Shown one piece after another: positions 1 to 64,000 of a stretch of 64,000 nt of DNA. Every line of letters begins with the position of its first letter. Position 1 is the first letter of the stretch. The stretch covers positions 147,498,001 to 147,562,000 of the forward strand of contig NC_059428.1 in the NCBI RefSeq assembly GCF_021028975.2, written 5' to 3'. The DNA comes from Sphaerodactylus townsendi (taxonomy: Eukaryota). The notes beneath the pieces were generated by a model. The model saw only the letters and a list, made by a program, of their open reading frames with translations, was not told where the DNA came from and did not search any database. The position numbers and the translations under genes are program-made.

Positions 1-3000
1 ACTCTCTCTGCATTGTCAAATGATGGATTTATTTCCCAAATCTGTTTTAGAACCTTCTTGAGAAGCTTTCTTTGTAATCCGATCGTGGTGTAATGGACTC
101 CTGCTTTTGGAAGAAGGATAATCTCCTCTTCCAACCTTCTGGGCGCCATACGGTTCCCAGGGGAGTCCGTTTCGGCTGGCTTCCACTGTTCCAGAGTCCA
201 GAGTCGTAAATAGCAGGATACTTATCAAAGACCGGGCTTTTGGCCTGCTGACCAGTGAGGGTGTTCGAGGCAGTGCTGCTGAGGTCACAGCAGAAATTGG
301 TGCTTGGCCCAAAGAGATTAATTCTCTGTACTTAGCTGTAAGATGGTGGGGCGGGGGGATACCAGGAGCGGAATCGCACATTGCAAAAGAAGTCTTCTGA
401 AACATGGTGTTGGAGCAGCATGCAAAAATAATGAAGGCGCTCCTGTCAGTTCTTGATGCCATTGTTTTTTTCCTGCAAACATCATTTTTGGGGTTGAGAC
501 ACCACACGGCAAAGTTCCAGGGATTTAAGCTCGGCAGCGGCTTCATCTGACGCTTATCTAGACTGGCAGTTTCAGGGAGAGGAAAGGGCCGGATGAAAAC
601 TGTTGAAACAAAAAACCCGTTAGGCCCGTGGACACGTGTGGCCGTTGCTGTTTCAACGAATTGGCTCTTTTGCTTTTTGCAGCTGTGGAAGAATGTACTT
701 CCAAGAAGGGGCGCTGTCTTAGAACTGGACTTTGTTCATAGTTCTGTGCTTTCTTGGCGTGTGTCTCAGAAGTTCAGTATCAGGTATGAAAAAGGTGTCT
801 TAATTTTTTCTACTCGGCGCCTCTCAGAACCTCTCCTTACCTCAGGTGCTGGAGAACGGAGGGAGAGAAGCATATTGGAATGATCTTTGTCATTACCTGG
901 TGGGGCTAAAGAAGGAAAATGACAGGGCAGCCATCAAAGTAGTGGTTTTCGCGGTCTTTCGGCCCTGATAGTTCACTGACTGCACGAGCTTCTCGCTTAT
1001 TGCCTTCTCTGGAGCTTTGAGAGAAACCTGGAAGGAAAAGGCCAGGCAAACAAATTGTCTGTTGATCCATAGTATCTTTTGAAAACATGAATGCCCCTCT
1101 CTTTTTTGAGAGCCTTCTTGACATTGGCATGCAAAGGGTTAGTCCGACCAAACTCCGTTTTGCTCATCTGTTAAGTGCTGCAAACCAGGTGCTTTCTACA
1201 CATCGCAAGGCAAATCGGTGTTTTGGGAACTGTAGTTCTTGAGCGGCTCGAGGGCCGTATTTTCAGTTGCAACCTGCTGCATTTTATACACACCAACACG
1301 ATGAAAAGAACCAGAATATGAGTTCTAGTAAAAACAAAGTTCAACAAAGATGGATGTTCAGTATAAATACACCTGCGTAAAAGCCTTCCTCAGTCCAGTC
1401 TATCTTCCTATCCCCCTACCGCACTTCTTTGGGGGGGGGGGGGATTTAATTCAACTCTGGTTTCCCCTCGTCCTCTGAAGAAATGAAAAAGGAGGATTTG
1501 CTTGTGCTGGTATGCCAAAAAAAAGAGAGAGAAAAATCCCAAGCAGGCTGTTTGCTTCCTGTGGCAGCGGCTGCCCAAGAGTAGCCGGATGAATTGTTTT
1601 AATAAAATGTTGCTTTTTGTAATGACGATATACTTGATTAGAATCCCACTGGACTTCTTTTTTTTTTTTGCGTTTTGGTGGTTCATATGCAGTACTTAAG
1701 TTTTGTCGTGAACACTCTAAGCACAGGCACGCTCCGCAGCTAACTTTTCCTTTGTAATTCCCTCCTCCCCATTTTTTTTTTAAAAACAGCTTTGTTAATT
1801 CTCTTTAAAATAATTTAAAACCTGTATAGTATTCAAAGCACGCCGTGTAAATATTTATTACTCAAAAACTAGTGGAGGGTTCTTTTGTTTTTGGTGACTA
1901 TTTTTTTTTCAGATCTTGTTCTAATACAATGTCCTTTCAACTTGGAAAAGGAAATTAGTGTATCCTGATAAACTGTGTTCCCTTCCAGACCGTTTTGTTT
2001 GAATGTTATATATTTTTTAAAAATTCTGATACCTTTTTAGTTTTGCAAATAGCCTGTCCAAAGAACATGTGAAGTCTTTCAGAACTTTAAAATTACTTAT
2101 CTTTACACTGATTTTCTTCCCTGTACAGTAATCTTATAAGTTGACAGTGGTATAAACTCTTGAGTGTGCAGATTTACTATATTTCTGTAGCGGTAATGGT
2201 GGTAGCAGCTACTCTGACACTAAGCATACACCAATATCCTTGCATGGTAACACTGTTACAAAAGTGAATTAAGGTTCCCATATATTAGGTCCAAGAGCCT
2301 TACTATGCTGTAGCCGTACAGGGACGTTGATGTCTACGAGGATTTCTGCAGACAACTTGTGTAGATGCTGATTCTATCCCGTCCCTTCCAAATTTCATGG
2401 CATGGAATTGTGACAGCATGGCAGAATAGTGTTAGTTTAAGATGACCGTTCAATTTACAGTTACACTTCCATTAACAGCTGAGCTGAGCCTTTACCACTA
2501 GAATATGGGGGGAAAAACCTTAGACATAGAGATACCAGTACTGCATGACTTGAGAAATAGTGAGGTCACCATATACAGTTGGCGTTTTGCTTTTGCTGGT
2601 GGTATTCAAGCAGCCCAGCCCAAAGCCATGCTTAGGAATCTACTAGATGGTGCATGAAACGGGGGGGAAAGGGATTTTGACAATAGATCCAGTTTGCCCA
2701 GTGTAGATGGGCTCAGAGAAGTAATTTGGATTAGGCATGAAAAAAGACATGCGCAGCCACCGTAGCTTAAAATTGCAACGTTCCTCTGTAATTAATTTTT
2801 AAAAGCCAGCCTCAAAATCCACATGCTGGGTTTGAGTGACGAGAGCATATAGTGGTATATTTCTCCGACACGGTACTAGTTTGGACAGGATGGCCTCGAC
2901 GGACTAACCACCACTGTAGTCTGGAAAGAAAGGGAGTAGGGAGGCTATCAACTTGCCTAGGTGACAAGCAGACCCGTGCTCTGTCAGGACAGTTGATGCT

Positions 3001-3450
3001 CTTGAAAAATCAAAGTCGGAGGATCGTGTTTTATTCCCAGTGCTCAGCAAGATTCCGAGGCAAAAATGAGGCCATAGCGGGTGGCGATAATGCAAAACCA
3101 CGAGAGACGCACATTCAAACAAAATCGCTGCAATGAGGAAAGGAGCTTTGGTCTCCACAACCCTGCCTGTATGATTCCGTTCATTTTCATTTGGCAAAGA
3201 ATTGTGAATTTCCTGCTGGGAGTATGAAAAGTATCTTCCTCTTTATTTTCACGCTTTGAAAAGAGCGGTCTCCCTCTTCAGCGGTTCACTGTAATAGAAT
3301 TGTCACTTATGTCGCAGTATTTATTCCTTACAAAATCTTGTGTGACATGCTAGGGGTCCCATGGATGTAGCGCTGATGATTTTTATTTTGTAAATATAAT
3401 TACTTTACTATACATAAAACTATATCGTAATAAACTATTTTTGCACCACT
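1..3450 (+). other. Probable distal 3' UTR of the upstream gene (MPRIP by synteny)
   Basis: TE-free, AT/U-rich tract at 1400-3450 ending in AATAAA (3429, 3490); MPRIP converges on PLD6 in other amniotes. No MPRIP coding exon is visible. Confidence 0.4.
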
Positions 3451-3809
3451 CTTGGCATGCTTTGGAGAAGATTTTTGTTTCAGACAGTTAATAAAAAGGT
3501 CAGGAATTACCAGTCCAGTGGTCTTGGCATCCCTCACTGTGTCCCTGCCCTTGCGAAATGCAATAGTTGGCATTAGGAAACCCCAAGCCATAATGTCAGA
3601 ATGCACGCTTTACTCCATCAAAAGCTTTGGCACGCCAGCACCCACCTCGTCAAAGAGAGTGTGTGTGCATCTGCTTGGCAGAAGCAATTGTTAAATGTCA
3701 TGGTGGCACCTTAAAAGAGAAACAATTTATTCTTCAGAACAGCAGCCCAGTCTAGTGGTTGTTTGCACAGCAATGGGGGATTGAGGGGTACATCTTGTGC
3801 CCGGGTTAA

Positions 3810-4090
3810 AATAGAAGAAGAGTCTGGATTTATACCCCCTTTCTCTCCAGTAAGGAGACTCAAAAGGGCTTACAATATCCTTTCCCTTCCCCCCTCACAA
3901 CAAGCAACACCCTGTGAGGTGGGGCTGAGAGCTGAAGAACTGGACTAGCCCAAGGTCACCTAGCTGGCGTGTGTTGGAGTGCACAGGCTAATCTAGTTCC
4001 CCAGATATGTCTCTATAGCTCAAGTGGCAGAGCAGGGAATCAAACCCAGTTCTCCCAATTAAAGTGCACCTGCTCTTAACCACTATGCCC
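3810..4090 (-). mobile_element. tRNA-derived squamate SINE (Squam3-like)
   Basis: Head GTGTAGTGGTTAAGAGCAGGTG..GGTTTGATTCC, body CTCTCAGCCCCACC..CACAGGGTG, (CTT)n tail. Other copies: ~11320-11590(-), 14640-15080(-), 29433-29733(-), 45111-45342(-), 56201-56340(+), 61005-61215(+), 63886-64000(+). Confidence 0.75.
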
Positions 4091-4377
4091 ACCATCATGC
4101 CGCAAGCTACATGGGCATGGAAAGGTTTGAACCCTCTTCTCCACAATACAGGGATGTCAGGAGCTCCAGGCCACAGCTGGAGGTTGGCGACTCTGTCATC
4201 CAGCTCCATCCCACATCGACTCGCCAGTTGACTTTTCATGGCACAACTTTCTACTTGCTGTCCTTGATTTGACAGTGGCTGGCCTCAAATGTGGACGGTC
4301 CGGATGCTCTTGGAAGATTGTAGCGCACGTATCCCACACGTATCCGAATTCTCTCTCGTTCATGAAGCTTTGCACCC

Positions 4378-6400
4378 TGACCTAGATGGTCCAGCCTACC
4401 CCACTCTCATCTGAAGTGAAGAAGGATCAGCACTGGTCAGGACTTGAATAGGAGACTGCCAAAGAAGTCCAGGGGTCACGACGCAGAGGAAGCAAGAACA
4501 AACCGTCTCTTGCCCTGGCAACCTTGCAGGGCTGCCATAAGTCAGCTCACAGAACTTCAAGTCTGCCACTTGAGATTAAAAATTATTCCTGTTCAGATGC
4601 TAGGTTGAGTTTTATGCAAAGGTTGAACAGCAACAGATTATTCCTAGGGAAAAAAGGCTCGTGCAGCAAAATGTAGGACTTATATATTTTATTGAAACTC
4701 AAGTTTCACAAAAGTACTGCGATTTTGTGAATTCCAGTCACAGGAAAAACATGATATTGCAGATGAATTTATTACACAGTATATTATGAAAAGAGCGTGT
4801 GTGTTTGAAATATGTACAATTTTTACTGAACACAGAAACTGAATAAATCTGCTCTGAAGCTTATTGTGCCTTTGAGGCGGCAATGAAAATCTAGCAGTGT
4901 CTTAAACCACAGACACATGCAACCATGATTGCTTGTCCAAAAACATTAAAACCAGGTTTCCCTGCTTGGGGAAGGAGACAGCTATTTTACTTGGCTGCAT
5001 GGGTTACAGACTGAACATAACTTACGAACATCATCAACAAAATCAATAGAAACCCATGAAAATCACCTAGTAAAATTCTGTAGAGATCTTTCCTGTATAG
5101 GAAAACAAACCTAGCTCTACTTGGAAAAAAAAATCTTTAAACCACAGTGAAAAAAAACTCTTAACTTGCAGAGATCACTGTTTAAGAACTTAAAAGATGT
5201 CAAGCTCTTAAAATCCATCTACGTTTCCCCCTACTGTTTTAAATTTTAACACAAATATTGCTGGGAGAAAAGTCCCTAGCAAAAAAAAAAAGTGATGGGC
5301 AAACTATGATGCAATTATTAAGCAAAGAACATGGGACGAAAAAGGTTTTCTCGGGTTTTGAAGGACACTCTCCCCCGCCCCGCTCCACCAAATGCACAAG
5401 ACTTCTTTCCAGACACACCAAACCTTTCTCTTACATTTGAAGCAAGCCATCTTTTGATACGATGATGGCCTTTAGATGAGGGGGAAATGGCACCGTTGGC
5501 AAGTTATCAATGCCTTCCACAAAAGTCCAGGGGTTTGCAGATTCCCTTCAAATGCAAAATTTAAGTTTGCCTTTTCAGAACAAGGCCTGCTTATCTAGAG
5601 AAACAGCCCAATGAATTGGCGCAAACGCCCCCAAACTAAAAACAGCTTCTTTTATTTTAGCACCATTGTAGGAAACTGACTGCCATGAACAAAACATTGC
5701 CCTAAATTATATTAACCCATCCCTAGACAAACCTACAGGTTATATAACACTGAAAGATTATGATCACACTCCAATGCAGGCAAATATCATCTACCCATCT
5801 GAAAACAAAGCACTTCTGACCTGTGAAGAAAAGGTGCCAAGATGTGTTAAGGCCCCATCACCACCAAAAAGAAAGGGCTCTGCAGGGTAGTGGAAATTCA
5901 CTTTTCCTAGCTTTGCAGAACTAGTCAGACAAACATGGTCCAAGAAGCAATCATCTTTTCTGGCCCATTACAGGCGTTCCTGAATTACTGGAAGCCAACC
6001 CGGAGAGCGTTCAGGGGGCCACACTTATAGTAGTAAGTTGCAGCCCTCCATGGATACTCAAGACTCCTGTTCTTTCCTGCCAGTCCTTGGAGCTAAAGCA
6101 ATAGTGTTCTGACGGGGAAGGCCATAGCAAGAAATTTCCCCAAGCACCACCAAGAAATCCTGGGCTAGTTTCAAGACTCAGAGGATGACAAAGTCAGACT
6201 GCGAACGGTGGACATGAGGTGAGACTTGTACGTCTTGCTGAGGCCCGTCATCCAGAACTTCAGGAGTTTCACATTGTCCTCCTCGGTGGCGCCCCAAATG
6301 CTCAGCAGCTTCTGGGTATCCTCCTTGGGCCGGCTGTCTACTCTGGAGAATTTGAAGAGAACCTTCCCTTTACCATTTAATGCAGTTTAAAAAGAAGCAG
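4378..6400 (-). repeat. Segmental duplicate of the FLCN 3' flank, 3' UTR and last exon (source ~10912-13370)
   Basis: Colinear direct homology, roughly 80% by eye in the UTR part, e.g. 6121-6164 vs 13097-13140. Confidence 0.92.
6165..6372 (-). pseudogene. FLCN: Pseudo-exon copy of the FLCN terminal coding exon
   Basis: 208 nt, 14 mismatches vs 13141-13348; translates [66 protein letters not shown]; acceptor AG>GG; CGA>TGA two codons before the normal stop. Confidence 0.9.
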
Positions 6401-6522
6401 AATATAATATTCCCAAATGCAATTTAAAAAATTACAACAAAAACAAAACAGCTGAGCGACAAACCCACAATTAACAAACTTTTTTCAACTCCCATTCTTA
6501 TTTATTTACTAGTGATAAAATA

Positions 6523-6809
6523 TTATTTTTTCAACTGCCTTTTCCTCTCGGGCTCACATTTGTTCTCTTTTCGTACCTCTTTGGAGAAGAAGTTGTAATT
6601 GGCTGGATCATAGTCTTCCCAAAGCTTTTCAAATTCCGCTTGATAACATTTCACCCACTCGGCGTCTTCGACTATCAAAACGTTCTCCCTGTTCTGCTGG
6701 ATGGCTTGCGAAGTCCAATTGAGGGATCCTGTGAGCAGCCACCTCTTGTCTATGATGGCAAATTTATGGTGCATGTAGCCGCTTTCCTGATCATGACGTA
6801 CCGGAATCC
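6523..6809 (-). CDS. PLD6: PLD6 (MitoPLD/Zucchini) coding exon 2
   Basis: [33 protein letters not shown] contains the HKD motif; AG acceptor at 6810-6811; TAA at 6523-6525. Confidence 0.95.
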
Positions 6810-7596
6810 CTGCACACACAGAACAGACCTGTTACAATTTTTCTAAGATCTGGCTTCTAGGTGTGTATCTACTGCTAACAAACGAGCATTTAAAAAACAG
6901 CATGGGGAAGTCTGGACTAAGGAAGAGCAAAAACATTTCTAAATAAGAATGAAAATGAATGAAAGGGCATGGATTTTGTTTTACAGGCTGGGAATAAAGC
7001 AATGGCGTGAACATGAAACCCTCAAAAAGGAAAACCAGGCTGAAGCTGATTCGCTAGGAAGGCAGAGCAACGGCCACAGATCTACCTTACAGGGCTGTAA
7101 TAACAGTCCCTGAGATGAGTGGAGAGTGGTAGGGTGAGCAAGCATGGCAGTTAGGGGTAGGGATGCCAGCCTCCAGGAGGGGCCTGGAGATCTCCTGGAG
7201 TTGCAAGAGATCTCTGGATGAAAAAGATCAATTCTCCTGGAGAAAAAGGCACCTGGGGGGAAAGGCTCCTGTGGCGTTGATGTCCTTCACCTCCCGATTC
7301 CACCCTCCTTGTGTGCCACACCCCAACATTTTCCCCAACCCGAGATGGCCATCCCAGTTAAGGAAGGATGTCAGATGAGGAACATGGACATACAGCTGGG
7401 AATCCACCCAGTCTGTCAGACCATCTTTATCTTTATATATAGTGTGTATATATATATGTACATATATGTGTGAGTGTATATGTATAGGTTAATAACCCTT
7501 TCTGCTCACTATGGTGAGTGTATATGTATAGCACATACACAGCATATAAATACACGCACACACTACGTATAGTGTGTATCTGTAGTGTGTGTGTAT

Positions 7597-7622
7597 ACAC
7601 ACACACACACACACACACACAC
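7597..7622. repeat. (CA)n microsatellite within a TA/CA low-complexity tract
   Basis: Seen directly. Confidence 0.9.
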
Positions 7623-7630
7623 GCTATATA

Positions 7631-7862
7631 CCGTGTTTCCCCGAATATAAGACAGTGTCTTATATTAATTTTTGCTCCCAAAGATGCGCTATGTCTTATT
7701 TTCAGGGGATGTCTTATTTTTCTGTGTTCTGTTCGTCGGGCATGCTTCCCAACAAAAACTTTGCTATGTCTTACTTTTGGGGGATGCCTTATATTTCGCA
7801 CTTCAGCAAAACCTCTACTATGTCTTATTTTTAGGGGATGTCTTATATTCGGGGAAACAGGG
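7631..7862. mobile_element. Tc1/mariner-type MITE
   Basis: TIR CCGTGTTTCCCCGAATATAAGACA / TGTCTTATATTCGGGGAAACAGGG; TA on both flanks. Confidence 0.8.
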
Positions 7863-8440
7863 TAGAGATTGTGATATAGTGTGTGTGTGTATCAGCAGGG
7901 TCTCATAGCATATAAATACACTAAAAATCAGCAGGGCCTCATAAGTATATAAATACACGGACACAACATGTATAAAGTGTGTATCTGTAGAGCGTGTGTA
8001 TACACACACGAGCTATATAGAGACATGCTATATAGCGTGTGTATATATGTCCAGTTGAATTGCACTAGTCCAGCAGTATCCAACATACATACATACATTG
8101 TATAGTGTGTATATTTCAATCTGCTGGATCAAAAAAAAGTAAACACAAGGAAGCTATAAACCTGATACAGAAACATAGGCCAGTCACACACACACAAACA
8201 TACATAACTCAACCTGACCTACCAGACAGGGTTGTCATAAGGCTGAAAAAAGACCTACCAGACAGGATCAGAAGGGGTGTGCTCCCCCAATAAAAATCAG
8301 CAGGGTCTCATAGTCTTCCAACTTCATAGTTCCCCTATTCCTATCACCCTTTTCAGTTTCATTTCCTTTTACTATTTACGTTTCTACCCAGTCCTCCTTG
8401 CTATATCTTCCACACCCCTCCCAGTGCCTGTACCTTCACA

Positions 8441-8672
8441 CCGTGTTTCCTCGAAAATAAGACAGTGTCTTATATTGATTTTTGCTCCCAAAGATGCGCT
8501 ATGTCTTATTTTCAGGGGATGTCTTATTTTTCTGTGTTCTGTTTGTCGGGCATGCTTCCCAACAAAAACTATGCTACGTCTTACTTTCGGGGGATGCCTT
8601 ATATTTCGCACTTCAGCAAAACTTCTGCTACGTCTTATTTTCAGTGGATGTCTTATATTCAGGGAAACAGGG
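8441..8672. mobile_element. Second copy of the same Tc1/mariner-type MITE
   Basis: Near-identical to 7631-7862. Confidence 0.8.
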
Positions 8673-9676
8673 TATAAGCATCTTTTATACGTGCTTCCAT
8701 ATTTTTTACCAGCAAATTCTTTTAAGGATATATATTTCAAATGTACCTCGCTTTAAAAAAATCTTATCTACTTGATGACTAACGTGGGTGTTTTGTTAAA
8801 AGGATTATTTTTTAAAAGATAGACTAGGTCCAGGTTTGAAGGAACCTCTGGATACAAGCCAAAAAATTGCATGTGTCCAATGGAATCGCATGTGCCCAAG
8901 GAATTGCATGTGTCCAGTAGGATAAGAGCTGGCATGGCCCAGCTCTAGTGGATAGAGTAGGGGTGGCCAACCTATGGTATTCCAGATGTTCATGGACTAC
9001 AATTCCCATCAGCCATGCTGGCAGTTGATGGGAATTGTAGTCCATGAACATATGGAGCACCATAGGTTGGCCATCCCTAGGCGAGAGTGTTGGACTGGAA
9101 CCCTGGTAGACCTGACTTCAAATCCCCCCTTCTATCATGGCATCTGAAGGCTCGTTACAAACTCTTAGTCTGGCCTAACCTTACAGGTTGTTGTTATAGG
9201 GGCAACGAGCAAGGGACCAATGATGTTCTAAGCCACTTTTGAGTCCCGGCTGGGGAAACAAGTGGGATTTCAACCAATAAGCGCAAATGAATATGTAGAT
9301 GAGGAGAGGAGTGGGTGGTTTGAGACGGATGAATGGGAGGGGGCAGGGGTTAAAAGAAGGCGGCTTGGGGGGCATTATCCTTATTCATAGGTGTCAAACT
9401 CGCAGCCCTCCAGATGTTATGGACTACAGTTCCCATCATCCCCTGCCAGCATCATGCTGGCCATGCTGGCGGGGCTGATGGGATTTGTAGTCCATGAACA
9501 TCTGGAGAGCCGCAGGTTGCAGACCCCAGAAATATACCAATAAAAATATTTTTTAAAGGTGCAAGGGTCTTTGTTCTTTTAGCATCTGGAGGGGCCGCGT
9601 GTCTGACACCTGCGGATGAGAGAGAGATCCTTCCCAGTCCGGCCATCCCGCCACGTGGAGGGTCTCGCCCCAGTAC

Positions 9677-10082
9677 CGGCCAGGCGGAGGGCGCCGATCT
9701 GGGAGCCCCGGAGGGCCATGTAGTCGGCGTCGGTGATCACCCGGATGCGGACGCCTCGGTGGTGGAGGAGCAGGAGGACGCGGCGGAGCTGGTGGCTGGA
9801 GAAGGCGAAGAGGCAGAGGTCGAGCGAACGGCGGGCGCTGAGCAGGCGGGCCACCAGGCGGCCGAGCGAGGTCCGGTCGTCGTGGGGCAGCGAGCACAAG
9901 CACGGGGCCCCGCCCTCGGCGGCCGCTATCTGCCCCTCGACGCACGACAGGCGCGACGGGAAGAACAGCGCCTCCCGCAGCCGCCGCGCCTCCCGCCGCC
10001 TCAGCAGCCACTCGACCAGCAGCTCGCAGCCGACGGCCGCCGCCACCGACGCCAGGCCCCACCACAGCCCACGTGGCGCCAT
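9677..10082 (-). CDS. PLD6: PLD6 coding exon 1
   Basis: [22 protein letters not shown] (membrane anchor), REALFFPS..C..CxCxLPH (CCCH zinc motif), [23 protein letters not shown]; GT donor at 9675-9676; 406+287=693 nt. Confidence 0.93.
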
Positions 10083-10115
10083 CGCTCCCGCCGCCGCCGC
10101 CCCTCCGGCTGCCCC

Positions 10116-10521
10116 TGCGCATGCGCCGCGCTCAACCGCCGCCAACGGGTTCTCCCGCGCTTCCCCCCCTCGCCTCCTTATTGGTGGGGATGGCAGAGGG
10201 CCTAAGGACTCCGCCTCAACACCTTCCCGCTGCGCATGCGCCTCGCTCAACTGCTGTCAACGGATCCGCCCCCCCCCTCCTTATTGGTGAGGATGGCAGA
10301 GCGCCTCTCCTTAAGGACGCCGCCTCAACACCTCCCGGCTGCGCATGCGCCTCTCCCAACCGCCGTCAACGGATTCTCCCGCGTTCCCCCGCCCCTTCCT
10401 TATTGGTGGGGATGGCAGAGCGCCTAACACCTCCCCGCTGCGCACGCGCCGCATTCAACCGCCGCCAACGGGTTCTCCCGCGCTTTCCTCCCCCTCGCCT
10501 CCTCGTTGGTGGGGATGGCAG
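10116..10521 (-). promoter_or_regulatory. PLD6 promoter: four tandem ~100-115 bp units with NRF1, MYB and CCAAT motifs
   Basis: TGCGCATGCGC at 10116, 10231, 10340 (TGCGCACGCGC at 10439), each followed by CAACYG..CAACGG, then ATTGG in units 1-3 (GTTGG in unit 4). Confidence 0.75.
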
Positions 10522-13140
10522 GATCAACTCTGGTTAGGACTGGAATAGGAGACTGCCAAGGAAGTACAGGGGTCACTATGCAGAGGAAGTAAGAACAAAG
10601 CTCCTATGTGGCCAACCTATGGCACTCCTATGTGGCCATCCTGGCAGGGGTTGATGGGAATTGTAGTCCATGGACATTTGGAACGCCATAGGTTGGCCAC
10701 CCCCGTAGGCTAATCTCTCTTGCCCTGACAACCTTGCAGGGCCGCCATAAGTCAGCCGACAGCACTCAAAGTCTGCCACTTGTGATGAAAAAGCTACATT
10801 CCTGTTAACAGGTGCTGGGTTGGTTATATGCAAAGGTTGAACAGCAGCAGATCGTTCCCAGGAAGAAAGACTCGTTCAGTGAAATGTAGGACTTTTGGAT
10901 TTTATTTAAACTGACCTAGATGGACCCAGGCTAGCGAAATCTCATCTGATCTCAGAAGGCAAGAAGGATCAGCCCCGGGTTAGGACTTGGATGGGAAACC
11001 ACCAAGGAAGTCCAGGGTCGCTATGCAGAGGAAGCAATAAGAAATCTCCTGAAAACTTTAGTGGGCTGCCATAAATCAGCTGCAACCTGACAGCACTTGA
11101 AGTCTGCCACTTGGAATACCTGCCAGGTTGGTTTTTGCTAAGTTTGAACTGCAATAGATATTCCCAGGAAGAAAGACTTGTGAAGTGAAATGGACAACTT
11201 TTATATTTTAGTTAAATTTACAATTTCACAGAAGTACTGCAATGAAAGATGCAGGAAAAAATGTGACCTTAGAGATGAATTTATTAACTCAGTGTATATT
11301 ATGAAAAAAGTAGTAGAACATGAAGAGTTTTGGATTTATATCCTGTTTTTCTCTCCTGTCAGGAGACTCAAGATGGCTTACAAAATCCTTTCCCTTCCTC
11401 TCCCCACAACAGACACCTTGTGAGGCAGGTGGGGCTGAGAGAGAGAGAACCATGACTGGCCCAAGGTCATCCAGTAGGCTTCACGTGCAGGAACAGGGAA
11501 AACAAATCTGGTTTGTGTGGAGGAGCGGGGAATCAACCCTGGTTCTCTAGATTACAGTCCACTGCTCTTAACCACTACACCACACTGGCTCACTAGAGTA
11601 TGTGTGTTTGAAAAAATTTATAATTTTTATTGTTGTCACCCCCTTCCCACCAAAAAGCTGCTCTGAAGCTTATTGTGGATTTGAGGCAGCATTGAGAATT
11701 CAGTGGTTTCTTAAACTACATGCACATATGAACCAGATGTGCCTGGCCAAAAATATGAAAACCAGGTTTTTCCTGCTTGGGGGAAAAAACAGCTATTTTA
11801 TTTGGTTCATGGGCTACAGACTGAACATAGCTTTTAAATTAAAACGGCAAAATTATCAACAAAAATCAGTATAAATATCTGAAAATTATAGCCACATTTT
11901 GCAAGACAACAAGCCTAGTTTTACTTAGAAAAAATATTTAAGCCACTCTGTGATAAAAAAAAAATTGTTATCAACTTACAAAGAAGTTAGATATGTGCAG
12001 TGTTTAAAATCTATCTTTGTTTTTCCTTTTCATTTTAAATTTCAACATAAATATTGATGGGGGAGAAGTCCCTAGCAAAGGACTTGTTGGATAAACTACA
12101 AACCACTGTGCAAATATTAATTTTTTAAAAAAACAACCCCAAAACATGAGAAAAAGGTTCTTTCTCCCGTTACAAGGGATGCTCTCCGCTCACCAAACGC
12201 ACAGGACTTTTTCACAAACATTTCTCTTATATGTGGAGCAAGCCACCTTCTGATCAGACCATGGCCTTTACACAAATACCAAACATGATGCAGTATACTC
12301 TTACTGCGACTTTTTCTTCCAATTGAAACTGAAAAAAGAGATCTTCTCCAAACAGTGTTTATTTTCTCCACAGTGCCAAGAATCATCAGCACATTGGTGG
12401 GAGGGGGAATAAGACAGTTTGCAAGTTTTCACTGCCTTCTACGAGAATGGAAAGTCCAGGGTCTTGCAGGCAGATTCCTTTCAAATACAAAATTTAAGTT
12501 TCCCTTTTCAAGGCAAAGCCTGCTTATCTACCGGGTTATAAAGAAACAGCCCAATCACAGTTCCAATCAGTTGGCTCAAGCACCCTCCCACCGATCTAAA
12601 AAAAACAAGACTCTTTTCTTTTGGCTGCATTGTGGGAAGTCAACTGGCAGAATCAACACAGTCTGAACCCATCCCAAGAAAAATCCGCTACGATCATACT
12701 CCAGTGCAGGCAAAGGAGACCATCTACTCATCTGAAAACAGACGAAGCACTTTTGACTTGCGGAGGATAGCATCAGGGACGGTTAAAAACACAACATGTT
12801 TTAAGTTTCCAACTCCCCAATAAAAAGTTCTGCCAGGGTGGGAGAAATTCATCATTCCCAGCTTTGCGAAACTGGTTAGAAAAACATGATCCAAGACACA
12901 ATAATCTTTTCTAGCCCATAGACATGGGAGAACATCCCCACCGCAGGCACTTCTGAATTACTGGAAAACAGCCCGGAAAGCATTCAGGTGTCCATGCATA
13001 CAGTAGTAAGTTGGAGCTCTCCATGGATACAGACGAATCCTATTCTTCCTTGCCTCAGTCCTTGGAGCTGAGGCAACGGGGTTCCGATGGGGAAGGCCAC
13101 AGCAAGAAATTTTCCCCAAGCACCACCAAAAAATCCTGGG

Positions 13141-13380
<240 letters not shown>

Positions 13381-14213
13381 TCAAAATAAAGCCAAAAAAA
13401 TAAAACCCTTCCAAACACTGCAAGATGAAAGCTGCATAAATTGTCTTAATGGAAATACAGAGTTTCATTATGTTGGTCACAGAAGTACTCTGTGAACAAC
13501 CCTTTTGTTTTTTATGAAGAACTTTTAAAAAATTGAACCCGGCATAAGCTTAAAAAAACTACGTCTCACACTCACGCAGCTAAACACCAAAAGGGAATTG
13601 CACCTCGAAGTTTACCACATCAAAAATGATGCACTTCATGGCCAAACGGGTTAAGGAACAGCACAATCCTAAACAGAACTGCAACTTCCAAAGTCTCTGG
13701 GCTTAGAACACACTTAGCTCACATTGTGGACAGTCGGACAGAGTTGAAGAGGACCAAAGACGCATTTGACACAATTCACTATAATGTCCAAAGGAGCTGT
13801 CTCAAAACAGCAACTCATCTGTTATATTATCTATATATCAATTTGCATCTATTGGTTGAAATCCCACTTTCCTCCCTAGTCGGGACTCACAGTGGCTTTG
13901 AACATCGCTGTTCTGAAGTCAGGTTTCCCAAGATTCCAGTCCAACACTCTGTCCACTAGAGCTGGGCCAGGCCAGCTCTTACCCTACTGGACACATGCGA
14001 TTCCTTGGGAACATGCGATTCTGCTAGACTAGTGCGATTCCATTAGACACATGCAGTTTTTGGGCTGGTATCCAGAGGTCCTTTCAAACCTGAACATAGT
14101 CATGTCTTTTAAAAATAATTCCTTTAACACAACAGCCACGTTCCTGGGCGGAGGAGAGATGTATCTCAAGGCACTTAAAAAACCTTTTACAGAAGTTGGA
14201 GGCAGCCACTTAC

Positions 14214-14319
14214 TTCATCCACTCCTCCTTCAGGCAGATGAGGCACTGGTCGACCACGTCCACTGAAAGGTTCTGGTTTGTCAAGGCAGCTTCGACCTTG
14301 TTCAAGATGGTCGGGCCCA
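14214..14319 (-). CDS. FLCN: Folliculin exon 13
   Basis: [35 protein letters not shown]; 106 nt; AG/GT. Confidence 0.96.
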
Positions 14320-14685
14320 CTGTTTCCCAGAAGAAGGAGGAAACGCCTTTAGTCTGTGACAAACTGCTCATTACATCTAAAATTATCCACTTGGCAAGCT
14401 CTAGGTCGGGGTTCTCAGCATTTTTAAGACTCTGGCCACCTTTGGAATTCTGTTCCAGGTTGCTGGGCACCACCACACAATGGCAGCCACAGGAGGCAGA
14501 GCCAGCTACAAAATAGCTGCCGTGGGAGGCGGAGCTGCACAGAGGGAAGTCCACGTGAGAAACTCTCTCAGAAGGGAGTTAACCTTTTAAGTGTAATTCT
14601 TTTAAGATATATATATATATAAAACAGTTATAAGAAGAGTTAGGATTAATACCCCACCTTTCTCTCCTTGTAAGGAGACTCCAAT

Positions 14686-14833
14686 CAGGGGTAGGGAACC
14701 TGCGGCTCTCCAGATGTTCAGGAACTACAATTCCCATCAGCCTCTGTCAGCATGGCCAATTGGCCATGCTGGTAGGGGCTGATGGGAATTGTAGTTCCTG
14801 AACATCTGGAGAGCCGCAGGTTCCCTACCCCTG
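14686..14833. mobile_element. Palindromic hAT-type MITE nested in a SINE
   Basis: CAGGGGTAGGGAACCTGCGG...CCGCAGGTTCCCTACCCCTG, near-perfect hairpin centred on GGCCAATTGGCC. Relatives at ~8958-9079, 9388-9527, 10606-10705, 24434-24545, 48684-48750, 57681-57826, 62955-63041. Confidence 0.8.
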
Positions 14834-15485
14834 CTCTAGCTCAAGGTGGCCTACGAGCTCCTTTCCCTTCCTCTCTCCACAACAGACACCTTGTGAGGTA
14901 GGTGGGGCTGAGAGAGTTCTGAAGAACTGTGACTGGCCCAAGGTCACCCAAAGGGAATACAGGAGTGCGGAAACACATCTGGTTCACCAGATAAGCCTCC
15001 GCCACTCAGGTGAAGGAGCGGGAATTAAACCGGGTTCTCCAGATTAGAATCCACTTGCTCTTAACCACTACACCACACTGATGGACCCATAAGAATACAT
15101 AGTCACCTTACACTGAATCAGATTTTTGGTCAATGAATGTCAGAATTATCTAGTCAGGTGGGCAGCTGCTCTCCAAGGTCTCCAATGCTGGGGATTGAAC
15201 CTGGCACCTTCTGCACGCCAACCAGGAAATATACGTATACTTTTCCTTAGCGCAAAGCACACCCATCATTTACACAGTATGGCGTACCATCTGATGAACA
15301 GCAAACTAGGTTACTTTCATGTAACCTCTGACCCTAAATGCGCCTCCTCTTTCTATGCACCTATCCAAACTTGGGAGAAGTCGTGATATCTTTGTACCCC
15401 TAAATCTACAGCCGCTACTGAGGAAAGCGTGGTATTTGTCTACCGAACACCACGCGTTTTGGAGATGGCTGAACATGCTGTTTAC

Positions 15486-15617
15486 CTCTGTCTGCTGCTA
15501 CAGGGCTCCCGCTGGTGACCACAAATTCGTATTTGCTGAGCGCTTGTTCATCATCGAACAAAACAGGGTAGAGGCTCAACCTAGTGGCAGTGCGGACTTC
15601 CACAAGGACAGCAAATT
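15486..15617 (-). CDS. FLCN: Folliculin exon 12
   Basis: EFAVLVEV...[18 protein letters not shown]; 132 nt; AG/GT. Confidence 0.94.
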
Positions 15618-15985
15618 CTGGATCAAAAGATACATGTGCACAGATCCGGTACAGTTATAACAACAGGTGGCAACATGGGAATCCCAGGCTTGTTTTCTTT
15701 TGAAGAAGAAGAGTTTGGATTTATATCCCCCCCCCCTTCTCTCCTGTAAGGAGACTCAAAGGGGCTGACCATCTCCTTTCCCACCCCCACCCCAACAAAT
15801 ACTGTGTGAGGTGCTCAACCCCGGGCCTGCCACCCAAGCCAAGAAAGGATGGCATGACAGTTTCCATAGAAACAGGAATGGAGTTAAATCCCGTTTTAAA
15901 ATAACTGGCATCGTGTTTCTTTCTGTACTGGATGAATGCAGAGACTGCAAAGGGTTGGGGTGGAGGAAGCAAATGCTGCTTTTAC

Positions 15986-16109
15986 CAGATGACAGAATGT
16001 GAGGCGGGACCGGCACGTGAGGGGCGAGCCCAAGGAAGTTACATCGATAGGCTTCCTCGTATTTGTCGCTGTAGGGGATGATCCGAACGCAACCAACAGG
16101 CAGCATGGT
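15986..16109 (-). CDS. FLCN: Folliculin exon 11
   Basis: [28 protein letters not shown]; 124 nt; AG/GT. Confidence 0.95.
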
Positions 16110-16263
16110 CTGGCAGAGGAAGGAAAAAACCAGGGCAAGTGAGCAGTGCGGCAAGGCCTGGCCGCTTGCCTTCTGTGACCTCACTGCCACTCAGCCAATC
16201 AGAGGTCTCACTGCCCTTTGCACACTCCACAAGAGATCAGGGACAAGGGACAGCCATCCCTAC

Positions 16264-16377
16264 CCGTAGGACATCAAAAGCAGACTGGACGAGATCCGGG
16301 TCCCGTGCTTTCCAGATGACTTGATTTCCCATGAGCACGTGCCACGCCAGCATGTGAAAAGCCGACGCCCCCAGGAC
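16264..16377 (-). CDS. FLCN: Folliculin exon 10
   Basis: [38 protein letters not shown]; 114 nt; AG/GT. Confidence 0.95.
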
Positions 16378-16679
16378 CTGAGAAACAAAAAGGAGGTTAT
16401 GATCCATCAGCTATAGCTTTGGAAGGGAATAATCCTAGGGCAGGTCTTGCAGGAATTTCCCCCACCTGTGCTGATCAGGGAACTTGGGGCAAAAACTGAG
16501 AAAATTATAGGTTGGAAACACCACCAGGTCTGCCAGGGAGGTGGTGGTAGGAACAAAATGCCTCCCATAGTTTATCTTCCAATCACACAGAAAAGATTTC
16601 ATTGAAAATTTTAATTATATTTATACCCCCACACATACCCAGCTGGAGCCAGACTTTGGGTGGCTTAAAACCACAATAT

Positions 16680-16965
16680 AGTGTAGTGGTTAAGAGCAGG
16701 TGCACTCTAATCTGGAGAACCGGGTTTGATTCCTGCTCTGCCACTTGAGCTGTGGAGGCTTATCTGGTGAATCAGATAAGCTTGTGCACTCCAACACATG
16801 CCAGCTGGGTGACCTTGCGCTAGTCACAGCTCTTTGGAGCTCTCTCAGCCCCACCTACCTCACAGGGTGTTTGTTGTTGGGGGGGAAGGGAAAGGAGATT
16901 GTAAGCCCCTTTGAGTCTCCTACAGGAGAGAAAGGGGGAATATAAATCCAAACTTCTTTTTCTTC
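16680..16965 (+). mobile_element. Squam3-like SINE
   Basis: Near full-length copy with A and B boxes. Confidence 0.8.
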
Positions 16966-17262
16966 CTGCCTGGTCAAATGATCTATGATGATGGATTCAA
17001 AGTGCAGGAAAAGAGATTCCACCTAAAAACAAACATCGGGAAGAACTTCCTGACAGTCAGTAGTATTCAGCAGTGGAATGAGGTGCCTTGGAGGGTAGCT
17101 GGAGTCTCCTTTGGAGGTTTTTCAACAGAGGCTGGATGGCCATGTGTCAGGAGACGTTGATTGTGTGTTTCTGCATGGCAGGGGGTTGGACTGGATGGCC
17201 TTTGGGATCTCTTCCAATTCTACGATTCTGTGATCTCCTAGCAAGGGGCTCCAACCCCTTAC

Positions 17263-17456
17263 CTGTCTCAAATGCCGGAGGGACCGGAAAACAGACTGGT
17301 TTCTGGGCCCTCCATTCCAGCTACCGCAGTCTAACAGCAGAGACGAATCAGTCGGGCTCTTGACCAGTTCGCGGCCTTCCCCAATGCCCACCCGGCTGGA
17401 AGGCTTCCCGTCTTCTTCCTCGGAGTTATCCCAGCCTTCGGATTCTTCTTCAAGAT
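17263..17456 (-). CDS. FLCN: Folliculin exon 9
   Basis: DLEEESEGWDNSEEE...VFRSLRHLRQ; 194 nt; AG/GT. Confidence 0.92.
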
Positions 17457-17657
17457 CTTTTTTTAAAAAGGAGAAGATAATCACAATTTTGATGTTAGCT
17501 CAGCAAATTCCAGTTCCGCACTCCACCTCGGGAAGCGCAACAAACCAACCTCAAGTATTTGAACTTTCCACGGCACAAGTGGCAGAGTGGGGAATCAAAC
17601 CTGGTTCTCCAGATTAGAGTGCACCTGCTCTTAACCACTACAGCATGCTGGCTCTCA

Positions 17658-17999
<342 letters not shown>

Positions 18000-18260
18000 T
18001 TATGTGTAAGTTACAGCGGAGGTCCGGCACCGAGCGTACCAGCCACAAGCCCTGCCGCTTCTTCCCAGCACCTAGCGATGAGTGGAACACTGGAACTGAA
18101 CCAAGAGCTATCATGGTTTTAACGGTACATTGCCATAACACCCTTTGGGTGAGCAGCAACTTTAAAAGTCTTAACAAATAAAGAAAATGAACCACTCGAA
18201 GGTACCCACACGTGCCCCAAAATGTACATACACAAGCACTCCTCACTTAGGAGCTCATTA

Positions 18261-19040
<780 letters not shown>

Positions 19041-19097
19041 CTATGCCGCTGAGGCTAATGGGAGTGTGAAAAACGTGGAGAGCTCAATTCGGTTTCA

Positions 19098-19268
<171 letters not shown>

Positions 19269-19451
19269 CTAAAGCAAGGGGAGGAGGGAAGAGAGACAGT
19301 CAGGTCGCTGCCTGAATTCCAGGGATAAAATAATGCCCTTCTTTGGAAAGGAAAATAAATCCCTATTGATTATTTCAGGATAAAAGTAAATTCATATCTT
19401 TGAGACGAGACCGAATCTTGCTACATTCTTTTTGTACAGGTGACCAGAAAC

Positions 19452-19920
19452 CAGGGGCTGGGCGTCGATTTCGGTTTTAGTCGATTCCTTTCGGAATTAT
19501 CGATGAAAACCGAGGTACCATTTGCCATAGGAATCAACGTGAATCCAGTTAATCCGTTCAAGAACGGATTAATTGGCTTCCTCAAACCCCAGCCAGGAGG
19601 CAGAGGGAGCTCCTTATTTGGGCAGTGACACCCCCTGATGTCACTGCCCAAATAAGGAGCTCCCTCTGCCTCTCCTGGCTGGGCTTCCTCAAACCCCAGC
19701 CGGGAGGCAGAGGGAGCGAAAGGAAGGAGGGGGGAACCTTCCTTTTGCTTGGGTGATTTCCCCTGAAGACGGGAGGGAGGGAGCGACAAAAACCGAGGCA
19801 ATCAACGAAAACCGAGACAAATTTTGCCCAGAAAAAGTCGACGAAAACCAAAACCGACGAAAACCAAAGTCAACGATAACCGAGGTACCACTGTATCTAT
19901 TTGGAAAACCAACACCAGCT
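19452..19920. mobile_element. Probable non-autonomous DNA transposon with AAACCG subterminal repeats and an internal hairpin
   Basis: CpG-rich insert in the FLCN exon 4-5 intron; repeated AAAACCGA; inverted repeat 19588-19683. Confidence 0.45.
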
Positions 19921-19999
19921 TTGGATAGCCATTTAGAGACCTAAGAGAGAGAGAGAGAAATCTTAGCATTTGCAGAGAAGCAGGAGTCGTCTCCCTGAC

Positions 20000-20248
20000 C
20001 TCGCACATTTCCGACTTCTTCGGTCCCGGGCTGCTGGAGTCCACGCTGGCGCCCTCCACCGGACTGTGCGGCCGGATCCGGCTGCTCATTTGAATGCCCC
20101 CTTCCTCCTCTTCCGGCTGCTCGCTGTGTCCTGGGCTGTCCCCATTTCCTGCACCATGCGGAAGAGGGGCGTGCAGGACTTCCGTACAGAAGAGGGTGCG
20201 TGGGCCATGCAATTCACAGAAGTGGCAAAGGACCACAATGGCGTTCAT
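20000..20248 (-). CDS. FLCN: Folliculin first coding exon (human exon 4)
   Basis: [26 protein letters not shown]...PKKSEMCE; 249 nt; the 11 exons total 1749 nt (582 aa). Confidence 0.96.
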
Positions 20249-20779
20249 CGCAGCTCAGGGAAGTCCACGAAATGACTTCCAGGGCCTTCCCCTTCTTCCG
20301 CTTGGTCTAATTCCACTTTGGAACGGAACCTGGGTCCTCAAAAAAACACAACAACTTTATTTTAAATTTGTTCAGGGAAATACATCCGAACACTAAAACA
20401 CTGGACTTTTCCACACCATTCATTTAAAACGTTTTGAGGCAGGAAATGAAATGTTTCCCCCTTGTCCTCTTTTTCCGCTTTCCCCCATTCTGCTTTGGTT
20501 CAAAATTTGACACGATTTCATTGTACTGTGCCCAACAGACCAAATCACCAGGGGTGGGAGAGGTGGATTGCTTGATAAATAAAACAATTTTGTTGTTATA
20601 TAGTCAAGAAATCCGGAGCACGGCTTGGGAAAGAGAGCCAAGAGGCGTGTGTTTTTTAATCTCAACCTCGTCTCCTCCCCAATGGCTCAAGGGAAGGAGG
20701 TGGGGGAAGCCATTCTGTGCTGTATAAAACTAGGGTTGCCTGTGGTATCTGGAAATCTACTATTACAAAGTGGTGCAAA

Positions 20780-21600
20780 GTGCCATCAAGCCGCAGCTGA
20801 GTTATGGGGACCCTGTGGGGTTGTCAAGGCAAGAGATAAACAGAAGTGGCCTCTGCACAGGAAACTTGGACTTCCTTGGTGTCTCACATCCAAATACTAA
20901 CCTGTGCCGTCCTAGCTTAGTTCCAAGATCTGACAAGATCAAGCTAGCCTGAGCCACCAGATCACAGCAAATGATGGACAGAGGTGGTTTGTTGCTTTCT
21001 GCCTCTGCATAACAACCTTGGACTTCCTTGGTGGTCTTCCATCCAAGGACTAAACCAGGGCCGACCCTGCTTAGCTTCTGAGATCTGACAAGATCGGACT
21101 AGCTTAGACTATACAGTTCAAGGCAAGAGACATACAGAGGTGGTTTGCCACTGCCTGCCTCTGCGTAGCAACCCTGGACTTCCTTGGTGGCCTCCCATCC
21201 AAGTACTAAACCAGGGCCAACCCTGCTTAGCTTCTGAATTCTGACAAGGTCGGACTAGCTTAGACTGTACAGTTCAAGGCAAGAGACATACAGAGGTGGT
21301 TTGCCACTGCCTGCCTCTGCGTAGCAACCCTGGACTTCCTTGGTGGCCTCCCATCCAAGTACTAAACCAGGGCCGATCCTGCTTAACTTCTGAGATCTGA
21401 TGAGATCAACCTAGCCTAGGCCTTCTAGGTCACGGCAAGAGATTGACAGAGGTGGTTTGCCATTGCCTGCCACTGCATAGTAGCCCTTGGACATCCTTGG
21501 TGGTCTTCCATCCAAATACTAAACCGAGGCCAACCCTGCTTAGCTTCTGATTGCAAGCTAGCCTAGGCTATCTAGGTCAGGGAAAGAGGTGGTTTGCATG
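20780..21600 (-). repeat. Tandem array (~5 units, ~156-bp period) of 5S rRNA-derived SINE heads
   Basis: GGAC(T/A)TCCTTGGTG recurs at ~20869, 21020, 21176, 21332, 21489; minus strand reads CAGAAGCTAAGCAGGGTCGGCCCTGGTTTAGTACTTGGATGGGAG, matching the 5S internal control region. Confidence 0.85.
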
Positions 21601-21721
21601 GGTTCAGATGATCCGTATTTTTTTTTTAAAGACGGATTATAATGGTCAGTGCGATAACAGATGCTTGGCCCAGCTGTCTGATACAGGCTGAAGAGCCCAT
21701 CCCAGCAAGCAGCCCCCTTAC

Positions 21722-21960
21722 CTCTGCCTCTGTTGCGTTGCTTATCCAAGGCGCTAGTCCGGGCTGAGGTCACCCCCCAAAGCGAAGGGCTTCCCTCGGG
21801 CTCCCTCGCCTTCTCCTCTGCGCATGCGCGCCGGTCCACGGCGAGGTTCCAACCCCAAGCGCCTGACACTGACTGGGCGGGCGGTACCACCCCGCGCCCG
21901 TCCGAGGGGGGAGATAAAACCCCCTCGCGGCTTTTAAAGGGCCAAGTCGAGCCCAGCAGG
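21722..21960 (-). promoter_or_regulatory. FLCN CpG-rich promoter and probable non-coding exon 1
   Basis: CpG-rich; NRF1 TGCGCATGCGC at 21819-21829; GC box; donor GAG|gtaagg at 21722/21721. Confidence 0.6.
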
Positions 21961-23850
21961 AGAGAACAGCCCTTCTAGACATCGAAAAAGAGAGGTTTAA
22001 TTCCCCAAAAGCTCCTAGGAGCAGTTTTGTGCCGCTTCAGAGCCCGATCTGCTCTTCTCCCCGGAATTTGCGAATGGTTCGACCCAAGGGCATACGATTC
22101 ATCGACGAATGGGGAAGACCATCTCTAAAATAGGGGAGAGGAATGAGCCTCTATCAAGGGATGAGCGAGGTAGGCAAAGAGACGCAAAAAAAGTAAGTTT
22201 AAAAGGAAGAGGAAAGCTCCAAAGAAGGCGATACAGAAAGGTGCAGCGGCTCTAAAACAAATTTCTTCATTTCAACCCCCACCCGTCTTTAGGAGATGGT
22301 ACGAGCCGCCCAGTCCTATGACTGTCTTGTGATGGAAACAGGGAGGCGGGTGCAAAATTGCAGGGGAGAAATTGGGGCACGGTTGAAACTACCATGAACC
22401 TGTGGCGAATGATCAGTGCAGAGCTGCATTCCCCTGGCACGGTTTCCCATGTGTGGTTTTCTCCCTCAGTTTTATTTATTGCTTTTTGTAGCCTTGCCAA
22501 CCTCCAGGCGGGGCCTGGGGATCTCCCAGGATCACCTCCTCACCACAGAGATCAGTTTTCCTGAAAAGCTGGCTTGCTTGGGAGAGCGGGCTATCTGACA
22601 TTATACTCCACTGAGGTTCCTCCCCAAACCCCACGCTTGTCCAGGCTTCACACCCTAATCTCCAGGAATTTTCCCACCTGGAGTTGGCAACCGTACTGGA
22701 GCTGGAAGCCACCCCTCTTGAATCTTAAGACTGCTGCATAAGGGGTGAGGGAAAGCCAGGAGTCATGCCAGTCCATTGGGAAATCTGAAAATGAATACAA
22801 GCCCCAACCCAAATCATATCTTTTATTTGAAACAACACCAGTTAATGGGCAAGCTTTCAAGTGCTACAAAACTCTTCGTCAGGCTCAGTTATGGTTGCAA
22901 ACTTTGGCCTAGGAAGCCGGTATCGCATACACCCCTGGCCTACTTTGGTCGCACATCGAGAAAGCACACAAGACTCTCTAGGAAATATAGGGGCAGTGAT
23001 AAGTGACCAAAAGAAACCCTTTGAACATTAGAACCACAGACAGCGGCTGAGTTAACATATTCAGTGCGTGAAGGATCCTATTACAAAGGAGCAGCTTAAA
23101 TGCTTGATACTGCAATCAGATCTGTTTCTCTGCCTTGGCAAAATGCAATGCACCTTGGGGTGGAATGGGGGAAAGCAAAAATTGAGGCGCTACAGATGGG
23201 AGTTGGGATGGCTGTACCTATCAAGAATGATGAAAGTTAGTCAGAGCCCTCCAAACTTTCAGGGGCTAACTCTTAGCCCACTGCCATATGAACCATCCTG
23301 AGCTGGGCCAGATTTTCTGTTTCAGAATTGTGCATAAAAGAACTGGACACTTCCTTTCACCCTTGCCAGTAAAACTGTTCGGCGCCTGAGCCCACAAAGC
23401 CCATGTAACATTTTATCTAGACTAACTTTCCTAATATAATTATTCTGCTCATAACAAGAAAAAACTATCTTTTTAAAAAATGAACAGAGAGAACCCCATA
23501 AAATTATCTTGTCACATAGACGGGGGGGGGAAGACCATACGAAAAACAGCAATGTTCAAGCCACGTCAAACAAAAAGCAAATTATTTAATGCATTGACGA
23601 TGTTAATTTCCAGATAAATACACAACAGAATGAGATTTTTCCTTTCTTCACAAAGGATATTTTTTCTGGATATCATACAGTACTGAGAAGATGTGTCATT
23701 TACACTTTGCTTTCAAAGTCCCGGTGAAAACAGTCAATTCTCTGCTTGCTGTATACTTTGTAACACTTGGATCCTAAAGGTGATTTTCTTTAGCTTTGTT
23801 TGTTTGCAACGGAACAGCAAGCAGGCAACACAAAACAAAAAATGTGATTT

Positions 23851-23904
23851 TCAAGAATAACTGGATGGCTTGCTTCCTGCTTCGTCTTCTTGAGACCCCA
23901 TGCT
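23851..23904 (-). CDS. COPS3: COP9 signalosome subunit 3, exon 12
   Basis: SMGSQEDEAGSKPSSYS*; AG acceptor. Confidence 0.93.
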   Translation of the reverse strand, partial: SMGSQEDEAGSKPSSYS

Positions 23905-24859
23905 CTGTCAAGCAAGAAAGAGAGTTGGTTATCAGCCATTTCCAAGAGGGGCATGAAGTAAGAGATGATCAGGGGTCCATCTGAAAAACCTCTGTTGGGA
24001 TGCTGAAATCAAGGCCAAAATAGGGTCCGCTGTCTGTGGCAGAGAGATAACTAAACATGTCTGCGAAAGACGACACTTTTCTGGCAGAGAGCTCCACTGA
24101 AATATGTACAGAGCCACCTCTGCTGCATGGCGGCTTACAGATACAAACGAAAAACAAAGGGCAAAAACAACCGCACAAAAGGCTACTGTGACCAAAAAAA
24201 AAAGAAAATAAGAGTCAAGGGAAAACAACACTCTGATAATAAGATAGAGCAAAATGAACATACACAACAATAACATGCTGAAAAAATACCAATGCAGATC
24301 TACAACAAGGAAGCCCAAATGTGGTACAGTTCAATATAAGGACGGGATGATCCGGGCCTTCTTCCCCTTTCGCAGTTCCAAGACCCCTTCGTCAGCAGAC
24401 TTTTAGCAGACTTGTTGAGTGGTTAGTCTAGAACAGGGGTAGGGAACCTGCGGCTCTCCAGATGTTCAGGAACTACAATTCCCATCAGCCCCTGCCAGCA
24501 TGGCCAATTGGCCATGCTGACAGGAACTCATGAAGTGTAGTTCCTGTTATCCTGAAGCTAGTCTAAAATATTTCGATGGGATTCTTTTAAGCTGTTTAAA
24601 TATCGGTTAAAATATAAAAAAAAACAGGCAGGCTTGAATAATTGTGCCGCTGACGAAGCGGTCTTGGAACTGCAACACGGGAAGGAGACCCAGATTGTCC
24701 TGTCCTTATATTCATGCCTGAAGAATTCACTCATAATGGAGCCAGCGTGGTGTCGTGGTTAAGAGCAGGTGGATTCTAATCTGGAGAACCCGGTTTGATT
24801 CCCCCACTCCTCCACCTGATTGGCAGAGGCTCATCTGGTAAAATAAATGGTAAAGCTCA

Positions 24860-25027
<168 letters not shown>

Positions 25028-25346
25028 CTAGAGAATGATAGAGATCAGATTGCTTTTCAGTTTCAACATCTGTCACAAGATGTCTGTGACATCTTCCAGC
25101 ATCTGGGCAGAACCCCTGCAACATTCATGCGCTCTTCCAAACCCTCCAGCCGTTTTAAAACTCTCCATTCAACTCAGCGGTCATTCCCTCCACCAATGGT
25201 TCACACAGCTGAGGTGTGAATGAAGTTCTTATTGATGAGATTTATTTCCCTTTTCCGCTGGCACGGTCAAGGAAGTTAACAAGAGTTGACACTTCTTTAA
25301 AAAATTCAGATTCAGTGATTGCTTGGCAGAAAAGAGAGTTATTTAC

Positions 25347-25460
25347 CTCTTGATCGATGTTGTGCAGCATGGCGGGATTGTTATATTTCTCTGGATTATC
25401 GTGGAAACAGACCATTCCGTCTTTCTGGTTAATACTAGCAAAGATTTCACCATCTTCTAT
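25347..25460 (-). CDS. COPS3: COPS3 exon 10
   Basis: [38 protein letters not shown]; 114 nt. Confidence 0.95.
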
Positions 25461-25781
25461 CTGGTGGAGGAAAATAAGAACAAGATGACTTACGGCTCAA
25501 AGTTTTCCTACAGATCACAGGAAGAGAGAAAATTTCTGGAAACTCTGAAGGCTCTCCACCAAGAACAAAAAAACCCAAAAAATTATGGGGGAAATAAAAA
25601 TATATACAATACTTTTGTATCAAGCCTAAACCTATTGTGTTTTATGTTGTGAAGCAGTGCATCATTTATAATTTATTCAACACATAAAGCTGTATCAACA
25701 ACATGTTTATGGAATTTAAAAGTATAAGTAACTTTGTTCTCAGCAAGCGGAGCTGCAAACATACCAAATACTAAAGACAAA

Positions 25782-25922
25782 GGCTCATTCCGCACATGCA
25801 GAATAATGCACTTTCAAACTGCTTTCAGTGCTCTTTGAAGCTGTGCGGAATAGCAAAATCCACTTGCAAACAGTTGTGAAAGTGGTTTGAAAACACATTA
25901 TTTTGCGTGTGCGGAAGGGGCC
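25782..25922. mobile_element. PIF/Harbinger-like MITE
   Basis: GGCYCYTTCCGCACATGC...TGTGCGGAAGGGGCC termini, often TWA flanks. Other copies: 49791-49930, 56797-56938, 59162-59311, 62068-62219, 63046-63197. Confidence 0.7.
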
Positions 25923-26289
25923 AGAGAGATGCAAACTGCCATACACTGTGAAGTCACAGCACAGTTCACTCAAAAATTCTTTCTTCAGGTTAGTTTTTTT
26001 GGCACTCAACAAAACTTTCCAGCTTTTCAGCTGAGGGGGAAACAAAATCCACAGACAACTTCGTGTGGAACATTTTGAGTGAACGATGCCTCCTCTCAAG
26101 AAACCTTTTAATAGGAGAAAAATATTTCATAGCATTCTGGCATCCACAGTTAGGCTGTTGTGGGGGGTTCCTACACAATGAGGGGGCCAGCTTAGACCTC
26201 GGGTTGCATCCTGCAAACCCACAAGCTCTCTAACAGGAGCGAACACAGTGCCTGCAACGGATCACGCTGTCAAACAGCAACCAACTCTA

Positions 26290-26658
<369 letters not shown>

Positions 26659-26882
26659 TCAAATGCTGAAGAGCTGCAATGAGAATTACGCATTGCATCA
26701 TTTCTGGCAGGAGCCATTTTACTGCTCGGCTCACCACCCTCTGAGAAGGGGACCGCCACGTTCAAAAAAATCGGGGACCCCTCCTCTGCGAGATGCAAGA
26801 CATCCCATCTTGCGACAAGAGCGCTCTGAGAAATCGGAAGAGGCTCGATTTTATCAGCAGCGAGAGAGCAAAACCCGCACTA

Positions 26883-27092
<210 letters not shown>

Positions 27093-27339
27093 TCAGATCT
27101 GAAACCAAGGGAGCCACAAGGCCAAACTCCCGATTCCCTTTAAGTTTTCTTCTCTTGCCCTAATTGTTTACTCAGTTGAGCATCAAGCAGAGAAGCATCG
27201 GGGGGGTGGGGGGGGGTGGAGGAGGAATACGCTAATGGAAAAATACTTTTGTTTTCCCTACGTCACCAAATACAGGCACCCAGAGCCAGGCGGAATTATC
27301 TGAGTCTTCTGATCTTGAGTCCTCCATCCCTGTCTTTCG

Positions 27340-27965
27340 CGCCTTCTGTAGTGTGGGATAGTGCTAAGGCATGGGGCCCACATACCTATGGGACCGCATC
27401 ACCCCTTATGTCCCACACAGGCCGCTACAATCAATGGCGGCAGAACTGCTGGTGATCCCAGGCCCTGCGAGGATGCGGCTGGCCTCGACCCGGGCCAGGG
27501 CCTTTACGGCTCTGGCCCCTGCCTGGTGGAATGCTCTACCTCCAGCTGTCCGGGCCCTGCGGGACCTTGGCGAGTTCCACAGGGCCTGTAAGACAGAGCT
27601 ATTCCACTGGGCTTTTGGAGGGGCTGGCCGTGGTTCCACTGCCCCCCATTAAATCAAAACTGCCAGCCGGACCATCTGGTCGGGCTCTAATTCCACCTTG
27701 GGCCCTGCCTATCTCCTCCCCTTCCTTCCTTCCTTCTTCTTCCTTTCTTTCTTTGGCCTTAGATCGGGCGCCTGTGTATATATGTGTTTACATAATCTGG
27801 TTGTTTTAATTTATTAATTGCTGCTGAGTTTTAATGGTTTAATTTTATGTTGTATTATTTGCTGTTGGGAACAGCCATGTTGGGAGCCGCCTCGAGCCCG
27901 TCGGGGATGAGGCGCCCTACAAATTTAATTAATTAATTAATTGATTGATTGATTGATTAATTAAT
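27340..27965 (+). mobile_element. L2-clade LINE 3' fragment
   Basis: ORF2 C-terminus PTYLWDRITPY...RAFTALAPAWWNALP...CKTELF, then 3' UTR and simple-repeat tail. Confidence 0.75.
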
Positions 27966-28240
27966 AAGGGGATGGGAGAAGGGAGGAGGATACGGGATTG
28001 ATACATCGGGGTTGTTTGAAAGTTCCAGCAGAACTAGCTTCTCCCCGTGTCTGCCAAAAAAGACTTCTAAACCTTCAAGTTACAGAGTCTGATTTGAGTC
28101 ACAAATCCAGGGCTTGACACTGTCCTTCCTCTGAATGTCGATGTCGTTTGACTCGCCAGTTGCAGAAGACTGCTGACCCCTACACTGGAGGCTCGTGATT
28201 CGGAACGATTCCAACACTTCAAAGATTCTGACCCAGGTCA

Positions 28241-28555
<315 letters not shown>

Positions 28556-29004
28556 TTAGAATCATAGAGTGGGAAGAGACCCCCCAAGGGCCATCAAGTC
28601 CAACCCCCTGCAATGCAGGAACACACGATCAAAGCACTCCTGACAGATGGCCACCTAGCTTCTCTTTAAAAACCCCAAAGAAGGCAACTCCACCACACTC
28701 TGAGGTAGTGCATTCCACTGTCGATTAGCCCTGACTGTCGGGGGGGGGGGGGGGAGAGGGGGGAAGGAATCTCCTTTCCTTCACTTTGAACCTATGACTC
28801 CCGGTCCTGGTCTCTGGAGCAGCAGAAAACAAGCTTGCTCCCTCACCAACATGACATCCCTTCAAATATCTACGCATGGCTATCATGTCACCTCTTAACC
28901 TTCCTGGGAAACTTTGAGGAGCTTAGGATGCAAAATCCTGCAAATGGAGCCTGTATAATTAAATATCGCCAGTCTTCACAGCCCCCCCCCCCCCCCAATT
29001 TTCA

Positions 29005-29463
<459 letters not shown>

Positions 29464-30019
29464 TTATATCCCCCCTTTCTCTCCTGCAGGAGACTCAAAG
29501 GGGCTGACAATCTCCTTGCCCTTCCCCCCTCACAACAACCCTGTGAAGTAGGTGGGGCTGAGAGAGCTCAGAAGAACTGTGACTAGCCCAAGGTCACCCA
29601 GCTGGCCTGTGTGGGAGTGCACAGGCTAATCTGAATTCCCCAGATCAGCCTCCACAGTTCAGGCGGCAGAGCGGGGAATCAAACCCGGTTCCTCCAGATT
29701 AGATACACGAGCTCTTAACCTCCTACGCCACTGCTGACAGATGGCCATCCAGCCTCTGTTTAAAAATCAAGAACTGAGATTTAAATGGACACTGGGTGGT
29801 AAAATCCAGACACCAGTAGGTGGGAATAAGGAAGGGGCTATGAAAGATTGCTGCTGTAACTCAGCCCATAACACAGCTTTCCAAAACAACAAGCCAAAAG
29901 ATACATCCAACACCAAGAAACAGGAGAAGACTGCACCCAACGGGATAGTGACTTAAATTCCTAAGAATGCATCTGGAAAGGTTTGCGGGATGGCTTCATT
30001 GGCCCTTAACGGCCACTTA

Positions 30020-30322
<303 letters not shown>

Positions 30323-30753
30323 TCAACCCCCGTCTTCCCAGGTTTGGGGGATCCCAAATTCTGATAAGGTTGTAAAGCCCCTCGAAAAAGGGCCCAGACG
30401 CTCCCAAAAGCACCCAGATCTGTGGCTTCAAGTGAACGGAAACGCTCCTCCTACAAGCAGCCTCCCACCAAACCTTTTAACTTGCTTTTTTAAAAAAATT
30501 CTTATTTTCTTTTCCACCATTGGATACTGTTGGTATTTTCTACGAGTGAGAAAACTTCAAAGGAGCCCCTTGGGGATCGGGCAGTATAAAAATTGAAGAA
30601 ATAAATAAATAAAATAAATAAATAAACATCTTAAAAAATTAGACTAGGTGGAGAACAGCTCAGATCCGGCGGGGATGCTCTTGCGTTCATACAACGCCCC
30701 CAGGAATCTAAGAGCCGCACTGTCGAAGTCGCTGCATTCAAGAACCCGCTTAC

Positions 30754-30803
30754 CTGCTTCCTCTCCACCAGGGCGTTTGTTAATTGGTGACACAGCCCAG
30801 CAA
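30754..30803 (-). CDS. COPS3: COPS3 exon 4
   Basis: AGLCHQLTNALVERKQ; 50 nt. Confidence 0.94.
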
Positions 30804-30941
30804 CTGGAAACAATTCCGAGAAAGACAGAAATGAGAATTCCGAGAAGGACAGAAATGAGAGCCCCAAATGAGGAAGGCATCAAACTTGGGAATACGCAAG
30901 GTGGGGTGGGGTGGGGGGGATATCTCAAAAGCCTGACTCAC

Positions 30942-31054
30942 AAGTGTCTGTCGCGTATCGAATGTGCTCCCCGTTACACGTGCTGATAAAAAGCTGAACC
31001 TGCGAAAACAGCGTCTCGAAGTCGGGGACGCTGGGCATAGAAAACTTCACAAAC
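30942..31054 (-). CDS. COPS3: COPS3 exon 3
   Basis: [37 protein letters not shown]; 113 nt. Confidence 0.95.
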
Positions 31055-31920
31055 CTGAAGGACAGAAAAGACAAGAGCAACGCTTGATAAGTTTCCGAGG
31101 GCAGCTCATCACGGTGTTCAAGCCCCGTTGGCACCTTAGAGAGAGAGAACACTTGCAGGGTATGAGCTTTTCCTTGGTAACTCTAAGGGTAGAGCCCTCC
31201 AAAAAGATAGCATTTAGGGGCACATCCCTTTGGGCTGACCTCTACTTCCTACATTCCACTCCCCAAAACCGTAAGGAAAGATAGATGGTGGTATTATCAG
31301 TCACAAGTCAGTAGACACGAAACACGTAATAATGCACTCGTTCCATGCCCTTGCTGATGATACCTAAACCAACTCAATTTGTGCATGATTTGGTGTGAAA
31401 GGAGAAGAGATCATAAAATCATAGAGTTGGCAGAGACCACCAATGCCAGCAAGTCCAACCCCCTGCCATGCAGGAACACACAGTCAAAGCCCACCCGACA
31501 AGCAGTGGTTTTTCCTGATGTTTAGGTGGAATCTCTTTACCTTTACCTTGAACCTGTTACTCCTGGTCCTGGTCTCTGCAGCAGCAGAAAACAAGCTTGC
31601 TCCCTCCACCAACATGACCTCCCTTCAAATATTTAAACATGGCTATCGTGTCCCCCCCCCCCCTTCCTTCGCTTCTTCAGACTAAACATCCCCAGCTCCC
31701 TATGCCTCTCTTTGTAGGACATGGATTCCAGACCAAATGTTACCATTTTGGTTGCCCTCCTCTGGACATGTTCTAGCTTGTCAATATCCTTCATAAATTG
31801 CGGTGCCCAGAACTGAACCCAGTATTCTAGGTGAGGTCAGAGGCTCAAGTCGGATTCCTCCCAGGAGAGATGCCAGGAACCGAACCGGGAAACCCTACAG
31901 AAAAGGCATCAGACTACTTA

Positions 31921-32085
<165 letters not shown>

Positions 32086-32427
32086 CTAGGCTAGCAACAG
32101 TAAGAAGTTAAAACTCGTGCGAGGTTTAATTTACCGCGCACAAAAGCTCGTTGTTCAATTGACTCACATAAAGTTCAGCTGGCACAACAACGGGGTTAAA
32201 GCAGAAGCACGTGCCCTCTTGTAAGCGACGTGCCAGTATGGTGTCTCTCTGGTTGCGAGTTACACTTATAGTAGTTTTATTAAATTGAACACTTGTCATT
32301 CTACTGTAGCAACGTTCTTTCTCCGACATAGCAAAGATTTTGTACTTTACCCGCTGCCTGTGTCCTTAGCAGACTTGAAGAGTGCACAACCAGAATCAGA
32401 TCCTCGCTTCATCGTGGTAGGTACTGT

Positions 32428-33425
32428 ACTCAACTGGCAGCAGCCCACCAAAGCCCACAGCACCTACCACCTGGTTCTTTTAACCAGAGATGCCGGACAT
32501 TTAAACCTGGGACATTGTAAATGCTACACAGAAGGTCTGACACTGAGAACATAGATAGCTCCAGCTGCCTTCTAAAGACCAGCCTCCTCAACTGGCAGCA
32601 GCAAGCAAGAGTCTCAGGTCTGATGCCTTCCATGAGAGATGCCAGGGAATGAATCGGGGGCTTTTTGCATGTCATGCAGAGGTTCTGGCACTAAAAATAT
32701 GGATAGGACAAGCAGCCTTCTAAAAAGTCGCTGTACTCAACTGGCAGCAGCAAGCCAGGGTCTCAAGCTAAGGCTTTCCCATTTCTTCCATGCCAGGGAC
32801 TGAACCCAAGATGTTCTGCATGCCACACAGAGGTTCTCACACTAAAAATACACATAGGTCCAGCAGCCTCCTAAAGAATCGCTTACTCAACTGGAAGAAG
32901 CAAGCCAGTCTCAGATCCAATTCCTTTCATAAAAGATGCCAGGGATTGAATCGGGGGCCTTCTGCATCCGAAGCAGAGGTTCAGCCACTGAGACCATGGA
33001 CAGCTCCAACAGCCTTCTAGAGAATCGCCTACTCAACTGGCAGCAGCAAGCCAGAGTCTCAGATCTGACTCCTTCCATGAGAGATGCCAGGGATTGAACC
33101 TGGTACCTTCTGCATGCTAAGCACAAGCTCTGCCACTGAGACCACAGACAGCTCCGACATCCTCCTAAAGAATCGCCTACTCAACTGGAAGCCACAAGCC
33201 AGAGTCTCGGGTCTGATTCCAGGGATTGAACCCGGGACCTTCTGCATGCTCAGCACAAGCTCTGACACTGAAACCACAGACAGCTCCACCAGCATCCTAC
33301 AGAATCGCCTGCTCAACTGGAAGCCACAAGCCAGAGGGTCAGGTCCAATCCCCCCCTTGAGAGGCGTCAGGGATTGAACCCGGGGCCTGCTGCATCCCAA
33401 GCAGAGGTTTCGCCACTAAGCCACG
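32428..33425 (-). repeat. Tandem array (~7 units, ~150-bp period) of tRNA(Ala-like)-derived SINE heads
   Basis: CTCAACTGG at ~32429, 32587, 32736, 32886, 33032, 33180, 33312; minus strand TGGTCTCAGTGGCAGAGC...GCATGCAGAAGG..CCAGGTTCAATCCCTGGCATCTC carries A and B boxes. Confidence 0.85.
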
Positions 33426-33577
33426 GCCTCTCCCAGACTGCAGGCGCACCCCGGGTCCGCCATGCCTCCCGTTGGCCCCCCCACGCCCCAGCAAGGAAAG
33501 GCGGGCCGAGGAGGGCCCCCGGAGCCCAGCCCCGCAGGCGCCGGCGGAGGAGGTCTCTCCGGTCCGCGGCCGCTCAC

Positions 33578-33632
33578 CTTGGGCCGAGAGCTGCCGGACG
33601 CTGTTGACGAACTGCTCCAGGGCGGACGCCAT
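33578..33632 (-). CDS. COPS3: COPS3 exon 1
   Basis: MASALEQFVNSVRQLSAQG; 55 nt; the 12 exons total 1272 nt (423 aa). Confidence 0.96.
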
Positions 33633-35608
<1,976 letters not shown>

Positions 35609-35803
35609 TGACCTCTGTTCTGTCCTCACCACAACCTTGTGAGGTAGGCTAGCCCGACAGGGCGGGTGATGGATCCAAGGTCATCCAGCAAGCTTCCCTG
35701 TGGCAGAGTGGACATGGGAAGCTGGCTCTGCCAGATCCTTTCCTCCCTCTTCTCCTCACAACAACCCTGTGAGGTAGGCGAGGCTGAGAGTCATTGTCTG
35801 GCC

Positions 35804-35951
35804 CAGGGGTAGGGAACCTGCGGCTCTCCAGATGTTCAGGAACTACAATTCCCATCAGCCCCTACCAGCATGGCCAATTGGCCATGCTGACAGAGGCTGA
35901 TGGGAATTGTAGTTCCTGAACATCTGGAGAGCCGCAGGTTCCCTACCCCTG
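35804..35951. mobile_element. Palindromic hAT-type MITE
   Basis: Same element as 14686-14833 in opposite orientation. Confidence 0.8.
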
Positions 35952-37929
35952 GCTCTGGCCCAAGGTCACCCAGAGAGGTCACTCAGCCGATTTAGGGTGA
36001 TCCCACAGGACTTTCAAGGCAGAGGTAGTTTGCCAAAGTCTGCTCTGCATAGCCACCGAGGGGCTTCCTTGGCGGTCTCCCATCCCAGTACTAACCAGAA
36101 CCAACCTCTCTTAGCTCCCAAGAGCTGAATAGTCCAGGCCAGCCACCTCAGGGGATATTATACATGTTAACCACTCACTACTAATGGGTTTCATATATTT
36201 ATTTATATGCCCAAGGCCGGTGACAGTCATGTAAAACAATTTTATCAAACAAATATTTAAAACAACAGCTATAAAAATATGAGAACTAGTCCAGAACACC
36301 TTATGCTCCCTTGCAGAAGGGTCGTCTCCCCGTGCCCAGGCTCAGATTGGTCCCAAGGCCACCAGGAACATCTCTATTTTGTAGCCTTGCTGGGAAACCA
36401 GGATGTCTATAGCCTCACTGATCTTTTCCTGAAGATGTTCTGTAGGTATCAGTTGAATAGACAAGCCTTTATTGGCATTCCAAAATACAATAAAACAATT
36501 GTCCATAAAAGACAGATAGATACAACAACCATTCAGAGTCTTATCAATAGTTTAGTCCAAATGGACTCATCAAAAGTGCCATTCCCATACACCTCTCCAC
36601 AGACCAGACTGAAGACCCACCAACAGAGCCCAGGCATCACAACAGCATACAGTATCAACACTCCACTATAAAACACAGAGTTTGTTAGAGTGGCACCTAA
36701 CACAGAACAAGGGATAGGGGACAAGGAAATGGGCGAACAATTGATCTGACTCCAATAGGTTGCCACAGCCTTCAATTGTCCCACCATCTGGCAATCAGTA
36801 ACAAAACTACGACATCTCTCAATGAATCACCCACAGGTTATTTGACTTTGGGTGACCGTGAACCCACAGGTTGCTGGCAGAGGTAGGCACTGTATACCAG
36901 TAGCAAATAGTTAATGTAAGCAACATTGTTGTTGTTGTGATGATAGCAATCTAATGCTTAGTATCCATCTAGCGTTGCGTCTATAATCTTTAAAAGATAT
37001 TTTGCTACGCTTTCACAAAAGTGAGGATCAAGATTATCTAAGATTAAAGGAATCCTAAGAGCATCAGTTAAATGATTGTATAGGAGTGAAGCAATGATGG
37101 GTTGGGTCATTCTGATCTTGGCAAGTCTTGCACAGTGAAACAGAGTGTGCTAATGGGTTTCAATGCACTGCAGTGTGGTTCAGTTAACTCAGTTGTCAGG
37201 AGTCCTTCAATGCAGGAAAAAGATGAGGAAAAATTATCACACAGGCCCACTTAGGAAGGCAGAAAAGCCCCCTCCCCCTCCCATTTTTCAAATAACATAC
37301 AGTTATTCTTCAGGAATTATTACGTGATAGCCTTTCTACACGTTTGAGGCTACCGTCCTACCAACAGTTGGCCTGTTCAGAAGTTGCATACACATTGCAA
37401 AAGCTGGCTTCCTGTCTTTCTTAAGTCCCCCTGAGAACCTGGCCTACCCCGCAGCGACGTCGGACGTGTTGGTCGGACCATGTTGGTCGGACCATGTTGG
37501 TTGGACGTCGATTGCAGCTCCAAGAGCGTGACATCCCCCTGGCAGGAAATATATTTAGATCTTACCCAATGTAATCTCAAACCAGCTTACAGTGTTCTTC
37601 CATTTTTATCCTCATAACTACCCCCCCTGCAAGGTAGGTTAGGTTTTTATCCTCATAATCACCACCCTGCAATAATCTAAGCTGAAAGAATACGATGTCT
37701 GAGGGGGACCAGCAACTTCCTGGGCAGAGTGAGTACGTATACCCGTCGGCTTGTTGTACTGCCTCCTTTTAGGATATTATTTTAATTATTTTATCACAGT
37801 ACTTTGTGAGACGTTTCCAAGAATATTCTTCGTGGAAAGAGCAGGTACATATTCATTCATTTTATTCACAAAATTCGTATCCCACCTTTCTGATTTTAGA
37901 AAGGCCACCAAGGTGGCTCAAAATTTAAA

Positions 37930-38232
37930 GAGAGCCAGCGTGGTGTAGTGGTTAAGAGCAGGTGCACTCTAATCTGGAGAACCGGGTTTGATTCCCCGCT
38001 CTGCCACTTGAACTGTGGAGGCTGATCTGGGGAACCAGATTAGCTTGTGCACTGCAACACATGCCGGCTGGGTGACCTTGGGCTAGTCACAGCTTTTCGG
38101 AGCTCTCTCAGCCCCACCCACCTCACAGGGTGTTTGTTGTGGGGTGGGGGAGGGAAAGGAGATTGTAAACCCCTTTGCATCTCCTTACAGGAGAGAAAGG
38201 GGGGATATAAATCCAAACTCCTCCTCTTCTTC
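37930..38232 (+). mobile_element. Squam3-like SINE
   Basis: Full-length, GAGAGCCAGCGTGGTGTAGTGGTTAAGAGC start; second copy at 38632-38928. Confidence 0.8.
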
Positions 38233-38388
38233 TGTTCTTAAAGAGGTGGAGAATTTGAGTTCAATTTTGACATGCTGCTGTCTGGCACCATATTTTAGAT
38301 CGTGGAGGTGTTCGGATTCTCTGCTCTGTTTTGAAGGAAACAGCAAGGGGAATTTAGGAGTCACTCTTTCTCTCCCCAACCCCAACAG

Positions 38389-38489
38389 GAAAAGGCTATC
38401 AGCATTTGGGAGTCAAAGAACTTCTTCCTCGACCTGGATCCTCTCCCAGGCGCTGTGGAAGCTGTGAAGCAGATGGCTAATTTAGAAAA
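38389..38489 (+). CDS. NT5M: NT5M exon 2
   Basis: EKAISIWESKNFFLDLDPLPGAVEAVKQMANLE; 101 nt; AG/GT. Confidence 0.94.
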
Positions 38490-39161
38490 GTGAGTACTTG
38501 GTGCGAGAAGCTATCAAAGAGACCCGCAGCTGACACAGAGAGTGTGAGCTTGTGTGTGTATGTGTGGGAGACGGTACACAAAGAATAAGGATTTTAAATG
38601 ATAAAGCTAGGAATGTGGAATGATTCACTGTGGCCCAGCATGGTGTAGTGGTTAAGAGCAGGTGGATTCTAATCTGGAGAACCGGGTTTGATTTCCCACT
38701 CCTCCATCTGAGTGGCGGAGGCTTATCTGGTGAACCAGATGTGTTCCCGCACTCCTGCATTCCTGCTGGGTGACCTTGGACTAGTCACAGTTCTCTCCGG
38801 ACTCTCGCAGCCCCACCTCCCTTACAAAGGGTCTGTTGTGGGGAGAGGAAGGGAAAGGAGCTTGTAAGCCACCTTGACTCTCCTTACGGGAGAGAAAGGT
38901 GGGGTTTAAATCCAAACTCTTCTTCTTCTCTACATCTTGGCTGCTAAATCAGGTCAGATCTTGGATAGAGGACCAGCAGGAAGGAACAGCAAACTACCTC
39001 AGCCTTTCCATCCAATCAGAGTCCATAAGGCAGTTGGATGGTTGACCTAATGTAGCGTGGGGCTACCAGGAGAAAAGCTAAAATAGGAACGTAATGCGTT
39101 CAATGCATTCGAGTGCAAATTCTTTCTCAACTGCCTGTTTCTTTTTTATCTCCCGGGACAG

Positions 39162-39222
39162 GACTGACCTATTCATCTGTACGAGCCCTATCAAGAAGTA
39201 CCGCTATTGCCCTAATGAGAAG
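39162..39222 (+). CDS. NT5M: NT5M exon 3
   Basis: TDLFICTSPIKKYRYCPNEK; 61 nt; AG/GT. Confidence 0.94.
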
Positions 39223-39339
39223 GTAATGAATTGGTGGCGGTGACAGCGGAGGGGATTAGAAGGGGCAGAACATGAAAATAATTACCTTTGTATCCTGGAT
39301 TACTAGGCGCAAGAGATGCCAAAGCCCAATCTGATCATC

Positions 39340-39960
39340 ATGGTGTAGTGGTTAAGAGCAGGTGGACTCTAATCTGGAGAACCGGGTTTGATTCCCTGCT
39401 CCTCCACATGAGTGGCAGACTCTTATCTGGAGAACTGGATTTGTTTCCCCTCTCCTACTGCTTGGTGGCTATGGGCCACTCAAAGTTCGCTCAGTGGCTA
39501 TGGGCCACTCAAAACTCTCTCAGCCTCACCTACCTCACAAAGTATCTGTTGTGGGGAGAGGTAGGGAAAGGGAGTTTTTAAGCCACTTTGAGACTCCTAA
39601 CAGTAGAGAAAGATGGGGTATAGTGCGTTCAAGGGAAAGGAAGGAGGAGGAGGAGGAGGAGGAGGAGGAGGAGGAGTTTGGATTTATATCCAACCTTTCT
39701 CTCCTGTAAGGAGACTCAATGTGGCTTACAGGCTCCTTTCTTCCTGTCCCCACCACAGACACCTTGTGAGGCAGGTGGGGCTGAGAGAGTTCAGAGAGAA
39801 CTGTGACTGGCCCAAGGTCACCCAGCAGGAATGTAGGAGGCTGAAAATACATCCGGTTCACCAGGTAAGGCTCTGCCGCTCGGGTGAAGGAGTGGGGGAA
39901 TCAAACCCGGTTCTCCAGATTAGAACCCACCTGCTCTTAACCACCACACCACGCTGGCTC
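39340..39960. mobile_element. Tail-to-tail inverted pair of Squam3-like SINEs separated by (GGA)n
   Basis: + copy 39340-39620, (GGA)n 39643-39675, - copy 39676-39960. Confidence 0.8.
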
Positions 39961-40334
39961 TCTTGGAGCTTGGCATTGCGGAAGGTCTCAGGTTCAATCC
40001 GCCCCTTTTCCAGGTAAAAAAAACTGGGTAGGAGGGGGGATGCAAATGACTTCAGCACCTTGGACAGGGGCTGCCAGACAGAGTAGACCAGGTGAACCTT
40101 GGTTGGCCTGGTAGAGTAACTTCATTTAAGGAGATGCCATACTCAGTGGTCTTGATGGACACGTGGTCTGGTATAGTAGAAGGAGGCTTCATATGTCCCT
40201 CGACACACAGAAGGTCCCAGGTTCAATTCCCGGCATCTCCATTTAAAAGGATCAGATGATGTGAAAGATCTCCCCCTGAGTCCCAGGACAGCAGCTGCCA
40301 GTCTGAGCTGGCAATACTGATATTGATGCAATAA

Positions 40335-40727
<393 letters not shown>

Positions 40728-41019
40728 TGACAGATCACTCACACATTTGTTCATATTCGGGTCTCCCCCGGGGGAAGAAACTTTAAATCAATTATTTACA
40801 CTTACATTCCGGTGCTAGAATGACTTCTGTCCCAACAGTGGAACCCCAAACACACTTTCCTAGGAGTAAACACCATAGATTAGGCTCAAAACTGAATGTA
40901 CTTTTTAAAAAATTAGTTTCTCCCACAATTCTGTGCCCCTCCCACCAACTGTCCGGCACTGTCTGGTAATCCTAACATGAAATTATTGGAGATTTGGGCC
41001 CAGCGCATGTAGAGACATC

Positions 41020-41065
41020 TCAACCAACCAACCAACCAACCAACCAACCAACCAACCAACCAACC
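41020..41065. repeat. (CCAA)n microsatellite (tail of a minus-strand LINE fragment)
   Basis: Seen directly. Confidence 0.85.
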
Positions 41066-41663
41066 ATCTACCACCCTCCCCCGGAGGGCTCAGGGTGGTG
41101 AACAACAGACATAATTAGAGCACAATAAAATCAAGGACTAATATCAGTTAAACCCACCCCATTAAAACGCAGCACACTAAATCAACAAAATAGATGGCAC
41201 CTACAATCAAGTCCCCTAAAAGAAAAAGAGGGAAGGGCAACGGCAGGATCTACTGATGTTATAAAGGGGGGGGGCATCAGCGGCCAGCCTCCCCAAAGGC
41301 CTGACATTGCACCTAGAGTCTGTGGTATGCCATGCAGTCCATTCGCTGAGGTCTGTCACTCCCTCCGGTAAACCAACCTCCGTAGCCTGAAGGCTTCGTT
41401 GTAATTGTAGGAGTTCCCTCCTGGAAAATGGCAACCATAATCTCTCTCACTAGCAGCCGCAAAAGCCCCTCCCTGTAACATTTCTGAGTTTTTACTAGTC
41501 ACTGAAAGATGATTCACACCAATCTTTCCATCTATGAGGGCTAGAATCTCAAGTCATTAATGTAAAACAGACAGCTGAAAATTATTCAGGATAGCGACCC
41601 CTGTCCCCACTGCGAGGTGGTACACATTTTGTAAGGGTCGGTTAGTGGATTAGAGCCCTTCGG

Positions 41664-41857
41664 NNNNNNNNNNNNNNNNNNNNNNNNNNNNNNNNNNNNN
41701 NNNNNNNNNNNNNNNNNNNNNNNNNNNNNNNNNNNNNNNNNNNNNNNNNNNNNNNNNNNNNNNNNNNNNNNNNNNNNNNNNNNNNNNNNNNNNNNNNNNN
41801 NNNNNNNNNNNNNNNNNNNNNNNNNNNNNNNNNNNNNNNNNNNNNNNNNNNNNNNNN
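41664..41857. other. Assembly gap (further gaps at 44978-45110 and 56031-56200)
   Basis: N runs. Confidence 0.99.
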
Positions 41858-41858
41858 C

Positions 41859-42050
<192 letters not shown>

Positions 42051-45000
42051 GTTCCTCGAGCTGTCCCTTCTTCAATTTGGCCCGCTGGGCTCTCTCTGTG
42101 ACATCCTCGAACCAGACATTGGACCTCCCAGGCAGAAAACTGACATCCATATCTTCAACGGAGGAAGGAACGAAATGTGGTCCCAGAACCTAGAACTGTG
42201 CAAAATCAAAGAGATGTTTCACATAAAACTGTGCAGTCCTTCCTTATTCTTCTAGCCCACAAATTAAATACTTAAGATCTGAGTTTGATCTTGACGGAAG
42301 GTGTTGCAGGTAGCCGGCTGAAGGTTGGGTCAGCTTTCCAGCCTTCCGAGATCAGCTTGCGGGGGGGCGGGGGGGTAAATTGCAGATGACTGGGAAAGAG
42401 AGCAGCAAACCTGTAAAGACAGTCTGCCTGGTAAATGTTGTGATCTGGCTGCACCCCATGCATCGGTAACAACCTGTTGCTTGCACAAGGTACAACCTTT
42501 ATCTTATTGCAGCTGATTAAACCACTGCAAAAGGCATAGCAGCAAAAGACTGGTTAAAAAGTTGTCAGTCCTTGGCTGACTCTTCCAAATATTGCCCCGG
42601 TGCGTTTCGAAAGAACCGGGCCAGTAATCTCCTTCCTTGCCTCGTTCTCCTAAATTACAAAAGCAGCCACAGGAGGGCAATATACACAAAGATATTTCTT
42701 TTCAGCTCAGAAACCGGAGCTGTTTTCCGAGAAGCCCTCCAATTTCCAGCTGAAGAGTTTCCAGGGAAATCGGGACAGAGCAACCATTTCTCCAGAATCT
42801 GCTACAGCAGCGGCACATCGTCAGACAAGCAATCGAGCTTCCAAGAAAACATTTGCTGCCAAACATACTACCTAAAAGAGAGGGGGAAAGTAACGGCTCA
42901 CATTTAACGGGATTCTATTTAGCTGCAAGGAGATATGAAGATCCCAAGAAATCGGATGCAGCCCCTGGGGAGAAGGGGTGAAATAAAATTGGAAAGGACA
43001 CATTTCTTGGCACAAAAGAATGGGAATCCACAACATGCCCTCTGGTCCGAATACATCCTTCAACGCCCACCTGGGGCATCACCGGGGAGACGTCCGCTCA
43101 TCTGTTCTTCCAAAGAGCAGCTCTTAGTAGCAAATGGTTTTCCTTTATGTACAAAACTAACTTTGGGGGTGTCGTCGTGAAGGACCGGGAAGACGACCGG
43201 TTCAAGAATGGCAGGATGTCATTTTGCGGCACAAACTGTTAGCAGAATTTAGGGTTGCCGGCTCCGGGTTAGGAAATTCTCAGGAAGAAATCTGGGGAGG
43301 TTGGGGTCTGGGAAAGGAAGGACTTCAAGGAGGGAATAATGCCCTAGGGTCTGCCCAGGAAAGTAGCCATTTTTGGGGACCTAATTGGTCATAATGCTGG
43401 GAATGCTGGGAATCTCAGAAGCCCACCTGGAAATTAGCAGAACCTTAGCAGAACCCAAGCATCCCGGTGAAGATACACTGTAAACGTATATAGTCGTTGT
43501 AAGTGAAAAACTGCACTTTGGCAGGAGAAAGGGTTTGAAGGGATTTGCTAATTTTGCACAACAGCCAGTAAAGGTATGCCATTTGACAGAGGGAGAGCTA
43601 CTGGGAACCCCCAAGGCCAGTGACAGCCAACCTGGTCTAGTGGTTAGAGGGTCAGGCTGGGGTCTGGGAGGTCTTGATTTGAATCCTTCAATCTGCTGCA
43701 GTAGCGTGCTGGGAGACCTTGGGTTAGCCACACTCTCGGCCTAACCTGTCTCACCATTTCTCACTGGGGAGAAATTAAGTACATAAAATAAATAAATACA
43801 TAGATAAATAAATAAGGATCCCTGGGCAGTCTAGGACTAAGCTGGGCCCAAGAATGGCCTTTTTCATCTTAGCCCCTAACCACTGTTTTTCACTATCTGT
43901 TGTGGGTCTCCCGAGCTTGTTGTGGGTTTTCTGGGTTTTCCCTGTGTTTTGCTGACTGCACCACGCCCAGAGAGAGCCTCCACAACAACCAAAAAACCTA
44001 CCCTGGTCTGTTCCCCTTTCAGCTGATCAATACAATTAACAGAATCACACAGTACACCCTCTGATAGGACTGTACCACTCTGGAGTGGTACAATCCTACC
44101 AGAGTGGGAAACTGTCTGGCACACTCTCCCATATTAACAACACTCCCTGTACCTAGAAAGCTAGTTTTTCCAAGGAAAAAAGGCCGGGAACCCTTTTCTT
44201 GGACAGGGCAGAAGGTTCTCGGGCAACACAGTCCCAGTTGACTTCAAGGGACTCAGAAAGGGTCAAATTCAGTTTAGGATAGCATCAACTTGTCCAAACT
44301 TACAGCTGGTGGCAGTCAGGAAGAGATGCAATATTCAATTCTGCTTTGGCACCCTGTGGGACTTTCCCCAGAATCTTTCCCCACACATCCGCTGCAGTTT
44401 CCATCCCATTAGCCCCAGGTTTGTTTCCCTCCCGCAAGCCTTATGAAATTTGGTTTAAAAATCCAGGGCCTTGTTAAACAGCCTTATTCTCCTACCAAAG
44501 ATAATTCACATTAATGAATGTCCTGCTGTCTGTGTTGTACAGCCGTTTACTTTGCAGTAGCCCCTCTTCAAAACCGGAACTTTGTTTGTCCTTCAGATTA
44601 AAAATCTATATTTATAAACACCTATGATTGTCCGGATGCGCTATTCCAAAATATTTTTCAGCAGACGCCAGCACGGCGAGCGGTGAAGGGCCTGGTGTTT
44701 TTCTGTGCTCACTAGGGAAGACGGTCTTTCCCCCCACAAATGTAACCTCTCAAACAAAGATCATAAAGTGTTTATAATGAAAAGCCAAATGACAGCACCC
44801 TTCCAAGATTGACAAACAGCCAGTACCAGAAAGCTCAACTGCATAGCAAACAATACAGTAGGACGTTATTGACCATTGATACATTGATTAAGAATCCATA
44901 ATGTATCCACAACTCAAGCACTGGTTATTGCCAGTCCTTTCTTAGGTGCCCACACACACGGCCTCACAATAAGTCACNNNNNNNNNNNNNNNNNNNNNNN

Positions 45001-45525
45001 NNNNNNNNNNNNNNNNNNNNNNNNNNNNNNNNNNNNNNNNNNNNNNNNNNNNNNNNNNNNNNNNNNNNNNNNNNNNNNNNNNNNNNNNNNNNNNNNNNNN
45101 NNNNNNNNNNCCCCTTTCTCTCCTGCAGGAGACTCAAAGGGGCTTACAAACTCCTTTCCCTTCCCCCCTCACATCAAACACCCTGTGAGGTAGATGGGGC
45201 TGAGAGAGCTCCAAAGAACTGTGACTAGCCCAAGGTCACCCAGTTGGCGTGTGTGGGAGTGCACAGGCTAATCTGAATTCCCCAGATCAGCTTCCACAGC
45301 TCAGGCGGCAGAGCGGGGAATCAAACCCGGTTCCTCCAGATTAGCTTCTGAGACCTGACAAGAGCGAGCTAGCCTGGCCCAGCCAGGTCAGGGTAACGCA
45401 AACAAACTGACACCCACAAGCAATCCTGCAGTCTCCCGTTGGGTGGTGCTACAATTCAAGCAAAAAAAAAAGCTTTAAAAAAACAGGGTTGAAGATCATT
45501 GTGCCACTCAATATTACAACAGAAG

Positions 45526-46092
45526 TCACTGGAGATTGCAGGATAGGAGCACCTTCCTTACGAGGAGAGGCTGCAGCGTTTGGGACTCTTTAGTTTGGAG
45601 AGGAGACGTCTGAGTGGGGAAATGATTGAAGTCTATAAAATTATGCATGGGGTAGAAAATGTCGACAGAGAGAAATTTTTCTCTCTTTCTCACAATACTA
45701 GAACCAGGGGGCACCCACTGAAAATGCTGGGTGGAAGAATTAGGACTAATAAAAGGAAACACTTCTTCACGCAATGTGTGACTGGTGTTTGGAATATGCT
45801 GCCACAGGAGGTGGTGATGGCCACTAACCTGGACAGCTTTAAAAGGGGCTTGGACAGATTTATGGAGGAGAAGTCGATCTATGGCTACCAATCTTGATCC
45901 TCCTTGATCTGAGATTGCAAATGCCTTAACAGACCAGGTGATCGGGAGCAACAGCCGCAGAAGGCCATTGCGTTCACATCCTACATGTGAGCTCCCAAAG
46001 GCACCTGGTGGACCACTGCGAGTAACAGAGTGCTGGACTAAATTGACTCTGGTCTGATCCAGCAGGCTTTTTCTTATGTTCTTATGTTCTTA
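45526..46092 (+). mobile_element. CR1 LINE 3' fragment
   Basis: LGLFSLERRRLSGEMIEVYKIM...FFTQCVTGVWNMLPQEVV; (TTCTTATG)n tail. Confidence 0.88.
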
Positions 46093-49000
46093 AAACAGAA
46101 GCCACAGGGAATAATCTAATTCCTTCCAGGGTGCAAAGCAACCCCCCCCCCCCACCACCATGTGCCAGTCTAGCAGCAAAAGCAGGCAGGAAATAAGTAC
46201 CATCTGATTGGGGGTGAAGGTTGAACTGGGATCGCAGCACCCACCCGAGCTGCCCGTCGCCAGCCCCCCACCCTCGGCTCTCTGCTGGCTCCCATAAGTG
46301 GAGCACAGGAAGTGGGTAGGGCGGGGGGCGCGGGGAGCCGGTCATGCCCCCAGGCATAATTGTGGCCTGGTACACCGCTGCTGTCATCTGGCTGTGATTC
46401 AATGGCAAAAAGAAAATCACTCAATTTTTTCTTGAAAAGATGGTTAGTGCTTCTCTGGCGAGGATGCAACTCAGTGCATACGTACCTCCGAATAGGTTCC
46501 CTTGGGTTCAATTAAACTCACTCCCAAGAAACCAGGCATAGGTTTGGATCGGAAGCACCGCTTCCGGATCTACCTCGTGAAAAAGTCTCCCAAGCAAAGC
46601 AGTTCACTGCAGACAAACCCCATGAACTGACTCGAGGTTTGGAAAACACAAACACAGACAACACACAACACACACAAAAATCGCTTTCACGCCCCGCCGA
46701 GCTGGCAGCTGACCGAATCTCAAGGAGGGAGAACTTGGCCATTGACTGACGTCAATAAAAAGTGCGGAGGAAACCAGGTCTTTGGATTTCTAAGAGCTTG
46801 GCTGTCAGAGGGAACTGGCAGGATTCTCATGCTTTCTGAAAGGAAGAATTGTTTCCGGGCTTCACCCAGAGGTGGGCAGGCATTTGAGTTCAGCGAGGCC
46901 TCAGGGAAGTTTTGTTCCAGCATGGGCCACTATCAATACCGCCCACTATAAAACTACCAAGATGGGACGACAGGACCTTCCGCAAGTCAGGGCACAATTC
47001 CCACCCAGACCCTTCCGTCCAGAAGTAAAGATAGTTGCCAGCTTCCAGATAAAAGCTTGGAAATCCCCCAGATAGCCAGAAATCTGGAGAAAATGGCTGC
47101 TTTGGAGGGCGGGCTCTCCGCGTGATAGCCTAAGCCCCATTGGCTGACTGAACCCCGCCCTCACAAGGCTCCGCCCCTGAATCTCCACAATTTCCCCAAA
47201 CTGGAGTAAACAAAGTGGGATGTTAAAATAGAGGAAGCCAAGCCAAGAGGCCTTTGTGGGGCTGGTGAGGTTGTACAGCTGGGATCTGGACAGCCAAACA
47301 ATGGGAGGGTATGCACTGCGTCACGTATGCCCAATCCTATTTTTCCCGAATTCATTTTCCTCATGAGGCATAACCTAACCTGGGGGTTAGCTAGCCCCTT
47401 GTTTACTGTATACTTATATTTAAGTAAAGAATTGTTGTGCTTGGGACAGATCATCGTAAGGGGGTATACAAATTATAGTTGTAGTGAAAATATCACTGTG
47501 AAGGTAGACATACCTTTGTGTTTATTAAGCATTATTTAAGGAAACCGGGTTTCACAGTCTTTGGGCCTTAAAGGTACAGAATATTCTTTTTGATAACTCT
47601 CAGGTGAACCTACTCTTTTTTTCTCATGGAAGATGGCAACACCATTTGGGCCTTGACTCAAACCCCCCCCCCACACCCCTCCTTTTGGGCCTGCTTTTAT
47701 TGCCAGGGGAGAAAAGGTCAGAATCAGTCCTGTTAAAAGCAGTGTCCTGGTTCACACAAACGTTTCGATGATCCAGCAATAAGAACATGTTTGCAAGAGA
47801 CTCCGGCCAAGAAAACGCCTTTCACGTCATCGGTCGAGTTCAGGAGGAGCAGAGACCTCTCCGATTAATCATTGGAGTATCCAACAAGCTAACAGAGAGT
47901 AGGGCGGTGTGTTCTAGGAAACTATTTCGCTTTGCCAACTTCTGAATCTCGAGGAGTCGTCGAGTTTAAACTTACTGAGCCGTAGCCAACATGCAAAGAA
48001 TAGGCCCTTTGGATCATGACCGCCTCATGCTTCGCTACGTTCTTGTTTTCCCTCTCTCCTACAAATCTTATCCGCGCTCTCGTCAGAAGGTTTTCATCGT
48101 GACGTTTGCCTCCAGCCGAGTCACTCGCAGCAGCGGTTCAGATGAACCAGATAACCTTTGCAAGAGGTGAGCTGCACCATGTACCCATTTGCAAGAGTTC
48201 TTCTGAACACCCATCAAAATCAGAGAGGTCAAAGTCGGGTGAAACCAGAAGTCCTGTGACACACTGAGGCTTTGTTTAGGGAAATGTGCACATACCGCCT
48301 CCCCACTGCTCTGGGCAACTCACAACAAGGGGGAAAGAAACCCTGCACCAAAACAAACCAAGAAAAACAAGCCGTACTTATCAAACAAATCGATGCAACA
48401 AACCAGTGGAACTTCTCCGTTGACTTTTCTTAGTAAAGCTCCCGAATTCTTGTGGCACAGCTGTTTGTGCTGGGGGAAAGGTGACACGGAGCCTGCGTCG
48501 TCGTAAATATGTCACCAGAGACAACCTGCTGGGAGGAGAAGGAATGTGTTATTCCAGTGGCATTAAATCCACCTTTGGGCCAAGGAAGATCTGGGTTCGT
48601 TTATAATAATAATTTAAAAAATATGATTGTACAGCTGTATGCACACAGCAAGGTTTTATCCTGGGCATGAATACCATAGAGAACAGGTGTCAAATTCGTG
48701 GCCCTCCAAATGTTATGGACTACAGTTCCCATAATCCCCTGCCAGCATCATGCCATAGAGTGTCTGGTATAAAAGGAGAGTCCATGTGGGTAAAGGAGAA
48801 AACTTGGGAAGGAGTTTTTTTCCTTGGAGGGAGGGAAAAGCAGGTACTGTTCTCTCAATTGAATAAAAGGAAAAGGCTGGGCTTCAAAGCAACTCTGGGA
48901 TTGCCAAACTCCTGGCGATTTGGGGCCTGGAGAGGGTCCCACAGACGGGGAACCAAACTGCGGTCACGTCCAAAAACCCAACCGCCGCCACGTCATGTAT

Positions 49001-51895
49001 GAAACTCGGAACGGCGCTGCAACGTTACTTCTGAAATATCAGCGTTCAGGCGTCGAACACACGAATCAACACTCGACAGATTCGACGGATGCTTGTCAAA
49101 CAAACATCCGAGCTTTTGAAAGTTCGAGAAAATTCGATACGCGCTGGGATCACATTATGGGGGAGGCAAACATATTTGGCATCAACCAACAGGGTTGGTG
49201 AGGATCTTTTGGAAGAACAATTTATAGGATACAGAGCTTTGGAGAAAATGGCTATTTGGGAGGGTGGCATTATATCCCCGAGGTCTCTCCCTATGCCAGA
49301 CACCGCCCTTTACCCCAAAATTTTTGGGAATTTCCCAACCCAGAGTTGGACACCCTATCTAAAAGTCAACAGCTCATACGGCTGTTTTTCTCTCCTCTAA
49401 AACACTGAGTCGGACCTGTTCCAGAGGAGTCCGTAACCTAGTACGTTCTTCTTCGCTTCTCTGTGCTTCAAGAGCAATTTCCCCAGCCAGTTGTGCACGC
49501 TCAAGAGCCCTCGGGTAGAAATAAAGATAAGAACTCCCCAGCTGGAGAGCGATAAGGCTCCCCAGATGCTCTCTGCCCAGAAACAAATTCCCAGAGCAGG
49601 TATTTTTACAACCCCAGAGGGAATCAGTGTTTAAATTGGCGGAAAGGTGAAGGCAATCAGTCCTCCTAGGGGTCGATATGCCAGATGGGTAAGGAAGTCA
49701 CTGGGTCTTAAGAGATTATCTTCCCAAGAGTAACTCCACACTGTCGGAGCAGTTGAGCCTCCAGACAGAAGAGGAAAGCGTAAACTCTCAGGCCCCTTCC
49801 GCACGTGCAGAATAATGCACTTCCAATCCACCGTCACAACTGTTTGCAAGCGGGTTTTTCTCTTCCGCACAGTCAAATCCAGCTGCAAAGCGCGTTGAAC
49901 GTGCATTATTCTGCATGTGCGGAAGGGGTCTAATGAAGGACTGGAACATAAATACGAGGACTGCTAGTTCTGGGTTGGAAATACCAGGAGATTTTGGGGG
50001 GTGGAGTCTGGGGAGGGTGGGGCTTGTTGAAGGAAGGGACCTCAGCATATTATAATGCCATAGACTCCGCCTTCCAAAGCAGCAATTTTCCCCAGGGGGA
50101 CTCATGTGACCAAGCGAGCCTGGGCCGGGCGGATCAGGGCAAGAGATAAACAGAGGTGGTTTGTCACTGCCTTCCTCTGCAGAGCAACCCTGGACTTCCT
50201 GGGTGGACTCCTGTCAAAACACTAACCGAAGCCAACCTTGCTTAGCTTCTCAGATCGGCCAAGGCTGGCCCATCCAAGTCAAAGTTGCTCCATTGCGAAT
50301 GTGCCCAAGAGGAGCAGAGATTATCCTCCGTGGCTATAAACAGCCAGACTAACAACTGAACAATTCCTACAGTCCCCTTTGGAAGGGCTCCTATGTCGGA
50401 AACAAGAAACGCACTGACTGCTCGCACACAGAACCAGCGTGGCTCCCATGGGAGACCAGCCTGCAGAGAGGCGTGCGTGATAACGCTGCTCTCTTCGCTC
50501 CCTCCTGTGCAGCTGCCACAATTTCCACCAGCCATATAGCTGTTGTGAAACTGTGATAAGCCACAATCTTGTCCTGAACACTCGATTGCGGGCCATCAAT
50601 CAGAGCTCTCTGGGAACGGTATGCCCATTCAAACAATAGTTTTAATGCAGCTGTTGTTCCCGTTGAGAGAGGCCCCGGGAGAGGAAAAACAATCCATTGG
50701 ATCTAGAAACCCGGGAATAAAATCAGCAAGGCTGGTCTCAGCAATGAGTCATCATGGCATATGGACAAAAGAGACATTACAGTCGGGCGTCGAAGCCGGG
50801 AAAGACCGGCCTAGTTTTGCCTGTTTGCAGAGCCCGGGCGTCCAGCGCTTGCAGGAAAGTTTGGAACAATAATCTGACAGCCCTCTTCTTCCTCACCAGC
50901 CGAGACACAGCAAGATTTCTTTTTTAAAGGTCCTTTCCCGTAGCTTGCAGACAGACTCTTGCGAGCTCTTTTTTCCTACATACTGGAAAGCTTATTGAGT
51001 CGTACGGCACGAGGGTTTTCAAACAGAGTCTCCAAAGAAACGCTGGTGCCCTCTCTATCCACCTGTGCATTTTTAAAGCATTATTCCTGCAAGTATGCCT
51101 TAGCGGCTGCCACGGTGCAACCAATGTAGGGTGACCCCCTCAAGGGATTTTCAAAACAATTGATGTTTAGAGGTCGTGGGCTACTGCCTGCGTTGGCATG
51201 GCAACCCTGGACATCTTTGGTGGTCTCCCACCCAAAGTGCTAACACGGCTGACCCTGCTTAGCTTCTGAGAGGTGATGAGATCAGGCTAACCTGGGTTAT
51301 CCCGGTCCAGGTACATGTAGGCCTCCATTTTATCTTCACAACCACCCTGTGCGGTAGGTCAGATTGATGCGATGGTTAGCGAAAGCGATATAGCCCAATC
51401 AGCCCAAGATCACCTTCTGTGCTTCAAGGCCAAGTGGGAGTTTGAACTTGGGTCATCCTGAGATGGTGCGCTAACCACTGAACCATACTGCAGATTCATT
51501 AGTGGTAGGGTTGGATCCAGGTCTCTGGGGCACAGAAAGACATTGTTCTGGGAACTTCCTCCCAGGTACAGCTGGGGCCGACAAGGGAGTGTGCAACTAA
51601 GGTCACTTAGGTTAACACTTCACGGTGGAGCCAGAAAAATCTGGAGCAAATCGCAGATTCCGAGGGTGGACTCTATGGTATACCACAGAGTCTGGGAGAA
51701 AACCAAAGTCCTACAGTGACATTGTGTCCTTGCAGAGCACTTCTCCCCTAATGCACTAACCCCAAATCCCCAAGAATTTCCCAGACTAGAGTAGGCAAAG
51801 CAAGTGGTTTGCAATCAGAATGAAGATTTTTTCAAGAAGAAGAAGAGTTTTGGATTTATATCCCACCTTTCTCTTGTGTAAAGAGACTCAAGGTG

Positions 51896-52080
51896 TTGTC
51901 GAAGGCTTTCACGGCCGGAATCACTTGGGTGCTGTGTGGTTTCCGGGCTGTATGGCCGTGTTCTAGCAGCATTCTCTCCTGAGGATCCTCTGAAGATGCT
52001 AGCCACAGATGCAGGCGAAACGTCAGGAGAGAATGCTGCTAGAACACAGCCATACAGCCCGGAAACCACACAGCACCCAA
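51896..52080. mobile_element. Penelope-like element remnant (inverted termini) inserted in a SINE, with a hammerhead core
   Basis: TSD GACTCAAGGTG at 51885-51895 and 52081-52091; inverted arms ~51927-51982 / 52023-52080; CTGAAGA...GCGAAACGTC. Confidence 0.75.
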
Positions 52081-52977
52081 GACTCAAGGTGGCTTACAAG
52101 CTCCTTTCCCTTCCTCTCCCTACAACAGACACCTTGTGACACCCAATGGTACAGGAGGATATGGCCTCCACAGGTGGTGGGGCAGGGAAAATGAGAGGAA
52201 ATCTGACCTGCTGCCCCTGCAAACTACAAGAAAATACAGGAGTGTAAAAAGGAGCATTTCCCCCAAACTGGTGGGGCATTCCTCTTTTCAGTGCTGAAGA
52301 TACAGGCCTGCAGGGGGTGGCTGGTGGTCTCCAGGGGCTACAAGCAATCTCCAGGTGACCGAGATCAACACACCTGGAGAAAATGGCCGCTTCAGAAAGT
52401 GGACTCTATGGTGTTATTGATGCCCCTCCCCTCCCCAAACCCCACCCTCCACAGGCTCCACAATACAGGTATTTCCAAACGAGGGGCGAATGCAGAAAAC
52501 CTGCAGCCCAAATCTTGAGTGTAAACATGTACTCCAATGGGAATCCATCCAAAAGGATCAAAGGTAGTTTTGAGTCCAACAAACAGACTGTAAAACCACA
52601 GAACCATAAAAGGCCAGAGTCTGCAATAACTACCATTAGCCCAGAAAGATAAGATCAAAAGTCTAACAAGTGCCCTCCAGAGAGAATGATAGATCACCCC
52701 AATTACTATGTCCAATTCTTCTCATGGAGTCCAGTTCATTTGACCTGATTTTACCTTTGGTGGCGTGGAAGAAGGGTAGGGGGTGGCTCTCGTTTTTGGC
52801 TTTCTACACATGTGTCGTTCACAAGGAATCTTCCTGCCAAATGCTTCATTTTTTTTTAGATTTCACATGTTATTTTTCTTTTGTTTGGTTCCAAAAACCT
52901 TTTTCTTCATTTTTTCCTTTATCATTTTCCTGAGCACTTTCGTGGCATTTTTGAATCTGTTTCCAATCCAGTTTCCC

Positions 52978-53278
52978 TTGAGCTTTGTTCATTTCACATA
53001 GTACTTGCAATCCTAACGTTCAGGCAGAGATACACAGAAGCAGGGTCAACTGGATCAGCTTTGTCAATTTCACACAGAACTTGCAGTATTAAGGTTCAGG
53101 CAGAGATACAAGGAAACAGGGTCAACTGGATGAGCTTTGTCAATTGCACATAGAACTTGTGATGCTAACATTCAGGCAAAGATATAAAGAAGAAAAGTCA
53201 CCTGGATCAGCTTTGTCAATTTCACATAGAACATGCAGTGTTAACATTCAGACAGATAAGAGAACAGGGTCAACTGCA
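52978..53278. repeat. Minisatellite, 76-bp unit, ~4 copies
   Basis: AGCTTTGT at 52981, 53057, 53133, 53209. Confidence 0.85.
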
Positions 53279-54558
53279 TTCTCTACTCCTTGAATATGCA
53301 ATGCTTCAAAGATTGCCCCCCTCCCAAATAAAAGAACAGGCAGAGAAATGCTGCAAATAAACAGGTGATGGGAAACTAAGCGAGCTCAGAAAATGGCGCC
53401 GATGAGGAATTTCAGGGAAGCAGAGAAACTAAGAAACGTAGTCAATAGATCACACAAGCAACTACAGATGTTTTCAAAACATTCCAGCCAGATAATAGTT
53501 TTTAAAAGGGAGTGATTTCAAAGGTTTTTGAGGTTAAAAGTAAAACATTTGGGGGTGAAAACAATGCAGAACTCTGAGGAGGAAACGTTTTATTGCCTGT
53601 CTCAAAACGTTTCAAATGAATTGCGCAGAAGGGCCAACAATGCTAGGGAACAAGGCAGCTGGATAAGAGTGAGGTACATTGACTCTCTAAAGAAAGTCAG
53701 CGCCTCAGTCTGCAACACCTGAGCAAAGCTATTTAGGATGGGGCATTTTGGACAGGTGCCATTTTGGAGGGACACCGTCAGTCAGAAGTTACTTGATGGC
53801 ATTTAACACACAGCATGCATAACACCATAGAGTTCACCCTTCAAAGTAGCCATTTTCTCCAGGGAAACTGAGCCTAGCACTGGTAACCCTCGTTGTATTA
53901 TACAGCACAAAATGGCTTCCCCACCCCCACCCCTTGAGCCACTGGGGAGGAGATGAGTTGGGATTAAAAACACACACAAACACACACCTCTCAGCTCTCT
54001 TTCCCAAGCCGTGCTCCAGATTTCTTGACTATATAACCACAAAATTGTTTTATTTATCAAGCGGCTCCTCCTCCCCCCCTGCTGATTCAGTCTATTGATG
54101 TGCGTAGTACAATGAAACCGTATCAAAATTTGGACCAAAGCAGAATATTTGGGGGGGGGAGGGAAGGGGAAAAAGAGGACACGGGAGAAACAGCGGCCGC
54201 CTCCTTCAAAAACATTTTCAGAATAAAAAGAGCTTTTGATTGCTTTCGAGAGGTGGGGAGGGCCAAACAAATAGAGAGAGCAAAAGTCAACCCTCGGCTG
54301 GCATATGTTTCTCTGGCTCCAGCAGGTTACGGGTCTGGCAGGGAAACCGTTGCAGAAACCTCAGTTGGCCACTTGGAGGAAATCGACCCTGTGAAACACT
54401 CAGGGCCAACCACAGCAAAGAAGGGCCTTGCCTGATTGTCTTGCTTCAGATTAGGGTTGGAAAATTTGCATGTTGTATACATCAAAATCATAGTGCATTG
54501 GTATGAATTGTGTTGGGTTGTCTGCGACTGCAGGGCGGTCATGTTGATGGTTCTAAAC

Positions 54559-54744
54559 CAGCGGTTCTCAACCTGGGGGTCGCGACCCCTTTGGGGGCCG
54601 AACGGCCCTTTCTCAGGGGTCGCCTAAGACTCTCTGCATCAGTGTTCTCCAGCTGTAAAATGGATAAATGTTAGGGTTGGGGGTCACCACAACATGAGGA
54701 ACTGTATTAAAGGGTCGTGGCTTTAGGAAGGTTGAGAACCACTG
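54559..54744 (+). mobile_element. SPIN/URR1-like hAT MITE, copy 1
   Basis: CAGCGGTTCTCAACCT..GGGTCGCGACCCCTTTGGGG...GGGGTCACCACAACATGAGGAACTGTATTAAAGGGTCG...AGGTTGAGAACCACTG. Confidence 0.8.
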
Positions 54745-54772
54745 ACCTAGATAAATCCAGGAGCCACAAAAC

Positions 54773-54958
54773 CAGTGGTTCTCAACCTATGGGTCGTGAC
54801 CCCTTTGGGGGTCGAACGACCCTTTCACAGGGGTCACCTAAAACTCTCTGCATCAGTGTTCTCCATCTTTAAAATAGATCAATGTTAGGGTTGGGGGTCA
54901 CCACAACATGAGGAGCTGTATGAAAGGGTTGCGGCATTAGGAAGGTTGAGAATCACTG
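54773..54958 (+). mobile_element. SPIN/URR1-like hAT MITE, copy 2
   Basis: Same 186-bp element, 28 bp downstream of copy 1. Confidence 0.8.
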
Positions 54959-57599
54959 ATCTAAACAAATAAGTCAACTGTGACTAGCTGGCAAAACAGG
55001 GGTTGACCATTCCAGATGTGCAGCTGGACCGGGGGGGGGGGAGTGGAGTTTCAGGAGGGGAAGGAACCCAATGTAGATTTAGTGATATAGAGTTCCCCCT
55101 AGGTTGCTGCCATTTCTCCAGGCAAAATTTCCCCGTATCCCGAAATTTCTCTGAAGCCTGGATTTTATCTGCAGCCCGAATATGTCTCCATAGCCCGTAG
55201 AGCAGTTGCGATTCCCACCTGGCAGCTGGCAGCCCGAAACTCTGAGAATCAATTCTATTTCCCAAAAACACAATCCTGGATTAAAACAAAGCACGTCCCA
55301 CCGGCTCCTTAACCCCCACCTGCTACCTTTTCCCCGAAAAAAACGCAAGAACCTATTCTGGTTCGACTCCACGGCGCCAGTCCAGACGAGAGCTGTCCAG
55401 TTTGCTTGTTGATGTTCCTTGCAAACTGGTTCAGCCTCGGTCCTTCCTTTACTCTCAAGATAATTAAAAGCACCCTTGGATAAACAAAACAAGAGAGAAA
55501 AAGATCCCCTCAGGGCAAAGCTGTCTTGCTAATTAAAGAGGGACCAGTTTGTAGCAATCACCCTAATAAAAAAAGGACCAGGCCGAAGCTGGCTAGCTCT
55601 AACAGGCTTGCCAATTAACCTAGATTTACATGCCTTTCCCTTCTCGAAGCGAGCGTCTGCCAGTTATGCAATCACTCCCAACTATTGGCCAATAGGTTGG
55701 ATGAAGGAAAACATCAGATTAGATGTGATTTCAAACGTCTCGTTCCTGTTATTTCAGCCCAGAAATACTTGTTTGGGATGGAACGCCTCCCCTTGCGCAA
55801 TTCAAGGCCAGGAATCATTATTTCAGCCGTGTGTTTCTTCCTCCTGTTTAATTCTTTTCCTCTATAAAAGTGGACCCATCTATTTTTTAAAATGTCACTT
55901 GTGAGTCAGAAAATCAACATGATACACATATTGAAGGAGAACTGTTGTACCGGGTTGGAGAGACGGTGTGCAAATTGCGTATCAACCCACACATTGGGTC
56001 TATGAAACACTCAAAACTGTACAAGGCCAANNNNNNNNNNNNNNNNNNNNNNNNNNNNNNNNNNNNNNNNNNNNNNNNNNNNNNNNNNNNNNNNNNNNNN
56101 NNNNNNNNNNNNNNNNNNNNNNNNNNNNNNNNNNNNNNNNNNNNNNNNNNNNNNNNNNNNNNNNNNNNNNNNNNNNNNNNNNNNNNNNNNNNNNNNNNNN
56201 TAGTCCCAGTTCTTCGGAGCTCTCTCAGCCCCACCTACCTCACAGGGTGTTTGTTGTGAGGGGGGAAGGGAAAGGAGTTTGTAAGCCCCTTTGAGTTTCC
56301 TACAGGAGAGAAAGGGGGGGATATAAATATAACTCTTCTTCTTCTTCTCCTCCTCCTCCTCCTCCTTCATCATCATAACCTATCTATGATAGATAAGGAG
56401 AGCCAGAGGGGTGTAACTGGTTAAGCAGTCGAATTAGGATCTGGGAAATTCAGGTTTGAATCCCGACTGTTGCCGTGGAAGCCTGCTGAGGAACATTGGG
56501 CCAGTCACGCGCTCTCAGCCCCGATCCTGGCTAGTATTTGGATGGGAGGCCTCCCAGGAACACCAAGGGAAAAACAAGGAGGCAGGCAATGGCGAAACCC
56601 CTCTAAAACCAATCCATCTTTATTATGGTCCTAGACCAGCACAGACCAGCATAACGTGTTTTAAAATTGTAAACTTATATCTAAAAGAATCTACTGACCA
56701 TAAGAAATTGGAAACATTAGAAGACGGAGACAAAAACAATGGGATGCAAGCATATGTATGAAAAGGGGACGTCGGCTTGCAAAAAACCCCAAACTAGGGC
56801 TCTTTCCGCACATGCAGAATAATGCACTTTCAAACTGCTTTCAGTGCTCTTTGAAGCTGTGCGGAATAGCAAAATCCACTTGCAAACAGTTGTGAAAGTG
56901 GTTTGAAAACCCATTATTTTGCATGTGCGGAAGGGGCCTATAAAAGGGGGAAATAGCCCTGCTGTACTGGGTGGCTGTAAATCAGCTGTGATTCTGCTTT
57001 AACTATCTTTTCCTCTCTTTTTTTTTGCTTCAAATGACAGCTGATTTATGACCACCCAGTACAGCAGGGCTATTTCCCCCTTTTATAGTTTTGGTTTCTT
57101 GAAAGCCATCGTTTTCGTACCTATGCTTGTATCCTATTGTTTCGGTCTCCATCTTTTCAGGTTTCCCATTACTTAAGCTTTGCAACAATATTGTTGTTTC
57201 CGGAGAAGTGCGCTTATCTCTCCAATCTGATTCCTGGCAGGTATGGTGACCTAAGGCCATTTCCCCTTTTTAGAGTTGTCGAGAACATAGCGATATAAAT
57301 TAGCCAGGCATGCAAAGGAACCGGCCCGGCACAAATTCTCGGAACTGGATTTGCTGACCTTTGCCCCCCTTCTGAACTTGCTCTGCCGAACAGCATTGGC
57401 GCAAAATGCTAATTAGACCCACTGACTATTTGCCGTGTGGTTCTCGGACTCTGTCAGGTCAAGAAAGCCGGCCAGATGTTTACCACACGAGTTTCTAGGG
57501 ACGGGATAGAGAGTGGAGAAGGGAGAAAGGCAGAGCTTCAGACTTTGGGGATCTCCATTGTTGGAGCCCCTGGGTGCCATGGTGTCCGATGGGAAGTGT

Positions 57600-58230
57600 G
57601 TGGGCCCACTGTAAGGCAGAGTTTCTTATTGGCTGTCCTCATTCAATGTTGGTCAAAGGTCTGGAGTCCATGCCCTACGACAGTGGTGGCGAACCTTTGG
57701 CACTCCAGATGTTATGGACTACAGTTCCCATCAGCCCCTGCCAGCATGGCCAGTTGGCCATGCTGGCAGGGGCTGTTGGGAACTGTAGTCCATAACATCT
57801 GGAGTGCCAAAGGTTCGCCACCACGGCCCTACGAAGAGAGGGAGTTGGGGATGTTTAGTTTGGTGAAGCAAAAGGTGAAGAGGTGACATGATAGCCATGT
57901 TTAGATCTTGGAAGGGATGTCATGTTGGTGAGGGAGCAAGCTTGTTTTCTGCAGCTCCAGAGACCAGGACCAGAGGAGTCGTGGGTTCAAGGTGAAGGAA
58001 AAGAGATTCCACCTAAACATCAGGAAGAACTTCCTGACCATCAGGGCTGTTCGACAGTGGAATGCACCGCCTCGGAGGGTGGTGGAGTCTCCTCCTTTGG
58101 TGGTTTTTAAAGAGAGACTGGATGGCTGGGTGGCCATCTGTCAGGAGTGCTTTGATTGTGTGTTCCTGCATGACAGCGGGTTGGACTGGATGGCCCTTGG
58201 GGGTCTCTTCCAACTCTATGATTTTATGAC
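57600..58230 (+). mobile_element. CR1 LINE 3' fragment with nested MITE
   Basis: RFHLNIRKNFLTIRAVRQWN; related fragments at ~16990-17232(+), 28555-28900(-), 29345-29430(-), 31410-31835(-). Confidence 0.8.
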
Positions 58231-60600
58231 CCTTCCCCAAACTTAGCAGCATGAAGGTGTGGGGAATTTATAGTGGTTCTCCAGATTAGAGCCCACCGAT
58301 CTTGAACTCTTCTGCACCATGCTGCCACTTTTGTTTAACCGTTCTCCGATTCTAACAGGCATGCTCCAATCTTGTCTTTGAGCCTTGCATTTTATTTTCC
58401 CTGGGATTTTTTTTTTAATAAATTCGTGTGCAGGGCTCGTCTTGAGAAACAAAAGGCAGGATACGCAACCCTCTACGACAAATGCATATTACAAGATACA
58501 GTCTCTTCTAGCGGTGTGTGGGTGGGTGGGTGGGTGGGTTTATGGCACGTCCACTTTCCTTTGTGGTTTTTTCTGGAGAGAATAGAACGAGGCAAGCAAC
58601 TGTCTAAAATAAAACAAAAAAAGAGAGCACAATTTGCCAATCTCTTGCCATTCACCTCCCATCGGCCACCAGCTGTTACCCTTATCAGCGTTTATATGTT
58701 TGCAACCCTGAAAAAAGAGACCAAACATTGATTGCCGGTGACCCGGCATTGTGAAGATTGCAGTCGGAGGTGAGGGAAGGGAAAGAACAGAACATGAAGT
58801 GAACGGGGGGGGGGGCAGGAGAAAGGCCAAGATTAAATGTTTTGCCAGATAATAATATATTAAGCGTTGGGTAAATTTGCTTTGCGCTCCGGAGCGATTA
58901 CAGCAAACGAAGGCCTGGGCGTTCCCCCTTTAGTCTCCACCATGCTGTGTGCAATACCCTGGAAAGGTTGCATTTCTCCGCTGCCTTTCTTTATTAAAGC
59001 ATTTGTCCTACCCTGTATTTCGGAAGCGTTTTGGGAGCAGTCCATTTCCGGAATTTCGCGCCTGGATCCAGCTCGCTGAGCCCAGTTTGCGTCGAATGGC
59101 ATCTCATAAGGGAGAAGAGTTTACTGTCAAAAATGTTAGGGGCATGAAAGTTCATTGTTTAGGGCCCTTCCGCACATGCAGAATTAATGCATTTTCAATC
59201 CACTTTCACAATAGCTTGCAAGGGGATTATGCCATTCCGCACAGCAAAATCCAGTTGCAAAGTGCATTGAAAGTGGATTGAAGGTGCATTATTCTGCATG
59301 TGCGGAAGGGGTATTGTTTGACTACACGGAAAAAGCAATCTTGATGTGCTTATAACTTATAAATATGTTGGCATCTGCTTTACTTTTGTGTAGACTTTCT
59401 CCAATGCATGGTCGAGAGCTACAGAATAATAGCATGATCTCCTGCCCTGATGAATGAGGCCTTCTGAATTCTACGCTTTCAATTTAAAAAAAAAAAAAAG
59501 CATGTCTCTGGCTCCTTTCATTGTGGAGTTATAAGGGGAAAGGTGCATTCCTTATGTCTCAGATGTGGGAATACTTAGACTTTGAAAAACTCTTCTTCTG
59601 AACTCTTCTTCTTCTAAAGGTCGCCCGGCAAGCTTCCGTGGCAGAGTGGCAAAGTCCAAATGGTTCAAAGTACAAAGCAGCCATAACCCAGAGGATGGCA
59701 ACCCTAAAAATCGGAAGGAAAGACAGAAGGAGCAGCCCCTGGTATTCCTTGGTCTGACCTTCCTCTGCCAGAATCCTGGATCTTCATGCCTGTCCTTCCA
59801 CTTTCTTTTCCTCCTCCGCATCCAACGTCATTTCCCACAATTTGTCCTTCCAAAGTATTTATTTGCCTTCAACTCACACCCGGCTCAGTTCTGTAACAGG
59901 ACAAGCCGTTCCCGAAAGTCACCCTGACTCTGCAAAGAATACCTCTCTCTTCCCTCATCAGGATTCACATCAGCTCAGCCAAAACACTGCGTGAGTCGGA
60001 TAAGCTCCGAGTGAATAATCTCTCGGACAGCCCGAAAAAGCACAGGGGTCTGACCGGATGGTCCATCCCACCAAACGCCAGACCAAAGGAATCACCCCAA
60101 GCAGTTGCAAGCAATTACCCCGATCCAGGACTTGAAGAGCATCCCCCATGGGTGAGCAGGCTCCCAAGTCGAGGTTAGAGAGGTCCACGGGTTACAGCTA
60201 ATCTCCATGAAACAGGTCAGTTCTTCTGGAGAAAATGACCGCTCTGGAAGGTGAACTCTACGGCATTTTGCCCTCCCCAAATCCTGCCCTTCTGGGCTTT
60301 TCTCCCAAATCTCCAGGTATTTTCCAAGCAGGCATGGTCATTCTTACACTGCCTTGAAAATGCAGTCAAATCTACATCAAAAACAGATGCCCCACAACGC
60401 ATATTTTATAACATTATCTGACCGTTTCTACCCACCGCACAACCTAGACACTGAAAACAAGTGTGTCAAAGAGAAGGCCGTGATTACTTGAACCATTCTG
60501 CCTGAGTTGCTAGCTTTCTCCATGCAGGGATTTTATTTTTAAGATGCATGATCTCCCACCTGCCATTTGAAAGAGCAGAGGGAGAGATCGGGGGCAGGGG

Positions 60601-60968
60601 CAGAGGTGGGATCCAGCAGGTTCTCACAGGTTCCCGAGAGTAGGTTACTAATTATTTGTGTGTGCCGAGAGGGGGTTACTAATTGGTGATTTTGCCACAT
60701 GATTTTTGCCTTAGTTACGCCCCTCCTCTGCTCCTCACCAGTAGCATGCAGAACTTGAAGCAGTCTAGCAGGAGGTGCACTGGCGTGTGTGGCAGCCTGC
60801 GCCTGCATGCATTTGTTTCCTTGCCACAGCCCTGCCCAGCAATGCCCCGCCCCCAGAATGCCCGGCCACGCACCCGTCATGCCCCGCCCAGCCCCATTGG
60901 CGCTACGCCACTGTTTGAATCCCACCACCATGGGAACCTGTTACTGAAATTTTTGGATCCCACCCCTG
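60601..60968. mobile_element. Non-autonomous hAT transposon
   Basis: 15-bp TIR CAG(A/G)GGTGGGATCCA; perfect 8-bp TSD GGCAGGGG on both sides. Confidence 0.85.
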
Positions 60969-62067
60969 GGCAGGGGGCTTTACATATTAACCCTGTATTT
61001 CTGAAGCTTGAGCTGTGGAGGTTTATCTGGGGAACCAGATTAGTTTATGCACTCCAACGCATGCCAGCTGGGTGATCTTGGGCTAGTCACAGTTCTTCTG
61101 AGCTCTCTCAGCCCCACCCACCTCACAGGGTGTTTGTTGTGGGGGGGGGGGGTGGAAAGGAGTTTGTTAGCCTTACAGGAGAGGAAGGGGGAATATAAAT
61201 CCAACTCTTCTGCTTCTTCAGAGCTTGGGTTACTGTTTCTTGAAATGAAAAATTCATTACAGTGAGGACATCTTTTCCTGGGTGAGAAAGACAGGGGATA
61301 TTTGCCACCTGTGGGTTTTAAGGTACAAAATAATTAACGACATTTCAAAATATGCCGGCTGTTTAGCAGTGCGGTCCTTTGCAAAGTCAAGCCAGCCAAA
61401 ATCCATTGAAAGCATTGTGCTTAAATGGGAGAATCTCCGCAAAGAGTTGCAGCGTGAATCTGTCAAAAAGTTGTTAATGGGTTCATCGGATCCAACCCTG
61501 CAAAAGGGCTGGGGCGGACGGACTTTATTCTGATCCTCCAAGTGGCACCTTTCCTTGCCTTTTCTCTGCTGTTCCCGTGATGCAATCGCCTCCTCTGTTA
61601 CCTTTGATTGCCCCAATATTTGTGAACTGTTATCAGGGGGTGAGGTAATCCAACGGTCTTGCGATTAATGCTTAACTCGCTGTTAATATCACACTATTAA
61701 AGTTTTTTGGGTAACCTGCATGACCTGATTCCAGAGGGCTTCGAGCTGTGTGGGGAGAGATGGGGACCACAACATCTGCTAGTTCCCATTTTTCTCACCT
61801 TTCTTTAGGCAGTACATCGAACGTCTGTCCACACTTAAAGTAGTAGCTGAAGCCGCAGTTATTAGGACTGGTTTCAAAACTGCTAATTCTTCTGCTAAGT
61901 GCTCCATCCTGTGTTTTTGGAGAAACCCATCAAAGGACTTTCTTTTATATTTTTTTTTCAATTTTAAAAAAAGTTTTCCATAATAATACAATATGAAAAA
62001 GAAACAAGGAGACAATAAGCTAGAATGATAAAAGCGGATCTTTTCTAACACAGCTGTGAACATCTAA

Positions 62068-62219
62068 GGCCCCTTCCGCACATGCAGAATAATGCACTTT
62101 CAATCCACTTTCAATGCACTTTGCAGCTGGATTTTACTGTGCGGAATTGCAAAACCCACTTGCAAACATTTGTGAAAGTGGATTGAAAATGCATTAATTC
62201 TGCCTGTGCGGAAGGGGCC
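62068..62219. mobile_element. PIF/Harbinger-like MITE
   Basis: TAA|GGCCCCTTCCGCACA...TGTGCGGAAGGGGCC|TTA. Confidence 0.75.
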
Positions 62220-64000
62220 TTAGATGTTCACAGCTGCGTTAGAAAAGATCCGCTTTTATCATTCTAGCTTATTGTCTCCTTGTTTCTTTTGTGCGGAAGA
62301 AGCCTTAATTAAACAGCAAATGTAAACAGCAAGAAACTTCTAATAATCAAATACATCAACACAGAACAGGCACGATATTTCTGATCACTTTTCTCACAAG
62401 CTGTTTGTCATTCTAGCAAAGTTCCGGTCTTGTTTTTGAGCATAATATGAAAGGTGCATCTTCCATCGCTCTTGAAATTGGATACTTTCAAGTGCTTAAT
62501 AATTGTTTGCGGTCTATTCCCACAAGGCAGAGTTCACAAGGGATGATAGGGACCACATATCTTACGTGGGTTCTCTGTCACGACTGCACGTTATTTGTGT
62601 GGTAGACATGCCGTTCCCACTATGGACGAACCATGACGTATGGTATGGGGCAACCATTACGGCTGAAAGGGAATTATTCCAAGGAAGGGACTATTTGGCA
62701 CATTGCAGCACAGATGGGACACAAATAATGCTTATGTAGCACTTTGCCCCGGCCAGGATCTTGCATGGGAGCAGTATGGCAGGGAACAATGGAGAACACA
62801 CAATTAGTAAAGTAAAAACTTTGTTAATTAACCTCCACAGGGAACTGGGGTTACCCATTCACCAAGGGTGCCGGTTAGCCAAGATTTAACTTCGAAACAA
62901 TATTTCCAGGAATTTTGGCATCTAAAGCAGGACTGCTGGCTTCATCAGTTCTCTGCCAGCATGGCCAATTGGCCATGCTGGCAGGGGCTGATGGGAATTG
63001 TAGTCCATAACATCTGGAGTGCCAAAGGTTCACCACCACTGGCCTAGGCCCTTTCTGCACATGCAGAATAATGCACCTTCAATCCACTTTCACAACTGTT
63101 TGCAAGTGGATTTTGCTATTCTGCACAGTTAAATCCAGCTGCAAAGTGGATTGAAAGTGGATTGAAAGTGCATTATTCTGCATGAGTGGAAGGGGCCTAT
63201 TTCGGGGCCAAGGGATTGCGCCAACCTTAAACTAATGAACACAAAAGCCGATTTTTTTCAAAAGCGTTTGGACATTCTTGTTCACAGCAGGGCCAAAATG
63301 TTGCCTTTGGAGGAGGCCGGGGGGAAATCAATCGGCCGCCTCATCCTTTTTATTTTCGCAAAGCCTCCTTCATGAAAGATCCCCAGCTCTTGCGCCCTCT
63401 CCACCCCTGCCGTGTGGCACCCGTCCACGTGGCGTTCGTTTCCACGCCGCCAATTCTCCCTTATCGATTCTGCGGGCTTTGTAAACGCCGAGAGAAAAAA
63501 ATAGCTCCGCTGTTCCCGTATTCAAGATTGCCGAGCCGGCCGGAGATGAGAAATTGCAGGAACGCAGTCAAAGCAGGTCTCCGAAGAAATCAACATCGCA
63601 CATAAAAGCCAGCGGCGTGTTTTTGTTTTCAAGCTTTTGTGGGTAAACACTCACCTTTCCGCCATGGCGCCCACGGCTTTGTCTACATTTTCAAAAAGGT
63701 TTCTTTTTTGGGAGGAGGGGAATTTTCCAGCATGTGAATTGCGGGGAACGTTTTTACCATTTCTGTTGACCTCTTTTTTTAGGGTCGGTATATTTATCAG
63801 GCTCTTGATCGAAGCAAAAAACAGGAATAGGGTGTTTCAGTGGTGTTAGAAAAGACTATGTCAAGAGCTGTGAAGGTCTAGGTGAGCAGCAGTGGCGTAG
63901 GAGGTTAAGAGCTCGTGCATCTAATCTGGAGGAACCGGGTTTGATTCCCAGCTCTGCCGCCTGAGCTGTGGAGGCTTCTCTGGGGAATTCAGATTAGCCT

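What the first reader, a model, noticed from the sequence alone, without database searches (positions are those of the whole stretch)
4378..6522. PLD6 is followed directly by a duplicated FLCN last exon plus 3' UTR
Seen: ~2 kb colinear copy of 10912-13370; the copied exon begins 150 nt after the PLD6 stop, on the same strand, so PLD6 lies between two direct FLCN 3' ends. The copy has lost its splice acceptor (AG>GG). Inference: a tandem duplication broke just behind the PLD6 CDS, and PLD6 mRNA may now use an FLCN-derived 3' UTR and polyA site, sharing miRNA/RBP sites with FLCN. The direct repeats also allow recombination that would delete or duplicate PLD6 while leaving FLCN nearly intact. Caveat: an AATAAA at 6501-6506 (minus) could end PLD6 before the copy.
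Basis: partly seen in the sequence, partly recalled or inferred. Interest (0 to 1): 0.8.

Follow-up and report, generated by a model that had tools for sequence, protein, structure and literature searches.

The report
FLCN end copy captured by PLD6
In the gecko Sphaerodactylus townsendi an old 2-kb copy of the end of the folliculin gene sits about 100 bases behind the piRNA nuclease gene PLD6, and both public gene annotations splice PLD6 into it, which would give the enzyme a new tail, though no RNA reads could be checked here.

Summary
Window 4377-6437 (copy A) is a collinear, same-strand copy of 10911-13414 (copy B). Copy B holds the last 40-65 nt of the final FLCN intron, the last exon, the 3' UTR and about 0.6 kb beyond the poly(A) signal. 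Copy A starts 86-111 nt after the PLD6 stop.

The genome is Sphaerodactylus townsendi. The copies differ by 12-24%, and one SINE is present in B only, so this is not an assembly artefact. Heteronotia and Varanus lack the copy.

The main new result concerns the gene models. RefSeq PLD6 (XP_048350108.1) splices from a donor inside exon 2 (6577|6576) to a new acceptor inside the FLCN-derived exon (6343|6342). This removes the ancestral tail, stop and AATAAA, and the exon is read out of the FLCN frame as a 54-aa tail. The submitter's model uses a second GT-AG pair (6558|6557 to 6368|6367) in the FLCN frame.

The copy evolves neutrally in both frames. The conserved FLCN poly(A) hexamer is mutated in it, and only 1 of 14 conserved FLCN UTR blocks survives. 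The longest identical run between copies is 90 bp.

This is an ordinary kind of event (exon capture after partial duplication) in a notable gene.

The parts
9677..10082 (-). PLD6 exon 1 CDS (ATG 10082-10080; donor GT 9676-9675, phase 1)
   Evidence: 100% match to RefSeq XP_048350108.1 (P0115).
6523..6809 (-). PLD6 exon 2 in its ancestral form: HKD motif, tail [17 protein letters not shown], stop TAA 6525-6523
   Evidence: The tail is homologous to other gecko PLD6 tails. The solved mouse MitoPLD structure 4GGJ aligns to residues 33-215, so the fold ends near FFSKE.
6343..6576 (-). 234-nt intron of the RefSeq model (GTACGA...CCAG). It removes the ancestral tail, the stop, AATAAA and the dead FLCN acceptor.
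6368..6557 (-). 190-nt intron of the submitter (Funannotate) model A0ACB8FK01 (GTGAGC...AAAG)
6501..6506 (-). AATAAA 17 nt after the PLD6 stop. It is specific to this lineage and lies inside both annotated introns.
4377..6437 (-). Copy A: the whole duplicated segment (40-65 nt of FLCN intron, last exon, 3' UTR, post-poly(A) DNA and a 5S-type SINE)
6373..6374 (-). Position of the lost FLCN acceptor (GG in A; AG in B and three other species)
6165..6372 (-). FLCN-derived last-exon copy. The FLCN frame 6365-6174 is open for 64 codons, with a premature TGA at 6173-6171. It matches Pfam Folliculin_C profile positions 176-227.
6178..6342 (-). RefSeq PLD6 exon 3 CDS: 54 codons read out of the FLCN frame, stop TGA 6180-6178. 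The acceptor CAG was made by A-specific AAA>AGA and ACC>TCC changes. The stop was made by an A-specific change.
   Evidence: The tail has no Pfam match.
4986..6164 (-). Copy of the FLCN 3' UTR. The homologue of the conserved FLCN poly(A) hexamer reads AGTAAA at 4991-4986.
5651..5656 (-). AATAAA gained in copy A (B has AAGAAA). Candidate poly(A) signal for PLD6 transcripts.
4768..4773 (-). AATAAA shared with B 11285-11280. Candidate distal poly(A) signal.
4377..4720 (+). 5S-derived SINE R2a. Its exact 5' end is the low end of the copy.
   Evidence: The homologue R2c scores 24.2 bits against Rfam 5S_rRNA, E 0.019, below the gathering score.
10911..13414 (-). Copy B, the source. FLCN last exon 13348-13141, 3' UTR to the conserved AATAAA at 11802-11797, post-poly(A) DNA, and SINE R2c at 10911-11221.
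11308..11600 (.). Dispersed SINE (R1 family) present in B only, so inserted after the duplication
10520..10912 (+). 5'-truncated SINE R2b abutting R2c, carrying a nested 116-nt palindromic element
7..3548 (+). Conserved block homologous to the DNA downstream of the MPRIP CDS in Heteronotia and Varanus. It is presumably the MPRIP 3' UTR, convergent with PLD6.

Best explanation
In the lineage leading to Sphaerodactylus townsendi, a 2.06-kb piece of DNA was copied in direct orientation into the short spacer between the convergent 3' ends of PLD6 and MPRIP. The insertion point is 86-111 nt behind the PLD6 stop codon. The piece comprises the last 40-65 nt of the final FLCN intron, the last FLCN exon, its 3' UTR, and about 0.6 kb beyond the poly(A) site up to the 5' end of a 5S-type SINE. 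FLCN itself still uses copy B and is intact.

The copy has since decayed at about the neutral rate as FLCN sequence. Its acceptor AG became GG, it took eight amino-acid changes including a nonsense codon, its poly(A) hexamer is mutated, and most conserved UTR blocks are lost.

Point changes in the copy created a new CAG acceptor 30 nt inside the exon. PLD6 exon 2 carries usable GT donors upstream of its stop. PLD6 pre-mRNA that is not cleaved at the adjacent AATAAA can therefore splice out the ancestral 17-aa tail, the stop and the AATAAA, and end in the FLCN-derived exon.

In the RefSeq model this gives a 267-aa Zucchini/MitoPLD. The catalytic fold is complete, and a 54-aa tail comes from reading the folliculin exon in another frame, followed by an FLCN-derived 3' UTR.

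Shown here: the duplication, its boundaries, its absence in two outgroups, the neutral decay, the splice-site changes, and the exact GT-AG mapping of both public models. Inferred: that RNA-seq supports the junctions, and which isoform dominates.
For: Duplication:
- Collinear repeat.
- It is not a haplotype or assembly duplicate. BLAST-block identity is 76-89%, and raw A-B difference is 24% over a global UTR alignment. A SINE is present only in B.
- Sequencing runs from three studies hold 35-99% of the 31-mers of 4378-6830. Only 16% of that stretch lies outside copy A, and only 3% of its words recur elsewhere in the window.

Lineage-specific origin:
- Heteronotia binoei (L001) and Varanus komodoensis (L002) have one FLCN last exon upstream of PLD6 and none downstream.
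- Their PLD6-MPRIP spacers are 1.0-1.3 kb, against 3.0 kb here.

DNA-level origin:
- The copy includes intron sequence and runs about 600 nt past the poly(A) hexamer conserved with Heteronotia.

Capture by PLD6:
- P0115 = XP_048350108.1 maps as 10082-9677, 6809-6577 and 6342-6178 with GT-AG introns.
- P0129 = A0ACB8FK01 maps as ...6558 | 6367-6171 with GT-AG, and carries both PLDc_2 and Folliculin_C.
- The submitter's pipeline used head and embryo transcriptomes.
- The new acceptor was made by A-specific substitutions.
- The mouse MitoPLD structure ends at the splice point, so the fold is kept.

Neutral decay:
- In the 211-nt exon there are 11 A-specific changes against 1 B-specific change.
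- pN/pS is 0.77 in the FLCN frame and 1.26 in the RefSeq frame.
Against:
- The two annotations disagree on donor, acceptor and frame, so at least one is not the main isoform and either could be a predictor's choice.
- An AATAAA lies 17 nt after the canonical stop and could end most transcripts before the copy.
- The canonical tail ORF is still intact and resembles other gecko tails.
- Neither frame of the captured exon shows purifying selection, so the new tail may be neutral or rarely made.
- Known S. townsendi RNA-seq is from head and embryo, not gonad.
Confidence: 0.7

Rival explanations
1. The duplication is real but functionally inert. PLD6 mRNAs end at the AATAAA at 6506-6501, the FLCN-derived piece is an untranscribed or barely transcribed pseudo-exon, and the annotated junctions are prediction artefacts or splicing noise.
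For: - AATAAA lies 17 nt after the stop.
- The canonical tail is still open and gecko-like.
- The copy evolves neutrally in all frames.
- The two pipelines give different junctions.
- No Logan-derived protein from this species carries either junction.
Against: - Two independent pipelines both join PLD6 exon 2 to this exon with canonical GT-AG.
- The RefSeq tail is in a frame with no homology or domain. My inference from how Gnomon works is that protein evidence or coding potential would not pick that frame, so it points to spliced RNA-seq alignments.
- Heteronotia has no AATAAA or ATTAAA for 1.07 kb after its PLD6 stop. The ancestral 3' UTR was therefore probably long and would run through the insertion site.
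Confidence: 0.25
2. Copy A is a retro-inserted copy of a plus-strand transcript antisense to the FLCN 3' end. The transcript would start at the 5S-type SINE R2c, or at the divergent side of the PLD6 CpG-island promoter, and end at plus-strand AATAAA signals in the last FLCN intron. On this reading it is not a DNA duplication.
For: - The low end of the copy is the exact 5' end of the SINE. The SINE head resembles 5S rRNA.
- The other end lies in an A-rich plus-strand stretch next to plus-strand AATAAA motifs.
Against: - No target-site duplication of 7 nt or more was found.
- The A-rich stretch has a T-rich counterpart in B, the intron's polypyrimidine tract, so it need not be a tail.
- A retrocopy landing 4.4 kb from its source in direct orientation would be a large coincidence (inference).
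- A Pol III transcript would have to read through many T-runs over 2 kb (inference).
Confidence: 0.08
3. Assembly artefact: a single FLCN 3' end was duplicated by mis-assembly.
For: None found, apart from the general risk in a multi-technology scaffolded assembly.
Against: - Divergence of 12-24%, many indels, and a SINE in one copy only.
- A-specific 31-mers are held by runs of three studies and three coded organisms.
Confidence: 0.02

Closest known systems
Chimeric genes born from partial gene duplication or exon capture (for example Drosophila jingwei-type chimeras and duplicated terminal exons recruited by a neighbouring gene; named from my own knowledge)
   Same: A DNA-level partial duplicate of one gene supplies a new terminal exon and 3' UTR to a neighbouring gene. 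The junction is made by cryptic or new splice sites.
   Different: - The captured exon is read, in the RefSeq model, in a frame other than its parent's. The new tail therefore owes nothing to folliculin's protein sequence.
- The donor lies inside the recipient's own last coding exon, and the new intron removes the old stop and poly(A) signal.
- RNA support was not verified here.
Unprocessed (duplicated) pseudogene fragment
   Same: The copy lost its acceptor, gained a nonsense codon, lost its poly(A) hexamer and evolves neutrally.
   Different: It lies in the transcription path of PLD6, and two annotations include it in PLD6 mRNA.
Overprinting: a new coding sequence obtained by translating existing coding DNA in another frame
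   Same: The 54-aa RefSeq tail is the +1 frame of a folliculin exon. That frame is also open in the parent exon.
   Different: It arises in a duplicated, decaying copy rather than in the functioning gene. No selection on the new frame is detectable.
PLD6 / Zucchini / MitoPLD (HKD-family nuclease of piRNA biogenesis; PDB 4GGJ, 4GEL)
   Same: Exons 1-2 encode a complete PLDc_2 domain with the HKD motif, E 6.8e-74 against mouse MitoPLD.
   Different: The C-terminal 17 residues are replaced in both annotated models. Other gecko PLD6 proteins keep the ...ERQLKK-type tail.

Membership tests
DNA-level segmental (partial-gene) duplication | Collinear paralogous DNA that includes sequence absent from the mature mRNA (intron, post-poly(A) DNA) | tested here: met
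   The copy holds 40-65 nt of intron. It also holds about 600 nt beyond the poly(A) hexamer conserved with Heteronotia.
DNA-level segmental (partial-gene) duplication | Absent at the orthologous place in outgroups | tested here: met
   Heteronotia L001 and Varanus L002 have a single FLCN last exon and none between PLD6 and MPRIP. Closer relatives such as Euleptes and Teratoscincus could not be fetched.
Processed retrocopy of FLCN mRNA | Starts within exons, lacks intron sequence, ends at the gene's poly(A) site with an A-tail and target-site duplications | tested here: not met
   Intron sequence is present, the copy extends past the poly(A) site, and there is no TSD of 7 nt or more.
Chimeric gene by exon capture | Canonical splice junction joining the host exon to the duplicated exon, with an open frame across it | tested here: met
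   Two GT-AG junctions, each with an open frame, map exactly to P0115 and P0129.
Chimeric gene by exon capture | Junction seen in RNA | not testable with these tools
No run is on record as RNA. No Logan-derived protein carries the junction.
Chimeric gene by exon capture | Selection on the captured coding sequence | tested here: not met
   A-lineage pN/pS is 0.77 in the FLCN frame and 1.26 in the RefSeq frame, with 8 nonsynonymous changes against 2-3 synonymous. Power is low: 211 nt.
PLD6/Zucchini (PLDc_2, HKD nuclease) | PLDc_2 domain with the HxK(x)4D motif and homology to the solved MitoPLD | tested here: met
   Pfam PF13091, E 3.6e-30, and PF00614. 4GGJ, E 6.8e-74, over residues 33-215.
Folliculin C-terminal (DENN-like) domain | Complete Folliculin_C domain (Pfam PF16692, 227 positions) | tested here: not met
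   Only profile positions 173/176-227 are present in P0129 and in copy A. That is one exon's worth, which cannot form the domain.
Low-copy repeats that mediate non-allelic homologous recombination | High identity (roughly 95% or more) with long perfectly identical stretches of a few hundred bp. This criterion is from my own knowledge of mammalian NAHR. | tested here: not met
   The longest identical run is 90 bp, and block identity is 76-89%.

The most novel reading that the evidence does not exclude
The FLCN-derived exon is the regular terminal coding exon of PLD6 in Sphaerodactylus germ cells. On this reading two point mutations created an acceptor that replaced the conserved C-terminal tail of the essential piRNA nuclease Zucchini. 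The replacement is a 54-residue peptide born by reading a folliculin exon out of frame, and PLD6 also received a 3' UTR of FLCN origin. That would be a datable, stepwise case of a new C-terminus in a core piRNA-pathway enzyme.
Probability: 0.3. Interest if true: 0.65.

Novelty: new member of a known kind. Interest (0 to 1): 0.5.

Why it matters
PLD6/Zucchini makes the 5' ends of piRNAs on the mitochondrial surface and is strongly conserved. If the annotated models are right, a gecko lineage has swapped its C-terminal tail and 3' UTR for sequence derived from the neighbouring tumour-suppressor gene FLCN.

Every step can be read in the DNA:
- insertion of the copy;
- loss of the old acceptor;
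- creation of a new acceptor by two substitutions;
- use of a donor already present in the old last exon;
- creation of a new stop.

That makes it a clean teaching case of exon capture and overprinting. It could be tested in a genus for which head, embryo and population sequencing data already exist.

If the models are wrong, it warns that the RefSeq and GenBank PLD6 proteins of this species carry artefactual C-termini. Such artefacts would pollute alignments of Zucchini and produce spurious 'PLDc_2 + Folliculin_C' architectures in UniProt.

Tried and rejected
No read evidence was obtained. Those places were sent to no search tool afterwards.
- The exact look-up of the 83-aa exon-2 ORF in the assembly collection found nothing.
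- The Logan contig L003 (SRR22184594) first looked like an FLCN-PLD6 read-through transcript. It lacks PLD6 exon 2, so it is unspliced DNA of another species and I dropped it as evidence.
- Retrocopy or SINE-transduction origin: no TSD was found, and the A-rich end has a counterpart in B. I kept it only as a low-probability rival.
- I considered purifying selection on the conserved exon core (6197-6338). Its two changes are both nonsynonymous in both frames and none is synonymous. A 90-bp identical run has P of about 0.004 under uniform change, so gene conversion with the true FLCN exon fits better than protein-level selection.
- I first inferred that the small run X4 must be RNA. I withdrew this because the 'million letters' column may give contig size, not run size.
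- Rfam found nothing meaningful in SINE R2a.
- The global alignment over-fits its gaps, so I used BLAST blocks and MAFFT instead.
The exons were searched by reference, and the two full models used were proteins returned by the tools.
Full report
OBSERVATION. A self-comparison of 3-15 kb shows a chain of collinear direct matches between 4377-6412 and 10911-13382. BLAST blocks are 76-89% identical. The block with the exon (5971-6373 vs 12944-13349) is 87.9% identical, and 6132-6393 vs 13108-13369 is 91% ungapped. Weak homology runs on to about 6437/13414. Only 73 of 2423 31-mers of 4378-6830 recur elsewhere in the window, all in the exon core, so the match is specific and not a dispersed repeat.

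All genes here are on the minus strand:
- PLD6 exon 1 is 10082-9677.
- PLD6 exon 2 is 6809-6523, with stop TAA at 6525-6523.
- The true FLCN last exon is 13348-13141.
- The copied exon starts at 6372, 151 nt after the PLD6 stop.
- The ancestral acceptor GCAG|TAAAG, identical in copy B, Heteronotia, Varanus and an unnamed species, reads ATGG|TAAAG in copy A.
- AATAAA at 6506-6501 is present.

WHOSE GENOME. The exon-1 peptide matches XP_048350108.1 of Sphaerodactylus townsendi at 100%. That protein is encoded on CM037617.2 of GCA_021028975.2 at 147.49-147.52 Mb. The neighbours there are FLCN (582 aa, ending at window 13141) upstream and a convergent PH-domain gene of 2190 aa downstream. The latter is MPRIP by position and by comparison with human 17p11.2, which I know from memory. 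Window 7-3548 is 74-83% identical to the DNA after the MPRIP CDS in Heteronotia and Varanus, so it is most likely the MPRIP 3' UTR.

REAL, OLD AND LINEAGE-SPECIFIC.
- The copies differ by 12-24%, with many indels.
- A dispersed SINE (R1 family, many copies in the window) interrupts B at 11308-11600 but not A.
- Runs from three studies and three coded organisms hold 35-99% of the 31-mers of 4378-6830. Only 16% of that stretch lies outside copy A and only 3% of its words are shared with other parts of the window. The related organisms must therefore carry copy A as well.
- An assembly artefact is excluded for practical purposes.
- Heteronotia binoei (L001) and Varanus komodoensis (L002) have one FLCN last exon, upstream of PLD6, and none in the 1.0-1.3 kb between PLD6 and MPRIP. 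In S. townsendi that spacer is 3.0 kb. Copy A accounts for 2.06 kb of it and an R1 SINE for 0.27 kb.

On age: copy A has 11 changes in the 211-nt exon that can be assigned to its own lineage by comparison with the outgroups, plus 2 ambiguous ones, against 1 for B. In 1030 three-way UTR columns there are 119 A-specific, 92 B-specific and 182 Heteronotia-or-stem differences (uncorrected and inflated by alignment noise). The event therefore lies somewhere between about a third and two thirds of the depth of the Sphaerodactylus-Heteronotia split. From my recollection of gecko divergence times, that means tens of millions of years.

HOW THE COPY AROSE. Copy A begins inside the last FLCN intron. It runs about 600 nt beyond the only poly(A) hexamer conserved between S. 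townsendi FLCN (11802-11797) and Heteronotia (L001:8195). It is therefore not a processed retrocopy.

There is no second PLD6, so a simple tandem duplication would need a later, exact deletion. A local insertional duplication, for example by template switching, is the simpler reading.

The low end coincides exactly with the 5' end of a 5S-derived SINE (4377 in A, 10911 in B). The head of R2c scores 24.2 bits, E 0.019, against Rfam 5S_rRNA. This prompted a retro-insertion hypothesis: a plus-strand transcript starting at the SINE. I found no target-site duplication, and the A-rich end has a counterpart in B. I keep that idea at under 10%.

One point remains unexplained. SINE R2a is closer in sequence to the truncated neighbour R2b (83-89%) than to its positional homologue R2c (73-78%).

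WHAT THE COPY DOES NOW. The decisive result came from the protein searches. RefSeq PLD6 (P0115, 267 aa) follows my exon 1 and exon 2 up to ...NYNFFSKE and then continues with 54 residues that are not PLD6.
- Mapping gives exon 2 ending at 6577 with donor GTACGA, and exon 3 at 6342-6178 with acceptor TTCTCTTCAAATTCTCCAG|AG.
- Exon 3 lies inside the FLCN-derived exon but in a different frame from FLCN.
- The 234-nt intron removes the ancestral tail [17 protein letters not shown], the stop, the AATAAA and the dead FLCN acceptor.
- The new CAG acceptor was made by two A-specific substitutions, AAA>AGA and ACC>TCC. The new stop TGA at 6180-6178 was also made by an A-specific change.
- The donor GT is ancestral: it is the GTA codon of the tail, also present in Heteronotia. 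The G at position +5 is specific to S. townsendi.

A second, independent model comes from the submitter's Funannotate annotation, which was fed with head and embryo transcriptomes. It is UniProt A0ACB8FK01 (P0129, 137 aa).
- It joins ...VRKENK to the same exon through another GT-AG pair, AAAT|GTGAGC at 6558|6557 and TAAAG|GG at 6368|6367.
- It reads the exon in the FLCN frame.
- It therefore carries both PLDc_2 and the last 55 positions of Folliculin_C.

Both acceptors lie downstream of the old FLCN branch-point and pyrimidine region (TCTAAC in B, TTTAAAC in A). It is plausible that this region still serves after the loss of the original AG, but that is inference.

The solved mouse MitoPLD structure (4GGJ) aligns to residues 33-215, so either splice leaves the catalytic fold whole. 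Only the unstructured tail changes.

HOW FAR THIS CAN BE TRUSTED. I could not look at reads. None of the listed runs is recorded as RNA. No Logan-derived protein of this species is in the protein collection.

My argument that RNA supports at least the RefSeq junction is indirect. A frame without homology or domain is not what protein evidence or coding potential would choose, so spliced alignments are the likely source. I put about 0.75-0.8 on at least one junction being real, and much less on either being the main germline isoform.

Against capture:
- the AATAAA 17 nt behind the canonical stop;
- the intact canonical tail;
- the lack of any sign of selection on the captured exon, with pN/pS of 0.77 in the FLCN frame and 1.26 in the RefSeq frame.

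For read-through: Heteronotia has no canonical hexamer for 1.07 kb after its PLD6 stop. The ancestral 3' UTR was therefore probably long and would pass through the insertion site.

- The FLCN poly(A) hexamer homologue in the copy is AGTAAA (4991-4986). Candidate signals instead are an A-specific AATAAA at 5656-5651, and an AATAAA at 4773-4768 that is shared with B.
- Of 14 blocks of 10 nt or more that are identical between the S. townsendi and Heteronotia FLCN UTRs, one is intact in the copy. Sharing of regulatory sites with FLCN is therefore at best residual.
- The longest identical run between the copies is 90 bp, poor for crossover. That run is longer than chance allows (P of about 0.004 within the exon), and the conserved core has no synonymous change. 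A past gene-conversion tract from the true exon is the best explanation of the 'conserved core' noted separately by the scan (s1-755999).

COMPARISON AND NOVELTY. The mechanism belongs to a well-known class: chimeric gene structure after partial duplication, with exon capture and, in the RefSeq model, overprinting. The event is present only implicitly in two database protein records. I rate it a new member of a known kind, of moderate interest because of the gene involved. Its value depends on an RNA check that is easy to do.

Noticed in passing
window 6197-6338: The core of the FLCN-derived exon has only 2 differences from the true exon, including a 90-bp identical run (P about 0.004 under uniform change). 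Both differences are nonsynonymous in both frames and none is synonymous. This suggests gene conversion with the true FLCN exon rather than protein-level constraint.
   Followed up: partly
window 10088-10537: The PLD6 promoter CpG island holds four tandem units of about 100-119 nt, each with GCGCATGCGC and ATTGG (CCAAT) motifs. It abuts the truncated SINE R2b.
   Followed up: no
window 4423-4720, 10520-10912, 10965-11240: SINE R2a resembles the truncated neighbour R2b (83-89%) more than its positional homologue R2c (73-78%). This is not explained by a simple duplication. Conversion among SINE copies or unequal decay is possible.
   Followed up: partly
window 8953-9079, 9457-9530, 10633-10703, 14686-14838: A family of palindromic elements of about 75 nt per arm (for example 14686-14759 / 14760-14833, 96% complementary with no spacer), MITE-like. 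One is nested in SINE R2b.
   Followed up: no
window 7630-7864 and 8440-8674: A 235-nt direct repeat (94%) inside the PLD6 intron, next to CA-rich microsatellites. Places 7439-7487 tripped the reads filter and were left alone.
   Followed up: no
window 7-3548: A long non-coding block 74-83% identical to Heteronotia and Varanus, most likely the MPRIP 3' UTR on the plus strand (AATAAA at 3490), convergent with PLD6.
   Followed up: partly
P0117 (Paroedura picta PLD6 isoform X2): Another gecko has an annotated PLD6 isoform that leaves exon 2 early (...NVLILEDA|DQKRVKS...) for a different C-terminus. Internal donors in the PLD6 last exon may be used more widely in geckos.
   Followed up: no
L003 (Logan SRR22184594 contig, 3753 nt): In an unnamed species the FLCN last exon (1911-2111) lies only about 1 kb upstream of PLD6 exon 1 (3052-). 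The called 228-aa 'PLD6' is exon 1 read on into the intron, not a spliced product.
   Followed up: partly
UniProt A0ACB8FK01 / XP_048350108.1: The two database proteins for S. townsendi PLD6 have different, non-homologous C-termini. One creates a 'PLDc_2 + Folliculin_C' architecture that could mislead domain surveys.
   Followed up: yes

Follow-up and report, generated by a model that had tools for sequence, protein, structure and literature searches.

Why does the piRNA-processing gene PLD6 (Zucchini) of the gecko Sphaerodactylus townsendi start next to four copies of a promoter-like module, and do the extra copies contribute to its expression? In the window analyzed here, i.e., a stretch of 64,000 nt of contig NC_059428.1, four head-to-tail units of 99 to 118 nt each (10098 to 10521) are located immediately upstream of an intact PLD6 gene. 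Their pairwise identity of 78 to 86% corresponds to a divergence of 14 to 22%. The initial annotation had described four tandem units with an NRF1 site and a MYB pair, ATTGG in three of them, and GTTGG in the fourth, all of which is confirmed by the motif positions, and a tandemly amplified promoter-like module at PLD6 is supported by the sequence. The array would represent a lineage-specific promoter built of repeats, resembling other promoters of this kind.

PLD6 and its genomic neighborhood

The gene name proposed previously proved to be correct. PLD6 is encoded on the minus strand, and its spliced product of 230 amino acids (aa) contains the intact HKD motif HHKFAIID. The coding exons and the closest exon of the upstream neighbor are as follows:

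9677 to 10082, minus strand: PLD6 coding exon 1, whose start codon has a strong context (G at -3 and at +4) and is in register with other gecko PLD6 starts
6523 to 6809, minus strand: PLD6 coding exon 2 with the intact HKD motif, AATAAA at about 6506
13144 to 13350, minus strand: last coding exon of FLCN, the upstream neighbor with the same orientation, at a distance of 2.6 kb from the array

Exon 1 matches two protein chains named "mitochondrial cardiolipin hydrolase" with E values of 1e-32 and 5e-31, which we take to be the PLD6-type proteins of mouse and human, and exon 2 carries the single HKD motif in a PLD-like domain with a PLDc_2 match above the cutoff. The best matches are PLD6 orthologs with the N terminus in register, headed by those of Euleptes and Heteronotia, and the identity to Euleptes PLD6 is 72% over 216 columns. 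In a protein tree calculated without a control gene, the terminal PLD6 branch has a length of 0.29, compared with 0.074 for Euleptes and 0.15 for Heteronotia. The grouping of the window with fish rows in this tree is likely due to long-branch attraction and was not used for placement. FLCN exons at 20248 to 13144 document the synteny of PLD6 and FLCN, and COPS3-like and NT5M-like first exons lie near 33620 and 35330, in what we take to be the human gene order.

Architecture of the repeat units

10098 to 10198, minus strand: unit 1, gene proximal; NRF1 site 10116 to 10126, MYB pair 10133 to 10148, CCAAT box 10180 to 10184, conserved block 10185 to 10196
10199 to 10304, minus strand: unit 2; NRF1 site 10231 to 10241, MYB pair 10248 to 10263, CCAAT box 10283 to 10287, 14-nt deletion between MYB and CCAAT
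10305 to 10422, minus strand: unit 3, nearest to unit 2 (86%); NRF1 site 10340 to 10350, MYB pair 10357 to 10372, CCAAT box 10402 to 10406
10423 to 10521, minus strand: unit 4, gene distal; NRF1 site 10439 to 10449, MYB pair 10456 to 10471, GTTGG at 10505, conserved block 10510 to 10521
10185 to 10196, 10288 to 10299, 10407 to 10418, and 10510 to 10521: the copies of the conserved 12-nt block

In each unit, TGCGCAYGCGC is followed 6 nt later by two CAACNG hexamers at a 10-nt spacing and then by a pyrimidine tract of variable length, ATTGG or GTTGG, and the 12-nt block TGGGGATGGCAG. Read on the minus strand, as PLD6 is transcribed, the block comes first, followed by CCAAT, the two MYB sites, and NRF1. 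The factor names are assigned from consensus patterns, and all sites are predictions. As would be expected of a germline promoter driven by A-MYB and NRF1, predicted MYB and NRF1 consensus sites lie near the PLD6 start. The edge of unit 1 is 16 nt ahead of the start codon at 10082, the center of its NRF1 site is 39 nt and its CCAAT box 100 nt away from this codon.

The putative NRF1 sites start at 10116, 10231, 10340, and 10439, the one of unit 4 being nonpalindromic, yet within the consensus; the sole other occurrence of TGCGCAYGCGC in the window is found at 21819, upstream of FLCN. Pairs of the pattern YAACNG-N4-YAACNG start at 10133, 10248, 10357, and 10456, and these are the only four in 64 kb. 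The expectation for the window is 0.33, and none of 100 shuffles reached four, a result that demonstrates the repeat and not four chance events, since the copies are not independent. Regarding the MYB sites, which had been assigned to the YAACKG type, the YAACNG pairs are present as claimed, but the first site reads CAACCG in three of the four units and falls outside YAACKG. CCAAT (ATTGG) is found at 10180, 10283, and 10402, and GTTGG at 10505 represents its loss in unit 4. The distance from NRF1 to MYB is 17 nt in all four units, and that from MYB to CCAAT is 47, 35, 45, and 49 nt, respectively. The 12-nt block adjoins CCAAT in every unit and is conserved like the named motifs, with only one variable column out of 12, and it matches none of the motif patterns compared with it. 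SP, E2F6-type, CREB, ETS, YY1, TATA, and CHR patterns are absent or not retained across the units.

The E2F6-type sequence TCCCGC occurs once per unit at differing positions, and an E-box (CACGTG) is located at 10070 to 10075, just within the PLD6 coding start. E-box and E2F6-type sites are a possible handle for the somatic repression of germline genes.

Presence and copy number of the array in related samples

Contigs of four of the eight listed sequencing runs were compared with the window, i.e., X3 (organism A, sample S2), X4 (organism B), X5, and X6 (organism D). A stretch without contig coverage was taken as absent only where a contig joins across it, as described below for X4; exon 1 (X3 and X4) and 10343 to about 10385 (X6) were treated as mere gaps. 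In X3, one contig of 293 nt covers units 2 and 3 and the greater part of unit 4, further contigs lie on unit 1 and the far flank, and seven differences from the window are listed within the array. The listed array pieces of X5 show no differing letter, and this run may share the source of the window. Unit 1 and exon 1 are joined within single contigs of X5 and X6. The array is present in a second sample and hence is no assembly error: one 31-mer is common to units 1 and 4, but the units are 14 to 22% apart, the 293-nt contig of S2 spans two of them and the better part of a third, X5 agrees, and X6 contains units 1, 2, and 4, which leaves an artifact with practically no probability.

The copy number likely varies among relatives. 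Organisms B and D are about 2% and 3% diverged from the window, respectively, as estimated from word share. One contig of X4 passes from the spacer before unit 2 directly into unit 3 (10227 to 10338), with the joint at the NRF1 site and a left side of the unit-1/2 spacer type. Its depth of 17.9 resembles those of unit 4 and the flank (18.7 and 18.9), and no contig lies on unit 2; the shorter side of the joint measures 37 nt, and records may have been filtered. Organism B likely has a three-unit array from which unit 2 was lost by unequal exchange at the NRF1 site. Copy number across species, to which the initial annotation had drawn attention, would accordingly differ in organism B, while one other organism A sample has four units as well. 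X6 lacks a contig on the body of unit 3 and has an extra contig of 74 nt of the unit-1/4 type, which starts exactly in register with the point where the unit-4 spacer contig ends. These contig ends suggest a fourth unit of another (unit-1/4) type in organism D.

Six of the seven columns that split the units two against two unite units 2 and 3, which are therefore regarded as the youngest pair. Since the units are diverged by 14 to 22%, the array is much older than the species splits compared here.

Conservation of motifs and spacers

Motifs had also been said to be kept better than spacers, and this holds between the units: 3 of 28 motif columns are variable, vs 29 of 57 others (P = 0.0002; P = 0.002 with random placement of the blocks). 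Two of the three motif changes affect degenerate positions, and the third one abolishes CCAAT in unit 4. Inside the 33-nt core from NRF1 to MYB, 2 of 23 motif columns vs 6 of 10 interleaved columns vary (P = 0.004), and because the interleaved bases vary and the motif bases rarely do, this contrast counts against a simple conversion of the whole core. The overall contrast was retained when unit 1 (3/28 vs 21/57; P = 0.009) or the pyrimidine tract (P = 0.0007) was omitted, and it reached P = 0.068 when the gene-side spacer was dropped along with the tract. With a wider motif list that includes SP, E2F6-type, and CREB half sites, the contrast was gone (15/47 vs 17/38; P = 0.16), owing to the SP and E2F6-type sites, which are not retained. 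In neutral simulations on a star tree, which ignore conversion and shared history, at least 11 of the 12 upstream motifs were retained with probabilities of 7.5e-5, 0.002, and 0.026 at pair identities of 72, 80, and 86%, respectively. The P values of the comparisons between units are optimistic, since the motifs were named after their conservation had been noticed. Clustered conservation alone is also a property of three of four slices of the window's other tandem arrays (P = 0.003 to 0.04).

A motif test that had been fixed beforehand was not significant among X3, X4, and X6: 4 of 22 listed substitutions are located in motifs, vs 5.8 expected (P = 0.27). The underlying list comprises 22 substitutions and six indels, with seven table rows missing and about 8 to 10 counted differences unplaced. 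When indels are counted as well, 2 of 28 events in these runs fall on fixed motif positions, vs 6.6 expected (P = 0.024). All four motif substitutions are located in the first MYB site, and two of them break the site of unit 2 in organism D, where it is destroyed in both contigs. No listed change in the three runs affects an NRF1 site, a second MYB site, or a CCAAT box (chance of 0.0015 for a comparison chosen post hoc), and 2 of the 22 substitutions hit the 12-nt block.

CpG island and local duplications

9601 to 10500: CpG island, covers exon 1 and the four units; GC content of 63 to 80%, CpG observed/expected (o/e) ratio of 0.78 to 1.26 per 100 nt
10520 to 10912, plus strand: far flank, where the array meets a SINE-like piece cut at its 5' end at a short AG overlap

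The CpG island ends abruptly with unit 4: at its far edge, the o/e ratio drops from 1.12 to 0.18, and it amounts to 0.14 to 0.18 beyond. Within the array the ratio is 0.96, vs 0.08 to 0.27 in four slices of three equally diverged tandem arrays of the window. Methylation of the upstream units, which had been named as an observation that would speak against their function, is not indicated by the sequence; all four units are likely unmethylated in the germline, because CpG is retained in each of them.

The flank piece resembles a SINE. The far flank (10520 to 10912) duplicates 10966 to 11215 (79% identity) and 4423 to 4699 (86%), and the locus is prone to duplication: the FLCN 3' end recurs nearby as a 2-kb copy, and 400 nt of flank are duplicated. 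The FLCN copy (4377 to 6399) comprises the last coding exon and its 3' flank, begins about 125 nt past the PLD6 stop codon, and is 93% (exon) and 74% (flank) identical to 10911 to 13377. A nested position of PLD6 in the last FLCN intron was considered and rejected, since the true last exon is the one at 13350 to 13144 and the sequence at 6374 to 6171 is the copy. In this copy the original splice acceptor is altered and one Leu is replaced by Trp; it is likely a decaying piece and possibly now belongs to the PLD6 3' untranslated region. The public automated S. townsendi gene model P0116 joins PLD6 exon 2 (6774 to 6559) to the FLCN exon copy (6374 to 6174) without PLD6 exon 1, a fusion that is likely a misannotation.

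Other tandem arrays of the window, with mostly SINE-like units of 76 to 297 nt, are located at 20849 to 21550, 32521 to 33417, 52981 to 53276, and 54555 to 54970. The first one lies just within the FLCN 5' region and the second one just within the COPS3-like 5' end, both near CpG-rich starts.

Proposed mechanism and alternative explanations

The explanation that we favor with moderate confidence is that an ancestral proximal promoter module was multiplied and that the extra copies likely bind factors, thereby adding partly redundant activation. It builds on the observed repeat, its motifs, their conservation between units, the retention of CpG, and the presence in a second sample; the steps beyond these observations are conjectural. 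The units would be tandem copies of the likely ancestral PLD6 proximal promoter, which, in the direction of transcription, comprised CCAAT, two MYB-type sites, and NRF1, and the ancestral state would have been a single unit. Breaks in the germline and unequal exchange at the NRF1 site likely multiplied the module. NRF1-bound sites of the germline have been described as particularly prone to breakpoints and to insertions that duplicate the motif (Kaiser et al. 2021, PMC8559717), which would provide an origin that requires no selection. As in the NRF1 clusters of that study, the motif is multiplied, and the likely unit loss of organism B maps at NRF1; the human events reported there are singletons of 5 to 20 nt, whereas the gecko units are about 110 nt long, contain three motif types, and are fixed and old. 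Units 2 and 3 would have arisen last, and units would later have been lost or exchanged between species.

The island would lack methylation in the germline and probably carry it in the soma, like that of cattle PLD6, a sperm-specific unmethylated island of the kind that is reported to be rich in NRF1, E2F1, and E2F6 sites (PMC5928411). NRF1 and NF-Y would open the island, and A-MYB or another MYB would raise its activity in spermatocytes. According to work on human cells, the start is dictated by the activator nearest to the 3' side, starts are scarce between two sites, a downstream NRF1 or NFY blocks upstream starts, and an upstream NRF1 or NFY adds strength (PMC11269187). Transcription would start mostly between the NRF1 site of unit 1 and the start codon, as starts in the upstream units would be blocked by factors that sit further downstream, and units 2 to 4 would add activation. 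Since the unit-1 NRF1 site is so close to the start codon (39 nt) and many activators prefer a distance of about -50, the main start may instead be set by unit 2. Moderate purifying selection would keep most sites, and the loss of one unit or one site would be tolerated. An origin by mutational bias combined with purifying retention fits all results.

A neutral by-product, in which only unit 1 works, the units arose from mutational bias, and the extra motifs are preserved by few CpG losses and by exchange with unit 1, is rather unlikely in our estimation. It would be in line with the duplication-prone locus (the FLCN 3'-end copy, the flank duplicate, and the other arrays with units of 76 to 297 nt), the likely three units of organism B, the broken first MYB site in unit 2 of organism D, the missing CCAAT of unit 4, and the nonsignificant test between species (P = 0.27), and the contig ends of X6 suggest a third unit of the unit-1/4 type and with it exchange between units. 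However, the interleaved bases of the core vary in 6 of 10 columns, compared with 2 of 23 for the motif bases, the spacing of NRF1 and MYB is fixed in all four units, and the changes listed for the three runs spare NRF1, the second MYB site, and CCAAT.

That the number of units was selected as a dosage device, boosting PLD6 against transposons and tracking their load, appears improbable. The conserved motifs of the upstream units and the likely copy number difference among close relatives would fit such a device, as would the long PLD6 branch (0.29 vs 0.074 in Euleptes), but a missing unit and missing single sites are tolerated in relatives, and the branch may reflect the rate of the lineage. 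NRF1 is reported to activate unmethylated retrotransposons in the mouse (PMC12420836), which would couple an NRF1-driven defense gene to the threat. The broader idea of the promoter as a dial, with whole modules gained and lost at the NRF1 site and a piRNA-processing capacity that steps between species with transposon pressure, is a long shot.

Even less credence is given to a boundary role, in which the main task of the upstream units would be to protect the start against SINE-side methylation and FLCN read-through, with little contribution to activation. In its favor, the drop of the CpG ratio coincides with the junction between unit 4 and the cut SINE-like piece, and FLCN, which has the same orientation, terminates 2.6 kb upstream; on the other hand, the MYB pairs, which a pure barrier would not need, are also kept, and several AATAAA-type signals of FLCN precede the array.

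Upstream ATGs and the overlapping open reading frame

The NRF1 palindromes bring along start codons upstream of PLD6. As annotated initially, the ATG at 10122 is located 40 nt upstream of the PLD6 start and out of frame:

9553 to 10122, minus strand: out-of-frame open reading frame (ORF) from the ATG in the unit-1 NRF1 palindrome, 189 aa unspliced and 154 aa spliced

Further ATGs at 10237, 10346, and 10454 open ORFs of 11, 11, and 47 aa, which end before the gene. A functional role of the overlapping ORF is not borne out by its features. The three ATGs within NRF1 palindromes have a C at -3 and +4, a weak context, vs G at both positions of the PLD6 start. All five changes listed for organism D alter residues of the overlapping ORF, vs four of five that are silent in PLD6 exon 1, where they indicate coding constraint in a small sample, and the overlapping frame stays open in 76 to 81% of codon shuffles. 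Neither the good start context nor the coding constraint of a functional overlapping upstream ORF was found; an inhibitory role would need neither. The ORF is likely incidental, a by-product of the NRF1 palindrome. If starts are set by unit 1, the upstream ATGs would for that reason mostly be outside the mRNA or scanned past.

Comparison with known systems

TCFL5 reportedly binds mouse Pld6, the level of which drops twofold or more in Tcfl5 mutants (PMC9808571; bioRxiv 10.1101/2021.04.04.438419), and OVOL2 binds near this gene at CCGTTA (PMC11789646). The TCFL5 consensus WANSWCGW and the OVO consensus CNGTTA have no match in 10041 to 10560, and all eight MYB-type sites read CNGTTG, one letter from the OVO consensus. 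Binding of A-MYB at Pld6 itself is said to have been observed by Li et al. in 2013. A-MYB drives the mRNAs of piRNA biogenesis, and its role at pachytene piRNA loci is described as conserved in amniotes (PMC9114089). The gecko locus shares with the germline CpG-island promoters of mammalian piRNA-pathway genes the gene, the CpG island, and the NRF1 and MYB-type sites, and it differs in that the module is present fourfold.

Other promoters built of repeats are those of the mouse L1 monomers, human PDYN, TYMS, and MAOA, and Aspergillus cyp51A (TR34/TR46). Like the gecko array, they consist of tandem units with factor sites, the number of which can alter the output; their units are mostly near-identical and vary within species, whereas those of the gecko are 14 to 22% diverged and, with 78 to 86% identity, differ from the near-identical units of a classical promoter VNTR. 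NRF1 has also been reported to act on TERRA promoters built of 29-bp repeats (PMC6600276). Judged from literature listings outside subscription papers, no report of a repeated PLD6 promoter or of gecko PLD6 regulation was found.

The array provides a footprint of itself: four copies that have diverged by about a fifth would mark the bases that matter in a reptile piRNA-gene promoter, i.e., NRF1, the MYB pair with its 10-nt spacing, CCAAT, and the 12-nt block. By sequence alone, the mammalian germline grammar would extend to a squamate. Relatives that likely differ in unit number offer a natural test of whether selection keeps motif clusters arising from mutational bias, and of whether the PLD6 level limits the piRNA output, with a copy number that is testable against expression.

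A metagenome scan yielded 20 pattern matches that came down to one locus (L001, 440 to 1270), a teleost pld6 with another exon layout and without an upstream NRF1 site or MYB pair, which is uninformative with respect to the array. This teleost gene has an extra intron inside the portion that equals gecko exon 1. In X5, a second PLD6-like contig (record 19, at 9675 to 9865) with about 86% identity was found beside the contig identical to the window, and it would come from a paralog or from another species present in the run.
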